Position numbers and translations under genes: made by a program. The notes under the pieces were generated by a model that had not been told where the DNA came from, searched no databases, and saw only the letters and a list, made by a program, of their open reading frames with translations. A DNA stretch of 64,000 nucleotides from Thermoanaerobaculia bacterium (GTDB taxonomy: Bacteria; Acidobacteriota; Thermoanaerobaculia; Multivoradales; Multivoraceae), in NCBI GenBank assembly GCA_965232105.1, contig OZ246956.1, forward strand, positions 20,101-84,100, written 5' to 3'. Shown here one piece after another: positions 1-64,000 of the stretch. How positions within the stretch are numbered: the first letter of the stretch is position 1; each line of letters begins with the position of its first letter.

Positions 1-601
1 CGCCGTCTCCGTCCGCGTCCGCGAGGGCCATCGAGGATCCCCAGGGAAACTCGTCCGTCCCTCCTTCCGGCCGGGCCGCCGGCAGCGGTTCCGCCGCGGC
101 GAACGATCCGTCTCCGCGGTTGCGCAGGAGCACCGTGGGACCGTAATGCGACACCAGCAGATCGACGTCGCCGTCGCCGTCCACATCGGCCGCCGCGACA
201 CCCTGGCCGTACCCTCGCGCCACGACTCCGGCACCCTTCGGTTCGAACCGGAACCTCCCCGCGGCGTCGGGCCCCAGGTTACGGAACAGGCGGTCCAACG
301 ACGCTTCGTCTGTCTTGGGCGGAAACGGCCCCGACTGCACCAGGTAGAGATCGAGCCAACCGTCGCCGTCGTAGTCGATCCAGGCGACACCGGCACCCAT
401 CGTCTCCGGCAGATGCAGGCCGCCCGCGGCGCCCGATGCGTGAACGAAGTCCACACCGGACTGGGCCGCCATGTCCGTGAAGACGAATCCGCACTCCTCG
501 CCAACGGCAGCGGCGGCGATACCCGACCAGACGGCCACCTGCCCCAGGAGGGCGAACAGAGCGGCGAAGCACCCAGCGCCGGCGGCCCTTCGCAAACTCA
601 T
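1..601 (-). CDS. FG-GAP/VCBS-repeat secreted protein (CRTAC1/ASPIC-type), N-terminal part; 3' end runs off the window
   Basis: Absent from the ORF track because it has no in-window stop. Reverse-strand ATG at 599-601 gives MSLRRAAGAGCFAALFALLGQVAVWSG (signal peptide), then ...GAGVAWIDYDGDGWLDLYLVQSG..., a DxDGDG FG-GAP calcium-loop signature. Same family as ORF 56913..58712. Confidence 0.75.
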   Translation of the reverse strand, partial: MSLRRAAGAGCFAALFALLGQVAVWSGIAAAAVGEECGFVFTDMAAQSGVDFVHASGAAGGLHLPETMGAGVAWIDYDGDGWLDLYLVQSGPFPPKTDEASLDRLFRNLGPDAAGRFRFEPKGAGVVARGYGQGVAAADVDGDGDVDLLVSHYGPTVLLRNRGDGSFAAAEPLPAARPEGGTDEFPWGSSMALADADGDG

Positions 602-636
602 CCGGCGACGGTAGCAGCAGCCCGTAGACTGCGCCC

Positions 637-1869
637 ATGGAACTGGTCTGCGGCCCGCACACCCTGACATCAGGCGAGCGTCCCCTGGTCATGGGGGTGC
701 TCAACGTGACGCCGGACAGTTTCTCGGACGGCGGCACGTTTCACGCCCCGGAGGCCGCGATCGAAGGCGCGCGGCGCATGGCCGCCGAAGGCGCCGACCT
801 GATCGACATCGGCGCCGAGAGCACCCGGCCAGGGGCCGAACCCGTGGGATTGACCGAGGAGCTTGCCCGGTTGCTGCCGGTGATCGAGGGCGTCGGCCAC
901 CTCGACCTCGGCGTGCCCCTGAGCGTGGACACCGCGAAGCCGGAGGCAGCCGATCGAGCGCTCGCCGCGGGCGCCCACATGATCAACGACATCTCCGGCG
1001 CCGGCGAGGCGATGCTCGAGGTCGCCGCCCGCCACGGCGCTCCGGTCATCGCGATGCACATGCAGGGCGAACCGCGCACGATGCAGCGGGAACCGCGCTA
1101 CGACGACGTGGTGGCCGAGATCCGCAACTACCTCGCCGAGCGCGTCGCGGCCGGACACCGCCACGGAGTCGACGTGCTGGTCGACCCGGGGATCGGCTTT
1201 GGCAAGACGCTCGAGCACAACCTCGACCTGCTCGCGAACCTGGACGAGCTTCAGCGGATCGGCGCGCCCGTCGTGCTCGGGGCGTCCCGCAAGTCGTTCC
1301 TGGACCGCCTGCTCGGCGGCATCCCCGTCGAGGGGCGCCTGAGCGGAACGCTCGCTGTCAACGCCTGGGCGGCGGCTCTCGGAACCGCCGACATCCTGCG
1401 GGTCCACGATGTCGAGCCGCACCGGCAACTGGCCGAGAGCATCGGCGCCCTGAGGCTGCGCCGCGATCGCTGGACGACCCGCCGCCGCGTTCTTGCACGC
1501 GGCATCGTCTGCCGGAGCCGGATCGGAGTCACCCGCGAAGAACGCGCCGAACCGCAAGAACTCCTCGTCGACATCGACGTGACCCTGACTGCCGGTGCCC
1601 GCGGCGCCCGCGACGACCTGGACGAGACCGTGGACTACGCGGAGCTCGCGGCCATAGCAGGGGCGGTCGCGGCCCGCGACGAGGTCCGACTCGTCGAAAC
1701 GCTGGCCGAGCGGATCGCGGCGAGCGTCGGTCGGGAGACCTCTCGGGCGGCCGGCGGCCCGACGCTGCGGCGCCGGATCGAATCGCTGCGGGTCCGGGTC
1801 ACGAAACCCGGCGCCGCACGCGAACTCGGCGCCGCGGAAGTCGGCGCCGAAGTCGACTGGCGACCGTGA
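637..1869 (+). CDS. folP: Dihydropteroate synthase fused to dihydroneopterin aldolase (FolP-FolB)
   Basis: N-terminus PLVMGVLNVTPDSFSDGG is the DHPS signature, with the same spacing as E. coli FolP. The C-terminal ~120 aa (ILARGIVCRSRIGVTREERAEPQELLVDIDVTL...VDYAELA...LVETLAERIA) looks like FolB. One continuous 410-aa ORF. Confidence 0.88.
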   Translation: MELVCGPHTLTSGERPLVMGVLNVTPDSFSDGGTFHAPEAAIEGARRMAAEGADLIDIGAESTRPGAEPVGLTEELARLLPVIEGVGHLDLGVPLSVDTAKPEAADRALAAGAHMINDISGAGEAMLEVAARHGAPVIAMHMQGEPRTMQREPRYDDVVAEIRNYLAERVAAGHRHGVDVLVDPGIGFGKTLEHNLDLLANLDELQRIGAPVVLGASRKSFLDRLLGGIPVEGRLSGTLAVNAWAAALGTADILRVHDVEPHRQLAESIGALRLRRDRWTTRRRVLARGIVCRSRIGVTREERAEPQELLVDIDVTLTAGARGARDDLDETVDYAELAAIAGAVAARDEVRLVETLAERIAASVGRETSRAAGGPTLRRRIESLRVRVTKPGAARELGAAEVGAEVDWRP

Positions 1870-1876
1870 ACCGGCC

Positions 1877-2356
1877 GTGACCCGGACTCGCGCCTTCGTC
1901 GCGATCGGTTCGAACCTCGGCTGTCGAGAGGCGAATCTGCACGCCGCGATCAACCGCCTGAGACAACTCGGGGACGTGACCGCGGTCTCGGAGTTGCACG
2001 CCACCGAAGCCGTACCGGAAAGCGGCGTTCTGGCCACCGACCCGGACTTCCTCAATGCCGCGGCGACGATCGACACCCGGCTCGACGCCCATACCCTGCT
2101 GGACGGTCTGCTCCAGATCGAGGCCGGCCTCGGCCGGGACCGGACAACGACGCCCGTCGGCCCCCGGACGGTCGACCTCGACCTCCTCCTGTTCGGCGAC
2201 CTGGTCATCGAGGCGCCCGGCCTGATCGTTCCGCACCCCCGCATGCACCGCCGCCGCTTCGTCCTCGAACCGCTATGCCAGATCGCCCCCAACGCCTGGC
2301 ACCCCGGTCTGAGAAAGACGGTGGCCGAGCTGCTGGGCGAGCTGGCGGCGGACTGA
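1877..2356 (+). CDS. folK: 2-amino-4-hydroxy-6-hydroxymethyldihydropteridine diphosphokinase (HPPK)
   Basis: AFVAIGSNLG...TVDLDLLLFGD...LIVPHPRMHRRRFVLEPL are HPPK motifs. GTG start 8 nt after the folP-folB stop. Confidence 0.9.
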   Translation: MTRTRAFVAIGSNLGCREANLHAAINRLRQLGDVTAVSELHATEAVPESGVLATDPDFLNAAATIDTRLDAHTLLDGLLQIEAGLGRDRTTTPVGPRTVDLDLLLFGDLVIEAPGLIVPHPRMHRRRFVLEPLCQIAPNAWHPGLRKTVAELLGELAAD

Positions 2357-2366
2357 GTGCTACGCG

Positions 2367-3536
2367 CTAGTAGCTCTTCGGCAGACCGAGGACCTTCTCC
2401 GCGATGTGGCAGAGGATGAGTTGCGGGCTGACCGGAGCCAGCCGCGGGATCATCACCTCGCGCATCAGCCGCTCGACGTGGAACTCCTTCGCGTAGCCCA
2501 TGCCGCCGTGGGTCATGACCGCCTGCGTGCAGGCCTTGAAGCCCGCCTCGGCGCCGAGGTACTTCGCGGCATTTGCGTAGTGGCCGCACGGTTCCTCACG
2601 GTCGTAAAGCGAAGCCGCCTGCATGGCCATCAGAAACGCCGCCTCCAGTTCCATCCAGCACTCCGCCAGGGGGTGCTGAATCGACTGGTTCTGGCCAATC
2701 GGGCGGCCGAAGACCCGCCGGTTGCGAGCGTAGTCGGTCGCGCGCTCCAGGGCGTTGCGACCGACGCCGACCGCCTCGATGCCGATCAGGATCCGCTCCG
2801 GGTTCAGGCTGTGCAGGATGTACTCGAAGCCGCGGCCCTCGTCGCCGATACGGTCTTCCGCGGGTATCTCGAGTCCGTCGATGAACAGCTCGTTCGAATC
2901 CACGGCGGCCCGGCCCATCTTCGGAATGCGCCGGACCTCGACGCTGGACCGATCGAGCGTCGTGTAGAACAGCGAAAGGCCCTTCGTCGCCTTGCCCGTT
3001 TCGGCTCTGGGTGTCGTGCGCGCGAGCAGCATGACCCGGTCCGCCTCCTGAGCGGTCGTGGTCCAGATCTTGCGGCCGTGGACGACGTAGCCGCCATCGG
3101 GCTGCCGCTCGGCGCGCGTCGTGATCGCCGTCGTCTCCAGGCCAGCATCCGGCTCCGTCACCGCGAAGCACGTCTTCGCCCGACCCTCGATCAGCTCGGG
3201 AAGGAAACGGCGGCGCTGCTCCTCCGTCCCGAAGACGACGATCGGGTGCGGCCCGAAGATGTTGATGTGGATCGCCGAAGCCGCGCTCATGCCGCCGCCC
3301 GCACGGGCCACTTCGTGCATCACCAGGCCGGCTTCGGTAACGCCCAAGCCCGAACCACCGTACTTTTCCGGCATGGCGATTCCGAGCGCGCCGCACTCGG
3401 CCATGGCCCGGTGGAACTCGTTCGGAAACCGGACCTCGTTGTCGACCGCCAGCCAGTAGCCGTCGTCAAACGCCGCGCACGTTCGCGCAATCCCTTCGCA
3501 AAGCGAGCGTTGCTGTCCGGTGAGTGTAAAATCCAT
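2367..3536 (-). CDS. Acyl-CoA dehydrogenase
   Basis: 389 aa with ACAD-like organisation: ...CFAVTEPDAGLE..., ...GRKIWTT..., C-terminal ...THGGMGYAKEFHVERLMRE.... Confidence 0.9.
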   Translation of the reverse strand: MDFTLTGQQRSLCEGIARTCAAFDDGYWLAVDNEVRFPNEFHRAMAECGALGIAMPEKYGGSGLGVTEAGLVMHEVARAGGGMSAASAIHINIFGPHPIVVFGTEEQRRRFLPELIEGRAKTCFAVTEPDAGLETTAITTRAERQPDGGYVVHGRKIWTTTAQEADRVMLLARTTPRAETGKATKGLSLFYTTLDRSSVEVRRIPKMGRAAVDSNELFIDGLEIPAEDRIGDEGRGFEYILHSLNPERILIGIEAVGVGRNALERATDYARNRRVFGRPIGQNQSIQHPLAECWMELEAAFLMAMQAASLYDREEPCGHYANAAKYLGAEAGFKACTQAVMTHGGMGYAKEFHVERLMREVMIPRLAPVSPQLILCHIAEKVLGLPKSY

Positions 3537-3600
3537 GGGACCGCAGAGGGTACAACGACTCCGCGCCCCGGGCAGTTCGCACTCGCTGCGTCACGGCGGC

Positions 3601-3634
3601 GACCCCTCCTGACCCAAGACGGGCGGGTGCGTCC
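3601..3634. repeat. 34-bp intergenic repeat, second identical copy at 11237-11270
   Basis: gacccctcctgacccaagacgggcgggtgcgtcc is identical at both loci. Both copies lie between minus-strand genes. Confidence 0.85.
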
Positions 3635-3668
3635 GACGCCCACGCGCCGCTCCGGTCCTGCCCCCGCG

Positions 3669-4010
3669 TCAGCTCGCCGACGGCGGAAGCAGCACGTACC
3701 GAGCCAGGACGGCGAAGCCGCCGATCAGAATCAGGGCCGCGGTCCAGATCAGAGTCAACCGCTGCCACCTTTCGAGATGGTCGAGTCCCCGTACCCGGCG
3801 CAGGATGCCGCGCAGCAGGAACGGCAGGGATGCGCCCCAGACCAGGAGCAGGCCCAGCAACAACCACGACGTCGGCGAGAAACCCTGCAGTAGAGCCAGC
3901 GCCCCGATCGCGAACAGGAGCGCGATCCGCACCACGACGCGCACGAAGCGCATGCTGCCGGCCTGCTGCCGCTTGAGTTGATTCCGCCGGTCGCTGAAGT
4001 CGATCGCCAT
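3669..4010 (-). CDS. Small integral membrane protein (unknown function)
   Basis: I take the internal ATG at 4008-4010 (MAIDFSDRRNQLKRQQ...), which leaves 8 nt after the upstream gene's stop. Three predicted TM helices (VVVRIALLFAIGALALL, WLLLGLLLVWGASLPFLL, LIWTAALILIGGFAVLA). The longer track ORF (to 4337) would overlap ptrB. Confidence 0.5.
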   Translation of the reverse strand: MAIDFSDRRNQLKRQQAGSMRFVRVVVRIALLFAIGALALLQGFSPTSWLLLGLLLVWGASLPFLLRGILRRVRGLDHLERWQRLTLIWTAALILIGGFAVLARYVLLPPSAS

Positions 4011-4018
4011 CGGCGGCT

Positions 4019-6214
4019 CTAGGACTCCCCGGCGCCCGCGAGGTCGAGCAGGAAGGCGTAAACCAGGGCCGTCTCGCGGTAGCGGTCGTAGCGGCCGGAG
4101 GCGCCCCCGTGGCCGGCGCCCATGTTCGTCTCGAGGAGCAGGAGGTTGTCGTCCGTCTTGTTGGCCCGCAGCCGCGCCACCCACTTCGCCGGCTCCCAGT
4201 ACTGAACCTGCGAGTCGTGCAGGCCGGTGGTCACGAGCAGGTGGGGATAGTCCCTCGCCTCGACGTTGTCGTAGGGCGAATAGGAGAGCATGTAGTCGTA
4301 GTACTCGCGCTCTCTGGGATCCCCCCACTCGTCCCACTCGAACGTGGTCAGCGGAATGCTCGCGTCGAGCATCGTCGTGACGACGTCAACGAAGGGCACC
4401 CGCGCCACGACGCCGTCCCATAGGTCGGGACGCATCGTGAACACCGCGCCGACCAGCAGACCGCCGGCGCTGCCGCCCATCGCGTAAATCCGGTCCGGGT
4501 CCGCGTAGCCCTCGGCCGCGAGATGCTCGGCCGCGGCGATGAAGTCCGTGAACGTGTTCTTCTTGTGGAGCAGCTTGCCGTTCTCGTACCAGGAGCGGCC
4601 CATCTCCTCGCCGCCGCGGATGTGGGCGATCGCGTAGACGAAGCCGCGGTCGATCAGGCTCAGAAGCGGCGAGCTGAACGACGCGTCCATGCTGGCGCCG
4701 TAGGAACCGTAGCCGTAGAGCAACAGCGGGCTGCCACCCTCTTCCGGCCGCAGATCGGGCCGGTAGACGAGCGATACGGGCACCTGCGTACCGTCTCCGG
4801 CCGTCGCCCAAAGCCGTTCGCTCCGGTAGTTCGCGGAGTCGAAACCGCCGAGCACCTGGTCCTGTTTGCGCAGGGTCTTCTCGCGCGTCGCCGGGTCGTA
4901 ATCGAACACCGACCGCGGCGTGGTCAGCGACTGGTAGACGTAGCGGAGGGTGCCGGACGACGGATCCGGGTTGACGCCGAGACCGGCCGAGTAGGTCGGT
5001 TCGCCGAAATCGAGGTCATGGCCCGTGACGGACCCGTCCCCGGCGCCGCCTCCGGCCCTCGGCTCGATGCGGAGCTGCTCGAGACCATCGCGCCTCTCCG
5101 CCAGCACCAGGAGACGATCGAACAGCTCGAAACCCGCGAGCAGCACGTCGTCGCGGTGCGGGAGTTCCTCGCGCCACGCGGCGCGACCAGTGTCGCCTTC
5201 GGCGGTCGACATGAGCCGGAAGTTCGGCGCGCGATCGTTCGTGCGCACCCAGAAGCGGTCACCCAAGTGATCGACGCTGTACTCGTGGCGTTCGCCCCGC
5301 GGCTCGAAGACGGCGAAGTCGCCGTCCGGATCGTCCGCCCGCAGGATGCGCACCTCCGTGCGCAGAGTGTGACTCGAGGTGGCCAGCAGGTACTTCCGTG
5401 ACTGGGTCCGCCCCAGGAACACGCTGAAGGTCTCGTCCGGCTCCTCGTAGACCAGTTCGTCGGGGGCCGTCGAGCCCAGGCGGTGGCGGTACACCTGGTA
5501 TGCGCGCAGCGTGTCCGGATCCTGGCGGACGTAGAACAGGGTCGCGCTGTCGGCGGCCCAGACGAGATTCGCCGTCACGTCCGGGATCTCGTCCGCGAGA
5601 ATCTCGCCGGTCGAAAGATCCTTGAACCGAACGGTGTAGAAGCGGCGTCCCACGTCGTCGACGCCGTACGCCAGGATCCGGTGATCCGGGCTAACGGACG
5701 GACGGACCGCCGTGTACTCCTTGCCTTCGGCGATCTCGTTCACGTCGATCAGTACTTCTTCGGCCTCGGGAGCCTGATCGCCGCCGAAGACGTCGCCGTC
5801 GATTGGCCGGCGGCCGTGGATCGGGTACTGCTTCCCCTCCTCGTAGCGCGTGTAGTACCAGTAGTCGCCGTCGCGGTAGGGAACGGATGAGTCGTCCTCG
5901 ACGACCCTGCTGCGGATCTCCGCGAACACGCTCTCCCGGAGCGGCTCGGTGTGCGCCAGCGCGGCGTCGACGTACGCGTTCTCCGCCTCGAGATAGGCGA
6001 TCACCTCCGGGTTCTCGCGTTCCCGGAGCCAGTAGTACTCGTCGACCCGGACGTCGCCGTGGGTCTCGAGTTCGTGGGGACGCGCCTCGGCCCGCGGCGG
6101 GTCGCCCGGGGCCGCCGCGGGGGCGGCGCAGGAGGTCACCGCGAGGGCCGCCAGGAGAAGGACTCCGGCAGCGGGGATTCCGGTTCGGAACGCTCTCGTT
6201 CGTAGCTGTCGCAT
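4019..6214 (-). CDS. ptrB: Oligopeptidase B / prolyl oligopeptidase family S9A serine protease, lipoprotein
   Basis: Start moved to MRQLRTRAF...LLLAALAVTSC (lipobox) at 6212-6214. N-terminal DEYYWLRERENPEVIAYLEAENAY is typical of protease II. The C-terminal GGSAGGLL serine motif and ...GAGHGG... histidine region fit S9A. Confidence 0.9.
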   Translation of the reverse strand: MRQLRTRAFRTGIPAAGVLLLAALAVTSCAAPAAAPGDPPRAEARPHELETHGDVRVDEYYWLRERENPEVIAYLEAENAYVDAALAHTEPLRESVFAEIRSRVVEDDSSVPYRDGDYWYYTRYEEGKQYPIHGRRPIDGDVFGGDQAPEAEEVLIDVNEIAEGKEYTAVRPSVSPDHRILAYGVDDVGRRFYTVRFKDLSTGEILADEIPDVTANLVWAADSATLFYVRQDPDTLRAYQVYRHRLGSTAPDELVYEEPDETFSVFLGRTQSRKYLLATSSHTLRTEVRILRADDPDGDFAVFEPRGERHEYSVDHLGDRFWVRTNDRAPNFRLMSTAEGDTGRAAWREELPHRDDVLLAGFELFDRLLVLAERRDGLEQLRIEPRAGGGAGDGSVTGHDLDFGEPTYSAGLGVNPDPSSGTLRYVYQSLTTPRSVFDYDPATREKTLRKQDQVLGGFDSANYRSERLWATAGDGTQVPVSLVYRPDLRPEEGGSPLLLYGYGSYGASMDASFSSPLLSLIDRGFVYAIAHIRGGEEMGRSWYENGKLLHKKNTFTDFIAAAEHLAAEGYADPDRIYAMGGSAGGLLVGAVFTMRPDLWDGVVARVPFVDVVTTMLDASIPLTTFEWDEWGDPREREYYDYMLSYSPYDNVEARDYPHLLVTTGLHDSQVQYWEPAKWVARLRANKTDDNLLLLETNMGAGHGGASGRYDRYRETALVYAFLLDLAGAGES

Positions 6215-6236
6215 GGGCACCAGAGTGTAGCCCCCA

Positions 6237-7199
6237 TCAACTCCGCTCCCACAACAGGATGGCGGCGAACAGATCTTCCAGCGCGGCGCCGACCGACTTG
6301 AACAGCGTGATCTCATCCGCGGTCCCACGGCCCCCGTGCTCGCCGCGACACAGCTCGTAGAGGTCGGCGGCGACATCGTCAGGAGCGAGCGCGCCCGACT
6401 CGATCGGCTGGGTCAGGTCGCCGGCCTCGACCAGAGCGCCGTCTCGAGTGTCGACGAACACGGTGGAGCGGCGCATCGCCTCGTCGTCCGCCTCGCGCAT
6501 CCCCGGCGTAAAGCCGCCGACCAGGTCGACATGGATGCCGGCGCGAAGCCAGTCGCCGAAGATCAGGGGTTCCGTGGCCAGGGTCGCGGTGCTCACGATG
6601 TCCGCCGCGCGCACGGCCGCCTCCAGATCGGCAGCCGTTCCGGTCCGAAGCCCCCGCAGCAGCGGTGAACGGGACGCCTCCGCCGCCTTCTCGGGCCGGC
6701 GCCCCCAGAACTCGACCTCGATCCCGGGCCGCACCGCCGCGTGCGCGGCCGCCAGGTGAGGCGCCAGGTTGCCCGTGCCGACCACCAGCAGGCGACGGGC
6801 ATCGGAGCGCGAGAGGAACTTCGACGCCAGGGCCGACGCCGCCGCCGTACGCCGCAGGGTCAGCTCCAGGCCGTCGATGAGCGCCAGCGGCTCCCCCGTC
6901 ACAGCCGACGTCAGGATGTAGCTGGCCTGCACGGCCCCGAGGCCGCGGGAGACGTTCCCGGGGAAGACCGTCGCCACCTTGACTCCCAGGTAGCCGCCGG
7001 CCGTCCACGCCGGCATGAGCAGCAGCGTCGCGTCGGGATCGTCGGCCGGCGCCGCGACCCCGTGGTGGTGGCGTACCGGCATCTCGCAGCCATCGCGGAA
7101 GCCCCGTTCCAGGGCCTCCACCACGGCGCCCCAGGGCAGCAGTTCGGCGGTCTTGGCGGCGTCGAAGATCTTCATCCGAGTAGCGGAGGATAGTCTCAT
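6237..7199 (-). CDS. Ornithine cyclodeaminase / mu-crystallin family protein
   Basis: Family-like ...LLVVGTGNLAPHLAAAH... Rossmann motif and overall length. The true start may be the internal MKIFDAAK... at 7175. Confidence 0.78.
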   Translation of the reverse strand: MRLSSATRMKIFDAAKTAELLPWGAVVEALERGFRDGCEMPVRHHHGVAAPADDPDATLLLMPAWTAGGYLGVKVATVFPGNVSRGLGAVQASYILTSAVTGEPLALIDGLELTLRRTAAASALASKFLSRSDARRLLVVGTGNLAPHLAAAHAAVRPGIEVEFWGRRPEKAAEASRSPLLRGLRTGTAADLEAAVRAADIVSTATLATEPLIFGDWLRAGIHVDLVGGFTPGMREADDEAMRRSTVFVDTRDGALVEAGDLTQPIESGALAPDDVAADLYELCRGEHGGRGTADEITLFKSVGAALEDLFAAILLWERS

Positions 7200-7204
7200 C
7201 CGCC

Positions 7205-7948
7205 ATGGACCATCCGGGAGAGCTTGAGCAGAACGGCTACGTGATCCTGGAAGGCGTCCTGAAACGGCACCGTATCGACGCGCTTCGCCGGGAGCTCGAG
7301 CCCCACTTCGACCGCCGCCTTTTCGGCCGCAACCCGTTCGAGGGCCGCAAGACGCAGCGGGTCTACGGACTGCTCTCCAAGTCCCGCCTGTTCGATGGTC
7401 TGGTCGAGCACCCGGCCGTGCTGGACGCCTGCGAAACCACCCTGGGCCCGGGCTTCCTGCTCTCGGTGGCCCACGCGATCCTCATCCACCCCGGCGAAGT
7501 CTCGCAGAACCTCCACCACGACGACTCCTTCTATCCCCTGCCCCGTCCCCGTCACGCACTCGGGGTGAGCACGATCTGGGCGCTCGACGACTTCACCGAG
7601 GACAACGGCGCCACCCGCATCGTGCCCGGCAGCCACCGTTGGAACGGCGAGGAAGCGGACGAGTCCGCGGCGCAGCCGGTCATCATGCCGGCCGGCTCGC
7701 TGCTCATCTTTCTCGGCACCCTCTACCACGGCGGCGGCGCGAACCGGTCGACCGGAACGCGCCTCGGCCTGACCATCCAGTACTGCCCGCCGTGGGCGCG
7801 GCAGCAGGAGAACTTCATTCTCGGGGTGTCCGCGGACGAAGTTCCCGAACTGTCTCCCAGGATGCAGCGACTGATCGGCTACGGCATCCATCCCCCGTTC
7901 ATGGGCCACGTAGATGGCCGCCACCCCCTGAAGGCGCTCCACACATGA
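7205..7948 (+). CDS. Phytanoyl-CoA dioxygenase (PhyH) family Fe(II)/2-OG oxygenase
   Basis: GYVILEGVL..., HxD-type ...QNLHHDD..., ...GATRIVPGSH..., ...GSLLIFLGTLYHGGGAN... match PhyH family features. Confidence 0.82.
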   Translation: MDHPGELEQNGYVILEGVLKRHRIDALRRELEPHFDRRLFGRNPFEGRKTQRVYGLLSKSRLFDGLVEHPAVLDACETTLGPGFLLSVAHAILIHPGEVSQNLHHDDSFYPLPRPRHALGVSTIWALDDFTEDNGATRIVPGSHRWNGEEADESAAQPVIMPAGSLLIFLGTLYHGGGANRSTGTRLGLTIQYCPPWARQQENFILGVSADEVPELSPRMQRLIGYGIHPPFMGHVDGRHPLKALHT

Positions 7949-9591
7949 AGAAGTCCCCGTTCCTGCTCGCCCTGCTGGCCACGCTGGCCCTGACATCGGC
8001 CTGCGGCACTCCGGCCGACGCTCCCGAAGGCGAGGCATCCGCGCAGGAACCGGCAGCGCAGGCCGTCCCCGAAGGCGCGCCCCGACTCGTCCTCCTGCTC
8101 GCCGTCGATCAGATGCGCGCCGACTACCTGGAGCGCTTCGCCCCGCTGCTCACGGGAGGCCTTGAGAGGCTACTCCGCGAGGGCGTCGTCTTCACCGACG
8201 CACACCACTTCCACGCCGCCACCGAGACCGCCCCCGGCCACGCCACGCTGGCGACGGGCGTGTTTCCCAGCCGGCACGGGATCATCGGCAACGGCTGGTT
8301 CGACCGGGAGACCGGCGACGACGCGTACTGCTGCGGCGACCCCGAGCACGGCGTGTCGCCGCGCAACATGCTGGCGCCGGCCATCGGCGACCTGATGAAG
8401 GCCGCCTGGCCGCGGTCCAAGGTGTTCTCCGCCAGCGGCAAGGACCGGGCGGCGATCCTGATGGGCGGGCACCACGCAGACGGCGCCTGGTGGTACAGCC
8501 GTCCGACCGGCGGCTGGGTCACATCGACCTGGTACGGCGACCGGGATTCGGGCCCCGCGTGGCTCGACGACTTCAACGCGGAGAGCCGTCTCGACGTGCT
8601 CTTCGGCGCCGCCTGGGAGCCGCTGATGCCGCTCGAGCACACCTCGGCGTACGACATCGAGCCGCTCCAGCGTGGTCTGTCGGTCGACACATTCCCCCAC
8701 GCGCTGGGCGGCTACACGGTGGAACGGTCGGCGTTCTACGCCTCCATCTACAGGTCGCCCTTTCTGGACGGCCACCTCGGTGATCTGGCCGAGACCCTGA
8801 TCGAGGCCCAGGACCTGGGCGCCGATGAGGTCCCCGACCTGCTGGCGCTCAGCTTCTCCGCCCTCGACACAGTCGGCCACGGCTTCGGTCCGAACGCGCC
8901 GGAGACCCTGGACACCATCCTGCGGCTCGACCGGACGATCGGCGAACTGCTCGACTTCGTCGACGAGCGGATCGGCATGGAGAACGTGGTCGTTGCGCTC
9001 TCCGCTGATCACGGTGTCGGCCGCGTGCCGGAACTCGTCGTGCGCGACGGCGGCGAAGGAGGCCGCTTCGGCGCCGAGCAGACCCTCTGCCTGCAACAGC
9101 TCCAGGCGCGGCTCGCGGAGCGGTTCGGCGACGGCGAATGGCTCGGCGACACCTTCTATCTCGACGAAGAGGAGATCGCGGCAGCCGGCGCCGACCGGAC
9201 GGAGATCGAGGCCGAGATCATCGACGTGATGGGAAGCTGTCCGCTGTTCCACCAGGTGCTGCGACCGGCTGACCTCGACCCCTCCGATCCTCTGCACGAG
9301 CTTTACCTGAACAGCCGATATCCCGGCCGCAGCCCGGACCTGATCGCGGTGCCGGAGCCGAACGTGCTGCCGGTGTCCGCCGCTGTCGTCACCGCGAGCC
9401 ACGGCTCCCCCTACCGCTACGACACCCACATTCCGCTCATCATCCGGCAGCAGGATGGCGCCGGCCGTGTCGTCGAGGAACGTGCGAACACGATCGACCT
9501 GGCGCCCAGCCTGGCCGCCATCCTGGGCCTCCCCGTTGACAGCATCGCCGGCTTCGAGGGGTTTGACGGCGTCGACCGGCTGGCCGAATGA
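7945..9591 (+). CDS. Alkaline-phosphatase-superfamily phosphodiesterase/nucleotide pyrophosphatase, lipoprotein
   Basis: Start reassigned to ATG 7945 (MKKSPFLLALLATLALTSACG, lipobox), an ATGA overlap with the phyH stop. ...LLLAVDQMRADYL..., ...TAPGHATLATGVFPSRHGI..., ...SALDTVGHGFGP..., ...SADHG... are type I phosphodiesterase/AlkP motifs. Confidence 0.8.
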   Translation: MKKSPFLLALLATLALTSACGTPADAPEGEASAQEPAAQAVPEGAPRLVLLLAVDQMRADYLERFAPLLTGGLERLLREGVVFTDAHHFHAATETAPGHATLATGVFPSRHGIIGNGWFDRETGDDAYCCGDPEHGVSPRNMLAPAIGDLMKAAWPRSKVFSASGKDRAAILMGGHHADGAWWYSRPTGGWVTSTWYGDRDSGPAWLDDFNAESRLDVLFGAAWEPLMPLEHTSAYDIEPLQRGLSVDTFPHALGGYTVERSAFYASIYRSPFLDGHLGDLAETLIEAQDLGADEVPDLLALSFSALDTVGHGFGPNAPETLDTILRLDRTIGELLDFVDERIGMENVVVALSADHGVGRVPELVVRDGGEGGRFGAEQTLCLQQLQARLAERFGDGEWLGDTFYLDEEEIAAAGADRTEIEAEIIDVMGSCPLFHQVLRPADLDPSDPLHELYLNSRYPGRSPDLIAVPEPNVLPVSAAVVTASHGSPYRYDTHIPLIIRQQDGAGRVVEERANTIDLAPSLAAILGLPVDSIAGFEGFDGVDRLAE

Positions 9592-10661
9592 GGACGAACT
9601 CCATGCTCCAGACCTCCGCAACCGCAACGACAGACCGACCCAGCGTCCGCGGAATCGCCGTCGCGGCCACCCTCTGCCTGACCGCGGCCTTCCTCTCGGC
9701 CTGCCAGGCGGAAGCGCAGACCTACGCCGAGAAACTCGGCTTCCCCGCCGGCGCCCGCGCCGTCATCCTCCATGTGGACGACGCCGGGATGTCGCACGAT
9801 TCGAACGTCGGCGCCTTCCGCTCGATCCTCGACGGCGTCGCGAACTCGATGAGCGTGATGATGCCCTGCCCGTGGGTGCCCGAGCTGGTGCGGGGCCTGG
9901 AGGAGAACCCGGGCATCGACGCCGGCCTCCACCTGACCCTGACCGCCGAGTGGGACGACTACCGCTGGGGCCCCCTCGTTGGCCGCGAGGCGGCGCCCGG
10001 CCTGGTCGACCCGGAAGGCGCCCTGTGGTCAAGCGTCGCCGAGGTCGTCGCGAACGCGACGCCCGACGAGGTGGAGGCCGAGGTGCGCGAGCAGATCAAC
10101 CGCGCCCGGACGATGGGCTTCGAACCGACCCATCTCGATTCCCACATGGGCACCCTGTTCGCCACGATGGACTTCCTGGAGCGCTACATCGCGGTCGGCC
10201 TCGACGAGGGCCTTCCCCTCATGTTCCCGGGCGGCCACAACACGATCCTCGAAGCGCAGTACGAAGCCCAGGGACGGGACACGCCACCCGGCCTCGGCCG
10301 CGCGACCGAACTCGGCCAGCGAATCTGGGACGGCGGCCTGCCGGTTCTCGACGACCTCCACAACCTGAGCTACGGCTGGGTCCCCGAAAGCGGCGCCGAC
10401 GCCACGGACGAGGAGCTGACGGAGTACAAGGTCGAGCGCTACATCCAGGGCCTGCGTGATCTCCGCCCCGGCGTCACGATGGTCATCATGCACTCCACCG
10501 ACCCGAGCGAGAACTTCAAGTACATCTCCACCTCGGGCCCCAGCCGCAAGGGCGACATGCTGGCCATGCTCGACCCACGCCTCAAGCAGGTGATCGAGGA
10601 GGAAGGCCTGGTCCTGACCACCTTCCGTGAGCTCAAGGAAAGGCGGGACCGCGTCAACTAG
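9588..10661 (+). CDS. ChbG/YdjC-family carbohydrate deacetylase-like protein, lipoprotein
   Basis: ATGA overlap with the upstream stop. Signal ...ATLCLTAAFLSAC. ...VILHVDDAGMSHDSNVG...SMSVMMPCPW... and ...THLDSHMG... resemble the YdjC/ChbG/HpnK family. Confidence 0.7.
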   Translation: MRTNSMLQTSATATTDRPSVRGIAVAATLCLTAAFLSACQAEAQTYAEKLGFPAGARAVILHVDDAGMSHDSNVGAFRSILDGVANSMSVMMPCPWVPELVRGLEENPGIDAGLHLTLTAEWDDYRWGPLVGREAAPGLVDPEGALWSSVAEVVANATPDEVEAEVREQINRARTMGFEPTHLDSHMGTLFATMDFLERYIAVGLDEGLPLMFPGGHNTILEAQYEAQGRDTPPGLGRATELGQRIWDGGLPVLDDLHNLSYGWVPESGADATDEELTEYKVERYIQGLRDLRPGVTMVIMHSTDPSENFKYISTSGPSRKGDMLAMLDPRLKQVIEEEGLVLTTFRELKERRDRVN

Positions 10662-11090
10662 CAACCGCTCGCCGACCGCGCGGCTCCTCCAGCACACCTG
10701 CGGCCACTCTCCTGCCGCAGCGGCAGCCGTCTGGCTCACCCAGGTGCATCGCCTGCTCGACTCAGCCGACTTGCCGACCCACGTGGCGACTGTTCGATCG
10801 ACTCAGGAGGGGCCACTGATCTCGATCGAGCTTCCCCCTGAAGCCGCCAACGCCGTCCTCGAGTGGGCCCTCGAAGCAGCCGGCCGGGTACTCCGAGGCG
10901 ACCCACAGCCCTCCGCCGCCGAGGTCTACAAGGCGGCCAGGGCGCTGCTGAGCTAGGCCAGTAGTGAGACTCGCGCTCGCCGCTTCGCGACGGCGCCCAG
11001 ATGCCGGCCAGAGGGCCGGCGCACCCAGTGGGACAGGTCGGTGCTCTGCCTTCCGCGCCAGGCCCCTCGGCACCGACGTCCAGCCCAGTC

Positions 11091-11270
11091 GGGTCAGGAG
11101 GGGTCGGCTCCCAGGTGCCTCTGAACGAGCGACGGACGACGACGTTGCACTAACCGACGACCAACCGGAGCGAGTGAAGCGGAGTGAGCGTCACCCCCTC
11201 CCATCTCCTCTCAGACGCTCACGCCACCTGGGAGCCGACCCCTCCTGACCCAAGACGGGCGGGTGCGTCC
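11091..11270. repeat. MITE/REP-like element: perfect 27-bp inverted repeats around a 107-bp spacer, plus the 34-bp repeat shared with 3601-3634
   Basis: Left arm 11091-11117 gggtcaggaggggtcggctcccaggtg; right arm 11225-11251 is its exact reverse complement. The right arm overlaps the 34-bp repeat at 11237-11270. It lies just 3' of the crotonase gene, whose stop is at 11311. Confidence 0.8.
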
Positions 11271-11310
11271 TCCGCCGCCACGCCCGCCGACGCCGTCGTC
11301 GCCGACGCAG

Positions 11311-12153
11311 CTAGCTCGTGATGCGCTGGAACTTCGGTGGCCGGCGCTCGACGAAGGAGGCGACGCCTTCCTTGAAGTCGTCGCGCTGCAGGCTTTCGGC
11401 CATCAACTCGTTCGATTCGCGCAGGGCGTCGCCGGTTCCCATCATCAGGTGACGGTAAACCTGCTGCTTGATCACCTTGAGCGACGTCGGCGCGGAGCGC
11501 TCGGCCAGGGCCTTGACGTAGTTCCGGGCCTCGGGGACGACCTGGTCGTGGGGCACGGAGCGGTTGACGACGCCCATCCGGGCGGCCTCCGGACCGTAGA
11601 ACTTGCGCCCCGTCCACAGGATGTCGAGCGCGTTGGACGGCCCGGCGGCACGCGGGAGGATCCAGCTCAGCCCGTGCTCGGCGATCAGTCCGCGGTTCAC
11701 GAAGGCCGACGTGAAGACGGCGCGATCGGACGCGATTCGGATGTCGCAGAGCATCGCGATCGCGAAACCGAGACCGGCGCAGGGGCCGTTGACCGCGGCG
11801 ACGATCGGCTTGCGAACCGCCATCAGGTAGTTGAAGGTCACGCCGAAGTTCTCCTCGCCCATCTCCTCGATCGCACCGGCCTGGGCGTCCTCGAACGTGT
11901 TGCCGCCGCCGCTGCCGCGCTCGCCGCGGCTCGTGGCCTGAAGGCCCTGCATGTCGGCCCCGGCGCAGAAGCCACGGCCGGCGCCGGTAAGCACGATGCC
12001 GACAACGCGCTCGTCCTGCTCGGCGGCCGCCATCGCGTGCTTCATCTCGGCCATCATGCTGCCGGTGATCGCGTTGAGCTGATCCGGGCGGTTGAGGGTG
12101 ATCGTGGCGATGGGATCGTCCACGTCGTACTTGATCATTTCGTACTCGGTCAT
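11311..12153 (-). CDS. Enoyl-CoA hydratase/isomerase (crotonase) family
   Basis: ...ATITLNRPDQLNA..., ...VLTGAGRGFCAGADM..., ...KPIVAAVNGPCAGLGFAIAMLCDIRIAS... are crotonase-fold oxyanion-hole motifs. Confidence 0.9.
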   Translation of the reverse strand: MTEYEMIKYDVDDPIATITLNRPDQLNAITGSMMAEMKHAMAAAEQDERVVGIVLTGAGRGFCAGADMQGLQATSRGERGSGGGNTFEDAQAGAIEEMGEENFGVTFNYLMAVRKPIVAAVNGPCAGLGFAIAMLCDIRIASDRAVFTSAFVNRGLIAEHGLSWILPRAAGPSNALDILWTGRKFYGPEAARMGVVNRSVPHDQVVPEARNYVKALAERSAPTSLKVIKQQVYRHLMMGTGDALRESNELMAESLQRDDFKEGVASFVERRPPKFQRITS

Positions 12154-12270
12154 GCCTTGGCCTCCAGCCGCTGTTCGAAGTGAGCGGCCAAGAGTAGCGC
12201 AACCAGTCGACCGCTAACATGGCGCCACGCCGCCCCGCGCAAACCAGGGCGCGTGCGGAAGGAGACAGCC

Positions 12271-13071
12271 ATGTTCCGAACCCCAGCGTTCGCGGTCGCC
12301 GCCATCTCGGTTCTCGTGGCCTGCGCCGGCCCCGAGCCCGAACCGGCGCCCCGCCCCGCGCCGCCGCCCGGCGCCTCCGAACGGCTCGAGATCGTCGACC
12401 GCGCGATCGAGTTCCACGGCGGGGAGCTCTTCGAGCAGTCCCGGGTCAAGCTGACCGTGGCGTCCCGCTCCGGGAGCTTCGACGTTGACTCGATGGCCGA
12501 CGGGGACCGCTTCGAGCAACTGATCCGGGCCTCGAACGGCGCCGACGAGCGCCTCTACCGGCGCGACAACACGGCGCTCGAAGTGACCGAGGGCGGTCAG
12601 CCGATGGAGATGGACGAGACGGAACACGCCCGCGCCGAGAGCTACGTCAACCAGCGCATGTACTTCCTCTTCCTGCCCTACAAGCTGAACGATCCCGGCG
12701 CCTGGAAGGAGGACCAGGGGCTCGAGGAATGGAACGGTCGCAGGCTGCACCGCGTCCGGATCACCTTCGCGTCCGGCACGAGCGCCGGCGCGGACAGCGC
12801 CTACGTCTACTGGTTCGATCCCGAGACCGCCCGCCTCGAGCAGTTCGCCTACGACTACAGCGAGAACACCGGACTCCGCTTCCGGGTGCTGACGAACTAC
12901 CGGCGGATCGGCGGCCTGCTGTTCTACGACGCGGACAACTACGGTCTGAACACCCCGGACGGCGGCCTGACCGTCAACGACATCAACCCGGTCTACGTCG
13001 AGGAGGAGCTGCCCCTCGTCTCCCAGATCGAACACCGGGACATCACGGTGGAACGGACCGGGTCCGGCTGA
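12271..13071 (+). CDS. Hypothetical lipoprotein
   Basis: ATG 12271 is preceded by ggaaggaga. MFRTPAFAVAAISVLVAC is a lipobox. GC3-rich coding look. I do not recognise the family. Confidence 0.6.
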   Translation: MFRTPAFAVAAISVLVACAGPEPEPAPRPAPPPGASERLEIVDRAIEFHGGELFEQSRVKLTVASRSGSFDVDSMADGDRFEQLIRASNGADERLYRRDNTALEVTEGGQPMEMDETEHARAESYVNQRMYFLFLPYKLNDPGAWKEDQGLEEWNGRRLHRVRITFASGTSAGADSAYVYWFDPETARLEQFAYDYSENTGLRFRVLTNYRRIGGLLFYDADNYGLNTPDGGLTVNDINPVYVEEELPLVSQIEHRDITVERTGSG

Positions 13072-13072
13072 C

Positions 13073-13540
13073 GTGCGCTTCCGGACCGCCTTCGCCGCCC
13101 TCGCGGCGCTCCTCCTGTTCGTCTCCTGCGAGCCGCCGACGCTCGAAGAACCGGTTTCGGAGTTCGATCCGCAGACCGTCGCCGCCGCCGTGCTCGCGGT
13201 GCTCGACATGCAGGTGGAAGCCTGGAACGACGGCGACATCGACGGCTTCATGGCGGGCTATCTGAGGAGCGATGAGCTGCGGTTCACCTCGGGCAGCGAA
13301 GTCCAGTACGGCTGGAGAAAGACCCGTCAGCGCTACCACGACCGGTACCCGGACCGCGCGGCGATGGGAACGCTCGCCTTCGAGGATCTGGATGTCCGCG
13401 TGCTATCCGAAGATGCCGCCCTGGTGTTCGGCCGCTTCCGGCTGACGCGGGAATCCGACGAGCCGACCGGGTGGTTCACCCTGCTGGTGGAGCAGCATGG
13501 CGATCGATGGTTCATCGTTGCCGACCACACCTCGGAGTAG
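13073..13540 (+). CDS. SnoaL-like/DUF4440 (NTF2-fold) lipoprotein
   Basis: GTG start 2 nt after the upstream stop. ...ALLLFVSC lipobox. ...VLDMQVEAWNDGDIDGFMAGYL...GWFTLLVEQHGDRWFIVADHTS is typical of the DUF4440/NTF2-like fold. Confidence 0.7.
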   Translation: MRFRTAFAALAALLLFVSCEPPTLEEPVSEFDPQTVAAAVLAVLDMQVEAWNDGDIDGFMAGYLRSDELRFTSGSEVQYGWRKTRQRYHDRYPDRAAMGTLAFEDLDVRVLSEDAALVFGRFRLTRESDEPTGWFTLLVEQHGDRWFIVADHTSE

Positions 13541-13553
13541 CGTCCCTACAGCG

Positions 13554-14609
13554 ATGAAAGAACCAAGCGTGATCTTGATGGGCACAGCGTCGGTCCTGAC
13601 GCTGGGGCTGGCAGGTTTCGCCCTCGAAGCGCCCCGGATACAGGCCGAGATCGAGGCGCGAACAGCGACGGCGCTGGCCGACGTCGGCGTCCGCAATCTG
13701 AGTGTGCAGGCCCGCGGACGCGACGTGACGCTCTCCGGCACGATCGCCTTCGCCGAGATCGGCATGGAGGCGGCGCGGCGGGCGGCCGGAACTCACGGCG
13801 TGCGCCGTGTCGACAACCGGCTGGAGATGGCCATCGGGCCTTCCTTCGAATTCGCGCCGAACGGCGACATCTGGTTGCTCCGGGGCATGATGCCGACGCC
13901 CGAAAGCAGGCAGGAGCTGTTCGACGCCGCCGCCGCGATCGTCGGACCGGGAAACGTCATCGACGAAACCGAGGTCGACAGTTCGGTAACCGAGCCTCCC
14001 TGGCTCGGGGCACTGCCGCGACTGATCCAGCTTCTGCGCCGTCTGGACGGAGCTCCGGGACTGCGGCTCGAGGACCGGACGCTGACCCTGACCGGTCACA
14101 CCTCCAGCGAGGGCCTGCGCGACCATCTCATGTTCGAGGTCGCGTCGATCGGCACCGCGGCGAGCGCTGGCTGGACGATCGCCAATCGGATGCGGATCTC
14201 GCCCGTCGCCGTCAACCGGGCAGGCCAAGACCGCATCCGCAGCGTCCTGGAGCGGGGGCTGATCGAGTTCGAGGACGACACCTCGACGCTCACCGAGGAG
14301 GCCACCGCCACGATCGAGGAAATCGGCGCCGGCCTCACCACCATCTCGAACATCCGGGTCGAGATCCTCAGCCACACGAACCCCGGCGGCGACCCGGCAG
14401 CGGACCGGGCCCTCAGTCTCGAACGGGCCCGGGCGGTCCGTGACGTTCTTTCAGCCAGCATTCACCCGGACCGCCTCCTGGCAGTCGGCTACGGCAGCGA
14501 CCATCCGCTTGGCCCCTCTGACAACGGCCCAGCCGATGACAACGACCCAGCCGACAATGGCGACGTTTCGAACGCCCGCATCGAGTTCCGCGTTCTCCAC
14601 CGTCCCTGA
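13554..14609 (+). CDS. BON-domain / OmpA-C-like peptidoglycan-associated protein
   Basis: Start taken at MKEPSVILMG.... The BON-like segment is ...LSVQARGRDVTLSGTI...AARRAAGTHGVRRVDNRLE. The C-terminal OmpA-like segment is ...IEFEDDTSTL...VEILSHTN...ADRALSLERARAVRDVL...LLAVGYGSDHPL.... Confidence 0.8.
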   Translation: MKEPSVILMGTASVLTLGLAGFALEAPRIQAEIEARTATALADVGVRNLSVQARGRDVTLSGTIAFAEIGMEAARRAAGTHGVRRVDNRLEMAIGPSFEFAPNGDIWLLRGMMPTPESRQELFDAAAAIVGPGNVIDETEVDSSVTEPPWLGALPRLIQLLRRLDGAPGLRLEDRTLTLTGHTSSEGLRDHLMFEVASIGTAASAGWTIANRMRISPVAVNRAGQDRIRSVLERGLIEFEDDTSTLTEEATATIEEIGAGLTTISNIRVEILSHTNPGGDPAADRALSLERARAVRDVLSASIHPDRLLAVGYGSDHPLGPSDNGPADDNDPADNGDVSNARIEFRVLHRP

Positions 14610-14674
14610 GAAACTCCACCAACCCTGAGAATCTCCAGCGCCCCTGAGAATCTCCAACGCCCCTGAAGGGCGCC
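14604..14674. repeat. 19-bp tandem repeat x3 plus a partial unit
   Basis: Units are ccctgagaaactccaccaa, ccctgagaatctccagcgc, ccctgagaatctccaacgc and the partial ccctgaagggcgcc. The first unit contains the ompA-like stop codon. The array ends 1 nt before ATG 14676. Confidence 0.85.
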
Positions 14675-14675
14675 G

Positions 14676-14900
14676 ATGCTGTACATCCTCCTCGAAATCT
14701 GGATCTGGGTCGCCGCCGCGGCGCTGGCTGGCGCGATGATCGGCTGGTGGATACGCAGCATCCGGGCCGCCAGGGAGGTCGCCCGGGAAGCCCTGCTCTG
14801 GCAGCAGCGCATAGGGCGGCTGAAGAGGCTCGCCGCGGGCCTGAAGAACACGGCGGACGCCGAAGGGCAAGAGACCGATTCAGGCGGCGCCGCCCCCTGA
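14676..14900 (+). CDS. Small single-pass membrane protein (hypothetical)
   Basis: MLYILLEIWIWVAAAALAGAMIGWWI is a TM helix, followed by a charged coiled tail. No family recognised. Confidence 0.4.
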   Translation: MLYILLEIWIWVAAAALAGAMIGWWIRSIRAAREVAREALLWQQRIGRLKRLAAGLKNTADAEGQETDSGGAAP

Positions 14901-14902
14901 GG

Positions 14903-16351
14903 TCACACGTCCCCGGTCAGGAGATCGAACTCCGACGGCGCTACGGCGACCCCGGCCCGATGCTGCAGGGCGCGCGACGTGACGTCCGCCAGGATCTCCG
15001 GCTGCTCGGCCGCGATGTCCCACTGCTCCCCGGGATCGAGCGCCAGGTCGTAGAGCAGGGGCGGATCGTGTTCCGTCCGCTCACCCGCCAGGCCATAGGC
15101 GCCCTGGGTGATGAAGTGCGCCTTGTAGTTCCCGACCCGGTAGGCGTAGAGCTCGCTGCCGCGGTAGAACGGCACCTCCCGGCGCGGTCCGTCTCCTTCG
15201 CCCCGCAACACCGGTCCCAGATCGAGACTGTCCATCGGCCGATCGTCCGGCAACACACCGCCGGCCAGACCGAGGAAGGTCGCAAACAGGTCACTCGTCG
15301 ACCCGATCTGGTCCGACACCACGTCTGGCGCGATCGTGCCGGGCCACCAGAACAGGCCCGGTACCCGCATGCCGCCGTCCCAGGTCATCCCCTTGCCTTC
15401 GCGGAGCGGCCCGGCCAGTCCCCCCTGGGTGCGGAACGCGGTCCACGGTCCATTGTCGCTGCTGAAGAAGACGACCGTGTTCTCCGCGAGCCCCTCCTCT
15501 TCCAGCGTGTCGAGGATCCGGCCCACGCTCCAGTCGATCTCCTCGATCACGTCGCCGTAGAGCCCCGCGTCGCTGTGGCCCGCGAACTCCGGAGCCCGGA
15601 ACAGCGGCACGTGGGGCATGCTGTGCGGCAGGTAGACGAAGAACGGCTCGTCCCGATGAGCGCGGATGAAGTCCACCGCCTCCTCGGCGTAGCGCTTCGT
15701 GATCGTCGTCTGGTCCGCGGGCTGCTCCAGCGTCTCCGTGACGATCGCGCCGGCCCCGTCGCGCTCCGAGCGAATGAGCGGCACGTCCCAGTACTCGATC
15801 TTCGGATCCCGGAAAGCGGCGCGACGCTCCTCGCGGGGCAGCGTCGACATCATGTCGTTCGAGTACGGAATGCCGAACCAGTAGTCGAACCCATGCCGCG
15901 TCGGCAGGTACTGCGGGCCATCGCCCAGGTGCCACTTGCCGAACATGCCCGTCGCGTAGCCGAGATCGCGGAGCGCCTCGGCGATCGTCACCTCCCCGTC
16001 CTGGATGCCGCCCACGAAGTCAGGGAAGAGCACCCGCGCCCGATCGCCGTAGAGTCCGTTGCGTAGCTGCAGGCGCCCGGTCAACAGCCCCGCCCGGCTT
16101 GGCGAACACACCGACGCGGTGACGTAGAAGTTCGTCCAGCGCTGGCCTTCGGCCGCCATGCGGTCGAGGTTCGGAGTACGGATCACCGGCGCACCGTAGC
16201 TGCCGAGGTCGCCCCAGCCGAGGTCGTCGGCGAAGACGATGACAACGTTCGGGAGGCGGCTGGAGGCGGTGGCAGAAGACTGTGGAGACTCCGGCGCGCA
16301 AGACGCAAGAACCGGAGCCAGGCAGGCAAGGAGGAGAGCCGTTCGTGACAT
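14903..16351 (-). CDS. Arylsulfatase (formylglycine-dependent sulfatase family), lipoprotein
   Basis: MSRTALLLACLAPVLASC signal. ...VVIVFADDLGWGDLG... and the ...SVCSPSRAGLLTGR... C-x-P-x-R formylglycine motif. Confidence 0.92.
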   Translation of the reverse strand: MSRTALLLACLAPVLASCAPESPQSSATASSRLPNVVIVFADDLGWGDLGSYGAPVIRTPNLDRMAAEGQRWTNFYVTASVCSPSRAGLLTGRLQLRNGLYGDRARVLFPDFVGGIQDGEVTIAEALRDLGYATGMFGKWHLGDGPQYLPTRHGFDYWFGIPYSNDMMSTLPREERRAAFRDPKIEYWDVPLIRSERDGAGAIVTETLEQPADQTTITKRYAEEAVDFIRAHRDEPFFVYLPHSMPHVPLFRAPEFAGHSDAGLYGDVIEEIDWSVGRILDTLEEEGLAENTVVFFSSDNGPWTAFRTQGGLAGPLREGKGMTWDGGMRVPGLFWWPGTIAPDVVSDQIGSTSDLFATFLGLAGGVLPDDRPMDSLDLGPVLRGEGDGPRREVPFYRGSELYAYRVGNYKAHFITQGAYGLAGERTEHDPPLLYDLALDPGEQWDIAAEQPEILADVTSRALQHRAGVAVAPSEFDLLTGDV

Positions 16352-16416
16352 GGACCAAGTCTAGGAGACAGTAGGATCGCCAGCTTCCGGTACCCACGAC
16401 CGACCCGAGACCGTCC

Positions 16417-17592
16417 ATGACCACACCCCGGATCGACGAAGCCCGCGCCGTCTCTCACCTGATGGACCTGCTCGCCATCGAGGGCCTGAGCGGCCGCGAA
16501 GGCAAGGTCGCGGCGGCGGTCCGGGAGAAGCTCCTCACCGCGGGTTGCGAGCCTTCCTGGATCGGGCATGACGATGCGAACGAGCGGATCCCCGGCGACT
16601 ACGAAGTCGGGAACCTGATCGTCGACCTGCCCGGCACGAGGCCGGGCCCGCGGCGGCTGTTCATGGGTCACATGGACACGGTGCCGCTCTGCCGCGGCGC
16701 GGTGCCGGTGCGCCGGAACGGACGGATCGAGGCCGAGGGCAACACGGCGCTCGGCGGCGACAACCGGACCTCGATCGGCGCCCTGGTCACGATGGTCGAG
16801 ACCCTGCTCGCTCAGGACACACCGAGGCCGCCGATCACGGTGCTGATGACGGTCGGCGAGGAAGTCGGCCTGTGGGGCGCGCGGACCGTGGAACTGGATC
16901 GCCTCGGGAATCCGGAGATGGGCTTCAACATCGACTCCGGCCCGGCCCACGTCGTGATCGTCGGCGCCACCGGCGCCGACCGCTGGCAGGTCGACATCCA
17001 TGGCAAGTCCTCGCACGCCGGTGTGCATCCGGAGCACGGAATCTCCGCCGCGCTCATCGCTTCACGGGCCGTCGCCGACGTGGCCGCCCAGGGCTACTTC
17101 GGCAAGATCGAACTTCCGGCCGGCAGCGGCACCTCGAACATCGGCCGCATGGCCGGCGGCGAGGCGAGCAACCAGGTGACGGATCACGTCTTCGTCTCCG
17201 GTGAATCCCGCAGCCACGACAAGGCGTTCCTCGCGCAGATCACGGCCGCCTACCGCGACGCCTTCGAACGGGCCGCGCGCAGCGTCACGAGTTCCGACGG
17301 CAACCGCGGCAGCGTCGACTTCCGCGCCGAGACCGACTACGACGCGTTCGAGATGCCCAGGGATTCACCGCCGATACAGCTCGCCGCGGAGCAGGTGCGG
17401 GCAGTTCTCGGCATGGAAGCCGAGTACCTCGTCGCCAACGGCGGCCTCGACGCGAACTACCTGAACGCCAAGGGTCTGCCCACCGTGACCCTGGGCGCCG
17501 GACAGCACAACCCGCACACCGTGGACGAGTACGTCGATGTACGGGAGTACCTCGACGGTTGTCGAACCATCGCCGCGATTGCCGCGGCCTGA
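16417..17592 (+). CDS. M20-family metallopeptidase (peptidase T-like)
   Basis: ...LFMGHMDTVP..., ...TALGGDNRTSIG..., ...MTVGEEVGLWGAR..., ...GQHNPHTVDEYV... are M20/M25/M40 features. Confidence 0.82.
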   Translation: MTTPRIDEARAVSHLMDLLAIEGLSGREGKVAAAVREKLLTAGCEPSWIGHDDANERIPGDYEVGNLIVDLPGTRPGPRRLFMGHMDTVPLCRGAVPVRRNGRIEAEGNTALGGDNRTSIGALVTMVETLLAQDTPRPPITVLMTVGEEVGLWGARTVELDRLGNPEMGFNIDSGPAHVVIVGATGADRWQVDIHGKSSHAGVHPEHGISAALIASRAVADVAAQGYFGKIELPAGSGTSNIGRMAGGEASNQVTDHVFVSGESRSHDKAFLAQITAAYRDAFERAARSVTSSDGNRGSVDFRAETDYDAFEMPRDSPPIQLAAEQVRAVLGMEAEYLVANGGLDANYLNAKGLPTVTLGAGQHNPHTVDEYVDVREYLDGCRTIAAIAAA

Positions 17593-17618
17593 CTGCCAGC
17601 CACCTGGGAGAGAACCGT

Positions 17619-18536
17619 ATGAACACCCGCATGTTGCACGAGAAAGTGATCGCCGTAACCGGCGCCGGCCGCGGCATCGGCCGCGATATCGCCCTGCTCG
17701 CCGCCGCCCATGGCGCGTCGGTCATCGTGAACGACCTCGGCGGCTCCGAGCGCGGCGACGGCGGCGACCAGACACCGGCCCAGGCCGTCGCCTCCGAGAT
17801 CCAGGCTGCCGGAGGCCGCGCCGCCGCGAACTACGAGAGCGTCGCCGACTGGGGCGGCGCCGGGCGGATCGTCGAACAGGCCCTGGACGAGTTCGGCCAG
17901 ATCGATGGCGTCGTGAACAACGCCGGCATCCTGCGCGACAGCATCTTCCACAAGATGACCGAGAGCGACTGGGACGCCGTGATCGCCGTGCATCTCAAGG
18001 GCAGCTTCAACATGGCGCGGGCCGCCGCCCCCCACTACCGCAAGCAGATCGGCGGCGCCTTCGTCCACATGACGTCGACCTCGGGGCTGATCGGCAACTT
18101 CGGCCAGGCGAACTACGCCGCGGCCAAGCTGGGCATCGTCGGGCTGTCGAAGTCCCTGGCTCTCGACATGCAGCGCTTCGAAGTGCGCTCGAACTGCATC
18201 GCCCCGTTCGCCTGGTCCCGGCTGATCGGCACGATCCCGACCGCCGACCCGGCTCAGGCCGCGCGGGTCGCCAAGATGAAGGAGATGACCCCGGCGCTCG
18301 TCGCGCCGCTTGCCGTCTACCTGCTGAGCGATTCGGCGAAGGACACGAGCGGTCAGATCTTCACTGTGCGGAAGAACGAGATCTTCCTGATGAGCCAACC
18401 CAGGCCGGTCCGCTCGGTCCACAACAGCGACGGCTGGACCCCGGAGGCGATCGCCGAGTACGGCATGCCGGCGCTGGCCGGGTCGTTCCACGACCTCGAC
18501 CGGACGACCGACGTGTTCACCTGGGATCCGACGTAG
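17619..18536 (+). CDS. Short-chain dehydrogenase/reductase (MFE-2-like 3-hydroxyacyl-CoA dehydrogenase type)
   Basis: Start at ATG 17619 after gggagag. ...VIAVTGAGRGIGRDIA... is TGxxxGxG. ...VVNNAGILRD... is NNAG. ...NYAAAKLGIVGLSKSLA... is YxxxK. Confidence 0.85.
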   Translation: MNTRMLHEKVIAVTGAGRGIGRDIALLAAAHGASVIVNDLGGSERGDGGDQTPAQAVASEIQAAGGRAAANYESVADWGGAGRIVEQALDEFGQIDGVVNNAGILRDSIFHKMTESDWDAVIAVHLKGSFNMARAAAPHYRKQIGGAFVHMTSTSGLIGNFGQANYAAAKLGIVGLSKSLALDMQRFEVRSNCIAPFAWSRLIGTIPTADPAQAARVAKMKEMTPALVAPLAVYLLSDSAKDTSGQIFTVRKNEIFLMSQPRPVRSVHNSDGWTPEAIAEYGMPALAGSFHDLDRTTDVFTWDPT

Positions 18537-19349
18537 CTACAACTGCCAGGCCAGCAGCAACTGGACGGCGCTCTCGTCTTCGTCCGTGCCGAGTTTGTTG
18601 CTCCAGTACTGGTACTCGATACCCGCGAAGAGCTTGCCGGCGTCGCCGCCGAACGCCTTGCCCGCGTCCCAGCGGAACTGCGGCTGGGCCAGGATCGACC
18701 CGCCGTAGGTCTGCCCGAACTCGTTCGTCACGCTGCCGATGTACTCGGCGTGGCCGGTGATCTGGAAGCTCTGCTCACCGGCGGAGAACAGGTACAGCCA
18801 GTTCACGTCGAAGCAGTAGCTGTCGTCGGTCCGCGGCGCGCCGCCGGCGCCGACGCCGCTGCTGCCGTCGAGGTACAGCATCAGGTCCGTGTTCAGGAAG
18901 ATGAACCCGGACGCCTTCCAGGCCAGGCGCAGGCCCGGCAGGTACTTGACGACCTTCGCGTCGCCGGCGGCGTTCACGCCGGCGATGAAGCCGACGTCGG
19001 CCAGCGGGCCGCCGCCGACCGTCTTCCCGGTCATCTTGCCGAGGCTTAGCGTCGGATACCACTCGCCGTAGAAGTCCCGCTCGTTGAAACCGTCGCTGCC
19101 CTTGTCGTCGAGATAGTCGATGAAGAAGAAGCTGTCGCCGTACTTCCACTGCGCCGCCTGCTGCAGGGTCAGGACGAAGCTCTCCTCCTCCTGCGCGGAG
19201 AAGGGGTTCAGCAGTTCGCCGAACTGGAAGTGAAACTCGGTCTGGGCCGTGGCCGGCCCGGAGGTCAGAGCGAGGAGCAGCGGGACGCCGGCGGCGACGA
19301 AGAACCGCCGCCGGAGTCTTGCGATTCCCGTAGCGCCCCTCAGCCTCAC
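18537..19349 (-). CDS. Tsx/OmpK-like outer-membrane channel
   Basis: GTG start at 19347-19349 overlaps the thiolase TGA (GTGA). The signal ends ...[10 protein letters not shown]. ...[15 protein letters not shown]...[17 protein letters not shown]...GPLADV... resembles the Tsx family. It ends with an aromatic residue pattern (LLLAWQL). Confidence 0.68.
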
Positions 19350-20527
19350 GCCACCTCGAACAGTCCCGCGGCGCCCATGCCGCCGCCGATGCACATCGTG
19401 ACGACGACGTTCTTCGCGCCGCGACGCTTGCCCTCGATCAACGCGTGACCGACCAGGCGCGCACCGCTCATGCCGTACGGATGGCCGATCGAGATCGCGC
19501 CTCCGTTCACGTTCAGCTTCTCGTTCGGGATGCCCAGCCGATCGCGGCAGTAAATCACCTGGACCGCGAACGCCTCGTTGAGCTCCCAGAGGTCGATGTC
19601 GTCCATCGTCAGGTCGAACCGCTTGAGCAGCTTGGGGACGGCGAAGACGGGACCGATGCCCATCTCGTCCGGTTCGCAGCCGGCGACCGCCATCCCCTTG
19701 TAGATGCCGAGCGGCTCGAGGCCACGCTGCTCGGCCAGCTTCGAGTCCATGACCACGCACGCCGACGCACCGTCGGAGAGCTGGCTGGCGTTGCCCGCCG
19801 TGATCGTGCCGTTCTCGCGTACTGGCTTCAGCCCGGAGAGGCCTTCGATCGTCGTGGTGGGGCGGTTGCCCTCATCCTGGCTCAACTCGACCTCGCCGAA
19901 GCTGATGTCGCCGGTCGCCCTGTCGAGGATCATCTTCGTCGCATTCATCGCGATGATCTCGTCGTCGAAGGCGCCCGATTCCTGGCCGGCGGCGGTCCGC
20001 TGCTGGCTCTGCAGCCCGTACTCGTCCTGCTGCTCGCGACTGATGTCGTAGCGCTTCGCCACGACTTCCGCGGTGTCGATCATCGGCAGGTGGAGATCCG
20101 GCTTGTTCTCCCGGATCCAGGGATCGGGAGTCCGGAAGTGGTTCATCTTGTCGTTCTGGACGAGGCTGATCGAGTCGATGCCGCCGGCGACCACGACCGG
20201 CGCCCCATCGACCATGACCTGCTTGGCGGCGGTGGCGATCGCCATCATGCCCGACGAGCACTGCCGGTCCATCGTCATCCCCGAGACCTCGACCGGCATG
20301 CCGGCACGAATCGCGCACTGCCGAGCGACGTTGTTGCCCTGGGAGCCCTGCTGCATGGCGCAGCCCATCACGACGTCGTCGACCTCGCCCTTCTCGACAC
20401 CGGCGCGTTCGACCGCGGCGGCAATCGCAGCCGCGCCCATGGTCGGCGATTCGAGGTTGTTGAAGGCGCCGCGATAGGCCTTTCCGATCGGCGTACGGGC
20501 GGTGGAAACGATGACGGCGTCAGTCAT
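19346..20527 (-). CDS. Acetyl-CoA C-acetyltransferase (thiolase)
   Basis: [22 protein letters not shown]..., ...[11 protein letters not shown]... (active Cys), ...NEAFA..., ...[18 protein letters not shown]...[13 protein letters not shown]. Confidence 0.95.
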
Positions 20528-20616
20528 GGAGTAGCTCCCTGGCTTCGATTGGTTGCGGTGGTTCGATGTCGTCGACGTTGAAGGAGAATAGCACCTACCG
20601 TACGGTCGGTCGGTTC

Positions 20617-21468
20617 CTAATCCTCCAACCAGGCGTTGAAGGCCGGCGTCCGCTTGGCGCGGAAGGCCGCCACACCCTCACGGGAGTCCGGGTGATGGTC
20701 GGCCATCGGTGTCCGGGCCGCGATGTCCTCGAGGGACTGCTCCCAAGTCTGGTCGGCGGCGTTGTAGAGGCTGCGCTTGAGCAGGCGCATCGCCACCTGC
20801 GGCCCGTTCGCGAGTTCGCGGGCAAGATCCATGGCCCGCGGCATCAACTCGTCCGGTTCCACGACCTCGTGGACGAGACCCAGGTCGAGCGCGTCCGCCG
20901 CGCCGACGAGCCGGTTGCGCATGAGGAAGTCGATCGTCTTCGGCAAACCCATCATCTGCAGCAGCAGGTAGTGGCCGCCCTCGTCCGGCAGCAGGCCGAA
21001 GCGGAGCGTGCCGCTGCCCATGCGCGCCGCCGTCGAGGCGATCCGAAAGTCACAACTCAGCGCCAGCGAGAAGCCGGTCTGGACCGCCACGCCGTTCATC
21101 GCCGCGATCGTCAACTTGTCCAGGCCCCGGATCGCCGTGTTGATGGGCTGCGAGATCTTGCGCAGCCCGTTGATCGTGCCGAGCACGTTGTCGTGACCGC
21201 GGTGAATGTCAGGCACCAGCGCCTCGCCGCGCCGGCCCTTGTCCTGGCCGCTGATGTCGTCGCCGGCCGAGAAGGCCCTGCCGCTACCAGTGAACAGCAC
21301 GACCCGCACGGAATCCTCCATCGCGGCCTGGTTGAGCGTCTCCAGCAGGTCACGCTTCATCGGCGCGTCCATGCCGTTGAGCCGGTCCGGCCGGTTGAAC
21401 GTGACGACGAGGATCCCCGGATCCTCCAACGACACCTCGAAGCCTCTGCACTCACCCGTCCGAATCAT
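20617..21468 (-). CDS. Enoyl-CoA hydratase/isomerase family
   Basis: ...[14 protein letters not shown]..., ...[15 protein letters not shown]..., ...[28 protein letters not shown].... Confidence 0.9.
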
Positions 21469-21642
21469 GCCCGCCGCTCCTTCCCGTGCCGTCGTTGTTC
21501 GATGAAGGCCGGTGATTGTGGCACAGCGGGCCGCGGGCCGAACCTGCGCGAACGGTCCTCTCGCATGCTACCGTCCGCCCATCGTAATCGGGCCCGTTCC
21601 AGGGGCCTCATCGACATCAGCAATCAGGAGAACGACCCGCCA

Positions 21643-22017
21643 ATGAGACGGTTCATCATCGGGCTGTCGGCATGCGTCCTGGCAACGACCCTCGTGTCGA
21701 CGGCCCTGGTCGCATCCGGCTCCATCGCCGCCGGCAAGGGGATGAATCCCCGAGATGCCTACACCATGGGCAAGGCCCTGACCTTCCAGAAGCTCGTCTG
21801 CGCGTCCTGCCCGCTGCAGAAGCGTGATCTCGACCGGAACCGCGCCATGAGCCTCAAGGACAGCCTCGAGGCGCGGGACGAAGCGACCAAGCCCGGCACG
21901 GCGGACGACGAACACATCGGCGTCCTCTGCCCCGGCGCTGGCGCCGCCCAGTGCGACGGCAAGCCGGACGAGCAGGAACTCGTCCACTTCTATCTGACCC
22001 GGCGCTACAAGCTGTAG
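21643..22017 (+). CDS. Small secreted Cys-containing protein (hypothetical)
   Basis: Only the last 124 codons of track ORF 20566..22017 are used. ATG 21643 is preceded by caggag. MRRFIIGLSACVLATTLVSTALVASG is a signal peptide. Four Cys (CASCP..., ...LCPGAGAAQC). Confidence 0.5.
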   Translation: MRRFIIGLSACVLATTLVSTALVASGSIAAGKGMNPRDAYTMGKALTFQKLVCASCPLQKRDLDRNRAMSLKDSLEARDEATKPGTADDEHIGVLCPGAGAAQCDGKPDEQELVHFYLTRRYKL

Positions 22018-22031
22018 GAAGGGACACACCG

Positions 22032-22937
22032 ATGCCCCGCGATAGCCGTACCGGCGGGAAGGCGTCCGTGCGCTTTCCGATCCTTCCCGTCATCCTCCTC
22101 GCCGCCGCGCCGTCGGCGGCCCCCGTCCTCGGCCAGGCGTCTCCCTGGCTTCCCGCTCCAGGCGCCGGGGACATCACCGTCTCCTACGTCTCCCAGGAGG
22201 CTACCGAGTTCTACCGCCAGACCGAGAAGAGGCCGACCCCCGGCGGCGGCAACGATCTCGAGCAGCAGACGCTCTGGGTCACCGGAAGTTACGGCCTGTC
22301 GGACGCCTGGGCGCTCGACCTGCGCGTCGGAACGGCCGAGAGCACCTTCCCTGCCGGACCCATGGCGCCCTTCCCGCCCAAGGAGAACCTGAGCGGACTC
22401 GTCGACCTCTCCGCCGGCATCGTGTGGCGGATGACCGACGAACTGACCGGCAGTGGGGCGACCACGGCCCTGCGGGGCGGAGTGATCATTGCCGGCGACT
22501 ACACGACCGGTTACATCAGCTCGCTGGGCGACGGCGGCGACGGCGCGGAGCTGTCCGTCATCGTCGGCAAGCTCGTCGGCGATCGGGTCGCCGTCTCCGG
22601 CGAACTCGGCTACCGCCACCGCAACAGCAACGTCCCCGCGGACACCTTCCTGAACCTCTCGGCAGGCGTGGCGATGGGCGCGGGCTCGGGCCTCAGCCTG
22701 GACTACCGGATGGTCGACGCCGAGTCCTCGGGACTCGACATCGGCGTGCCGCCCTTCACGCCGGCCCGGTTCCCGGAACTGGAAGAGGACATCCAACTCC
22801 TGATCGGCACGCTGAGCTTCAGCCTGACGGACACGACGAACCTCGGCGTCTCCTACGGCGCCGTGCTGGACGGTCGCAACACGGCGGCCAGCGACGTCGT
22901 CAGCGTCTCGGTCGGCTTCTCGTTCGACACCTACTGA
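22032..22937 (+). CDS. Outer-membrane beta-barrel protein (hypothetical)
   Basis: ATG 22032 is 14 nt after the previous stop. The signal ends ...AAPVLGQA. Alternating beta-strand pattern, with a C-terminal ...VSVGFSFDTY aromatic terminus typical of OMPs. Confidence 0.6.
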   Translation: MPRDSRTGGKASVRFPILPVILLAAAPSAAPVLGQASPWLPAPGAGDITVSYVSQEATEFYRQTEKRPTPGGGNDLEQQTLWVTGSYGLSDAWALDLRVGTAESTFPAGPMAPFPPKENLSGLVDLSAGIVWRMTDELTGSGATTALRGGVIIAGDYTTGYISSLGDGGDGAELSVIVGKLVGDRVAVSGELGYRHRNSNVPADTFLNLSAGVAMGAGSGLSLDYRMVDAESSGLDIGVPPFTPARFPELEEDIQLLIGTLSFSLTDTTNLGVSYGAVLDGRNTAASDVVSVSVGFSFDTY

Positions 22938-23076
22938 TCGCGGGCAACCCGAGCGCGGCGGAACGACCCGGCGCCGGCGCTTGGCGCCCGATGACGGGTG
23001 CACGGAGCGGTTCGCGTGCGGCGCAGATTGCGCCACAAGGGGTTCCCAGGTCGGAGCGTTCCGCCGCGCATGGCTT

Positions 23077-23898
23077 CTACGGGGCGTTCAGGCTCCAGTC
23101 GTACTCGTAGTCGACCGAGCCTTCGAAGCCCTCGAGACGCCCGGCGAGGTGCTCGTCGGCGTACTCGACGAGGTGCGCCACCACGGACTCCTCCGTATCG
23201 CCGAAGTCCTCGGCGTACCAGTCATAGATGCTCGAGATGACGATGAAGTCCTCGTCGACGAAATCGACTCCCCGTGGGTTGTTCACGTAGTCGCGAGCCC
23301 CCTGCTCCAGCAGCGATTCCGTGTTGGCGGCCGTGAAGGCTGTCGCCAGCAGATGGGGACAGCCGTACGCGGCGCAGTTCACGGCGTAGTGAATCCGCTT
23401 GTCTTTCCATAGAGGCCGCAGGATGCCGTGCTCGATGTCGTCCAGGGTCAGATCCCGGCCGTTCACGCTGGCGTGCACGTCACCCCAGGGCCCGGTGTTC
23501 GGAACGACTCCCACGTGGATCTCCTTGATGGAATCCACCGGATACTCCGAGAGCACGACGTGGACCGTCAGCGCGTTGTAGAGGTTGATCCAGTACGCCA
23601 TCTGTTCGGCCCGCGGGTAGGCCAGCGGATCGAGCCCCTGCAGGTACCGAAGGTATGCAGCCAGCTTCGCCCGGTCGCCGTCGCTCGCCGAAAACGAGGC
23701 GTAGTCCACCAGGTTGACGCCGGAATCGTCGGCGCGGACGTAGACGTCCAGCAGCTCCTGCCAGGCGCCGTGATCGATCCGTTCCGTATTCGTTTCGTCG
23801 CTGGCGTTCCAGCCCGCGATCTCATCGGGTTCCGGGGCGCCGCAGGCAGCGGAAAGAGCCGCCGCAACCAGAACGCCCGCCCACCGGCGAGCCGTCAT
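23077..23898 (-). CDS. DUF547 domain lipoprotein
   Basis: Start reassigned to MTARRWAGVLVAAALSAC at 23896-23898, an ATGA overlap with the upstream gene. ...AYWINLYNALTV...YPVDSIKEI...RIHYAVNCAAYGCPHL... is the DUF547 core as I recall it. Confidence 0.72.
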   Translation of the reverse strand: MTARRWAGVLVAAALSAACGAPEPDEIAGWNASDETNTERIDHGAWQELLDVYVRADDSGVNLVDYASFSASDGDRAKLAAYLRYLQGLDPLAYPRAEQMAYWINLYNALTVHVVLSEYPVDSIKEIHVGVVPNTGPWGDVHASVNGRDLTLDDIEHGILRPLWKDKRIHYAVNCAAYGCPHLLATAFTAANTESLLEQGARDYVNNPRGVDFVDEDFIVISSIYDWYAEDFGDTEESVVAHLVEYADEHLAGRLEGFEGSVDYEYDWSLNAP

Positions 23899-25265
23899 TC
23901 CATGTCTCCTCGCATCGTTCCTCCCGTTTCCGGCGGACGCGCCCGAAGCCGCGCCAGCCGCTGTCTCCGCAAGAACAGGTCGACCGCCAAGGCCGACCCG
24001 ATCAGACCGAACTGCAGTCCGCGAACCCATGCCGGCTGTTCGTAGGCCTGCAACGCGTAGTCCGGGATGTTGAGTCCCGTCACGTAACTGAGCAGCACGG
24101 CCACCGAAGCCGTCCACGCCCAGGCCGTCGGGAAGAGTACCGCGAAGGGCAGCAGCCAAAGCAGGTACCACGCGTTGATCACAGGCGACAGCAGGAGCAG
24201 CGCACCGAACAGCCAGTCGCCGCGGGGAACTCCCCGCTCATCGCGCCGGACATGGATGTGGCGAACGGCCCAGGCAAGCCAGAAGGCGACGAACGCGGCG
24301 CCGACGACAAGCCGCGCATGCGAAGCCTCCAGGAACGTCCCGAGCACCCCGAACACGGCCGAGTTGAACTCCCAGTCGCGCGTGAACGTCCCAAGCGACG
24401 TGAGATCGGTGCCTCCGGCGAGGACGAACGGCAGGTAGGCCGCCGCCACCGTGGCCGCGAAGAGCAGCCAGTGGCGGACCCGCCCGCCGACCAGGATCAG
24501 CGGCGCCACGACGAGCGCGAACGCCTTCGTCGCCACCGCCAGCCCGAGCAGGACGGCCGCGACCGACCAGCGACGGGCCCGCGCGAGCAGAACCGCCGCC
24601 AGCAGCAGGCAGACGCCGACGCCGTCCGGATGAGCGGTGAAGGCGATCTCCTTGACGACCAGCGGGCACCACGCGTAGAGGAGGACGTTCCGGGCCGGTG
24701 CCAGGCGGAGCAGCAGGGCGACGGCGGCCAGATCGACCGCGATCAGGATCGCCTGCAGCACGGCAACGCTCGCCGGCTTGATCCAGTAGGCGACCAGGAA
24801 GACGACCTGGGTGACCGGCGCGTAGATCGTCGGCAGTTCCGGGTAGTTCACGCCATCCAGGACGCCCTGGAAGAGCGCAGGCACCGCCGGGTCGATGAAG
24901 AACTCCTCGGGTGCCATGCCGTACGGCGTACCCGCGGTAGCGAACCGGAATCCGTCCCACAGGTAGCGATAGAAGTCGTCCTCGTAGAACGGACCACCGA
25001 TCAATCCGCAGAGGCGGAAGGCGACCGCCCAGAAGAACAGTCGACCGACCGGGAAGGACTCCCCCGTCTTTCGGAAGTGGAAGAACAGGCCGAAGACCGG
25101 AAGACCGATCCAGGCGACGAGCAGGAAGAACGCCCGCAGGTCGGGCTCACCGGGCTGTCGCGCGAGCGCGGCCAGGGCCGCGTACCCGAGAACGCACCAG
25201 AGACCCACCCCATCCGTGTACCGAAGCGACCTCCGCGAGGGCCGCTCGACTCCAGGATCAGCCAA
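23895..25265 (-). CDS. Polytopic membrane GT-C-fold glycosyltransferase-like protein (PIG-M/PimE/DUF2029-like)
   Basis: About 11 TM helices. The first loop motif FYEDDFYRYLWDGFRFATAGTPY resembles the acidic D(x)DY...G.sPY loop of PIG-M/GT87-type mannosyltransferases. Confidence 0.6.
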   Translation of the reverse strand: MADPGVERPSRRSLRYTDGVGLWCVLGYAALAALARQPGEPDLRAFFLLVAWIGLPVFGLFFHFRKTGESFPVGRLFFWAVAFRLCGLIGGPFYEDDFYRYLWDGFRFATAGTPYGMAPEEFFIDPAVPALFQGVLDGVNYPELPTIYAPVTQVVFLVAYWIKPASVAVLQAILIAVDLAAVALLLRLAPARNVLLYAWCPLVVKEIAFTAHPDGVGVCLLLAAVLLARARRWSVAAVLLGLAVATKAFALVVAPLILVGGRVRHWLLFAATVAAAYLPFVLAGGTDLTSLGTFTRDWEFNSAVFGVLGTFLEASHARLVVGAAFVAFWLAWAVRHIHVRRDERGVPRGDWLFGALLLLSPVINAWYLLWLLPFAVLFPTAWAWTASVAVLLSYVTGLNIPDYALQAYEQPAWVRGLQFGLIGSALAVDLFLRRQRLARLRARPPETGGTMRGDME

Positions 25266-26253
25266 CCCACTCCGTCCAGCCGGACCCGCGATGACCGAAA
25301 TCGAAGACCTCCGGGTGCAGCAGTTCGGCCAGGATCTCCGCCGACTCGACGACCCGGGGACCCGGCCGGTTGAAGTACTGGTTGCCGTCGGTCAGGAAGA
25401 CGCGGCCATTCTTCACCGCGGAAAGGTCGGACCAGCCGGGACGGGCCGCGAGGGGCGGCATCTCAGCCGCGGTGCGCGGAATGTCGAAGCCACAGGGCAT
25501 GACCGCGATGACGTCGGGATCGGCCTCCATCATCTTCTCGAACTCGAAGTAGCCGGAGTGTCTTCCCGCCTCGCCGAGCATCACCGAGCCGCCGGCGATC
25601 TCTACGAGCTCCGGCACCCAGTTCTCGGCGTGCATCAGCGGGTCGATCCACTCGATGCAGGCGATCGTGGGCCGTTCGGCGAGCTGCCCGGAACGCTCGC
25701 CGATCGCGTCGAGGCGCGCCGTCAGGCCGGCGTTCAGCCGCTCGGCCCGCTCCGGGCGACCGACCGCCTCGGCAACCGTGCGGATATCCGTGAACACGTC
25801 GCCCAGGTCCATCGGCGCGAGCGAGACGATCCGGGGCTCGGAACCCGGGTGGCGCGAACCCGCGCCACCCGCGAACCAGTCCGAGCGCTCGTCATCGAGC
25901 GCCTGGATGGAACTCACGAGCTCGCAGACCGCCTCCTCCACGTCCTTCAGGCTGACCGCGCAGACCTCGCACTGGGTCTGGGTCACGATGACCGTCGGCG
26001 CGAGTTCGTCGAGCAGCCGGCCGTCCACCCGGTAGACCGATAGAGCATCCGCCACGATCGAGCGCACCTGGTCGTCGATGGCCCGGCTCGAACCGTCGAC
26101 GTCCACCTTCGAAGACGAGCACACCGGGAGCTTCTCGACCGACGGCGGGAAGTCGCACTCGTGCGATCGGCCCACCATGCAGTCCTCGAAGCCGAGCGCG
26201 CACACGATCTCCGTTGCGCTCGCGATCAGCGAGAGAATGCGCGGCTCGGTCAT
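25258..26253 (-). CDS. Periplasmic-binding-protein type 2 (BtuF/cobalamin/siderophore-binding-like) protein without obvious signal peptide
   Basis: Only the last 331 codons of track ORF 25258..27588 are used (ATG 26251-26253). MTEPRILSLIASATEIVCALGFEDCMVGRSHECDFP... and ...RVFLTDGNQYFNRPGPR... resemble the Peripla_BP_2 family. Confidence 0.72.
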   Translation of the reverse strand: MTEPRILSLIASATEIVCALGFEDCMVGRSHECDFPPSVEKLPVCSSSKVDVDGSSRAIDDQVRSIVADALSVYRVDGRLLDELAPTVIVTQTQCEVCAVSLKDVEEAVCELVSSIQALDDERSDWFAGGAGSRHPGSEPRIVSLAPMDLGDVFTDIRTVAEAVGRPERAERLNAGLTARLDAIGERSGQLAERPTIACIEWIDPLMHAENWVPELVEIAGGSVMLGEAGRHSGYFEFEKMMEADPDVIAVMPCGFDIPRTAAEMPPLAARPGWSDLSAVKNGRVFLTDGNQYFNRPGPRVVESAEILAELLHPEVFDFGHRGSGWTEWVG

Positions 26254-26264
26254 CGCCGCCGAGG

Positions 26265-28559
26265 CTACCGCCTTCCGAGCAGCAGGACCGCCGCCGCCGG
26301 AAGCACCGTGACCGACGCCAGCAGGCAGGCCGGCAAACCGATCAGCATGACCGCGGCCATCGTCTCCAGGCCCGGATGGTCGGTGAACAGCAGGATCGAG
26401 AAGCTGGCCGCCGTGGTCAGCGTCGTCATCGCGATCGCCCGCCCCACGGACAGGGCAGCCACGCGAATCGGCTGAGCCGGATCGTCCAGGAACCTGTGGA
26501 CGACGTGGATGCCATCGTCGATGCCGAGCCCGAAGATCAGCGGCAGGACGAGCCAGGTCATCACGTTGAACGGAATGCCGATCCAGCACAGCACGCCCAG
26601 GGTGAACGGTACGGCGGCCAGCACCGGCAACACCGCCAGCAGGACCGAGGCGGGTCGCCGGAAGTCGACGCAGAGGACGAGCAGCACGAATCCCAAAATC
26701 GAAAGAGCGATCCACGGGATCCACGGCCGGGCACCGATCATCATCCCTTCGACGACGGCCAGCAGGCCGCTGGCGCCAGGGTCGATCGCCTGCACCACCT
26801 CGCGCTGACGCCGGGCCAGGGCGCCGTCCGCCTTCGAGTCCGTCGCGTAGGCGTAGACCAGGAACTCCCCGGTGGGCGCGATGAACTTCTCGCGCAGCCC
26901 GGGCGGCAGCGAGTCGAGGGACGGCGGGCCGGCAGCCGCGGCTCGGCGGAGCGCTCCCACCGCCAGCGCCCACGGATCGCCCGTTCCCGCGACGGGCGCG
27001 GCCGTCCGGTCCTCGGGGCCGAACACCCGGTCCAGCCCCTCGGCCCGCTCCCCGAGATCTGCCGGCAGGATGGAGCCGAGGCTGATCGTCTCGCTGAACA
27101 GCGGGTGCCCGTCGAGCCGGCGCGCGAAGTCGCGGGCCTGATCGAGACTCTCCGCCGCCAGGATCCACGGCGCACCGTTGGTCCCCAGGACCTCCTGAAT
27201 CCGGTCGACCATCGCGATCGCCGGCACACCGCGATTCATGATCCGCTCCAGCCGCGTCTCGACCTGCAGCCGCGGCAACCCCGCGAGGGCCACCGCGAGT
27301 AAGACGGCGCTTACCAGCAGACAGCGCACCGGGCGCACCGTCGCCCACCGCACTACGGATGGGAGGCCGGGAACGCGGACCGGCGTCGCGCGCCCGCCGG
27401 CGGCCCCGGCCGCGGGCGTCGAGCGCCGCCGACTCCGTCGCTCCCGCAACACCCAGACCGAGGGCAGGATCAGCAGCGTCAGCGGCAGGCAGAAGAGCAG
27501 GCCCAAGCCGCCCGACAGGCCAAGATGGAGCGCCACCGGGTCCGGCGCGGCGGCCGCGATCAGAAAGGCGCCCGCGGTCGTGATGCAACCGGCCACCACG
27601 CCGCGGCCGGCGCCTCTCACCGTCCTGCGGAGCGCTTCCTCGAACGGACGGCCGCGAGCCAGCTCCTCCCTCTGGCGCACGAACAGGTGAACGGCGAAGT
27701 CGATGCCGAGACCGAACACGGTGACGCCGAAGAACGTCTCCATCACCGTCAGCTTCCCGGTCAGGAGGCCGACCGCGCCCAGAGCGGCGCCAATCGAGAG
27801 GACCAGGACCGCGGCCACCGACAGCATGCCGCCCGGCCGCTTCTCGACGATCCGGAAGAGAAGCAGCACGAGCACGAGGCTGATCGGGGTCAGGCGCTTG
27901 ATCGCGCCCAGGGTCTGCTCCTGGTCACCCGCCGATAGTGCCGGCAGGCCCGAGAAGCCGGCCATCACACCCGAGCCGGCCAGTGCGCTCTCGACCGCCG
28001 CTTCGAGTTCGAAGAACGCGCTCTGGCCCACCTCCTCCGCCAGCGGGTCCGTGGCCATCTTGATTTCGACCAGACGGGCGCCGGGCACACTCGCGACCGC
28101 GACGCGAAGCGCCAAGGCCGAAGCCACGAACTCGGCCGCGTTCGAAAGGTCGGCCGGCCGTTCGGCGAGCCCGAGCCAGCGGTCGAACAGGGACCGCTCG
28201 ACCAGCCACGGCGCCTGCTCCTCGAGCCAGTCCAGCGGCAGGGGGCGGCGAGCCGCGGCGACCGACGGCAAGGCCTGTGCGGCGCGAATCGTGCGCTCGA
28301 CCGCGTCGTCGAGCAGCTCCTCCTCGCCCTCGAGCAGTACCAGCAGCAGCCCGCCGAGCTCGTAGCGCTCCGACATCTCGAAGTACCGGCCGACGTGCTC
28401 GTTGTCACGATTCATCACCCCCATGAAGGTGAGGTCGACCGGCGTTGCCGGCAGCAGCATCGCCAGGGCGAGCGCCGGCACGACCGCCCATCCGATCGCG
28501 CTCCAGGGCGACCGGATCGTCCAGCGCGCGACCGCGTCGAGCGCCCGCCGCAAACTCAC
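26265..28559 (-). CDS. MMPL/RND-superfamily transporter (HpnN-like lipid exporter type)
   Basis: 764 aa with two 6-TM bundles, each preceded by a large soluble loop. Motifs such as ...FFGVTVFGLGIDFAVHLF... and ...PLIFGLGIDDGIHVVHRF... are typical of MMPL/SSD transporters. Confidence 0.85.
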   Translation of the reverse strand: MSLRRALDAVARWTIRSPWSAIGWAVVPALALAMLLPATPVDLTFMGVMNRDNEHVGRYFEMSERYELGGLLLVLLEGEEELLDDAVERTIRAAQALPSVAAARRPLPLDWLEEQAPWLVERSLFDRWLGLAERPADLSNAAEFVASALALRVAVASVPGARLVEIKMATDPLAEEVGQSAFFELEAAVESALAGSGVMAGFSGLPALSAGDQEQTLGAIKRLTPISLVLVLLLFRIVEKRPGGMLSVAAVLVLSIGAALGAVGLLTGKLTVMETFFGVTVFGLGIDFAVHLFVRQREELARGRPFEEALRRTVRGAGRGVVAGCITTAGAFLIAAAAPDPVALHLGLSGGLGLLFCLPLTLLILPSVWVLRERRSRRRSTPAAGAAGGRATPVRVPGLPSVVRWATVRPVRCLLVSAVLLAVALAGLPRLQVETRLERIMNRGVPAIAMVDRIQEVLGTNGAPWILAAESLDQARDFARRLDGHPLFSETISLGSILPADLGERAEGLDRVFGPEDRTAAPVAGTGDPWALAVGALRRAAAAGPPSLDSLPPGLREKFIAPTGEFLVYAYATDSKADGALARRQREVVQAIDPGASGLLAVVEGMMIGARPWIPWIALSILGFVLLVLCVDFRRPASVLLAVLPVLAAVPFTLGVLCWIGIPFNVMTWLVLPLIFGLGIDDGIHVVHRFLDDPAQPIRVAALSVGRAIAMTTLTTAASFSILLFTDHPGLETMAAVMLIGLPACLLASVTVLPAAAVLLLGRR

Positions 28560-28646
28560 GGGAAAGGCCCCCGGAAACGCGGCGAACCAGGCGGCAAACG
28601 GCTGCTACAGTCCCGCGCGCCAACGCCCGAAGAACAAGGAGAAGAG

Positions 28647-29489
28647 ATGAAGTTCGGCATCATGTTCGCCAACACCGGCCCGTTCGTCGACGGCCCGCCG
28701 GCCGCGGCCCTGGCTCAGGCAGCCGAGACCGCCGGTTTCGACTCGCTATGGACCGTGGAGCACGTCGTCGTCCCGCGCGGCTACGCCTCCCCCTATCCTT
28801 ATGACGAGAGCGGCAAGATGCCCGGCGGGCGCGAGGACTTCGACATCCCCGACCCGCTCATCTGGCTATCCTACGTGGCCGCGGCGACCCAGAGCATCAA
28901 GCTCGCGACAGGCATCCTGATCGTCCCGCAGCGCAATCCGCTGGTCACCGCCAAGGCCGTCGCCACGCTCGACAAGCTCTCCGGCGGCCGCGCCATCCTC
29001 GGCGTCGGCGTCGGCTGGCTCGAAGAGGAGTTCAACGCCCTCGGCGTTCCCTTCGCCGGCCGCGGACGCCGCCTCGACGACTACCTGCACGCCTTCCGCG
29101 CCCTGTGGACCGAGGACTGCCCGAGCCACGACGGCGAATTCGTCTCCTTCTCCGACTGCTTCAGCCGGCCGCAGCCGACCCAGGGTTCCGTGCCGATCGT
29201 GGTCGGAGGCCACTCGGACCGCGCCGCACGGCGGGCCGGCGAGCTGGGCGACGGCTTCTTCCCCGCCCTCGGCGACATCGACAAGCTGAAGCACCTGCTC
29301 GGCGTCATGCGCGAGAGCGCCGAAGCCGCCGGCCGTGATCCGGACGCGATCGAGATCACCGCCAACGGCGGACCGCCGGACCACGTCGCCCGGATGGCGG
29401 AACTCGGCGTCTCCCGCGTCATCTTCCCGCCGATGCCGCCCGACAAGCTCTCCCAGTTCGGCGAAGACGTCATCTCCAGGTTCAGCTAA
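28647..29489 (+). CDS. LLM-class (luciferase-like) F420-dependent oxidoreductase
   Basis: ATG 28647 after aaggagaagag. MKFGIMFANTG...AGFDSLWTVEHVVVP...LATGILIVPQRNPLVTAKAVATLDKLSGGRAILGVGVGW.... Confidence 0.85.
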   Translation: MKFGIMFANTGPFVDGPPAAALAQAAETAGFDSLWTVEHVVVPRGYASPYPYDESGKMPGGREDFDIPDPLIWLSYVAAATQSIKLATGILIVPQRNPLVTAKAVATLDKLSGGRAILGVGVGWLEEEFNALGVPFAGRGRRLDDYLHAFRALWTEDCPSHDGEFVSFSDCFSRPQPTQGSVPIVVGGHSDRAARRAGELGDGFFPALGDIDKLKHLLGVMRESAEAAGRDPDAIEITANGGPPDHVARMAELGVSRVIFPPMPPDKLSQFGEDVISRFS

Positions 29490-29491
29490 AG

Positions 29492-29547
29492 ACTGGGTGC
29501 GCCGGCGTCCCCGCCGGCATCCGGAGCAACGCCGCGAAGCGGCGAGC
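29492..29547. repeat. 56-nt REP-like intergenic element (copy 1), directly after a stop codon; copy 2 at 53927-53982
   Basis: actgggtgcgccggc-N6-gccggcatc...gccgcgaagcggc.agc. About 44 of 56 positions are identical. The two stems (gccggc/gccggc and gccgc-gaa-gcggc) are conserved while the first loop differs. Confidence 0.8.
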
Positions 29548-29571
29548 CTGCGCGGTGGTAGGTTTTCGCCC

Positions 29572-30453
29572 ATGATCTACCTTCGCCGCCTCGCCCCACT
29601 CGCCCTCGCCCTGCTGCTCCTCGCGGCCACCCCCGCCGTCGCCTCCGCAGACGAAGCGGACGCCCCCATCCGCGTCCTCTTCCTCAGCAAGTCCTCCGGC
29701 TTCCAGCACTCCGCGATCAACCGCACCGACGGCCATCCCAGTCACGTCGACACCGTCCTCGCCCAGATCGGCGCCGAGCGCGGCTTCGCCGTCACGTCCA
29801 CCAAGGACGCCGGCCTGATCAACGCCACCCAGCTCGCCAACTTCGACGTCGTCATCTTCTACACGACCGGCGACCTGACCCAGCGCGGCGGCACCGGCGA
29901 GGGCTTCTTCCGCGGCGACGGCAATCCCCCGATGAGCGCCGACGGCGTCTCCGACCTGATCGCGTGGATCGAAGCCGGCGGCGGCTTTGTCGGCTTCCAC
30001 CCCGCGACCGACACTTTCCACGGCGAGGGTGACGAGGTGACGCCCTACATCGGCATGATCGGCGGCGAGTTCCTCCACCACGGCAGGCAGTTCGAAGGCA
30101 TCGTCCGAGTCGCCGACGCCGGCCACCCGACGATGGCCAACGTCGAAGACGGCTGGAAGATCATGGACGAGTGGTACCTGTACAAGAACGTCGCCCAGGA
30201 CGAACTGCACGTCCTCGCCCTGATGGACCCGGGCGAAGAACGGTCCAAGCAGGAGGTCTACGACATCGCCCCCTACCCCATCGTCTGGTGCCGGGAACTG
30301 GGCGACGGCCGCGTCTTCCACAACGCGATGGGCCACCGCGAAGACGTCTGGTCCCACGAGATGTTCCAGACCTGGGTCGGCGACACGATCGAGTGGGCGG
30401 CAGGCGAGGGTGAGGCTGCGGCCGCGCCGAACTGGGGTGATGTGGTTCAATAA
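29572..30453 (+). CDS. ThuA-like (trehalose utilisation) domain secreted protein
   Basis: Start at ATG 29572 (MIYLRRLAPLALALLLLAATPAVASA). ...IRVLFLSKSSGFQHS..., ...FDVVIFYTTGDL..., ...GGGFVGFHPATDTF..., ...DEWY... are ThuA features. Confidence 0.78.
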   Translation: MIYLRRLAPLALALLLLAATPAVASADEADAPIRVLFLSKSSGFQHSAINRTDGHPSHVDTVLAQIGAERGFAVTSTKDAGLINATQLANFDVVIFYTTGDLTQRGGTGEGFFRGDGNPPMSADGVSDLIAWIEAGGGFVGFHPATDTFHGEGDEVTPYIGMIGGEFLHHGRQFEGIVRVADAGHPTMANVEDGWKIMDEWYLYKNVAQDELHVLALMDPGEERSKQEVYDIAPYPIVWCRELGDGRVFHNAMGHREDVWSHEMFQTWVGDTIEWAAGEGEAAAAPNWGDVVQ

Positions 30454-30467
30454 GGCGACAGTCGCCA

Positions 30468-30878
30468 ATGTCAACCGAAACCGTCGAAGCCAGGCCCATA
30501 GCGGCGACACTCCGGGAGGAACTCGAAACCGAGCCGGACGTCATCGCCGCATACCTGTACGGTTCCGTCGCCCGCGGCACCCACCGCCGTGACAGCGATG
30601 TCGACCTGGCCCTGCTCCTCCAAGAGGATCCGCCAGACACCCTCGAGGGCCTCCGACTCGGCCTCGCCGCCCGGCTCCAGAACCAACTCAAACGATCGGT
30701 CCAAGTCGTCATCCTCAACCGTGCGTCATGCGATCTGGCGCACCGGGTGCGTCGCGATGGTCAACTTCTGATCGAGCGGGACCATCGGCGGCGCGTGGCC
30801 TGGGAAGTCAAGTCCCGCAACGAGTACTTCGACATGGAGCCGATCCGCCGGCTCTACCGCCACGGCTCCACCTCATGA
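30468..30878 (+). CDS. mntA: MntA-type nucleotidyltransferase antitoxin (type VII TA)
   Basis: ...VIAAYLYGSVARGTHRRDSDVDLALLL... is the GSxxRG...DxD minimal nucleotidyltransferase motif. ATGA overlap with the downstream DUF86 gene. Confidence 0.85.
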   Translation: MSTETVEARPIAATLREELETEPDVIAAYLYGSVARGTHRRDSDVDLALLLQEDPPDTLEGLRLGLAARLQNQLKRSVQVVILNRASCDLAHRVRRDGQLLIERDHRRRVAWEVKSRNEYFDMEPIRRLYRHGSTS

Positions 30879-31291
30879 CCGACGCCGAACTGGTCGCAAA
30901 GAAGCTCGCCGAGATCGAGACCTACCTGGCCGACCTGCACAGGCTTGGTCGACCCGACCTTCTGGAGACCGATCTCAAGGAGCAGCGGTTCATCCTGATG
31001 ACGCTGCAACTAGCGATCCAGGCGGTACTCGATGTCGCCTCGCACATCGTCTCGGACGACAAGCTCGGGGAACCCGAACACAATCGGGACCTGTTCGTCA
31101 TCCTGAACTCCGCGGACTGGCTCACCGACAATCTAGCTCAACGCCTGCAGCACATGGTCGGCTTCCGGAACATCCTCGTTCACGAGTACGCCCGGACAAA
31201 TCTGGCGATCGTTCGGGACGTGCTGGAGAATCGACTTGAGGATCTCACCGAGTTCCGCGATGCCGTTCACCGACGGCTGACCGTCGCGTAG
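30875..31291 (+). CDS. hepT: HepT (DUF86) HEPN-family RNase toxin (type VII TA)
   Basis: ATG 30875 overlaps the mntA stop. ...MVGFRNILVHEYARTNLAIV... contains the Rx4HxY HEPN/DUF86 catalytic motif. Confidence 0.9.
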   Translation: MTDAELVAKKLAEIETYLADLHRLGRPDLLETDLKEQRFILMTLQLAIQAVLDVASHIVSDDKLGEPEHNRDLFVILNSADWLTDNLAQRLQHMVGFRNILVHEYARTNLAIVRDVLENRLEDLTEFRDAVHRRLTVA

Positions 31292-31385
31292 CGAGCTACT
31301 CGGGGCCAAGGCACGAGACCCGGCTCACCCGGCTGGTAACGGGCGCAACCACGCTCGTTCACGCCCGCCAGCACAAGGAGAAGCG

Positions 31386-32681
31386 ATGAGCATCGAGTCC
31401 TCAGCACCGGCTTCACTCGAACCGAATGCCTCAACGACGATCGAGGAGCGCACAGTAGTCGCCATCAATGGCGAGCCCGCCGAGATGCCAGTGCGGGCAG
31501 TGCTCCAACTGGCGCGCAGTCCTCGACTCGTCCTGGAGTACGAGACCTTTCCGCCCAACCTGCTCAGCAAGACCGACAAAGGCGCGACGCTTCTTCTTGA
31601 CAACGGAGGCAAGGTAGAAGTGCTCAAGCCGCACCCGTTGCCCGGCCCCGCCGGTCTTCGCGGCGTCCTGCACCCGAGGAAGCAGCCCTTTACGGTCTTC
31701 GATCGCGGGCACCCGCTTCAGGCCGTCTCGTTCAGCGCGGTCAATTTCCCCAACCTCTACGGCAGCCACGACGAGTTCGTCGAAAGAGGCGGGCAGTGCA
31801 TTCGCTGCGGAAACGCCGAACTTGAGACGCCGTCTTTCCGAACAACCCTGACCGCCAACCATGATCTCAGCCGAAACGAGCAACTGCTGGCTGCAAGCGG
31901 CGGCTACGTCGTCACGCACCGCGGACACCTTGTTCGCCGGGACAGCGGTGTTTTCGCTCGCGCGGACGCCGAGCACGTCCTTCTCGCCTTGCGGCGTTTT
32001 CTCTCGTTTGCTCGCGGGACTTCGTGCGCGCTGGTTCAGGTGGAGGGGAGGACCGCGAACGGCGAATGCTCCTGGCGGTGGTGGGGCTCCCACGGAGTCG
32101 CCGAATGGAATCCGACACCATCCTGGTCGCGAAGCGTGTCCGACGGCATGGATGCCCTCGCCGGCGCCTTCCCGGGATTCTGGAGACAGTTCAAGGTCGA
32201 CGAGGCAGACTCAGACAGTTCGGTGGAGTTCGCGATCGAGTGGTACGTCAGCAGCAACGAGACGAACGCGGTAGCGCCCGGCCTCGTTCTCTCCCAGGCG
32301 GCACTTGAGCGCGTGACGCACAAAAACGTCGGTCCAAAGCGCAAGGACGGCAAGAAACAGGAGAAGACGGGCGTGTGGATCGGACGTGCGCTCGGCGAGG
32401 CGCACATCAGCGAGACCATCCCGATGGAGTTGAGCCACTTGGTCGCGGCAGGCCAAGAACACTGCTGGTCGAGCGGCCCTCACGCGATCGTTGCTGCTCG
32501 GAACGACCTAGTTCACCCTCACATGGTGAGCCCGGCCTCCACCGAGGCCCTGATTGAGGCGCGACGACTCAGTCAGTGGTACGTCGAACTCCTGCTGATG
32601 AAGCTCTTCGGCTACACCGGCTCGTACCGGAATCGAATCAACAACGAGTGGGAACCGGTCCCTTGGGTCGTCCCCACATAG
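31386..32681 (+). CDS. Uncharacterised 431-aa protein: beta-rich N-terminal region plus helical C-terminal region with Rx4H (HEPN-like; possibly ApeA-like)
   Basis: Strong RBS (aaggaga) 6 nt upstream of the ATG. The C-terminal ...HAIVAARNDLVHPHM... gives R-N-D-L-V-H, which is Rx4H. The architecture recalls ApeA (ApeA_NTD1 + HEPN_Apea), but I could not verify this. The confidence value refers to the functional call; the CDS itself is solid. Confidence 0.55.
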   Translation: MSIESSAPASLEPNASTTIEERTVVAINGEPAEMPVRAVLQLARSPRLVLEYETFPPNLLSKTDKGATLLLDNGGKVEVLKPHPLPGPAGLRGVLHPRKQPFTVFDRGHPLQAVSFSAVNFPNLYGSHDEFVERGGQCIRCGNAELETPSFRTTLTANHDLSRNEQLLAASGGYVVTHRGHLVRRDSGVFARADAEHVLLALRRFLSFARGTSCALVQVEGRTANGECSWRWWGSHGVAEWNPTPSWSRSVSDGMDALAGAFPGFWRQFKVDEADSDSSVEFAIEWYVSSNETNAVAPGLVLSQAALERVTHKNVGPKRKDGKKQEKTGVWIGRALGEAHISETIPMELSHLVAAGQEHCWSSGPHAIVAARNDLVHPHMVSPASTEALIEARRLSQWYVELLLMKLFGYTGSYRNRINNEWEPVPWVVPT

Positions 32682-32699
32682 CAGTCGCTGCCGCAACTC

Positions 32700-32887
32700 G
32701 TCCGAGCTTTCGCGGGGTTCTGAGCCGAACTCGATGTCGCCTTGCAAGGCGGCAGCACATGGCCGGCCTCCGGGCGCCTCCGGGAACCTCCGGGACATCC
32801 TCGTTCGCGAGTACGCGTGGACCAACCTGGCGAACCCTCCGTGACATCCCTGACAGCCGGCTCGGAGAACTGAGGGGGTTCTGCTAG
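32700..32887 (+). pseudogene. Decayed 3' fragment of a second hepT/DUF86 gene
   Basis: DNA and peptide similarity to hepT 31090-31260: LARRQHMAGLR vs LAQRLQHMVGFR; RDILVREYAWTNLA vs RNILVHEYARTNLA (catalytic H replaced by R); LRDIPDSRLGELRGF vs VRDVLENRLEDLTEF. The pieces lie in different frames, so there are at least 2 frameshifts. A 10-bp unit (cctccggg+2) is triplicated at 32767-32796. Confidence 0.65.
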
Positions 32888-32908
32888 ACCGTACGCACGC
32901 GGCTCGCT

Positions 32909-34870
32909 CTATCCCGTCAATAGCTCCGGCACGTTCTCCCGGATCTCTTTCGCCTCTTCGTGTGCCGGGAATCGCCGTACTGCCTCCCTCCAAGTGGCCT
33001 TGGCCTCAGCGACTCTTCCAGAGTTCCAGTAGACACCTCCCAGATTGAACCAGGCCCGATCGTAGTCCTCCTCCAATTGCACTGCTCGGCGATACGCATC
33101 GACTGCCCCTTCGACATCGCCCACTCCCGCCCTAGCGACTCCAACTTGAAACCAGCTCAACGCGTCCGGCTGGTGCTCCTGTGCCTGGGCCAGCAGAACC
33201 GGCAAGGCCTCCGCGTACCTCCCCAGGAAGTTCAGAGCAGTTCCGAAGCAGTAGCCGTATTCGTCCGCAGACACGTCGAACGCCCGCCGGTAGCACTCCT
33301 CCGCCTCGACCCAATCCCCATCGTCCTGAGCCCAATGGCCACACCGATCCCAAAGGAACGCTGGATTGGTCGCGCCACGCGCCACTAGCTGTTCGGTGCT
33401 TCGCTTGACCTTCTCGTAGTTGTAGGCCGTCCGTTCGCCGTCGGCCTGAAGCAGGAACACACAGAGCAGCCTCTCACGCTCTGCCACCACCGTTCTCCCG
33501 AGCGGCACACCCGCGCAGTCGTCCCAGAATCGAAGCGCGTGACGGGCCGCTTCGACGGACGCTCTGCCGTAGGTCGCCACCAACCTCGCACACCAAGGCA
33601 ACACCCACTCCGACTCCCGAGCACGCCCCTGTAACGCCCGGATCTCCCGAAACGCTTCCCCGGTCCTGCCCAACTCGAACAGAACCTCAGCACGCCAGCC
33701 CTGCACCGACGTCAGAGCCAGGGCCGAGCCTCCTGAACACACGATCGCGTCGAGGTGCTCCAAGGCTCGCTCAAGCTCACTCACGCCTCCAGGGCTCCGC
33801 CTGTAGCTGAGGGCGAGGGCGAAGTGCGCCTCAGCGAGGTCAGCGTCGAACTTGAGAGCCCTCCGGTAGAGAACGTGTGCGCCCTCGACGTCCCCCAGCT
33901 TCGCCTTCGCCGCACCGAAGTTCTTGCAACACATCGCTGCTAGACCACTACCGTCAGACCCCTCCAACAGCTCCAGAGCTGCCTCGTACGTTTCCACCGC
34001 ACGCCGGTAGTCACCCAAGGCAAGCCAGCCATTGCCGACGCAGTAGAGCATGGATCCCGGCGAGAACACTCCGCCATTGGCGGCGTCCTGCAGGACCTCG
34101 ATGCCCTTGGCAACCCGGGCTCGGTCGACCTCCTGGCCATTGACTCCCAGGTTGATCTCCGCCATGTAGGCGTACGAGAACTTCCCGATGGAAGTACCCA
34201 GTACAGCGTGAAACTTGTCGAAATTGCAACTTATGGTTCGGTCCTGCCCTCGGCGATAGAGTTCCGCCAACAACGCCTCGGCACTCGCGACGTCGGCGGG
34301 TACAGGCAAGTCCACGCCCATTTCTTCGGGCAAGCCAGCCAAGCGGTTCGGAGGCAGAGTGGCGTATAGATGCCGACGGTCTCGCGCGCCCCTCGCTGAG
34401 GCGATCGCGTGCTCTTTCAGTCTCTTCTGAAATTCGAGGCTAAAGGCGTCTTTGAACCTCACAGTTACAGTCGATTGATCGCCCCAGGCTCCCGGGCAAT
34501 GCTCATACTCGCGCAACACGTCGTCGACTCTGCGAACCAGTAATCGCTCGGACGGAGCGTGATAGCACACGAACACGGAGGCCGGGTGCACCGTCAGGTA
34601 GTTGAGTGTCGTTCTTCTGACGGACCGACTCACGGCCCCGTCGGCGCTGGCGTCGCTCCGCGTCCCTTTGAGCTGTACGGCGACTCTGACATTCGTCATC
34701 TCGTGGCCGTCTCGCGCCTCGATCCAGAAGTCGACACCGTAGTCGGAGTCGTCGACAGACTGAACGACGAAGTGTTCGCCATCCGAGATCGCCGTCCTGA
34801 AGCGACTCTTGGACTCCTCGTCGAGCTCGCGGTTCTTGTCGTGCTTGGGAAGATCGTCCAAGTAAGACAC
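32909..34870 (-). CDS. DUF4365-like (restriction-endonuclease-fold) N-terminal domain fused to a long TPR array
   Basis: GTG start with ggtggag RBS. N-terminus ...SKSRFRTAISDGEHFVVQSVDDSDYGVDFWIEA...VRVAVQLKGT... fits the DUF4365 pattern (DyGiD ... vQvK) of PD-(D/E)xK-like nucleases. Residues ~230-650 are TPR-like (e.g. ...DYRRAVETYEAALEL..., ...AHFALALSY..., ...AVDAYRRAVQLEEDYDRAWFNLGGVY...). No Walker A motif seen. Confidence 0.68.
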   Translation of the reverse strand: MSYLDDLPKHDKNRELDEESKSRFRTAISDGEHFVVQSVDDSDYGVDFWIEARDGHEMTNVRVAVQLKGTRSDASADGAVSRSVRRTTLNYLTVHPASVFVCYHAPSERLLVRRVDDVLREYEHCPGAWGDQSTVTVRFKDAFSLEFQKRLKEHAIASARGARDRRHLYATLPPNRLAGLPEEMGVDLPVPADVASAEALLAELYRRGQDRTISCNFDKFHAVLGTSIGKFSYAYMAEINLGVNGQEVDRARVAKGIEVLQDAANGGVFSPGSMLYCVGNGWLALGDYRRAVETYEAALELLEGSDGSGLAAMCCKNFGAAKAKLGDVEGAHVLYRRALKFDADLAEAHFALALSYRRSPGGVSELERALEHLDAIVCSGGSALALTSVQGWRAEVLFELGRTGEAFREIRALQGRARESEWVLPWCARLVATYGRASVEAARHALRFWDDCAGVPLGRTVVAERERLLCVFLLQADGERTAYNYEKVKRSTEQLVARGATNPAFLWDRCGHWAQDDGDWVEAEECYRRAFDVSADEYGYCFGTALNFLGRYAEALPVLLAQAQEHQPDALSWFQVGVARAGVGDVEGAVDAYRRAVQLEEDYDRAWFNLGGVYWNSGRVAEAKATWREAVRRFPAHEEAKEIRENVPELLTG

Positions 34871-35021
34871 TATTACTCCACCGCCGATTCAACTCGCTAG
34901 TAGGCGGGCCCGAAGGCCAAAGCCATGCCGTTGCAGTACGGTCGCGGTCCGGGACGATAGCAGCCGTTCGTTGAGTCAGAGGCCTGGCGGCACCTCAACC
35001 ACAAGATGGTCCCGTAACGCC

Positions 35022-35835
35022 TCAAAGGTCGACCCGGCTCTCGGAATCCCCTGCCGACAGTGCGTTCATGTAGGCGAGAACGAGATCACCCGTTCGGTAG
35101 GACCCGAAGAGAGCCTCGTCCTGCCGCTGTGCGATCGGGAAAGTCCGAAGCACGTACTCCGCGTCTTGCCGGCACAAACCGTAGAGCAGGAAGTACAAAG
35201 CATCCAGCCTGGCTCGCAAGTGCCGGCGCTCCTCCTGGTCCCAGGAAAAGGGACGCGGGCCGCAGCCAAGGTCACGCGCAAGCGGCTCCATGTCGTGCGC
35301 CGCGTAGGTCAGGCGTAGGACGTGGTCGCGGACGATGTCCAGAGCGGTCCTGTCCCCGAACCGGCGCTTGTAGTCCCCAGCCAGAATCACCGGCAACTGC
35401 TCGACGATGAACCAGTTCAGATGCTGTCCCTGGACCTTCTGCCGGGCCACGAAGTCGAACACGAAGGAGTTGAAGTTGGCGGCAAGCAGCGACAATGCCT
35501 CCGCGGCCGCCGCAGCTGAGCGGGCACCATCGGGTGTAAGCAGGGGAAGCGTGTTGCCCACGGCGGAGCGAGGTACAAGAGAAGCGATCATGGTGCGAAC
35601 GTTCGTCGGCGCCGTGACGTCCTTGAAGGCGAGTGCCCAGTCGACACCCACTGGCCACTCCACCTTGTCAGCCGCAACCCAGAACTGCGGATCAGGCGAC
35701 CAAGCCGGATCAGCATGCTCCGCCAGCGTTGCCTCGCGCGGCTGCGCGGGGCGGTTCAGATTCTCCGGGTTCACGACCACGCTCGCCGCCCGGTGGTCGA
35801 ACGCCTGGACCATCTTGCCCTCGTACAGGAGGTAT
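35022..35835 (-). pseudogene. C-terminal fragment of a type IIG/IIL restriction-modification enzyme (Eco57I/MmeI/YeeA-like)
   Basis: ...YLLYEGKMVQAFDHRAASVV... matches the PLYEGKMIxQFDHR motif I associate with the C-terminal part of these fused methylase-endonucleases. It begins exactly at the IS boundary and has no start codon of its own. Confidence 0.68.
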
Positions 35836-37191
35836 TGCCGAAAGTTGTGGATCGGCGATTTGATCAGGCAGCGTTCCTGACCTGAGTTCCGTCGGTGAAT
35901 GGTACTCCTTCTCTGACCAGAGCAACGAGGTGCGGGGCGTTGACTCGTCGCCAGCGTTTCTGCGCCATGTCGAGCAGCTTGAAGGCCATCAGCAGGGCCT
36001 TGGTGCGTGACCCGGCGCCCTTGGTGACCCGCTGCCGCAGCTTGACGGTGGCAAACGTCGATTCGACTGCGTTGGTGGTGCGCAGGTGCTGCCAGTGCTC
36101 GGCCGGGAAGTCGAAGAAGCTGAGCAGGCAGTCCTGGTCCCTTTGCAGGGATTCGACCGCCTTGGGGTACTTGGCGCCGTAGTCCTCGGCGAAACTCTCG
36201 ATCTCCGCCTCGGCATCCTCGCGGCACTCCGCGTACATGATCTCGTGCAGAGCCCTCTTGGCCTTGGCCTGCAGCCGCTTCGGCAGCTTGTCCAGCACGT
36301 TCCTCAGCCGATGCACCCAGCATCTCTGCTCCCTGGTTTCGGGCCACACGTCGCGGACCGCCCGCCACAGGCCCAGGGCGCCGTCGCCGATGGCCAGGAC
36401 TGGCGCTCGCAGGCCGCGGCGCTTCAGGTCCCGCAGGACGCTCGCCCAGCTCTCCGCGCTCTCCCGGTAGCCGTCCTCCACCGCGATCAGCTCCTTGGTC
36501 CCGTCACGGCGCACGCCAAGCAGGACCAGCGTGCACAGGCGATCGTCCTCCAGACGGACCCGGAAATGCACGCCGTCCGCCCACACGTACACGTAGTCCT
36601 CGGCGCTCAGGTCTCGTTGCCGGAAGGACCGGTACTCCTTCTCCCACGACGAGGTCATCCGCGCGATGCTGGATGCAGACAGGCCCGAGGCCTTCTCCCC
36701 CAGCAAGGCGCCGAGCGCTTCCTTGAAGTCGCCTGTCGACAAACCCCGCAGGTACAACACCGGCAGGACCTCCTCGACCTTCGGCGAGCGGCGCATGTAC
36801 GGCGGCAGGATCGAGCTCGTGAAGCGATGATCAGGCCGCCGGTCGTCGACCCGGGGAGCCCTGACCTCCACCGTGCCGGCGCCCATCGTCACCTGCCGCG
36901 CGCGGGCCCGGCCGTTGCGCACCACCAGTGCACGGCCGTCCTCCCCGCGTTCCGCGCGGTGTCTCTCCACGTACTCGGAGACTTCCACCTCCAGGGCCTC
37001 CACCAGCATCCGGCGAGCGCCCTCGCGGAAAAGCTCGTCGAGAGGCACGACGGTGTTCCCCTCCGAGGCGGTTTCGACTATCTTGAGCATGGGCGGCGTG
37101 TCCTTTCTCCCGGCATCCGACCGGGCGTCTTGTTGAACACCCAGGAGGATACGCCGCCTGATCTGCATCACCGGATCCACAACTTCTGGCA
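35836..37191 (-). mobile_element. IS256-family insertion sequence (~1.36 kb) inside the restriction-modification gene
   Basis: Imperfect ~38-bp terminal inverted repeats: left gccgaaagttgtggatcggcgatttgatcaggcagcg (from 35837); right, as reverse complement from 37190, gccagaagttgtggatccggtgatgcagatcaggcggcg. A single transposase ORF fills the element. Boundaries are +/- a few bp. Confidence 0.85.
35864..37090 (-). CDS. IS256-family transposase
   Basis: 408 aa from MLKIVETASEGNTVVPLDELFREGARRMLVEALEVEVSEYVERH.... ...YVWADGVHFRVR..., ...AIGDGALGLW..., ...QRCWVHRLRNVLDKLP..., ...TTNAVESTFATVKLR... are hallmark IS256/mutator-type motifs. In the track it appears fused in-frame to the upstream gene fragment. 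Confidence 0.92.
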   Translation of the reverse strand: MLKIVETASEGNTVVPLDELFREGARRMLVEALEVEVSEYVERHRAERGEDGRALVVRNGRARARQVTMGAGTVEVRAPRVDDRRPDHRFTSSILPPYMRRSPKVEEVLPVLYLRGLSTGDFKEALGALLGEKASGLSASSIARMTSSWEKEYRSFRQRDLSAEDYVYVWADGVHFRVRLEDDRLCTLVLLGVRRDGTKELIAVEDGYRESAESWASVLRDLKRRGLRAPVLAIGDGALGLWRAVRDVWPETREQRCWVHRLRNVLDKLPKRLQAKAKRALHEIMYAECREDAEAEIESFAEDYGAKYPKAVESLQRDQDCLLSFFDFPAEHWQHLRTTNAVESTFATVKLRQRVTKGAGSRTKALLMAFKLLDMAQKRWRRVNAPHLVALVREGVPFTDGTQVRNAA

Positions 37192-38209
37192 GTAGCTCGA
37201 GTTCCATGAGGCGGTTGTAGTAGTTGCTCGCCGTGCTCGAGAACGTGTCTCGCTCGCGCCACCTCGTCGCAATGTCGTCGCGGACGCGCACGCGCAGGCC
37301 GTAGTCGTCGTATCGCGAGTCGTTCACGGGCAGCAGGCCACGGTCTTCGGCGTAAAGCACGAACAGCAGGCGATACAGGAAGATCAGGCCGGCATTCCGG
37401 ATCTCCTGCAGGTCGGCTTCCGGCGCCTGAGCGGCCAGGGCGTTCAGCAGCCGCGGGAACACATCGCCGAACACGACCTGGGAAAGGTCCTTGGCCGCAC
37501 TCTCCTCGTACCGCTTCCCCTCGGCGATCGCCAGGTCGACGAAGCTTGCTCTGGCACCCGTCCGCTGAACGAACGCATCCTGTCCAAAGAGAAGGAGGAA
37601 GCTCCTCAGGGCATCTTCGTCCCCACTCTCTAGGATCGCACCCAGGTCCACCTCGAAGTAGGCGCTCGCGCGCGGGCGAGCTTCGTGGTCGTAGAGCCTC
37701 CAGACGCGGCCGTTTGTCAGAAGGCCCCGGCTGATGCGTCCATCCGAGACGCTGTAGGCGGTAGCCAGATACCGGAGGATCTGGCCGTGCGGCGTGCCGA
37801 GCACGAACCGATCCGAACGATCCCGCGCATCCAGGGGCAAGCCGAACCGCTTACTCTCCTGGACCACAAGGGCATCCACATAGCGGTCGTCCGGGGCCGT
37901 CCGCTCGGCAGCGCGCCCTTTCGACTCGGAGTCCTCGAACAGCAGGTGGTCCGGGACATCCTCGCCACGCGCCGCTTCCTGCTGCGGCAGGTAGTCCGTC
38001 CATCCAAGCAACCGAAGAACCGGCCTGATCAGCTCCTCCTCGGTGACCGCCTCATTGGGGGCGCTGAAGCGACTGATGCTCGCGAAGCGCTCGGTCACGC
38101 TGGCCCGGAATCCCGTGAGCGCCTCCGGTGTCCGGAGGGACTCCCGCCACTCGGGGGTCTCCTGAATGCCCTCGGTGAGGAAGTAGTGGGTGAAGAGTTG
38201 GCCCGTCAA
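37192..38209 (-). pseudogene. N-terminal fragment (nuclease + helical connector) of the same type IIG restriction-modification enzyme
   Basis: ...QLFTHYFLTEGI..., a PD-ExK-like ...VPDHLLFED...ALVVQESKRFG..., and ...LIFLYRLLFVLYAEDRGLLP... are typical of MmeI/Eco57I/PglX-type N-termini. It is truncated at the IS end after ...NYYNRLMELE. The likely start is TTG ~38209; the track ORF extends to 38293. Confidence 0.68.
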
Positions 38210-38561
38210 CGGCTTCTCACTGGAACATCGGGGTGGACAACCGTGTCGTCGTCGCGCTTGCAGCCATGAAGGTTGGAGTCTAGGCCCTTGCACGCTGGAA
38301 GCAAGTCCGACGCATGGATCGGGCCCGTTTGCCCGCCAGTCTCTGCCGACTTCTTCCGCACGGTGACGCCACGGTCTCAGCGCCCTCGGCGGCGGCTTCT
38401 GGGAAGTCTCTGCCGCACGTTCATTGCCTTGGATTTCCTTGTGTTCATTACTCCCGAAATGATAGCTTCATCATCTTCGCGGGATGCGTCGAAGGGCCGA
38501 TTCGGCAGCCTCCGAAGCGCACTAATCTTCACCGTCAAATCCCAGCACGGATGGCAACAGA

Positions 38562-40057
38562 ATGATTGACAAAGAAACCAGCATGAACGCCAAGGAGCGC
38601 ATGGGCGAGGAGATCGCCACGCTTGCGGCGCGCATCGACGCGGCGACCTACGAGTTGCTCGTCCTGATCCGCAAGTTCGATGAGGAGGAGGGCTGGAACT
38701 GCGGCTTTCTGAGTTGCGCGCACTGGCTCACCTGGCGCATCGGCCTGGCGCCCAACGCGGCCCGCGAGCGCGTGCGGGTCGCCCGGGCACTCGGCGAGCT
38801 ACCGGTGATGAGCGAGGCGATGAAGCGGGGCGAGCTCTCGTACTCGAAGGTCAGGGCGTTGACCCGCGTGCACGGCCCGACACGGAGAAGGAGCTGGTCG
38901 AACTCGGCCGAGCGGGAACAGCAGCCCACATCGAACGGGTCGTCAGGGCGTGGCGCAGAATCGACCGTTCAGTCGAGGCCGCGGAGGACGAACTACGCGA
39001 CGCGTCGAGCCATGTGACAACCCACGTAGACGAGAACGGCATGTTCGTCATCCGCGGTCGCCTGGCGCCCGAGGCGGGCGAAGTCGTGATGAAGGCGCTC
39101 AAGGCGGCGGGCGAGACGCTCTACGCGGAAACCCAGGATGACCGGCCGCCTGCCGGCAAGGTTCGAGCCGATGCGCTCGCCCTCGTAGCCGAAAGCGCGC
39201 TCACGGGCGGCCTCGCTCCGGGCTCAAGCGGCGACCGCTACCAGGTCGTGGTTCATGTGAGCGAGGAGGAATTGAGCGTGCCTGAGCAGTTGCCCGCCGT
39301 TGGGTGCACGTCGTGTGTTTCCGCGGAAACGCCCGCGGCACGCGTTTCCGCGGAAGCGCCACCGACGCACCCACAGGAGTATGTGGTCCCAACGGCTGAA
39401 GCCGAACACGTCTCCACGGAAGCGCCAGCCGGACGCCAACCGGCAAACGGACGACCTTCACCCCGCGGAGCCTGGCTCGGCGACTCCCAAGTCCCTGTTT
39501 CCGCGGAAACAACCCGGCGCATTGCCTGTGACGCCGGCAAGGTCCGGATCACTCACCGATCGGGCCAGATCCTGAGCGTCGGCCGCAAGAGGCGCACCAT
39601 TCCGCCGCCGATCCGGCGCGCTCTGGAGTTCCGCGACCAGGGTTGCCGCTTTCCCGGCTGTACTTCGAAGCACTGCGACGCCCACCACATCGTCCACTGG
39701 GCCGACGGCGGCGAAACGAAGCTCTCGAACCTGGTACTCCTCTGCCGGCGACACCACCGGCTGCTCCATGAAGGCGGCTTCAGCGTGCGGATGAGCGAGG
39801 CCGGCGCCGTACGGTTCTTCCATCGCCGGGGACGGCCCCTGGAACAGAGTCCGGCGCCTCCACCGGTCGGGCTCCACGCCGCCCGAAAGCTGGTCGAGCA
39901 CCTGGAGAACGCCGGCATCCTGATCACGGGCAAGGAGTCCATGCCGAGATGGGACGGCGAGCCGCTCGACCTGCCCTACGTCATGGAGTGCCTGTGGCGG
40001 CCGCCACCGCACCTGGAGGCAGTAGCCCGCGAACGAAACGCACCGCGCGCCGCGTAA
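38562..40057 (+). pseudogene. DUF222 / HNH endonuclease (13E12-repeat-type), interrupted by a -1 frameshift near 38875-38879
   Basis: Frame 1 (38562..) gives ...ARIDAATYELLVLIRKFDEEEGW...SYSKVRALTRV.... The family sequence continues in frame 2 (...PDTEKELVELGRAGTAAHIERVVRAW...VSAETTRRIACDA...GCRFPGCTSKHCDAHHIVHWADGGETKLSNLVLLCRRHHRLLHEGG). One extra base in the ggccc run would restore the frame. Confidence 0.8.
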
Positions 40058-40201
40058 CGGCTCGGAAGGAGACGCCGACCCATCCAGAGGCGGCTTGCAG
40101 GCGGCGTCGAAACGACCGGGACATCCCTCGGCTCGCTCCACTAGAGGGATACCCTCGGAGGCACGTACAAGACCAGACTCTCTCCTCCCGGAGATCGCGA
40201 C

Positions 40202-41128
40202 ATGGACGAGACGGCGGCGCCCGCTGAAGAGCAGTGGAAGCGATGGGGGCTTCGGGTCCTCCGGTTTCCGCTGACCCGGATCGTCCTCTTTGGCGCCGGT
40301 ATCGCCGCGGCCGCCGTGATCCAGGCACTGTCGGCCGCCGGGCTCAGCCTGTGGTTGGAAAGTACCTGGCTGCGAGTCGTGGTCGGAGTGGTGTTTCCCA
40401 TCCTCGCCGTTCACTTGGCCTACCTTGGAATGACCCGTCTCCTGGAGCGACGGTCCGCCGCGGAACTCTCCCTACGCGGGGCACTGCGTGAAACCAGCGT
40501 GGGAGCTTTGGTCGGCGCCGCCTGCTTGACGTTGATCGTGGCGCTCATCGCCGCGCTCGGCTTCTACCAGGTGCAAGGAGTCGATGCCTGGACCGCCTTG
40601 TTGACCGCGTTCGCCATCGCCGCCACGTCCGGCTATGTCGAGGAAGTGATCTTCCGCGGTGTCGTGTTCCGGATTCTTGAAGAGGGGCTCGGAACATGGC
40701 TGGCCCTCGCCATCTCGGCAGCCCTCTTTGGGTTCGTACATCTGAGTAATCCAAACGCGACCTTCTACGGCGCCGCGGCGATCGCTATCGAAGCAGGCGT
40801 GCTACTCGGCGCCGCCTACGTCCTGACCCGGCGCCTATGGCTCGCGATCGGTATCCACTTCGGATGGAACTTCATGGTGGCGGGCGTGTTCGGCCCGAAT
40901 CTCTCCGGCATCCAGGTGCGAAGCGTTCTCCAATCCCAACTGAGCGGACCCGACTTCCTCTCCGGCGGCGCTCTCGGGGTAGAGGGTTCCGTGTTCGCCA
41001 TTGCCCTGTGCCTGCTCGTGAGCGCCGCCCTCCTGAGGCGGGCACGGCTTCAGGACCGCTTCATCCGGCCGTTCTGGCGGCGAGAAGCGACCCTGCCGCC
41101 GCCAATCGGCGAACCCACCGACAGCTAG
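40202..41128 (+). CDS. CPBP-family (CAAX/Abi) intramembrane glutamic protease
   Basis: ...GYVEEVIFRGVVFRILE... (EExxxR), ...ALFGFVHLSN... (FxxxH), ...LAIGIHFGWNF... (HxxxN/W). Multi-TM. Confidence 0.85.
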   Translation: MDETAAPAEEQWKRWGLRVLRFPLTRIVLFGAGIAAAAVIQALSAAGLSLWLESTWLRVVVGVVFPILAVHLAYLGMTRLLERRSAAELSLRGALRETSVGALVGAACLTLIVALIAALGFYQVQGVDAWTALLTAFAIAATSGYVEEVIFRGVVFRILEEGLGTWLALAISAALFGFVHLSNPNATFYGAAAIAIEAGVLLGAAYVLTRRLWLAIGIHFGWNFMVAGVFGPNLSGIQVRSVLQSQLSGPDFLSGGALGVEGSVFAIALCLLVSAALLRRARLQDRFIRPFWRREATLPPPIGEPTDS

Positions 41129-41193
41129 AGTCTCGAAGCGCACCAGTCGGTGACAAGGACCGGATCGGGCTTGATTCCATCTTGGAGGACTCC

Positions 41194-41625
41194 ATGAAGA
41201 AACCACCTGAAGGCTGGCCGAGAATCTCGCCCTCCCTCTTCTACGACGACGCAGCGGCCGCGATCGACTGGCTGACCAAGGCGTTCGGATTCGAGGTACA
41301 GGAGCGGGTCGAGGATGAGCAGGGGAGAATCGTCCACTCGCAGCTCGTCCTGGACGGCGGCCTCATCATGGTCGGGCAGACGGGTCTGCAGCCCGACCGG
41401 GCGTACCAGCAGTCTCCCCGCGGGCTCGACTGCGCGAACACGCAGTCCCTCGCCGTGCACGTCGACGACGCCGACGCGCACTGCGAACGGGCGCGGGCGG
41501 CGGGTGCCGTGATCACGATGGAGCCAGCGACCCAGGACTACGGCGAGGGCTACTGGGTCGACCGGAGCTACGGCGCCCGGGACCTCGAGGGACACCAATG
41601 GTGGTTCCTGCAACGGCTGCGCTGA
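41194..41625 (+). CDS. VOC/glyoxalase-fold protein (PhnB-like)
   Basis: ATG after ggagga. ...ISPSLFYDDAAAAIDWLTKAFGFEV...IVHSQLVLDGGLIMVG...YGARDLEGHQWWF. Confidence 0.8.
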   Translation: MKKPPEGWPRISPSLFYDDAAAAIDWLTKAFGFEVQERVEDEQGRIVHSQLVLDGGLIMVGQTGLQPDRAYQQSPRGLDCANTQSLAVHVDDADAHCERARAAGAVITMEPATQDYGEGYWVDRSYGARDLEGHQWWFLQRLR

Positions 41626-41672
41626 CCGGGCTCCACCAGGGGAACAGCAGACCCAGTCGACAGGTCGTGCCT

Positions 41673-41700
41673 TACCGCGTCACCCCGATGTGACGCGGTA
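41673..41700 (+). terminator. Perfect 11-bp stem hairpin between the VOC gene and arsS-like gene
   Basis: taccgcgtcac-cccgat-gtgacgcggta. There is no T-tract, so an intrinsic-terminator role is uncertain. It could be a processing or regulatory hairpin. Confidence 0.35.
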
Positions 41701-41727
41701 CTCTCAGCGGACCTCAAGGCTGAGCCC

Positions 41728-42690
41728 ATGTTCGACGCGCGACCTGTTCTGCTTTCGACGGAGTTCCCTCCGCTGCGACGCCGGCGAATCGCCACACTGC
41801 AGGTGAACCTCGGCTATCGCTGCAACCTGAGTTGCGTTCACTGTCACGTCAACGCCGGGCCCCACCGCACCGAGATGATGTCCACCGCCATCGTGGACGA
41901 GGTGATCGCAGCCATCGACCGGCTGAACATCGAGACACTCGATCTCACCGGCGGAGCGCCGGAGCTGCATCCCGGGTTCCGCCGGCTGGTGCGGGCGGGC
42001 CGCCGGCGAGGCATCGAGGTGATCGACCGTTGCAACCTCACCGTGCTGTTCGAGAAGGGTCAGGAGACGCTGGCCACGTTCCTGGCCCGCGAACAGGTCA
42101 CCGTGATCGCCTCCCTGCCCTGCTACCTCGAGGAGAACGTGGAGCAGCAGCGCGGCAAGGGCGTGTACGGCGACAGCATCCGCGCGCTCAAACTGCTGAA
42201 CGATCTCGGCTACGGAAAGGACGACGCGCGCCGGCTCCATCTCGTCTTCAATCCGGTGGGCGCCGTGCTGCCACCGCCGCAGGCGGAATTGGAAGCGGCC
42301 TACAAGCGCGAACTCGGGAGGCGATTCGGCATCGTGTTCGACCAGCTCTTCGTGCTCACGAACATGCCGATCAACCGCTTCGGCGCCGTCCTGAGAGCGC
42401 ACGGCGAACTCGACGCCTACATGGCGCTGCTGCGGGACAACCACAGCGCGGAGAACGTACCGGGCGTCATGTGCCGCGACACCGTCAGCGTCGACTGGCA
42501 GGGCAACCTGTACGACTGCGACTTCAACCAGATGCTGGGCCTGCAGGCGACGGTGGGCGGGCGCCCCGCGCGCCTCGCCGACCTCGTCCGGGGAGGGCCG
42601 CTCGAGAAGGCCTGCATCGCCACGGCTGGCCACTGCTTCGGCTGCACCGCCGGCCAGGGCAGCAGCTGCACCGGAGCTCTGGACGGTTGA
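41728..42690 (+). CDS. arsS: Radical SAM/Cys-rich-domain protein, ArsS-like (arsenosugar biosynthesis family)
   Basis: ...LQVNLGYRCNLSCVHCHVNAGP... is CxxxCxxC. The C-terminal Cys-rich tail ...DWQGNLYDCDFNQML...GHCFGCTAGQGSSCTGAL matches the family. Some members carry Sec in the tail; here it is Cys. Confidence 0.72.
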   Translation: MFDARPVLLSTEFPPLRRRRIATLQVNLGYRCNLSCVHCHVNAGPHRTEMMSTAIVDEVIAAIDRLNIETLDLTGGAPELHPGFRRLVRAGRRRGIEVIDRCNLTVLFEKGQETLATFLAREQVTVIASLPCYLEENVEQQRGKGVYGDSIRALKLLNDLGYGKDDARRLHLVFNPVGAVLPPPQAELEAAYKRELGRRFGIVFDQLFVLTNMPINRFGAVLRAHGELDAYMALLRDNHSAENVPGVMCRDTVSVDWQGNLYDCDFNQMLGLQATVGGRPARLADLVRGGPLEKACIATAGHCFGCTAGQGSSCTGALDG

Positions 42691-42710
42691 TTGCTGCTCT
42701 TGTGCAGCAA
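42691..42710 (+). terminator. Hairpin immediately after the arsS-like stop
   Basis: ttgctgc-tcttgt-gcagcaa followed by cttt. 7-bp stem, AT-richer than its surroundings. Confidence 0.35.
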
Positions 42711-42741
42711 CTTTGAATAAGGGATCTCCCTATTCAAAGTT
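42709..42741. promoter_or_regulatory. 33-nt near-perfect, low-GC palindrome (candidate operator or structured RNA)
   Basis: aactttgaat-a-aggga-tc-tccct-attcaaagtt: 15 paired positions per arm with one bulged A. The local GC is far below the window background. Confidence 0.35.
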
Positions 42742-42833
42742 ACCCCCTAAGTCTTAGCAGGGGCATTGCCCTGCACGTCTCGCGACCTCTCCCGTGAACG
42801 GGGAAGCGGCAATAACCGGGGTCCCGTTTACGC

Positions 42834-42848
42834 CTTAGTTGCGCTAAG
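42834..42848. promoter_or_regulatory. CTTAG-N5-CTAAG palindrome 45 bp upstream of imuA (candidate SOS/repressor operator)
   Basis: cttagttgcgctaag. A related ctaag-t-cttag lies at 42747-42757. It overlaps a motif shared with the dnaE2 upstream region (42823-42841 vs 50385-50403). Confidence 0.3.
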
Positions 42849-42892
42849 ATGTTCTCTTCCCACTTTCATTCCTCTCGTTCCGCTTCGACGCC

Positions 42893-43729
42893 GTGACTTC
42901 CCTGCCCGCAGCTCTCACCGACCCGCAATGGCCGCGGTCCCTGGTGCGCCAGCTCCGGAGCGGACGGGAACTGGTGGACGGCGATCTCACGAGGCCACCG
43001 ATCGTGGAAGCCGACCACGACGTGTTCGCCACGCGGCTTGCCGGCGTCGACCGCCTGCTCGGCGGCGGCATCCGCCGCGGACAGACAGTCGAGCTGGTCG
43101 GCCCCCGGAGCAGCGGCCGCTTCTCCCTCGTGCTGGAGCTCCTCGCCGGGGCCACCCAGAGCGGGGAGGCAGCGGCGCTGATCGATCTGGGAGATCACTT
43201 CGATCCGCAGGCGGCGGCGCGCGCCGGGGTCGTCCTCGAACGGCTGCTCTGGGCGCGGCCCGAACGACTGAAGCAGGCACTGGGCAGCGCGGAAGTGCTG
43301 ATCGGCGGCGGTTTCCCCCTGATCGTGATCGACCTCGGTCTACCCCCGGTCCCCGGCGGCCGCGGCAAGGAGTCGGCGTGGCTGCGGCTGCGGCGAGCGG
43401 CTGAGAACCACCAGGCGGCACTGCTGATCGCCAGTCCGTACCGCGCTGGCGGGACGGCGCCGCAGAAGATCCTCGACCTGGGATCGCGAACGCCGCCGGT
43501 CCGCGCTCTCTGGGCGCAGGCCGCACCGAAGAGCCCGCGCTTGCTCGACGGGCTCAGAACCCGGTTGGAGCTCGCCAAGTCGCGCGGCGAACGGCCGGGT
43601 ACTTCGGCCGATGTCGAGCTGCGCGTCCTCACCAGCAGCCTGCGGCGCCCGCTGACCGGCGCGCCGCCCCAACGGGCGGAGAGCCACCGCTCCGGCTCGT
43701 CCGCCGAGGTCCTGAGGCGTGCCGGCTAA
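42893..43729 (+). CDS. imuA: ImuA-like (RecA/SulA-fold) protein of the imuA-imuB-dnaE2 mutagenesis cassette
   Basis: GTG start. ...ATRLAGVDRLLGGGIRRGQTVELVGPRSSGRFSLVLELLA...AALIDLGDHFDPQAAARAGVVLERLLWARP...GGFPLIVIDLG... fits a degenerate RecA-like core. Sits directly upstream of imuB. Confidence 0.75.
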   Translation: MTSLPAALTDPQWPRSLVRQLRSGRELVDGDLTRPPIVEADHDVFATRLAGVDRLLGGGIRRGQTVELVGPRSSGRFSLVLELLAGATQSGEAAALIDLGDHFDPQAAARAGVVLERLLWARPERLKQALGSAEVLIGGGFPLIVIDLGLPPVPGGRGKESAWLRLRRAAENHQAALLIASPYRAGGTAPQKILDLGSRTPPVRALWAQAAPKSPRLLDGLRTRLELAKSRGERPGTSADVELRVLTSSLRRPLTGAPPQRAESHRSGSSAEVLRRAG

Positions 43730-43845
43730 ACGCCGGAGAGCCCGCATCGCCTGCATGGAGGCGGCTTCTGAGGGTCACAGCTCCGTAGCCGCCTGCGGCT
43801 GCGGAACGCATCATGCCGGCTGAACGGAGATCTCGCATCGCCTGC

Positions 43846-45468
43846 ATGCGGGCGGCGCTGTTTCCGCTTGCCGCCTACCTGCGGGGGGCGCCGGAGCTCG
43901 CCCGCGAGGCGGTCGTCGTCCACGAAGGTCCCTCGGCACGGATCGTCGCCGCCTCCCGGCTGGCGCGGCGGGCGGGAGTGCACCCGGGGCTGACCGTGGC
44001 CCAGGCCCGCAACATCGAATCCGGCCTGGTCGACCGCGTGCGTGACCCGGAGCGCGAGCACACCGCGCAGGAAGTGCTGCTCGAGATCGCCGGCGACTTC
44101 TCGCCCCGGGTGGAGGACGGCGGCGAGGGCATGGTCTATCTCGATCTGGCCGGCATCGGTGCGGCATGCGCCGGCAACGACGCCAGGAAACGCGGCCGGG
44201 ATCGAGACACCGCCAACCCGTTGCCGTCAACAAGCGCCGGCGGCGACGAGCACAGCCTCGGCCAGTCGATCATGCGGGACATGGACGCCGCCGGACTGCC
44301 CGGGCGAATCGGCATCGCCGGCAGCAAACTCGCGGCGCGGGCCGCGGCCGCCCTGCCGCGGCCGCCGAACGTCGTCGCGCCCCGCGGCGAGGCCCGATTC
44401 CTGGCGCCGTTGCCGCTCAGTTCCCTGATCGAGGACGGCGGCGGCAGCAGCCGGGGCGCAGCGACGGAAGGCGACGACCAGGAGATCCTCCATACGCTGA
44501 AGCTCTGGGGCCTGCGCACGGTCGGCGACCTGGCCGGCCTGCCCGCGGGCGAGGTCCACAGCCGTCTCGGCGAGCGCGGCGCGGCGCTCCACGCGGCCGC
44601 CAGGGGCTTCGACCCGGAGCCGCTCACTCCCCTTTCGCCGGCTCCCACCTTCCGGGAGTCGCAGACCCTGGAGTGGCCGATCGACAACCTGGAGCCGTTC
44701 CTGTTCGTCGGCCACGGCGCGGTTGAGCGACTCACCACCCGGCTCGAAGCCCGGGGCATGGGCTGCAAGCGGCTCGAACTGTCGCTCAAGCTCGAACCCG
44801 AGGGCCTTCACGAACTGGCCATCGAACTGCCGGCGCCCACGCGCGAGGCCCGGACGCTGCTGTCGCTCGTCCGCCTCCACCTGGAGGGAGAGCCGCCGCG
44901 GGCGCCGATCACCGGCATGCAGCTTGTGGCGCACCCCGACGTTCCGCGCCAGGCTCAACTCAGCCTGCTCGGGCCGGCCGCCCTGTCGCCCGATCGCCTG
45001 GCCGCCGTCACCGCCCGGCTGCTCGCCCTGCTCGGTCCGAACCGGGTCGGCTCGCCACGCACCCGGAACGGCCATCTGCCGGAACGCTTCCGGCTGGCCG
45101 ACTACGACCCGCCCCCGCCGCCCAGGATCCGGCTCGAACCGCGGCCCGGCCGCGGCATGCTGGCGGTCCGCACCCTGCGGCCGCCGCTCGAGGTCGAGGT
45201 GCTGACCACTGAGAGCGACCGGGCGAGCGGCGCCCCGCTCTGCCCCGAACCGGTGCAGATCAACCCCTTGCCGACGGACGAACGCCACGTCCGCATCGAC
45301 GGCCCGGTCCGAACCGCCGCCGGCCCCTGGGAGATCGAGGAAGGCTGGTGGCGGGAGGCCCCGGCCCTGCGGGACTACTGGGACGTGGAGCTGCGTAACG
45401 GCGCGGTGTGCCGGATCTACCGCGACCGGACGTCGGAGCGATGGTTCGCGGACGGGGTGTATGACTGA
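43846..45468 (+). CDS. imuB: ImuB (Y-family polymerase-like, catalytically inactive accessory protein)
   Basis: MRAALFPLAAYLRGAPEL...VVVHEGPSARIVAASRLARRAGVHPGLTVAQA...FLAPLPLSSL...LHTLKLWGLRTVGDLAGLPAGEVHSRLGERG.... The track ORF starts 33 nt earlier (43813). I prefer ATG 43846 by N-terminal similarity to ImuB. Confidence 0.85.
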   Translation: MRAALFPLAAYLRGAPELAREAVVVHEGPSARIVAASRLARRAGVHPGLTVAQARNIESGLVDRVRDPEREHTAQEVLLEIAGDFSPRVEDGGEGMVYLDLAGIGAACAGNDARKRGRDRDTANPLPSTSAGGDEHSLGQSIMRDMDAAGLPGRIGIAGSKLAARAAAALPRPPNVVAPRGEARFLAPLPLSSLIEDGGGSSRGAATEGDDQEILHTLKLWGLRTVGDLAGLPAGEVHSRLGERGAALHAAARGFDPEPLTPLSPAPTFRESQTLEWPIDNLEPFLFVGHGAVERLTTRLEARGMGCKRLELSLKLEPEGLHELAIELPAPTREARTLLSLVRLHLEGEPPRAPITGMQLVAHPDVPRQAQLSLLGPAALSPDRLAAVTARLLALLGPNRVGSPRTRNGHLPERFRLADYDPPPPPRIRLEPRPGRGMLAVRTLRPPLEVEVLTTESDRASGAPLCPEPVQINPLPTDERHVRIDGPVRTAAGPWEIEEGWWREAPALRDYWDVELRNGAVCRIYRDRTSERWFADGVYD

Positions 45469-45525
45469 GGGATCGGACCCGGCCACAACCGGGAACAGCC
45501 ACCGTTCCGCCGTCTACCAACCGCC

Positions 45526-46716
45526 TCAACCCCGTTCCGTCAATGGCCGCAGACGTCGCCGCACGAAGTCGTCGAACAAGGGCACCGTGAAGTCGATCTC
45601 GCCGTACCGGGGCGAGTAGCACAACCCCTTCTCGATCAGGCTGTGGCGCAGGGCGCCCACACCTGGGGTGTCTTTGCCCATCGCTGCGGCAACGCGGCCG
45701 GAAGGGTGTGGTCCCTCCCCGAGCAAGGCCATCGCGACCAGGTACTCGCGCTCGGAATTCGTCGTCCGGTCGACCCGGACATGGAAGAACCCGGTGTCCA
45801 ACTCGTCGATGGCCAGCGGAATGGCCGCCTCGACATCGGCCTCCGTGATCCTGCCGGGGCCTTCGGCCACGTCCCATGCCTGCTTGCCGAACTCCTGGAG
45901 AAAGTAGGGATAGCCCTTCGTATGGCGGACGATCCGGCCCAACGCCTGCTCCTGCCAGACGACTCCCTCCTGCTCCGCGGGCTCCACGAGGGCCGCCCCG
46001 GCATGGACATCGCTGAGGCTGTTGATCGTGCGGAAGTCGAACAGGCGCTCCGCGTAGGACTTCGCTTCGCCCGCAAGCGCGGGCACTGACGGCAGGCCGG
46101 CAGCGGCCAGCAGGACCGGAAGCTGGTTCTGGCTGATCTGGTGCAGGCCGACGATCAGGGCGCCCAGGTCCTTCTGTTTCACGTACTGGACCTCGTCCAA
46201 CGTGAACAGGACGCCCTTCTCCCGCTCGCGGGCGGCGTGGCCGACCTCTGTGAACAGCCCAGCCAGGTCTTCGTCGAGTAGCCCGGAATCCGCCAGCCCG
46301 GGCACGGGATCAAGTCCCACGGTCACATCGCCGCCGTCCGGAAGGTTCCACCTCATCTGGAACGACTTGAGCACCCCGAGGGCCCGCCGTACACGGTCGG
46401 CCACATCCTGCGCCGGGGAAAGGCGCAGCAGCACCTTGCGGACCAGATCGGCCATCGCACTGGCGAGGTTCATTCCGCCGGTGGCCTCGAGCGGCCGGCA
46501 AACCCAGCCTCGCGCTTGGCCCAGGCGACGAAACTCCTGCAACAGGACAGTCTTGCCGACGCCGCGAAGCCCAGTCAGAACCATGCTCCTGGCAGGACGG
46601 CCGAGCCGCAGCCGCTCGATGGCGATGCGGATCGCCTCGATCTCGTCAGCGCGACCCACGAGCGCCGGTGGGGGGCTTCCGGCACCCGGATTGAACGGGT
46701 TGCGGGTCGGGTCCAT
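45526..46716 (-). CDS. AAA/ORC-like ATP-binding protein (archaeal-ATPase/DUF234-type) with C-terminal winged-helix-like region
   Basis: ...LVGRADEIEAIRIAIERL...SMVLTGLRGVGKTVLLQEF... (Walker A), ...GVLFTLDEVQYV... (Walker B). Confidence 0.8.
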   Translation of the reverse strand: MDPTRNPFNPGAGSPPPALVGRADEIEAIRIAIERLRLGRPARSMVLTGLRGVGKTVLLQEFRRLGQARGWVCRPLEATGGMNLASAMADLVRKVLLRLSPAQDVADRVRRALGVLKSFQMRWNLPDGGDVTVGLDPVPGLADSGLLDEDLAGLFTEVGHAAREREKGVLFTLDEVQYVKQKDLGALIVGLHQISQNQLPVLLAAAGLPSVPALAGEAKSYAERLFDFRTINSLSDVHAGAALVEPAEQEGVVWQEQALGRIVRHTKGYPYFLQEFGKQAWDVAEGPGRITEADVEAAIPLAIDELDTGFFHVRVDRTTNSEREYLVAMALLGEGPHPSGRVAAAMGKDTPGVGALRHSLIEKGLCYSPRYGEIDFTVPLFDDFVRRRLRPLTERG

Positions 46717-46856
46717 CGGCCGATTATAGGAAGTTGCCCAACTTTTAGCGATTCAGGTTAAAAGCGGGGCAGGCTGCTACAAGTTGTGGGATTGCGGGTC
46801 ACTTATAGGAAGTTGCATAGCTTTAGCGATTCGGGTCAAGAGAGGGGCAGACTGCC
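46697..46856. repeat. Two direct copies (~70-80 bp) of the ATPase 5' leader and first codons
   Basis: Copy 1 is 46697-46777 and copy 2 is 46788-46856. They share gg(g/a)ttgcgggtc...ttataggaagttgc...tttagcgattc.gg...a.a.ggggcag.ctgc. Copy 1 has a 12-nt insertion containing the real ATG. Low-GC patch. Confidence 0.8.
46723..46728 (-). promoter_or_regulatory. Perfect TATAAT hexamer 6 nt upstream of the ATPase ATG (possible leaderless mRNA)
   Basis: The minus strand reads ...cctTATAATcggccgATGgacccg. I could not find a convincing -35 at 17 nt. Confidence 0.3.
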
Positions 46857-46910
46857 AAGAGTAGCCCCCTGCAGCGAGACTGAAGATCAACCGCACCGGC
46901 GCCACACACC

Positions 46911-47324
46911 TCAATCGGCCGGCGAAGCGAGTCGGGATCCCTGCCCGCCGATCACCTGCTCCGCCAACACCCGGCCGCCGATCAGGTGCTCCTGGATCAC
47001 CCGTTCCAGGACCTCCGGCGTGCAGCCCCAATACCAGACGCCCTCCGGGTAGACGACGGCGACCGGGCCGGCGTCGCAGATGCGCAGGCAGTTCGCCTTG
47101 GTGCGCATCACCGCGCCCGACTCGGTCAGGCCAAGTTCGACCAGCCGGCGCTTGAGGAAGTCCCAGGACTCCAGCGACACCTCCCGGTCGCAGCACTTCG
47201 GCTTCGTCTGGTCGCAGCACAGAAAGATGTGCCGCTGCACGTTGGCGATGCCGATGGCGTCGGCCTTGCGCCGGGCGCGGTCGAGCGCTTCGCGGTCCAT
47301 GGCAGCGATGATTCCATGACCCAT
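46911..47324 (-). CDS. Thioredoxin-like [2Fe-2S] ferredoxin
   Basis: ...[17 protein letters not shown]... and ...[23 protein letters not shown]... are the Cys clusters and fold signature of the family. The start is either 47324 (MGHG...) or 47300 (MDRE...). Confidence 0.72.
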
Positions 47325-47353
47325 GAAAGGAGGCCCGGCGATAGTCTGCCGGC

Positions 47354-47728
47354 ATGATGCTGTTCGAAGCCGCCTACCCGTTCCAGGACGACGTGCTTGC
47401 CCTGCCCGTCGAGGACCTCGACGCCACGGCACAGTGGTACGCGGACGCCTTCGGGCTGCACGAGGTCGATCGACGAGAAGAGCCCGTGCCAACGGTGATC
47501 CTCGAGCGAGACGGCGTGCGGATCGGCTTCGCGATCAATGGCGGCGACGCCAGCATGGACGGCGCGGCGATCCTGGTAAGCGACATCAAGGCGGCGCGAG
47601 CCGAGTTGAAGAGCAACGGCGTCAAGGTCAAGAACTGGCGCATCGACAAGCGCGACGGCAAGAAGTTCCGGGTCTTCTTCGTCGTCGCACCGGATGGGCT
47701 CTGCTACTACTTCCATCAAGAGGTCTGA
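47354..47728 (+). CDS. VOC/glyoxalase/bleomycin-resistance-fold protein
   Basis: ...[24 protein letters not shown]...[10 protein letters not shown]...[13 protein letters not shown]. Confidence 0.78.
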
Positions 47729-47837
47729 GCGGCTGGAGACCGCGGGCCCACGGCGGTCCCAAGTAGAATCGGCCTCGGCGAGGATCGCTGGAGGACCAGG
47801 CCGTCAGGATCGCAGAGGACCCTCGGAGACGTAGACC

Positions 47838-48173
47838 ATGCTCACGCTCCACCCCGAAGAACAGGTTTGGCTAGACGGGTACAGCCAAGCGCTGAAGCGC
47901 GAACACGCCGACGCCGTGCTGCGTCTGGTCATATACGGCTCCAAGGCGCGCGGCGACGCACACGGCGAGAGCGACATCGATCTCCTGCTGATCGTGCGGG
48001 ACGAGGCCGCCGACCTGATGCGGCCTCTCCGCCGGCTTGGCTACACCATGGCCGCCACCTCCGCTATGGCCCCCTCGATCCAGGCGTACACGGAAGGCGA
48101 ATGGGAATCGCTGAGAGGCCTCCGATCTCCCTACCGTGCCGCAGTCGAGCGGGAAGGGGTGACCGTTCTTTGA
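47838..48173 (+). CDS. Nucleotidyltransferase-domain (MNT) antitoxin
   Basis: ...LRLVIYGSKARGDAHGESDIDLLLIV... is GSxxRG...DxD. Overlaps the downstream HEPN gene start. Confidence 0.85.
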   Translation: MLTLHPEEQVWLDGYSQALKREHADAVLRLVIYGSKARGDAHGESDIDLLLIVRDEAADLMRPLRRLGYTMAATSAMAPSIQAYTEGEWESLRGLRSPYRAAVEREGVTVL

Positions 48174-48592
48174 ACCGCAAGCTCATCGGCGCGGAGTGGC
48201 AGCGCGCGCTGTCGTCCCTAAGCGCATCCCAAGTGCTCCTGGATACCGGCCACGTTGAGGACGCGATAACCCGGTCCTACTACTCCATCTTTCACGCAGC
48301 CAAAGCAGCCCTTGCGGTTCCCGAGATCGAGACATCCACGCACGCCGGCGTACGCAGCATGTTCGGCCTCCATCTGGTGAAGACCGCAGAGATCGAGCCC
48401 CATTGGGCCAGCGAACTCAGCGAGGGTCTCGACGATCGGATCCGGGCTGAGTACAACGCCTTCGCACACTTCTCCGACGAGGACGCTCGGGATGAGCACA
48501 ACCGGGCTATCGCGTTTCTCAGCCGCATCCGCCAGTACCTGCTGACGAAGGGTCTCCCGGAAAACGAGATCCCGGCGATCCCCGAACGGTGA
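48170..48592 (+). CDS. HEPN-domain toxin partner of the MNT gene
   Basis: TTG 48170 overlaps the MNT TGA. ...EDAITRSYYSIFHAAKAAL...HAGVRSMFGLHLV...LDDRIRAEY... fits the classical HEPN (PF05168-type) pattern. Confidence 0.82.
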   Translation: MNRKLIGAEWQRALSSLSASQVLLDTGHVEDAITRSYYSIFHAAKAALAVPEIETSTHAGVRSMFGLHLVKTAEIEPHWASELSEGLDDRIRAEYNAFAHFSDEDARDEHNRAIAFLSRIRQYLLTKGLPENEIPAIPER

Positions 48593-50334
48593 ACTCGGAA
48601 CCGCGACGACCGCGATCTCGTAGCGCCCTGCCAACGGGTCTGGCCATGGCAGCGGCGCTGTGCGTCGCGTCCTCGCCTGCCCCCGCACAGGACTTCGCGG
48701 AACTCCTGGAGATCCGCCGCGTCAAGGAAACGCTCGACCTGAGCCAGGTGCCGGAGCCGGATCTGTCGACCGTGCCCGCGGTCGACGCTCAACGTCTCCG
48801 CGACTACCGGGCGCTCACAGCGAACGGCCTGGAACATGCCCTGGAGCCCATGCAGGCGCAGTTGGCGGCGAACACCTTCGGCGATCTCTGCGCGCGCTAC
48901 CTGCACTACGAGCTTCACGAAGCGGCGGCGGCCTGCCTGGACCAACTCCGGGAACTGGCGCCAACCGACTTCCAATGGGCCTACTTCCAGTTGCTGTTGG
49001 CTATTGCGACCGGTGACCTGGAGGGAGCGCTCTCCAGCGCGGAGCAGGCGCTCGCGATCCGCGCCGACGATCCACCGACTCTGATCCGTCTGGCCGAGAT
49101 CCAGGTAGCGGCCGGCGACATAGACGCCGCCGAGGCCTCCTACGAGAAGGCGGTCGCGGCCTACCCCGAGAGCGCGACGGCCCGCGTCGGCCTGGGCTAC
49201 ATCGCCCTCGAGCGCGGCGACCCGGCGAAGGCGCTCCAGATCTTCCAGGAGGTTGCCGCGTCCCGGCCCGAGGGCAGCGAGGCGAATCACCACGTCGGCC
49301 TCGCCTACCGCGCCCTGGGCGATGCCGACCGTGCAGTCGAGGCGTGGCGGCTGAACCAGGATGTTCTGATCCCGATGTACGACCCGCTGCTCGAGCGCCT
49401 GCGGCCACTCGAGGAGGACGTGACGCTGCCGCTCGACCGCGCCGTCGCCGCCGCCGCCGAAGGCGACCACGCACGGGCGATCGAGCTGTACGAGGAGATC
49501 CTCGAAGCGAACGAGGCGGACCACGAGGCGCACTTCCGGTTGGCCGGCTCGCTGCTCGTGGTCGGCGAAGACGAACGCGGCGAACGGCACTTGCGCCGGG
49601 CCATCGCGCTCAACCCCGAGCACCCCGGCGCCCACTTCGCACTGGCGATTTTCCTCGCTCGCGAGGGGCGGCGCGCCGAGGGCGCACAGCACCTGGAACG
49701 GGCGGCCGACCTGGTGCCGGACAACCTGCCATGGCGGCTCCAGCGGGCGCAGATGCGGGCCGCGGCCGGCAACACGGCGGGAGCCATCGAGGAACTTGAG
49801 CAGGTCGTCGCCCTGGACCCCGGGATGATCGAGGCAAGGCGGATGTTCTCCGCCGTGCTGGTCGGCGCCGGTCGGGCGGACGAGGCAGCCACCCAGCTAC
49901 AGGCCCTGGTCGCTCTGACACCGGACGATCTGCAGGCGCGCTTCAACCTGGGACTCATGCTGTTCCAGACCGCACGCTACGCGGAGGCGCGCCGAGCGCT
50001 CGACGAAACGCTGCACCGCTTCTCCGCCGACATCGCGACGCGGCACCTCCTGGCGCGCCTGCTCGCCACCAGCCCCGAGGACGCGACGCGGGACGGCGCC
50101 CGGGCGGTCGAACTGGCGCAATCGGTCGCCTCTGAGCAGCCCCTGGTCGACCACCTCGAAACGCTGGCCATGGCGTTGGCCGAAACCGGGCGATTCGACG
50201 ACGCGGTCGCCGCGCAGCAGCGGGCGCTGGAGCGGGAACGGGCCGAAGCCGGCGGCAACTCGTCCCAGCGGCTTGATCGCCTCGCGCTCTACCAGGCCCG
50301 CCAGCCGTTGCGGGCGCCGCGGCGCCAGAACTGA
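48589..50334 (+). CDS. Secreted TPR-repeat protein
   Basis: GTGA overlap with the HEPN stop. N-terminal ...LAMAAALCVASSPAPAQ signal. Then >10 TPR units (...ATARVGLGYIALERGDPAKALQIF..., ...AHFRLAGSLLV..., ...AHFALAIFLAREGR...). Confidence 0.8.
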   Translation: MNSEPRRPRSRSALPTGLAMAAALCVASSPAPAQDFAELLEIRRVKETLDLSQVPEPDLSTVPAVDAQRLRDYRALTANGLEHALEPMQAQLAANTFGDLCARYLHYELHEAAAACLDQLRELAPTDFQWAYFQLLLAIATGDLEGALSSAEQALAIRADDPPTLIRLAEIQVAAGDIDAAEASYEKAVAAYPESATARVGLGYIALERGDPAKALQIFQEVAASRPEGSEANHHVGLAYRALGDADRAVEAWRLNQDVLIPMYDPLLERLRPLEEDVTLPLDRAVAAAAEGDHARAIELYEEILEANEADHEAHFRLAGSLLVVGEDERGERHLRRAIALNPEHPGAHFALAIFLAREGRRAEGAQHLERAADLVPDNLPWRLQRAQMRAAAGNTAGAIEELEQVVALDPGMIEARRMFSAVLVGAGRADEAATQLQALVALTPDDLQARFNLGLMLFQTARYAEARRALDETLHRFSADIATRHLLARLLATSPEDATRDGARAVELAQSVASEQPLVDHLETLAMALAETGRFDDAVAAQQRALERERAEAGGNSSQRLDRLALYQARQPLRAPRRQN

Positions 50335-50403
50335 GGAGCCCTTGAAGAGGAAAGCAGGAGGCGATCCCTTGCCTTCCGTTACCGCCCGGTTTACGCTTAT
50401 TGG

Positions 50404-53400
50404 ATGGCCGACGACGATCCCGTCAAACCCAAGGTCGACGTACCGGCCCGCAACATGGGGCTGTCCGGCTCGATGCGCAAGGGCAGCGACCTCGGCAAAC
50501 GCGGCGGCAACGGCCTGCTCGACGCCCGGGGCGAACCGAACCCCGGCTACGCCGCGCCGGGCGCGGTCAAGGAGCAACTCCGCCGGCGCCGGTTCCATAC
50601 TCCGCGGAAGCGCCGCCGCGGACCGCCCCCGCCCTATGCCGAACTCCACGCCGCGTCGTCGTTCTCCTTCCTGCGCGGCTCGTCGCAGCCCGAGGACCTG
50701 GTGGTGCGGGCGGCGGCGCTGGGGTTGCCGTCGGTCGCCCTGCTCGACCGGAACGGCGTCTCCGGCGCGCCGCGCTTCTACAAGGCGGCACGGGAAGCGG
50801 GGATTCGGGCCCTGGTCGGCGCCGAGGCGGTCATCGACCGGCCGCAGGCGTCCGCGGTCTCGCGGCAGCGCGAGGAGCGACCGGCCCTGGACGACGAGGA
50901 AACCCGGGTCCACCTGCTCGTGCGAAGCCGGCAGGGCTACCGCAACCTCTGCCGCCTGCTGACCGCCGGCGCGCTCAGCCGCCCCAAGGGTGAGGCCCGG
51001 ATCGACTGGACGCTGCTCGAGGAACACGCGGCGGGGCTCCACTGCCTGGCCGGTTCCAAAGCCGACCCGGTAGGACGCGCACTGGCCCGGGAGGGGCTGG
51101 ATGCGGCCAGCCGGCAACTCGAACGTCTGCACGCCGTCTTCCCCGGCCGCCTGCACGTGGAGCTCTCGAGGCACGGCATTCGCGCCGAGGAACACCGTAA
51201 CCAGGCCCTGGTCCGGCTGGCGGAGCGGCTACGGGCGCCCATCGTCGCCACCGGCGGCGTGCGCTACGCCGCGGCCCGCGACAAGCCACTCTTTGACCTG
51301 ATGACCGCGATCCGGCACCACGTGACGGTCGACGACGCCGGCGCCCGCCTCGCCCGCGAGCGCCAGCGCCGCCTGAGGGCGCCCAAGGAGATGCACCGGC
51401 TGTTCGCCGATCTGCCGCGGGCCGTCCATGCCGCGCACGAACTCGCCGCCGAGCTCGACTTCACCCTCGCCGACCTCGGCTACCGCTTCCCGGACTACCC
51501 CGTGCCCAGGGGCGAAACGGCGATCTCCTGTTTGCGCGAACTGACCTGGCGGGGGGCGCGGGAACGCTTCCGGCCGCTGACCGCCCGCGCCGGAGCGCAG
51601 CTCGAGAAGGAACTCGCGCTGATCGGGAAGCTCGACCTCGCCGGCTACTTCCTGATCGTCTGGGACATCGTCCGCTTCTGCAAGGAGCAGCGGATCTTCG
51701 CCCAGGGGCGCGGCTCGGCCGCCAACTCCGCCGTCTGCTACGCCCTGTCGATCACCGCGGTCGACCCGGTGAAGATGGACCTTCTGTTCGAGCGCTTCCT
51801 GTCCGAGGAGCGCGGCGAGTGGCCGGACATCGACCTCGACCTGCCGTCCGGCGACCAGCGCGAGAAGGTGATCCAGTACGTCTACCGGCGCTACGGCCGG
51901 CACGGCGCGGCGATGACCGCGAACGTGATCACCTACCGCGACCGGATGGCCGCGCGCGAGGCGGCCAAGGCGCTGGGGTGCTCGAAGTCCCAGGTCGACC
52001 GGCTGGCCAAGGGGCTGGGCCACTGGCATTCCGCCCCGGGACACAGCGACCTGTCCCGCGGCGACAGCAAGCAGATGGACGAGGAACTCACCGAGCTCGG
52101 GTTCGATCCCCGCGACCGGCGAATCCGGATCTTCGTCCGCCTGTGGCGGCAGCTTCAGAACCACCCCCGCCACCTGGGCCAGCACTCGGGCGGCATGGTG
52201 CTCTGCGCCGGCCGGCTGGACGAGATCGTGCCGCTCGAACCGGCGGCGATGGAGAACCGGGTGATCGTCCAGTGGGACAAGGACGACTGCGCCGACCTGG
52301 GGCTGATCAAGGTCGACCTGCTCGGCCTCGGCATGCTGAACGCGCTGGAGGAGGCGGTGCCCCTGATCCACCGTCACGAGGGCAAGGAGGTCGACCTCGC
52401 CCACCTGCCGCCCGACGACCCGGCAACCTACGAGATGATCTGCCGCGCCGACACGGTCGGGGTCTTCCAGATCGAGAGCCGGGCGCAGATGGCGTCCCTG
52501 CCACGCCACAAGCCGTACAAGTTCTACGACCTGGTGATCCAGATCGCGATCATCCGTCCCGGGCCGATCGTCGGCCGCATGGCTCACCCCTTCTTCGAGC
52601 GCCGGGTGGGCCGCGAGGAGGTCACCTACCCCCACCCGCTGCTCGAACCGATCCTGAAGCGCACCCTCGGCGTGCCGATCTTCCAGGAGCAGATCCTGAA
52701 AGTCGCGATGGTCGCGGCCGGCTTCTCCGGCGGCGAGGCGGAGGACCTGCGGCGCGCGATGGGCTTCAAGCGCTCCGTCGAGCGGATGCAGCAGATCGAG
52801 CAGCGGCTGCGCTCGGGGATGAACGAACGCGGCATCACAGGCGAAGCCCAGGAGCAGATCGTCAAGGCGATCACCTCGTTCGCGCTCTACGGCTTCCCCG
52901 AATCGCACTCCGCCAGCTTCGCCCTGATCGCCTACGCCAGCGCCTATCTCAAGCGCCACCACCCGACCGCCTTCTTCCTGTCGCTCCTGAACGCCTGGCC
53001 GATGGGCTTCTACCACCCGGCGACCCTGGTCCGCGAAGCGCAGCGCGCGGGCAGCACAGTACTGCCGATCGACGTGAACGAATCGGGGGTGAGATGCCGC
53101 TGGCAGGACCGGCCGGCGGACGCCGGCGAGCCGGAGCGGCCCGGCGAACCGCCCCCACCGGGCGCGATCCGCCTCGGGATGCGCTACGTCAAGGGAATGC
53201 GTCGCGAGGCGGCGGAACGGATCGAGGCCGAGCAGGCGGCGAGGCGGTTTGTGAGCATCGAGGACCTGGCCGAGCGCTGCCGCCTGCGCCGGAACGAACT
53301 CACGGCACTCGCGTCCATCGGCGCGTTGGGCGGGCTCGGCGATAGCCGGCTGGCGGAACAGCAGTCCTTCGGGTTCTCCCGCAACGGCCGGCGAAAGCAC

Positions 53401-53922
53401 GAGAGTCTCGGCCGGCGCGCCGCCCTCTGGCAGGCGGCCCAGGTCGAAAAGCCGAAGGGTCCCCTGTTCGCGGATCTCGGGACCGCCACCTCCTCGCCGC
53501 TCGACGAGATGACGCCGATGGAGGAGACCGCCGCCGATTTCGCCGTCGCCTCGATCACCACCGGGCCCCACCCGATGGAGTACTACCGCCGGGCGCTCGA
53601 CCGCCGCCGCGTCGTGACCGCCGCCGCCCTCCCCGACAAGCCCGCCGGCCGCCGCGTACGCACCGCCGGTTCCGTCATCGTCCGCCAACGCCCCGGAACC
53701 GCCCGCGGCCTCCTGTTCCTGACCCTGGAGGACGAGACCGGCATGAGCCAGGCCGTCGTCATGCCCGACCAGCTCAAGAAGCACCGGCGGGTGATCGTCT
53801 CCTCCTCCGGCCTGATCGTCGAAGGCGTGCTGCAGAAGAAGGACGGCTCCCTATCCGTCAAGGCGGACAAGTTCTGGCCCATCGACCGCCTGGAGCGGAT
53901 CCCGAGCCACGACTTCCGGTAG
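50404..53922 (+). CDS. dnaE2: Error-prone DNA polymerase DnaE2 (ImuC)
   Basis: ...YAELHAASSFSFLRGSSQPEDLV... is the PHP domain start. ...GYFLIVWDIVRF...GRGSAANSAVCYALSIT...PDIDLDL..., ...FQIESRAQM..., C-terminal OB region. About 78 aa precede the conserved start, so the true start may be an internal Met. Confidence 0.95.
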   Translation: MADDDPVKPKVDVPARNMGLSGSMRKGSDLGKRGGNGLLDARGEPNPGYAAPGAVKEQLRRRRFHTPRKRRRGPPPPYAELHAASSFSFLRGSSQPEDLVVRAAALGLPSVALLDRNGVSGAPRFYKAAREAGIRALVGAEAVIDRPQASAVSRQREERPALDDEETRVHLLVRSRQGYRNLCRLLTAGALSRPKGEARIDWTLLEEHAAGLHCLAGSKADPVGRALAREGLDAASRQLERLHAVFPGRLHVELSRHGIRAEEHRNQALVRLAERLRAPIVATGGVRYAAARDKPLFDLMTAIRHHVTVDDAGARLARERQRRLRAPKEMHRLFADLPRAVHAAHELAAELDFTLADLGYRFPDYPVPRGETAISCLRELTWRGARERFRPLTARAGAQLEKELALIGKLDLAGYFLIVWDIVRFCKEQRIFAQGRGSAANSAVCYALSITAVDPVKMDLLFERFLSEERGEWPDIDLDLPSGDQREKVIQYVYRRYGRHGAAMTANVITYRDRMAAREAAKALGCSKSQVDRLAKGLGHWHSAPGHSDLSRGDSKQMDEELTELGFDPRDRRIRIFVRLWRQLQNHPRHLGQHSGGMVLCAGRLDEIVPLEPAAMENRVIVQWDKDDCADLGLIKVDLLGLGMLNALEEAVPLIHRHEGKEVDLAHLPPDDPATYEMICRADTVGVFQIESRAQMASLPRHKPYKFYDLVIQIAIIRPGPIVGRMAHPFFERRVGREEVTYPHPLLEPILKRTLGVPIFQEQILKVAMVAAGFSGGEAEDLRRAMGFKRSVERMQQIEQRLRSGMNERGITGEAQEQIVKAITSFALYGFPESHSASFALIAYASAYLKRHHPTAFFLSLLNAWPMGFYHPATLVREAQRAGSTVLPIDVNESGVRCRWQDRPADAGEPERPGEPPPPGAIRLGMRYVKGMRREAAERIEAEQAARRFVSIEDLAERCRLRRNELTALASIGALGGLGDSRLAEQQSFGFSRNGRRKHESLGRRAALWQAAQVEKPKGPLFADLGTATSSPLDEMTPMEETAADFAVASITTGPHPMEYYRRALDRRRVVTAAALPDKPAGRRVRTAGSVIVRQRPGTARGLLFLTLEDETGMSQAVVMPDQLKKHRRVIVSSSGLIVEGVLQKKDGSLSVKADKFWPIDRLERIPSHDFR

Positions 53923-53926
53923 AAAC

Positions 53927-53982
53927 ACTGGGTGCGCCGGCCTTCTGGCCGGCATCAGGCGGAATGCCGCGAAGCGGCCAGC
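53927..53982. repeat. 56-nt REP-like intergenic element (copy 2), 5 nt after the dnaE2 stop
   Basis: See 29492-29547. actgggtgcgccggccttctggccggcatcaggcggaatgccgcgaagcggccagc. Confidence 0.8.
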
Positions 53983-54066
53983 GAAGACGTTCCGCGCCCC
54001 CGTGGGAACGCTGGCACCCCGTAGCTCCCGCGCCACCGCCTTGACACGGAACGTGTCCTTGCTACG

Positions 54067-54255
54067 GTGCCGCTCATGGTTCCCGAAGGCGCAGACCGCG
54101 CCCCTGCCGGCCTGGATGTGGAGGCCCGACTGCGGCTCTTCGACGCGGCAACGGCGCGCCAGGAGGCGCGTCAGGCCCGGCGACGAGCGCCCGTCCACGC
54201 CAGCGAGTGGACACGGGAGGAACTCTACGAACGCGGTCGCTCGCGTACTGATTGA
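54067..54255 (+). CDS. Possible small antitoxin-like ORF upstream of the PIN remnant
   Basis: The 62-aa ORF ends ...SEWTREELYERGRSRTD and overlaps the start of the PIN-like reading frame. Weak call based on position only. Confidence 0.3.
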   Translation: MPLMVPEGADRAPAGLDVEARLRLFDAATARQEARQARRRAPVHASEWTREELYERGRSRTD

Positions 54256-54448
54256 CACGAACGTCCTCGTCTATCGCTACGACCATCGCTTCCCGAAGAA
54301 GCAGTCGATGGCTTCCCTGTCCTGGTTCGACGCCCACCTGTGGGCCTACGCCGAAGTCCACGGCCTGCCTGAACTCCTGTCCGAGGACTTTCAGCACGGC
54401 CGCATGTATGGAACGGTCACCGTACGCGATCCGTTCCGCGACCCCTGA
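54242..54448 (+). pseudogene. Truncated PIN-domain (VapC-like) remnant
   Basis: ...RVLIDTNVLVYRYD... (PIN N-terminal Asp motif) and ...DAHLWAYAEVHGLPELLSEDFQHG... (C-terminal motif) are only ~40 aa apart. The central part is missing and no canonical start codon is present. Confidence 0.45.
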
Positions 54449-54485
54449 CCTGCCGGAACTGCGGGGAAGCCGGTCCGCCGGGCTC

Positions 54486-56891
54486 CTACCGGCTCCGAAC
54501 GGGCACGCCCTGCCGGTACTGCTCGAGCCTCCCCTTCAGCAGCTCGAGCAGGCGCTCGCGGTCGGACGGCGCCGCCTGCTGCCGCCCGGCGCCGCCGAGA
54601 ATCTCCAAGGCGCTCTCGACCGTTCGGATCGCGGACTCGAAGTCGCCGGTCTCGGCGTAGGCGGCGGCCAGGGTCTCGAGCAGGGCCGGTTCGGCGCCGC
54701 CGGCAACCGCGTTGAGTTCGAGCGCGATGACCAACGCGAGCTGGCCGTCCCTGCGGGCGGCGTCGCTGTGGGTCGCCAGGCTCCACGCGATCTCGTTGCC
54801 CCGGGCGAGCAGACGCTGGTCCTCGACGTAGGCGCGCCGTAGTTGCTCGGCGCCCTCCGCCGCGGTGGCCGGGCCGCTCTGGAGCAGCGCAAGCCCGAGT
54901 GCGTGGCGGGCCGCGGCGTGATTCGGGGCGTGCTCAAGGACCGAGCGATAGCCCTCCACCGCTTCGTCCAGACGGCCCCGACCGGCGGCCACCTGAGCCG
55001 CGCCGTACAGGGCGTCGACGTCGCGTGGCTCCACCGCAAGAACGGCCCGGTAGTGCGCGGCGGCGGGTTCCAGGTAGCCGCTGCGGACCGCCGCGACGGC
55101 CAGGATCCGATGCGCCTCGACATGCCGCGGGTCACGGTCGACGACCGCCGCGAATTGCTCCATCGCTTCCGGCAGCCGGTCCAGCTTGCCGAGCAACTGG
55201 CCGTAGAGGTACCTGAGCTCCACATCGTCGGGGCTCTGCTCCACGGCCCGGCGGAGTTCCCCGGCCGCGGCCTCCGTTTGCCCCTCGCTGTCCAGGAGTT
55301 CGGCCAGACGCACCCGGGCGGCGACGTTGTCCGGGTCCGCGGCGAGTGCCGCTTCCACGTCGCCGCGCACCTGGTCCACGTCACCGGCGTCGACCAGGGC
55401 GTTCTCGTATGCCATCCGCGCGCCTGGATCGTCCGGTTCGATGTCCAGGGCGGCGCGGGCGTGGCCCACCGCGGCCTGGTGATCGCCGCGACGGCTCTCG
55501 ATCACCGCCAGACGCTGGAGCGATTTGAACAGCCGGTCCCGGGCGCCGCGCTGCTCGAACTCCGCGCCGGCGCCGAGTCGCGCCTGCTCCACGTCGACGG
55601 ACCGTCGCAGCAGGGACACGGATTCGGCGGGGAAGCTGTCCTCGAACCAGCGCGCGTAGCTCGCGAGCGACACCTCCTCCGGCGTCTCGGTGAACCAGCG
55701 GCCGGACAACGGCGCCGACGCAGCGCGCAGCGCGGAAGGCGGCGACTCGAGCAGTTCCAGGTCGGCCAGCAGGTCCGCGGCGGTCACGCCGCCACGGTAG
55801 AGCGCGGCAACCCGGCCCTCGCGGTCGATCAGCATCGAAAACGGCAGCGACAGCGGGAAACGGCGGTCGAAGAGCGACCGCTTGACGATCTCGACCTTGT
55901 CGAGCGTCTCCTCCGTCGCCATCCCGTGCAGGAACGGGAAGCCTGCCTCCTCCATGAACTTCCTCGCCGCTTCCTCGGTCGTGGTCGCCACCTCGCCCAT
56001 CCCGTCGGTCGAGAGCGCCGCGATTTCCAGCCCGGCGGCACGCAGCGCCTCCTCTTCCTCGGTCAGATCGAGCAGCTCGAACCGGCAGGGAACGCACCAG
56101 CTCGCCCAGATGTTGAGGAGCACGGGACGGCCGTGTCCGGCCTGGACGGGAACAGCTTCGTCGTCGCCAAACGGACGCAGCGTGAACGACGGCGCCGGTG
56201 GTCGCGGCGCCAGCACGACCCGCGAACCGGTGCTCGGCGCCGGGGGCTGCTGATCGCCCGGCTCGAGCGTTCCGCCGCGAGTCGCCGCCGGCACGGGCAC
56301 TGCCCGGTCGCTCCCCTGGACGATCCGGTAGCGGCCGCCCGCCGCGATGCCGCCGAACGTCTCCCGGCCGGCGCCCGGCCAGCGGACCGTCGCCGCACCC
56401 GTCGGTTCGCCGCCGCCCAGACCGAAGTGCAGCCAGCGGCTGGACTGCGAGAGAAACCCCTCGCCGGCGCGCACCGATCGCCGCAGGATGCCGTCCGTCG
56501 TCTCGAGCTCGACCCGGGCGCCCACCGCGTCCCGGTTCGTGCCGGCGCCGTCGCCTTCGAGGTACAGCGCCACGAAGCGATCGCCTGCGGCCAGTTCGTT
56601 GCGCATCAACCGCAGCCGGGGCGCGGTCCGGTTGCTGATCGCCACATCCAGGTCGCCGTCGCCCTCCAGGTCGAGGAAGGCCACTCCGCGGCCGTCGTCC
56701 GGGAAGTCCAGACCGCTCACCGCCGACGCGTTGGCGAAGGCGCCGCCGGCTTCGCCGGGGTTCAGGAAGACGCAGTTTCGCTCGTTGCCGCTGAACGACA
56801 GGCCCTCGTCGAGCCGCTCGTGGAGCGCCCGCAAAGACTCGAGATACGGCTCAAGCGAACGGTCATCCGGCGAATCGGGCGCGCGCGGCAC
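54486..56891 (-). CDS. FG-GAP + UnbV/ASPIC + TlpA-like thioredoxin + TPR multidomain protein (or the C-terminal 801 aa of a ~1400-aa protein)
   Basis: ...VAFLDLEGDGDLDVAISN... (FG-GAP), ...FVALYLEGDGAGTNRDAVGARVELETTDG...RAGEGFLSQSSRWLHFGLG... (UnbV_ASPIC), ...VLLNIWASWCVPCRFELLDL... (TlpA/redoxin CxxC), then ~8 TPRs. The track start is a GTG that lies in-frame, 7 codons after the TGA ending ORF 56913..58712. Confidence 0.8.
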   Translation of the reverse strand: MPRAPDSPDDRSLEPYLESLRALHERLDEGLSFSGNERNCVFLNPGEAGGAFANASAVSGLDFPDDGRGVAFLDLEGDGDLDVAISNRTAPRLRLMRNELAAGDRFVALYLEGDGAGTNRDAVGARVELETTDGILRRSVRAGEGFLSQSSRWLHFGLGGGEPTGAATVRWPGAGRETFGGIAAGGRYRIVQGSDRAVPVPAATRGGTLEPGDQQPPAPSTGSRVVLAPRPPAPSFTLRPFGDDEAVPVQAGHGRPVLLNIWASWCVPCRFELLDLTEEEEALRAAGLEIAALSTDGMGEVATTTEEAARKFMEEAGFPFLHGMATEETLDKVEIVKRSLFDRRFPLSLPFSMLIDREGRVAALYRGGVTAADLLADLELLESPPSALRAASAPLSGRWFTETPEEVSLASYARWFEDSFPAESVSLLRRSVDVEQARLGAGAEFEQRGARDRLFKSLQRLAVIESRRGDHQAAVGHARAALDIEPDDPGARMAYENALVDAGDVDQVRGDVEAALAADPDNVAARVRLAELLDSEGQTEAAAGELRRAVEQSPDDVELRYLYGQLLGKLDRLPEAMEQFAAVVDRDPRHVEAHRILAVAAVRSGYLEPAAAHYRAVLAVEPRDVDALYGAAQVAAGRGRLDEAVEGYRSVLEHAPNHAAARHALGLALLQSGPATAAEGAEQLRRAYVEDQRLLARGNEIAWSLATHSDAARRDGQLALVIALELNAVAGGAEPALLETLAAAYAETGDFESAIRTVESALEILGGAGRQQAAPSDRERLLELLKGRLEQYRQGVPVRSR

Positions 56892-56901
56892 GACCTGCCG
56901 C
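56885..56901 (-). other. Hairpin 11 nt downstream of the in-frame UGA (SECIS-like geometry)
   Basis: The minus strand reads UGA-agcuucuucug-GCGGCA-GGUCG-UGCCGC: a 6-bp stem with a GGUC-containing loop. This resembles my recollection of the E. coli fdhF minimal SECIS (GGUUGCAGGUCUGCACC, 11 nt from UGA). It may be chance in GC-rich DNA. Confidence 0.2.
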
Positions 56902-56912
56902 CAGAAGAAGCT

Positions 56913-58712
56913 TCACAGGTCGTCCGGGAGGGTCTGGGTCAAGTTGCCGTTGGCAACGACCAGGTCCTCCCAGCCATCGTTGTTGATGTCGGCGAAGACG
57001 GACGACCAGGACCACCGGCCCATCGTCACTTTCGCGTCGACGCTGCGGTCGACGAAGCCGCCGCCGTCCCCGCCGGCGAAGAGCGAGTTGCCGCGCGCCA
57101 TCCGCTGAACCTCGGTCAGCGGACCGGCACGCTGGCGGTCGCGCTCGAACTTCCGCTGGTAGGTGATCCGGTTGCCGGCGGCCGAGAACATGTTGCCGAC
57201 GTAGACGTCCATCCGACCGTCGCGGTTGTAGTCGGCCCAACTCACCGACATCCCGGACGAAATGTCCTCGACGCCAGCGTCCCCCGCCACGTCGACGAAC
57301 CGGCCACCGTCGTTCCGGTACAGGTTGTTGCGGCCGTAGTCGTTCGCCACGTAGAGATCCGCGTCACCGTCGCCGTCGACGTCCTCCCAGGACGCGGCCA
57401 GGCTGAAGCGGCGGTTGTTCACATCAAGCCCCACCTCGACCGTCGCGTCGACGAAGCGGAAACCGCCGTCGTTGCGCAGTAAGACGTTGCGACCGCCGTT
57501 GTTCGCGTCGTGGTACGGCACCGGGCTCGCCACGCCCCGTTCGTCGTAAGCGCGGCGGTAGGCGCAGATGTAGATGTCGAGGTCGCCGTCGCCGTCGTAG
57601 TCGGCCGCCGACAGTGAGTTGCTGTCCGGGATCTCGCCCGCGACGTAGCGCACGCGGGCAAAGCCGCCACGACCGTCGTTCTCGAGCACCAGCACCGCCG
57701 GCCGGCTCGAAAGGACGAGGTCCGGATCACCGTCGTTGTCGAGATCGACGAACAGCCCGGCGAGGGCACGCTCCAGGTAGTCGACCGCCGCCGCCGCCGA
57801 ACGGTCGTCGAACGTGCCATCCCGGTTCTGGACGTAGAGGCGGTTCGGCAGACCGCCCTGCTCCGGCAGGAAGAGGTCGTCCAGCCCGTCGCCGTTGACG
57901 TCCGCGACGGAGACGCCCTGCCATCCCGTCTTGTTGTAACCCGCCGCCTTCGTGATCCGGTTGAGCCAGGCGTCGGGCGGCTGGAGCAGTTGCTCCCGGT
58001 AGCTCGGGTTGTGACCGACAGCGCCTTCCGTGACGTCGACGAAGAGGGGGCCCCGGGGAGCCGCCGTCTCCTCGTAGTCGGCGATCTCCACCCGAAGCAG
58101 CAACGGTTCGGCGTCGATCACCGGCAACGTCCAGGTGGCCGACCAGACCGCATTCAACTGGCGACTTCCGGCTGCTCCAGCCGCCGACGCCTCCAGGTAG
58201 GCCAACGTGGTGAACCCGGCGGATCCTGTGTCGATCGAATACAGCTTGAAGTCCGCCCGCGGCGGCCGGTCGCCCGCGAGCCGCTCAGCGAGGGCTCCCA
58301 GCGCCCGCTCGAAACCCTCGGCGCCGCGGTACCCGACACCCGCCCCACCCGGGCTTCCCGTCTCGACAGCGAAGGCCGGCCCCCGGTAGCGCGGACTCAG
58401 TTCCTCCGGTACAAACCCCGCCGACTCAAAGGCCTGATCGACGACCGACGCAAGGTCGCCTGAGCCCAGACGATCGCTCTCGCCTCCGGCAACCTCAACC
58501 AGCCACGCAGCGACGCGCTTGAGCTGCGCCTCAGCCTGTTCGCTGAGCGCCTCGGTGTCCCAACCGTCCGCCCGCGGATCGACCGCGGCGGCGAAGTTCT
58601 CGGGCTCGAAGGCAGGGGTGACGTCCGCCTGCCCGCTCTGCGCCAACGCGGCGGCCGGCGCAACCGCCACAGTCAGCACGACGACGACTCGGGAGATCCA
58701 CACCGCCGACAC
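56913..58712 (-). CDS. FG-GAP/VCBS-repeat secreted protein (CRTAC1-type); ends at a TGA in-frame with the next ORF
   Basis: Signal MSAVWISRVVVVLTVAVAPAAALAQ. Repeated ...VADVNGDGLDDLF..., ...FVDLDNDGDPDLV..., ...AADYDGDGDLDIY..., ...WEDVDGDGDADLY..., ...ADYNRDGRMDVY..., ...ADINNDGWEDLV... units. Confidence 0.85.
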   Translation of the reverse strand: MSAVWISRVVVVLTVAVAPAAALAQSGQADVTPAFEPENFAAAVDPRADGWDTEALSEQAEAQLKRVAAWLVEVAGGESDRLGSGDLASVVDQAFESAGFVPEELSPRYRGPAFAVETGSPGGAGVGYRGAEGFERALGALAERLAGDRPPRADFKLYSIDTGSAGFTTLAYLEASAAGAAGSRQLNAVWSATWTLPVIDAEPLLLRVEIADYEETAAPRGPLFVDVTEGAVGHNPSYREQLLQPPDAWLNRITKAAGYNKTGWQGVSVADVNGDGLDDLFLPEQGGLPNRLYVQNRDGTFDDRSAAAAVDYLERALAGLFVDLDNDGDPDLVLSSRPAVLVLENDGRGGFARVRYVAGEIPDSNSLSAADYDGDGDLDIYICAYRRAYDERGVASPVPYHDANNGGRNVLLRNDGGFRFVDATVEVGLDVNNRRFSLAASWEDVDGDGDADLYVANDYGRNNLYRNDGGRFVDVAGDAGVEDISSGMSVSWADYNRDGRMDVYVGNMFSAAGNRITYQRKFERDRQRAGPLTEVQRMARGNSLFAGGDGGGFVDRSVDAKVTMGRWSWSSVFADINNDGWEDLVVANGNLTQTLPDDL

Positions 58713-58743
58713 TCTAACGTTCCTGCTCTTCTATGATCGGCCC

Positions 58744-60948
58744 GTGAGTCCCAGCTTGAGGACCCCCTTCGGCCTGGGGCAGACGAAGCCGCGCCACTAC
58801 CTGGAGATGGCCAAGGTCGCATGGCAGAACCGCGACGAGGGCGGCTACGCCTGGCGCATCCTGCGCGACGGAGTCTGCGACGGTTGCGCTCTCGGAACGT
58901 CGGGGCTCCGGGACTGGACGATGGACGGCGTCCACCTGTGCATGGTTCGGCTCGACCTGCTGCGGCTGAACACGATGCCGGCACTCGACCCGGCCGTGCT
59001 CGCCAACGCGGAAGCTCTGGCCGCACGAGGCTCGACGGAACTGCGCGGCCTGGGCCGCCTCGCGCACCCGATGCTGCGCCGGGCCGGCGAACCGGGTTTC
59101 CGGCGGATCGGCTGGCCCGAGGCGACCGACCTCGCGGCGGCGCGGCTGGCGAAGGTCCGCCAGCACGACCCCACGCGCGCGGCCTTCTTCCTGACTTCGC
59201 GCGGCATCCCCAACGAGACGTACTACGTGGCGCAGAAGGCCGCCCGCTTCTTCGGCACCCCCCACGTCGACACCGCCGCCCGCCTCTGCCACGCCGCCTC
59301 GACGGTGGCGCTGCATCGATCACTCGGATTCGGCGCCGCGACGAATTCCTACACCGACTGGCTCGACGCGGACCTGATCGTCTTCTTCGGCTCGAACGTG
59401 CCGAACAACCAGCCGGTGACGGTCAAGTACCTTCACTACGCTCGTCAGCGCGGGGCTGAAATCGCGGTCGTCAACCCGTATCGCGAGCCGGGCCTCGAGC
59501 GCTACTGGGTACCGTCGGTCCCTTCGAGCGCGGTCTTCGGCACCGACCTGGCCCAGCACTGGTTCGCCGTCGATACCGGCGGCGACCTCGCCTTCCTCAA
59601 CGGGACGATGAAGGCTCTCCTCGACCTGCCCGGCGGCGTCGCGCAAGGCTTCGTCGAGCGCTCCACCGAGGATTTCGCCACCGTCGAGGCGTCGCTGAAG
59701 GGAACTCCCTGGAGCGATCTTGAGAGCGCGAGCGGCGCCTCGCGCGCCGAGATGGAGCGCTTCGCCGGGCTCCTCTGCGCCAGGCCGAAGACGATCCTCG
59801 TCTGGTCGATGGGTCTGACGCAGCACCGGCACGGCGTCGACACGGTGCTCGCGATCTGCAACCTCGGACTGATGCGCGGCCTCCCGGGACTTCCCGGCGC
59901 CGGGCTCGTTCCAATCCGCGGCCACTCCGGCGTCCAGGGCGGATCCGAGGTCGGCTGTACACCGGTGACCGAAGCGGCGATTCTCGACCGCTGGGCCGAG
60001 GTCTGGGGCTTCGAACCGCCGCGTGGTCCCGGACTGGCCGCGACCGGCCAGCTCGAGGCCGCGGCCGACGGCGACATCGACGCGTTCTGGATCCTCGGCG
60101 GCAACTTCCTGGAAACGACGCCCAACCGGGAACGGATCGAGCGCGCGCTGCACAGGCCCGAGATCCGCATTCACCAGGACATCCTGCTGAACAGCGCGAT
60201 GCTGGTCGAGCCGAGCGACACCGTGCTGTTGCTGCCGGCGACGACCCGCTACGAGATCCCCGGCGGCGTGACCGAGACGACGACGGAGAGACGAATCGTC
60301 TACTCGCCGCCGATCGGCTATCGCGGCAGCGAAGCGAGGCGACTCGGGGAAAGCCGGCCAGAGTGGGAGGTCCTCTGCGAGATCGTCTCCAGGGTGCGGC
60401 CCGAGCCCGCGGGGGCGCTCGACTTCGCGGACACGGGCACGATCCGTGACGAGATCGCACGCGCCGAGCCGCGCTACGCCGGCATCGAGAACCTGAAACG
60501 GAAGGGCGACCAGTTCCAGTGGGGCGGAGCGCGCCTGTTCGAGGGCGGACGCTTCGCGACCTCGTCGGGCCGGGCTCGCTTTCACGTGGTGGCGCCGCCG
60601 GCCGACCGCGCACTCGAAGAGGGTGAACTCTTCCTCTCGACCCGCCGAGGACGCCAGTTCAACTCGATGGTCCACCAGGCGCAGGACCCGCTGACCGGCC
60701 TCGACCGCTCCGACCTGCTGATCAACGCGGACGACGGCCGGGATCGGGGCATCGCCGACGGCGACCGGGTGGTCGTCAAGTCACCCGTGTCGCGGATCGA
60801 GCTGGTGGCCCGCTTTCAGCCGATCAAGGCCGGCAACGTCGAAGCCCACTGGCCGGAGTGCATGGAGTTGCTGCCCTGGTCGCTCGACCCCGACTCCGGC
60901 GAACCCGAGTACGGTGTTCGCGTGCGGATCGAACGAGCGGGCGCCTGA
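58744..60948 (+). CDS. FdhF/YdeP-family molybdopterin oxidoreductase
   Basis: GTG 58744. ...DGVCDGCALGTSGLRDWTMDGVHLCMVRL... is the N-terminal Cys cluster. ...FFLTSRGIPNETYYVAQKAARFFGTPHVDTAARLCHAAS... and ...IVFFGSNVPNNQP... follow, then a C-terminal molydopterin dinucleotide-binding region. Followed by fdhD. Confidence 0.82.
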   Translation: MSPSLRTPFGLGQTKPRHYLEMAKVAWQNRDEGGYAWRILRDGVCDGCALGTSGLRDWTMDGVHLCMVRLDLLRLNTMPALDPAVLANAEALAARGSTELRGLGRLAHPMLRRAGEPGFRRIGWPEATDLAAARLAKVRQHDPTRAAFFLTSRGIPNETYYVAQKAARFFGTPHVDTAARLCHAASTVALHRSLGFGAATNSYTDWLDADLIVFFGSNVPNNQPVTVKYLHYARQRGAEIAVVNPYREPGLERYWVPSVPSSAVFGTDLAQHWFAVDTGGDLAFLNGTMKALLDLPGGVAQGFVERSTEDFATVEASLKGTPWSDLESASGASRAEMERFAGLLCARPKTILVWSMGLTQHRHGVDTVLAICNLGLMRGLPGLPGAGLVPIRGHSGVQGGSEVGCTPVTEAAILDRWAEVWGFEPPRGPGLAATGQLEAAADGDIDAFWILGGNFLETTPNRERIERALHRPEIRIHQDILLNSAMLVEPSDTVLLLPATTRYEIPGGVTETTTERRIVYSPPIGYRGSEARRLGESRPEWEVLCEIVSRVRPEPAGALDFADTGTIRDEIARAEPRYAGIENLKRKGDQFQWGGARLFEGGRFATSSGRARFHVVAPPADRALEEGELFLSTRRGRQFNSMVHQAQDPLTGLDRSDLLINADDGRDRGIADGDRVVVKSPVSRIELVARFQPIKAGNVEAHWPECMELLPWSLDPDSGEPEYGVRVRIERAGA

Positions 60949-60949
60949 C

Positions 60950-61876
60950 GTGGCCGCCGACCGACCCGCCGCCGAACGGGCCGGCCTCGCCGCGGCCCGC
61001 GAAACGCTGGTCGAGCGCGGCGAGGGCGAGGTGCGCCGCGACCAGGTGGCGATCGAAGAGCCCCTGGAGATCCGGGTCGACGGAGAAGCTCTCGTCGTCA
61101 CGATGCGCAGCCCGGGCGCCGAGGAGGAACTCGCCCTGGGCTACCTCTACGCCGAGGGCTGGATCGAGGGCGCCGGAGACGTGGCCGATGTCGAAGCCGG
61201 CCCCGCCGCCCGGTCCGACCGGCGGCCGGCACTCCCGGCAAATGACGAGACGCCCCTGGTCCCCGGCGCGGTCGTGGACGTCCGCCTCTCCGCGCAAGGT
61301 CGCGAGCGATCACGCCGCCGCGCGGATCCCGGCGAGCGCGAACGCGCCTTCCGCGTCACCAGCGCCTGCGGCGTCTGCGGCAAGCCCTCGCTGGAAGATC
61401 TGTGGGTCCGGCTGCCGGCAATCCGGCCGCTCGACCTGACGCCGGACCGCGAGCGCCGCCTCGTTCGGGAATTGCCGGCCGCGATGAGGGTTCGGCAAGA
61501 CCTCTTCGGCGACACCGGCGGCGTCCACGCCGCCGCCCTGTTCGGGGTCGACGACGGTCCCGCCGAGCTGCTCTGGCTCTACGAGGACATCGGCCGCCAC
61601 AACGCGGTCGACAAGATCGTCGGCCGGGCGCTACAAGCCGGGCGGCTGCCCCTCGACTCGACCATCCTGGCGGTCAGCGGACGCCTCGGCTTCGAGATCG
61701 TCCAGAAAGCCGCGGTCGCCGGCATACCAACCGTCGCCGCGGTCGGGGCGCCCTCGAGCCTGGCGCTGGACATCGCCCACCTGGCGGGAATCCGGGTGTA
61801 CGCCTTCGTGGCGGGCGACCGCGGCAACCTCTATCCCTCGGCTCCGGTCGAGGCGCACCTCGTGAGCTCCTCGTGA
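60950..61876 (+). CDS. fdhD: Formate dehydrogenase accessory sulfurtransferase FdhD
   Basis: ...FRVTSACGVCGKPSLEDL..., ...GGVHAAALF..., ...EDIGRHNAVDKIVG..., ...VSGRLGFEIVQKAAVAGIPTVAAVGAPSSLAL.... I prefer GTG 60950 (2 nt after the upstream stop) over the track start 60914. Confidence 0.9.
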   Translation: MAADRPAAERAGLAAARETLVERGEGEVRRDQVAIEEPLEIRVDGEALVVTMRSPGAEEELALGYLYAEGWIEGAGDVADVEAGPAARSDRRPALPANDETPLVPGAVVDVRLSAQGRERSRRRADPGERERAFRVTSACGVCGKPSLEDLWVRLPAIRPLDLTPDRERRLVRELPAAMRVRQDLFGDTGGVHAAALFGVDDGPAELLWLYEDIGRHNAVDKIVGRALQAGRLPLDSTILAVSGRLGFEIVQKAAVAGIPTVAAVGAPSSLALDIAHLAGIRVYAFVAGDRGNLYPSAPVEAHLVSSS

Positions 61877-61974
61877 GCCACGTCGATTGACGACTTGGGC
61901 CTGCGGGCATAGGTTGACCCCAGGAGCCTGTTGACCCCCTGCAGGGCGAGCCCCACGATGACGAGGAGTCTGAA

Positions 61975-63426
61975 GTGACGACAGCGGCAACTGCGTCTAC
62001 GGAGCGGCGCCCGGCGCCGAAGCTGACCTTCTTCGACCACGTCAATGTCGCCTTCGACGAAGCGGCGAAGCACACGGGCCACGACCCCACGCTGCTGGAG
62101 CAGGTGAAGTGGGTCAACTCGGTCTATCGGATGACCTTCCCGCTGCGACGCGACGACGGCTCGATCGAGGTCGTTCACGCCTGGCGCGCCGAACACAGCC
62201 ATCACCGGCTGCCCACGAAGGGCGGAATCCGCTACGCGATGAACGTCAACGAGGACGAGGTCATGGCGCTGTCGGCGCTGATGACCTACAAGTGCGCCCT
62301 GGTCGACGTTCCCTTCGGCGGCGCCAAGGGCGGCGTCCGGATCGACCGCCACAAGTACTCCCAGGGCGAACTCGAGCGGCTCACACGCCGCTACACCGCC
62401 GAACTCCAGCGCAAGTCGTTCATCGGGCCGGGGAAGGACGTCCCGGCGCCCGACTACGGCACGGGCGAACAGGAGATGGCCTGGATCGCGGACACCTACG
62501 CACAGATCGAACACGGCGAGGTCAATATCGCCGCCTGCGTCACCGGCAAGCCGGTCGAACACGGCGGCATCCAGGGCCGCACCCAGGCCACTGGCCTCGG
62601 CGTCTTCTACGGCATCCGCGAAGCCTGTTCGTACGAAGACGACATGGCGAAGCTCGGACTCGAGCCCGGAATCGCGGGCAAACGGGTCGTGATCCAGGGG
62701 CTGGGCAACGTCGGCTATCACGCGGGGCAGTACCTGCGGGGCGCGGGCGCGAAGCTGGTCGGTCTGGCCGAGTACGAGGGCGCGATCGCGTGCGCGGATG
62801 GACTCGACGTCGACGACGTGGTCGAACACCGGCGGGAGACCGGGTCCATCCTCAACTTCCCCGGCGCGTCCAACATCGAGCCCAGCCGAAAGGCGCTGGA
62901 ACTCGACTGCGACATCCTCGTCCCGGCGGCGCTGGAGAACCAGATCACCCGGGAGAACATCGGGCGCATCTCCTGCCGCATCCTCGCCGAAGCGGCGAAC
63001 GGACCGACAACGTCCTACGCGAGCAAGGCCGCGGCCAAGCGAGGCATCTTCGTGATTCCCGACGTCTACCTGAACGCCGGCGGCGTGACGGTCTCCTACT
63101 TCGAGTGGCTCAAGAACCTCTCGCACGTACGCTTCGGGCGGATGCAGAAACGATTCGAGGAGAGTGTGCGCAGGGATCTGCTGCACGCGATGAGTGCCGC
63201 GACCGGGGCCAGCTTCAGCCGGGACGAGATCAAGATCCTGGCCCGTGGCGCGGACGAGATCGATCTGGTGAACTCAGGCCTCGAGGAGACGATGGCGACC
63301 GCCTATCACCACATGCGCAGGTACAAGAAGAAGCTCGGCCCCGGTGTCGATCTGCGCACCGCCGCGATGGTCCTCGCCATCGACAAGGTCGCAGCCTCCT
63401 ACAAGACCGCGGGGATCTTCCCCTGA
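61975..63426 (+). CDS. gdh: Glutamate dehydrogenase, GLUD1-like long form
   Basis: GTG start with gaggag RBS. ...LPTKGGIRYAMNVNEDEVMALSALMTYKCALVDVPFGGAKGGVRI... is very close to the animal GLUD1 motif block. GxGNVG Rossmann motif (VIQGLGNVGYH). Confidence 0.9.
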   Translation: MTTAATASTERRPAPKLTFFDHVNVAFDEAAKHTGHDPTLLEQVKWVNSVYRMTFPLRRDDGSIEVVHAWRAEHSHHRLPTKGGIRYAMNVNEDEVMALSALMTYKCALVDVPFGGAKGGVRIDRHKYSQGELERLTRRYTAELQRKSFIGPGKDVPAPDYGTGEQEMAWIADTYAQIEHGEVNIAACVTGKPVEHGGIQGRTQATGLGVFYGIREACSYEDDMAKLGLEPGIAGKRVVIQGLGNVGYHAGQYLRGAGAKLVGLAEYEGAIACADGLDVDDVVEHRRETGSILNFPGASNIEPSRKALELDCDILVPAALENQITRENIGRISCRILAEAANGPTTSYASKAAAKRGIFVIPDVYLNAGGVTVSYFEWLKNLSHVRFGRMQKRFEESVRRDLLHAMSAATGASFSRDEIKILARGADEIDLVNSGLEETMATAYHHMRRYKKKLGPGVDLRTAAMVLAIDKVAASYKTAGIFP

Positions 63427-63448
63427 TCCGCTACGGCGTCGACGCCCC

Positions 63449-64000
63449 TTGATCTCCGTACTCCTCATCGTCCTCGGCATCGCCGTGCTCTGGGCCGGCG
63501 GCGAAGTCCTCGTGCGCTCGGTGACCGGACTGGCCGCCGTGTTGCGGGTGAGCCCGACGGTAGTCGGTCTGACGGTGGTGGCCTTCGGCACCTCGGCGCC
63601 GGAGTTGGCCGCCGCAATCAGCGCCGCGCTGCGCGATTCGCCCGGACTCGTCTACGGCAACGTCGTCGGTTCGAACATCGCCAACGTCGGACTCATCCTC
63701 GGCCTGTCGGCCCTGTTCGCCCCCCTTCACAACCACGACGACTCCAGCGAACGACAGGCCATTCGGCTGGTTCGCCGCGAGTTGCCCTTCATGCTCGCCA
63801 CGTCGTTTCTGGTTCTGGCATTCGTCGGCTTCGGACAGCTCGGGCGCCTCGCCGGCGTCGTCCTGCTCGCGCTGATGGCGTACTTCCTCGTCGTGCTCGT
63901 ACGCACCGGCGACGCCGAACCGCCGAGCCCCCAGGGCGTAAACGCATTCAGGGCCGTGGTGGGCACCCTGCTGGGGCTCACATTCCTGGTTGTGGGCGCC
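63449..64000 (+). CDS. Ca2+/cation antiporter (CaCA, YrbG-like), N-terminal part; runs off the window
   Basis: Absent from the track because it has no stop. TTG 63449 gives LISVLLIVLGIAVLWAGGEVLVRSV...GLTVVAFGTSAPELAAAISAA...GNVVGSNIANVGLILG..., the alpha-1 repeat of the Na_Ca_ex family. Confidence 0.8.
   Translation, partial: MISVLLIVLGIAVLWAGGEVLVRSVTGLAAVLRVSPTVVGLTVVAFGTSAPELAAAISAALRDSPGLVYGNVVGSNIANVGLILGLSALFAPLHNHDDSSERQAIRLVRRELPFMLATSFLVLAFVGFGQLGRLAGVVLLALMAYFLVVLVRTGDAEPPSPQGVNAFRAVVGTLLGLTFLVVGA

Follow-up and report, generated by a model that had tools for sequence, protein, structure and literature searches.

The window analysed here, a stretch of 64,000 nucleotides from a Thermoanaerobaculia bacterium, carries a complete gene for a protein in which a nuclease-like N-terminal domain is followed by a long array of helices (table 1). 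The reading frame opens with a GTG codon, and its N-terminus lies in register with the starts of 39 homologues in the alignment; full-length homologues measure 645-656 aa, at 48-90% identity. Comparison with the Ca. Multivorans orthologues gives dN/dS values of 0.26 and 0.17, and both domains fall within this range. It is a genuine, intact reading frame that evolves under purifying selection. GC content dips to 62-64% across 30-36 kb of the window, between flanks of about 70%. A search of the surroundings of the gene revealed neither a sigma-70-like promoter nor an intrinsic terminator, a result that is uninformative for an Acidobacteriota-like genome, and no tRNA genes were found in the 20-48 kb interval.

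Table 1. Features of the locus, in window coordinates.
Feature	Position	Strand	Basis or remark
HepT/HEPN toxin gene, with MNT partner	30728..31291		Beyond the 431-aa ORF
Convergent ORF, 431 aa, unannotatable	31386..32681	+	No Pfam, PADLOC or NCBIfam match
DUF4365-TPR protein, complete CDS, 653 aa + stop	32909..34870	-	ORF list and translation
All-helical C-terminal module (residues 146-653), helical stalk/linker and TPR-like solenoid	32912..34435	-	AF2, Pfam
DREN-like PD-(D/E)xK nuclease domain, residues ~10-145	34436..34843	-	Pfam, domain model, Foldseek
Predicted catalytic core, D43-Y-G-x-D47 ... E51 ... Q66-x-K68	34667..34744	-	Invariant in homologues
Type IIG R-M gene, C-terminal remnant (residues 1089-1351 of the L001 orthologue)	35025..35828	-	tblastn
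IS256-family element, 1370 bp, between the type IIG remnants	35829..37198	-	Transposase_mut, inverted repeats
Type IIG R-M gene, N-terminal remnant (residues 1-337; 92.6% identical to L001)	37199..38209	-	tblastn

Upstream of the gene lies what the earlier note had taken for a restriction-modification (R-M) gene, with our protein encoded directly downstream of it. The position holds; a working R-M gene does not. What remains is two pieces of a type IIG gene separated by an IS256-family element (Transposase_mut, E 2e-68), whose 25-nt terminal inverted repeats (35829-35853 and 37174-37198) meet the two remnants without a gap. The enzyme is intact in the closest relative (L001, Ca. Multivorans), where it has 1351 aa and served as the query for tblastn on the window. 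About 750 codons are gone from the window copy, the NPPW methylase motif among them, and its C-terminal remnant gives a weak PADLOC match to REase_MTase_IIG. The upstream gene is an IS256-disrupted pseudogene and a neighbour outside the system. In L001 the intact type IIG gene sits 154 bp upstream of the orthologue on the same strand, in L002 only a fragment lies beside it, and at the other loci inspected outside Ca. Multivorans no type IIG gene was seen next to the homologue; the conserved linkage expected of a type IIG accessory subunit is not observed. That the gene is under purifying selection although the adjacent R-M gene has been destroyed is a point in favour of stand-alone action. The convergent neighbour, previously described as HEPN-like, is the 431-aa ORF, and the HepT/HEPN gene lies farther on. 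This ORF has no Pfam, PADLOC or NCBIfam match; its orthologue in L001 is 84.6% identical, and no counterpart was found beside the gene in L002 or in the conserved neighbour clusters of other loci.

Residues 20-142 match the Pfam family DUF4365 (PF14280; E 2e-12, 47.8 bits, gathering score 24.3 bits), and the same family is precomputed for nearly all full-length homologues. Four proteins lacking it (P0066, P0075, P0113 and P0120) were considered as carriers of other effectors and rejected, being merely N-terminally truncated. The DyGvD ... vQlK pattern from which DUF4365 had been proposed is borne out: it reads D43-Y-G-V-D47, E51 and Q66-L-K68, and all 61 full-length species-level homologues retain D43, G45, D47, E51, Q66 and K68 unchanged. 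Searches of PDB sequences with this domain, whether alone or in a profile of 22 sequences, returned no match, and fold comparison alone worked. With the AF2 model of the isolated domain (pLDDT 85, pTM 0.82), the top 12 Foldseek matches are DREN chains of SPARDA (best 9qcc, E 6e-8, TMq 0.62-0.64; also 9jt2, 9jsz and 9vx6), followed by the PD-(D/E)xK nucleases D212, Hjc and I-Ssp6803I. The fold on whose presence the earlier note had staked its proposal is the predicted one: a restriction-endonuclease-like alpha/beta PD-(D/E)xK domain, nearest in the model to SPARDA DREN, to which its sequence similarity lies below what a PDB sequence search detects.

The correspondence extends to the putative active site. 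D47, Q66 and K68 correspond to D41, Q60 and K62 of NbaSPARDA, and the 19 residues from D47 to Q66 equal the distance from D41 to Q60. Collateral nuclease activity of NbaSPARDA is abolished by D41A and Q60A and impaired by K62A (PMC12205087), and an inactive form of TmuRE was made as the Q62A/K64A double mutant (PMC10810196). The SPARDA DREN is a collateral DNase/RNase switched on by induced tetramerisation (PMC12205087); isolated DREN is a monomer without activity and becomes active on tetramerisation (PMC12205087, PMC10810196). Judged by its sequence and predicted fold, the domain belongs to the DUF4365/DREN nuclease family, and metal-dependent nuclease activity is predicted for it.

Strands are absent past residue 140 in the whole-protein AlphaFold model (pLDDT 87, pTM 0.65, the inter-domain geometry being uncertain), and residues 145-651 form about 30 helices. 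Pfam TPR models (TPR_1/2/8/11 and related) match residues ~272-640 above gathering score, with 82 bits for TPR_2, 71 bits for TPR_11 and 64 bits for TPR_1. The array is joined directly to the nuclease, as had been stated, and at about 500 aa the helical part exceeds the ~400 aa first assigned to it. The reported absence of Walker A/B motifs also stands: a regular expression for Walker A found no match in the protein, Pfam gave no NTPase, and the model is all-helical from residue 145. The protein has no NTPase and no room for one. Foldseek with the whole model retrieved generic TPR superhelices alone, including consensus TPR and OGT, which do not reveal sensor specificity. Conservation of the helical module is high: its last 190 residues show 49% mean identity, versus 45% for the nuclease. 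Conservation of this strength, unlike that of rapidly diversifying sensors, is a point against a defence reading and could reflect a conserved cellular partner.

The family occurs in about 75 species among 185,579 species genomes, and 3 of 5426 E. coli genomes contain it; its length stays constant at ~650 aa. Its carriers fall in Acidobacteriota, Gemmatimonadota, Latescibacterota, Rhodothermales, Nitrospirales, Planctomycetota and many Proteobacteria. Twelve plasmid records match it, 8 of them conjugative, with 11 full-length copies; homologues are carried by conjugative plasmids of Klebsiella and Enterobacter and by defence islands of E. coli (for example WP_306589217.1 on a Klebsiella plasmid and WP_251003718.1 in E. 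coli), and about ten loci are fragments or pseudogenes. The phage genomes searched gave no match and IMG/VR a single locus among 2.9 million contigs, so the gene is essentially not phage-borne. Defence genes near the homologues include Septu PtuB, Gabija GajB, type I, IIG and III R-M genes, Olokun OloB, SIR2 with an ATPase, and AIPR, and mobility genes include integrases, resolvases, a relaxase and IS elements, with integrases, resolvases or IS elements flanking many of the copies; one locus lies near a TrwC relaxase and one beside a ParA gene. Whether homologues sit in defence islands, a question raised at the outset, receives a divided answer: neighbourhoods of variable defence and mobility genes speak for it, and against it some loci have housekeeping neighbours only (prephenate dehydratase, glycosyltransferase, PQQ dehydrogenase). 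The defence-island association is qualitative.

An all-against-all BLAST of ORFs within 6 kb at 75 loci revealed no universal partner gene, and the immediate neighbours differ almost everywhere. The best conserved neighbour is a 210-aa ORF, with no Pfam or PADLOC match, that abuts or overlaps the start codon by a few bases in 13 closely related cassettes. In this 13-locus subclade the partner is translationally coupled to the gene, and stand-alone action of the protein may therefore not be universal. PADLOC produced no model match to the protein beyond weak domain-level ones, and searches of the literature by domain combination (DUF4365 or DREN together with TPR) and by homologue RefSeq accession found no characterisation of the family.

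Chief among the new findings is a sister family that shares the helical module. When 1.84 billion representative proteins were searched with a profile of the family, about 20 of the best 150 matches, proteins of ~600-636 aa, aligned collinearly at profile positions ~170-645, each in one stretch (E 1e-87 to 1e-51). Ten of them, run against Pfam, carry an N-terminal DUF4062 rather than DUF4365, nine above cut-off and P0182 just below. The shared module of ~480 aa is collinear at 26-34% identity, and BLASTP between the families yields single HSPs of 407-549 residues (E 1e-76 to 1e-28), whereas HSPs of generic TPR controls are mostly <=140 residues and none is better than E 5e-13. Both families share the PP junction and the motifs YMAExNLG, CWKNLG, DRxGH, GYCxG, QPDAxSWFQ, AWFNLGGxYWN and RFPxH. 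The equally uncharacterised sister proteins (P0175, P0176, P0180 and others) resemble ours in total length, single-gene organisation and mobile context, and differ in bearing a TIR-like NADase domain in place of the nuclease; a 226-aa ORF upstream of one DUF4062-TPR gene is unrelated to the 210-aa partner. Sequence comparison shows a homologous helical module on which the effector has been swapped, DUF4365 for DUF4062. DUF4062/NIR is a validated anti-phage NADase effector (2026 preprints bioRxiv 10.64898/2026.05.01.722283, 10.64898/2026.09.04.749371 and 10.64898/2026.06.25.731849). Swarozyc and Evangelion, themselves DUF4062 systems, were considered as named relatives of the sister family and set aside, since descriptions of their C-terminal AUX domains speak of a winged helix or a short domain rather than of TPRs.

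The effector-plus-repeat layout itself is already known, and the statement that no such system without a STAND ATPase had been characterised is outdated. DSR2 combines SIR2 with an alpha-solenoid and is activated when the phage tail tube protein binds to it directly (PMC11850899, PMC11263360); Vulcan (WP_050009967.1) combines NIR with HEAT repeats and is activated in the same way by the phage protein lambdap79 (bioRxiv 10.64898/2026.09.04.749371); Swarozyc combines NIR with a winged-helix AUX (bioRxiv 10.64898/2026.05.01.722283). Like our protein, Vulcan and DSR2 are single polypeptides with an N-terminal toxic effector, C-terminal helical repeats and no STAND NTPase; their effectors are NADases rather than a nuclease, and their HEAT or alpha-solenoid repeats are set beside the TPRs by description only. 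Our protein has the DSR2/Vulcan-type layout, which is a layout class and not a homologous family. Avs (AVAST) and other STAND, NLR-like proteins also pair an N-terminal effector with a C-terminal TPR-type sensor, and Avs proteins use the same two effectors, REase-type and DUF4062/NIR, interchangeably; they possess a central NTPase, whereas our 653-aa protein lacks Walker A and is all-helical after residue 145. Divona, from Vibrio integron cassettes, is a validated one-gene defence with a DUF4365 N-terminus (bioRxiv 10.1101/2024.07.02.601686), a likeness drawn via the Pfam family only; its C-terminal domain is crr6 (PF08847), without TPRs.

The best structural match, SPARDA (short pAgo with DREN-APAZ), shares the PF14280 effector: both nuclease domains are N-terminal, span ~145 residues and have identical D...QxK spacing. 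In place of the APAZ of SPARDA, our protein carries the TPR-like solenoid of ~500 aa. PADLOC gave only a weak Aga_REase match at residues 34-74 and left the PNTD/APAZ region unmatched, and no Piwi or Argonaute occurs among the window neighbours or among the 25 commonest families listed for 117 immediate neighbours of the homologues. With neither an APAZ fusion nor an adjacent Argonaute, this is not a SPARDA system, and it cannot sense its target through a guide RNA.

We favour, with a probability of roughly 0.6, the reading of this protein as a stand-alone, horizontally mobile immune protein of abortive-infection type, in which a DREN-type nuclease is coupled to a helical/TPR platform for sensing and assembly. 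We infer the defence function, the trigger, the oligomerisation-dependent activation and the substrate. In an uninfected cell the nuclease domains would be inactive, monomeric or held apart. The helical module would bind a trigger, for which a conserved protein of a phage or mobile element is the likeliest candidate, and binding would drive or rearrange oligomerisation, bringing the nuclease domains together as happens when DREN tetramers form in SPARDA filaments. The assembled nuclease would then degrade DNA, possibly RNA too, non-specifically, and so stop replication of the invader. The sensor-effector idea of the earlier note gains from the DREN fold, the variable defence and mobile contexts and the effector swap in the sister family. 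More tentatively, at somewhat less than even odds, the DUF4365-TPR and DUF4062-TPR proteins may together form a previously unnamed class of NTPase-independent immune receptors, in which the conserved ~480-aa solenoid senses a conserved ligand, either of the invader or induced by it, and drives assembly of interchangeable effectors, DREN nuclease or NIR NADase.

The protein could instead serve the mobile elements themselves, as a plasmid- or ICE-borne nuclease for inter-element competition, exclusion or addiction whose TPR module would recognise a host factor or a protein of a competing element. The full-length plasmid copies, the predominance of conjugative records (8/12) and the TrwC relaxase, ParA, integrase, resolvase and IS neighbours are in keeping with this, as is the activity of SPARDA, the other DREN system, which one preprint describes as directed at both plasmids and phages (bioRxiv 10.1101/2025.04.08.647717). 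Many copies, however, reside on chromosomes within classic defence islands, and no cognate immunity or antitoxin gene is conserved alongside; the proposal also overlaps mechanistically with defence, differing only in beneficiary and target. We regard it as unlikely.

A multi-gene system including the type IIG enzyme, the 431-aa ORF or the 210-aa ORF appears less probable still. The arrangement in L001 and L002, the retention of the 431-aa ORF in L001 and the 210-aa ORF at the start codon in 13 loci would fit it, but type IIG linkage is limited to one genus and attributable to shared ancestry, the window gene outlived the loss of its type IIG neighbour under purifying selection, and both ORFs are absent from most loci, where neighbours vary. 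Least credible, and very improbable in our estimate, is a housekeeping or DNA-repair role, with a structure-specific nuclease, its fold like that of Hjc or a homing endonuclease, anchored through the TPRs to a complex of the cell. The Foldseek matches to Holliday-junction resolvases and I-Ssp6803I are weaker than those to DREN; the strongly conserved TPR module and the metabolic neighbourhoods of some loci agree with such a role. Against it stand the sparse distribution among species and within E. coli, the fragments and pseudogenes, and the plasmid and island copies, and it is incompatible with a swap to an NAD-destroying effector.

The family is rare, horizontally spread and uncharacterised, and is probably a one-protein antiviral defence. 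If confirmed, the immune reading would add a single-gene defence family that uses a DREN nuclease without Argonaute, and the two families would provide a natural pair, one sensor module with either nuclease or NADase, ideal for studying activation by a repeat sensor without an NTPase switch. If the joint receptor class is true, DREN activation by induced oligomerisation operates beyond Argonaute systems. Diagnostics already employ trigger-activated collateral DREN nucleases. Because some of its homologues reside on conjugative plasmids of Klebsiella and Enterobacter or within defence islands of E. coli, the family may influence the outcomes of phage therapy and plasmid ecology.

The Pfam matches, the structural model and the lack of any Walker A motif or NTPase family match together establish that the window protein is a DUF4365 nuclease-like domain joined to a long helical repeat array without an NTPase. 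Residues 20-142 match DUF4365 (PF14280; E 2e-12, 47.8 bits against a cut-off of 24.3), as the earlier note had proposed, and a dozen Pfam TPR models fall in the stretch from residue ~272 to 640. An AlphaFold2 model built on an alignment of 40 homologues (mean pLDDT 87.4) folds the residues before ~140 into an alpha/beta domain and has helices only from 145 to 651; the TPR array put at about 400 residues is thus present, but its length is nearer 500. No Walker A motif was found in the sequence and no NTPase family match in Pfam, PADLOC or NCBIfam, which bears out the claim that no NTPase lies between the domains. The start call is correct, since the N-terminus (M/V-S-Y-L-D-D-L-P-K) lines up with the starts of 39 full-length homologues.

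What is the nature of the N-terminal domain? Searches of PDB sequences with it gave no match. When residues 1-178 were modelled on their own (pLDDT 85, pTM 0.82), the 12 top Foldseek matches were nuclease domains (DREN) of the short-Argonaute system SPARDA (9qcc, 9vx6, 9jt2, 9jsz, 9qbp; E down to 6e-8, TM 0.62-0.64 across ~155 columns), and below them stand other PD-(D/E)xK nucleases, namely D212, Hjc resolvases and I-Ssp6803I; the PD-(D/E)xK fold assumed from the sequence motif is therefore recovered by structure prediction. D43, G45, D47, E51, N60, Q66 and K68 are unchanged in 61 of 61 full-length homologues from different species, at 32-90% identity. The spacing of 19 residues from D47 to Q66 equals that from D41 to Q60 in NbaSPARDA, where collateral nuclease activity is abolished by D41A and Q60A and impaired by K62A (PMC12205087); the inactive form of TmuRE is a Q62A/K64A double mutant (PMC10810196). 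Every feature of the DUF4365/DREN family that could be tested was found in the domain.

The key new result of the analysis is an effector swap. A family profile searched against 1.84 billion cluster representatives retrieved 526 proteins at E <= 1e-30. Among the best 150 of these, about 20 proteins of ~600-636 residues match collinearly to profile positions ~170-645 (E 1e-87 to 1e-51) and leave the N-terminal 150 positions unmatched; the rest are full-length DUF4365-TPR members and fragments. All ten of the proteins scanned with Pfam match DUF4062 (PF13271) at the N-terminus, with a score over the gathering threshold in nine and just under it in P0182; one also matches TIR_2. In BLASTP, the window protein aligns with the ten in single HSPs of 407-549 residues (E 1e-76 to 1e-28), at 26-34% identity in all but one case, whereas control generic multi-TPR proteins gave HSPs mostly of <=140 residues and none better than E 5e-13. 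In the alignment the two different N-terminal domains meet the helical module at one and the same position, and the unusual motifs YMAExNLG, CWKNLG, DRxGH, GYCxG, QPDAxSWFQ, AWFNLGGxYWN and RFPxH, spread along its whole length, are common to both families. The DUF4062-TPR sister family (~620 residues, about 60 clusters, P0175, P0176 and P0180 among its members) is unnamed. DUF4062, or NIR, is a TIR-like NADase that serves as effector in the anti-phage systems Swarozyc, Evangelion, Avs2, Vulcan and Vesta (bioRxiv 10.64898/2026.05.01.722283, 10.64898/2026.09.04.749371, 10.64898/2026.06.25.731849). That a single conserved helical module can bear a nuclease or a NADase is the signature of modular immune sensors. 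At three loci (L083-L085) the DUF4062-TPR gene lies on an integrated plasmid-like element with an integrase, ParA/ParG and Rep3, preceded by a 226-aa ORF that appears from its sequence to have hydrophobic, possibly membrane-spanning stretches.

A search of 5.8 billion proteins gave 283 matches to the window protein, the best 120 of which are essentially all of 645-656 residues, with full-length coverage, 47-90% identity and DUF4365 plus TPRs, and have been given no name beyond 'tetratricopeptide repeat protein' or 'DUF4365 domain-containing protein'. The few homologues without PF14280 are N-terminally truncated. Scanning one genome for each of 185,579 species yielded ~75 loci, about ten of them fragments, in Acidobacteriota, Latescibacterota, Rhodothermales, Gemmatimonadota, Nitrospirales, Planctomycetota, Desulfobacterota, Myxococcota, Spirochaetia and many Alpha- and Gammaproteobacteria, including Acinetobacter, Klebsiella, Yersinia, Serratia, Bradyrhizobium and Azospirillum. 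Among complete E. coli genomes the family was found in 3 of 5426, and matches occur in 12 plasmid records, a full-length copy being present on 11; eight of the 12 are conjugative. No copy was found in 50,697 phage genomes, and one IMG/VR contig carries a member. Conservation is highest in the last 190 residues, whose mean identity to the window protein is 49% vs 45% for the nuclease; as a caution on the mechanism proposed below, this suggests that the ligand or interface is conserved and not fast-evolving.

A chromosome of Candidatus Multivorans sp. (L001; Acidobacteriota, class Thermoanaerobaculia) shares synteny with the window at 82-88% nucleotide identity. In L001 a 1351-aa type IIG enzyme with an NPPW motif, matching Eco57I/N6_Mtase and PADLOC REase_MTase_IIG/DrmMI, is encoded 154 bp upstream of the orthologue. 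The restriction-modification gene reported upstream of the target is a type IIG pseudogene, as only two terminal remnants persist with an IS256-family element exactly between them; some 750 codons are gone, the methylase motif among them, so more than a simple insertion took place. Values of dN/dS of 0.26 and 0.17 against the Ca. Multivorans orthologues, similar in both domains, indicate that the DUF4365-TPR gene is maintained despite the destruction of its neighbour. The convergent gene described as HEPN-like proved to be a 431-aa ORF with no match in Pfam, PADLOC or NCBIfam, the HepT (HEPN) toxin lying beyond it in an insertion missing from L001. This ORF has a 467-aa counterpart (84.6% identity) at the corresponding position in L001 and is absent from Ca. 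Multivorans thiocomprendens (L002). Because L001 homology begins at 31314, upstream of the first start codon of the 431-aa ORF at 31386, the insertion may have clipped the 5' end of this ORF. GC content of 62-64% across 30-36 kb, vs ~70% in the flanks, fits an acquired, decaying island. A DUF222 and HNH endonuclease gene, kept in L001, flanks the broken gene; its weak NCBIfam/PADLOC similarity to IscB and DpdF covers the HNH region only. In L002 an OloB-like gene followed by ORFs of 1081 and 1308 aa places a different defence system in the slot that the 431-aa ORF holds in the window.

Coordinates of the features discussed (window positions unless a locus is named)
Feature	Position	Strand	Remarks
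DUF4365-TPR CDS	32909..34870	-	653 residues, GTG start
Type IIG N-terminal remnant	37199..38209		residues 1-337, by comparison with L001 enzyme
IS256-family element	35829..37198		1370 bp, 25-nt terminal inverted repeats, Mutator-family transposase
Type IIG C-terminal remnant	35025..35828		residues 1089-1351, by comparison with L001 enzyme
Convergent 431-aa ORF	31386..32681	+	neighbour of DUF4365-TPR gene
MNT (Polbeta nucleotidyltransferase)/HepT type VII toxin-antitoxin pair	30468..31291		~870-bp insertion relative to L001
DUF222 + HNH gene	38714-40057	+	
OloB-like gene	L002:4252-5715	-	matches Olokun OloB (E 6e-16), downstream of orthologue
DUF4062-TPR gene	L083:8001-9872		sister family
DUF4062-TPR gene	L086:8001-9866		sister family
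210-aa ORF	L021:9345-9977		also at L023, L025, L027, L031, L033, L034, L036, L037, L038, L048, L056, L069

When all ORFs within 6 kb of the homologues were compared with one another, no family-wide conserved partner gene emerged. The exception is a 210-aa ORF, without family assignment in Pfam or PADLOC, that abuts or overlaps the DUF4365-TPR start codon by a few bases at 13 loci; its copies are 88-94% identical across Alphaproteobacteria, one Gammaproteobacterium and one Acidobacterium, and the pair therefore looks like a recently spread two-gene cassette in which the small protein is possibly a regulator or immunity partner. Membership of the window protein in a multi-gene system is improbable. 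Neighbouring defence genes are varied, comprising Septu PtuB (three loci), Gabija GajB (two), type III Res (three), type IIG R-M, type I HsdR, Olokun OloB and, judged by reading the sequences, large NACHT/STAND-like and SIR2-like genes. In E. coli (NZ_CP061754.1 1181763-1207724) the homologue belongs to an island close to tRNA-Ile and ypjA that also encodes a type I R-M system, a SIR2 and ATP-binding pair, a restriction endonuclease, an ankyrin-repeat protein and a DUF6387 protein; RefSeq places its start 18 codons downstream of the one to which the alignment of the family points. The copy on a Klebsiella IncF plasmid adjoins DUF3800, an HNH and AAA pair and an AIPR protein. Integrases (four), resolvases (three), a TrwC relaxase, ParA and transposases are further neighbours, and a Leisingera plasmid carries its copy amid integrases; more distant on that plasmid are WYL and SbcCD/SMC-like genes. 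A role in competition between mobile elements, or in addiction to them, is unlikely, though the least so of the alternatives. Ordinary metabolic genes are also among the immediate neighbours. A function in repair is very unlikely. Read qualitatively, the pattern of neighbours is as expected for a stand-alone accessory defence gene.

For such a gene the most likely mode of action, which we give a probability of about 0.6, is that the helical module would bind a trigger, that binding would assemble or re-arrange oligomers, and that the DREN domains so brought together would degrade nucleic acids and abort infection. We infer activation by oligomerisation from SPARDA, whose DREN is monomeric and inactive alone and becomes active only once filament formation forces tetramers (PMC12205087, PMC10810196). 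The window protein shares this effector family but is not SPARDA, as it has neither an APAZ domain nor an Argonaute, and it is not an Avs/STAND protein, as it has no NTPase. Divona, a validated single-gene defence, likewise begins with DUF4365 but differs in its C-terminal domain (bioRxiv 10.1101/2024.07.02.601686).

The argument for novelty, that no characterised system couples an effector to a repeat sensor without a STAND ATPase, is outdated: Vulcan, activated by lambdap79, is a NIR domain fused directly to HEAT repeats, an alpha-solenoid layout of the same type (bioRxiv 10.64898/2026.09.04.749371), and DSR2 joins SIR2 to an alpha-solenoid and responds to the phage tail tube protein (PMC11850899, PMC11263360). 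We found no paper in which either family, DUF4365-TPR or DUF4062-TPR, is characterised. The DUF4365-TPR protein is a credible and experimentally tractable candidate for a defence protein, with a mechanism that is not categorically new.
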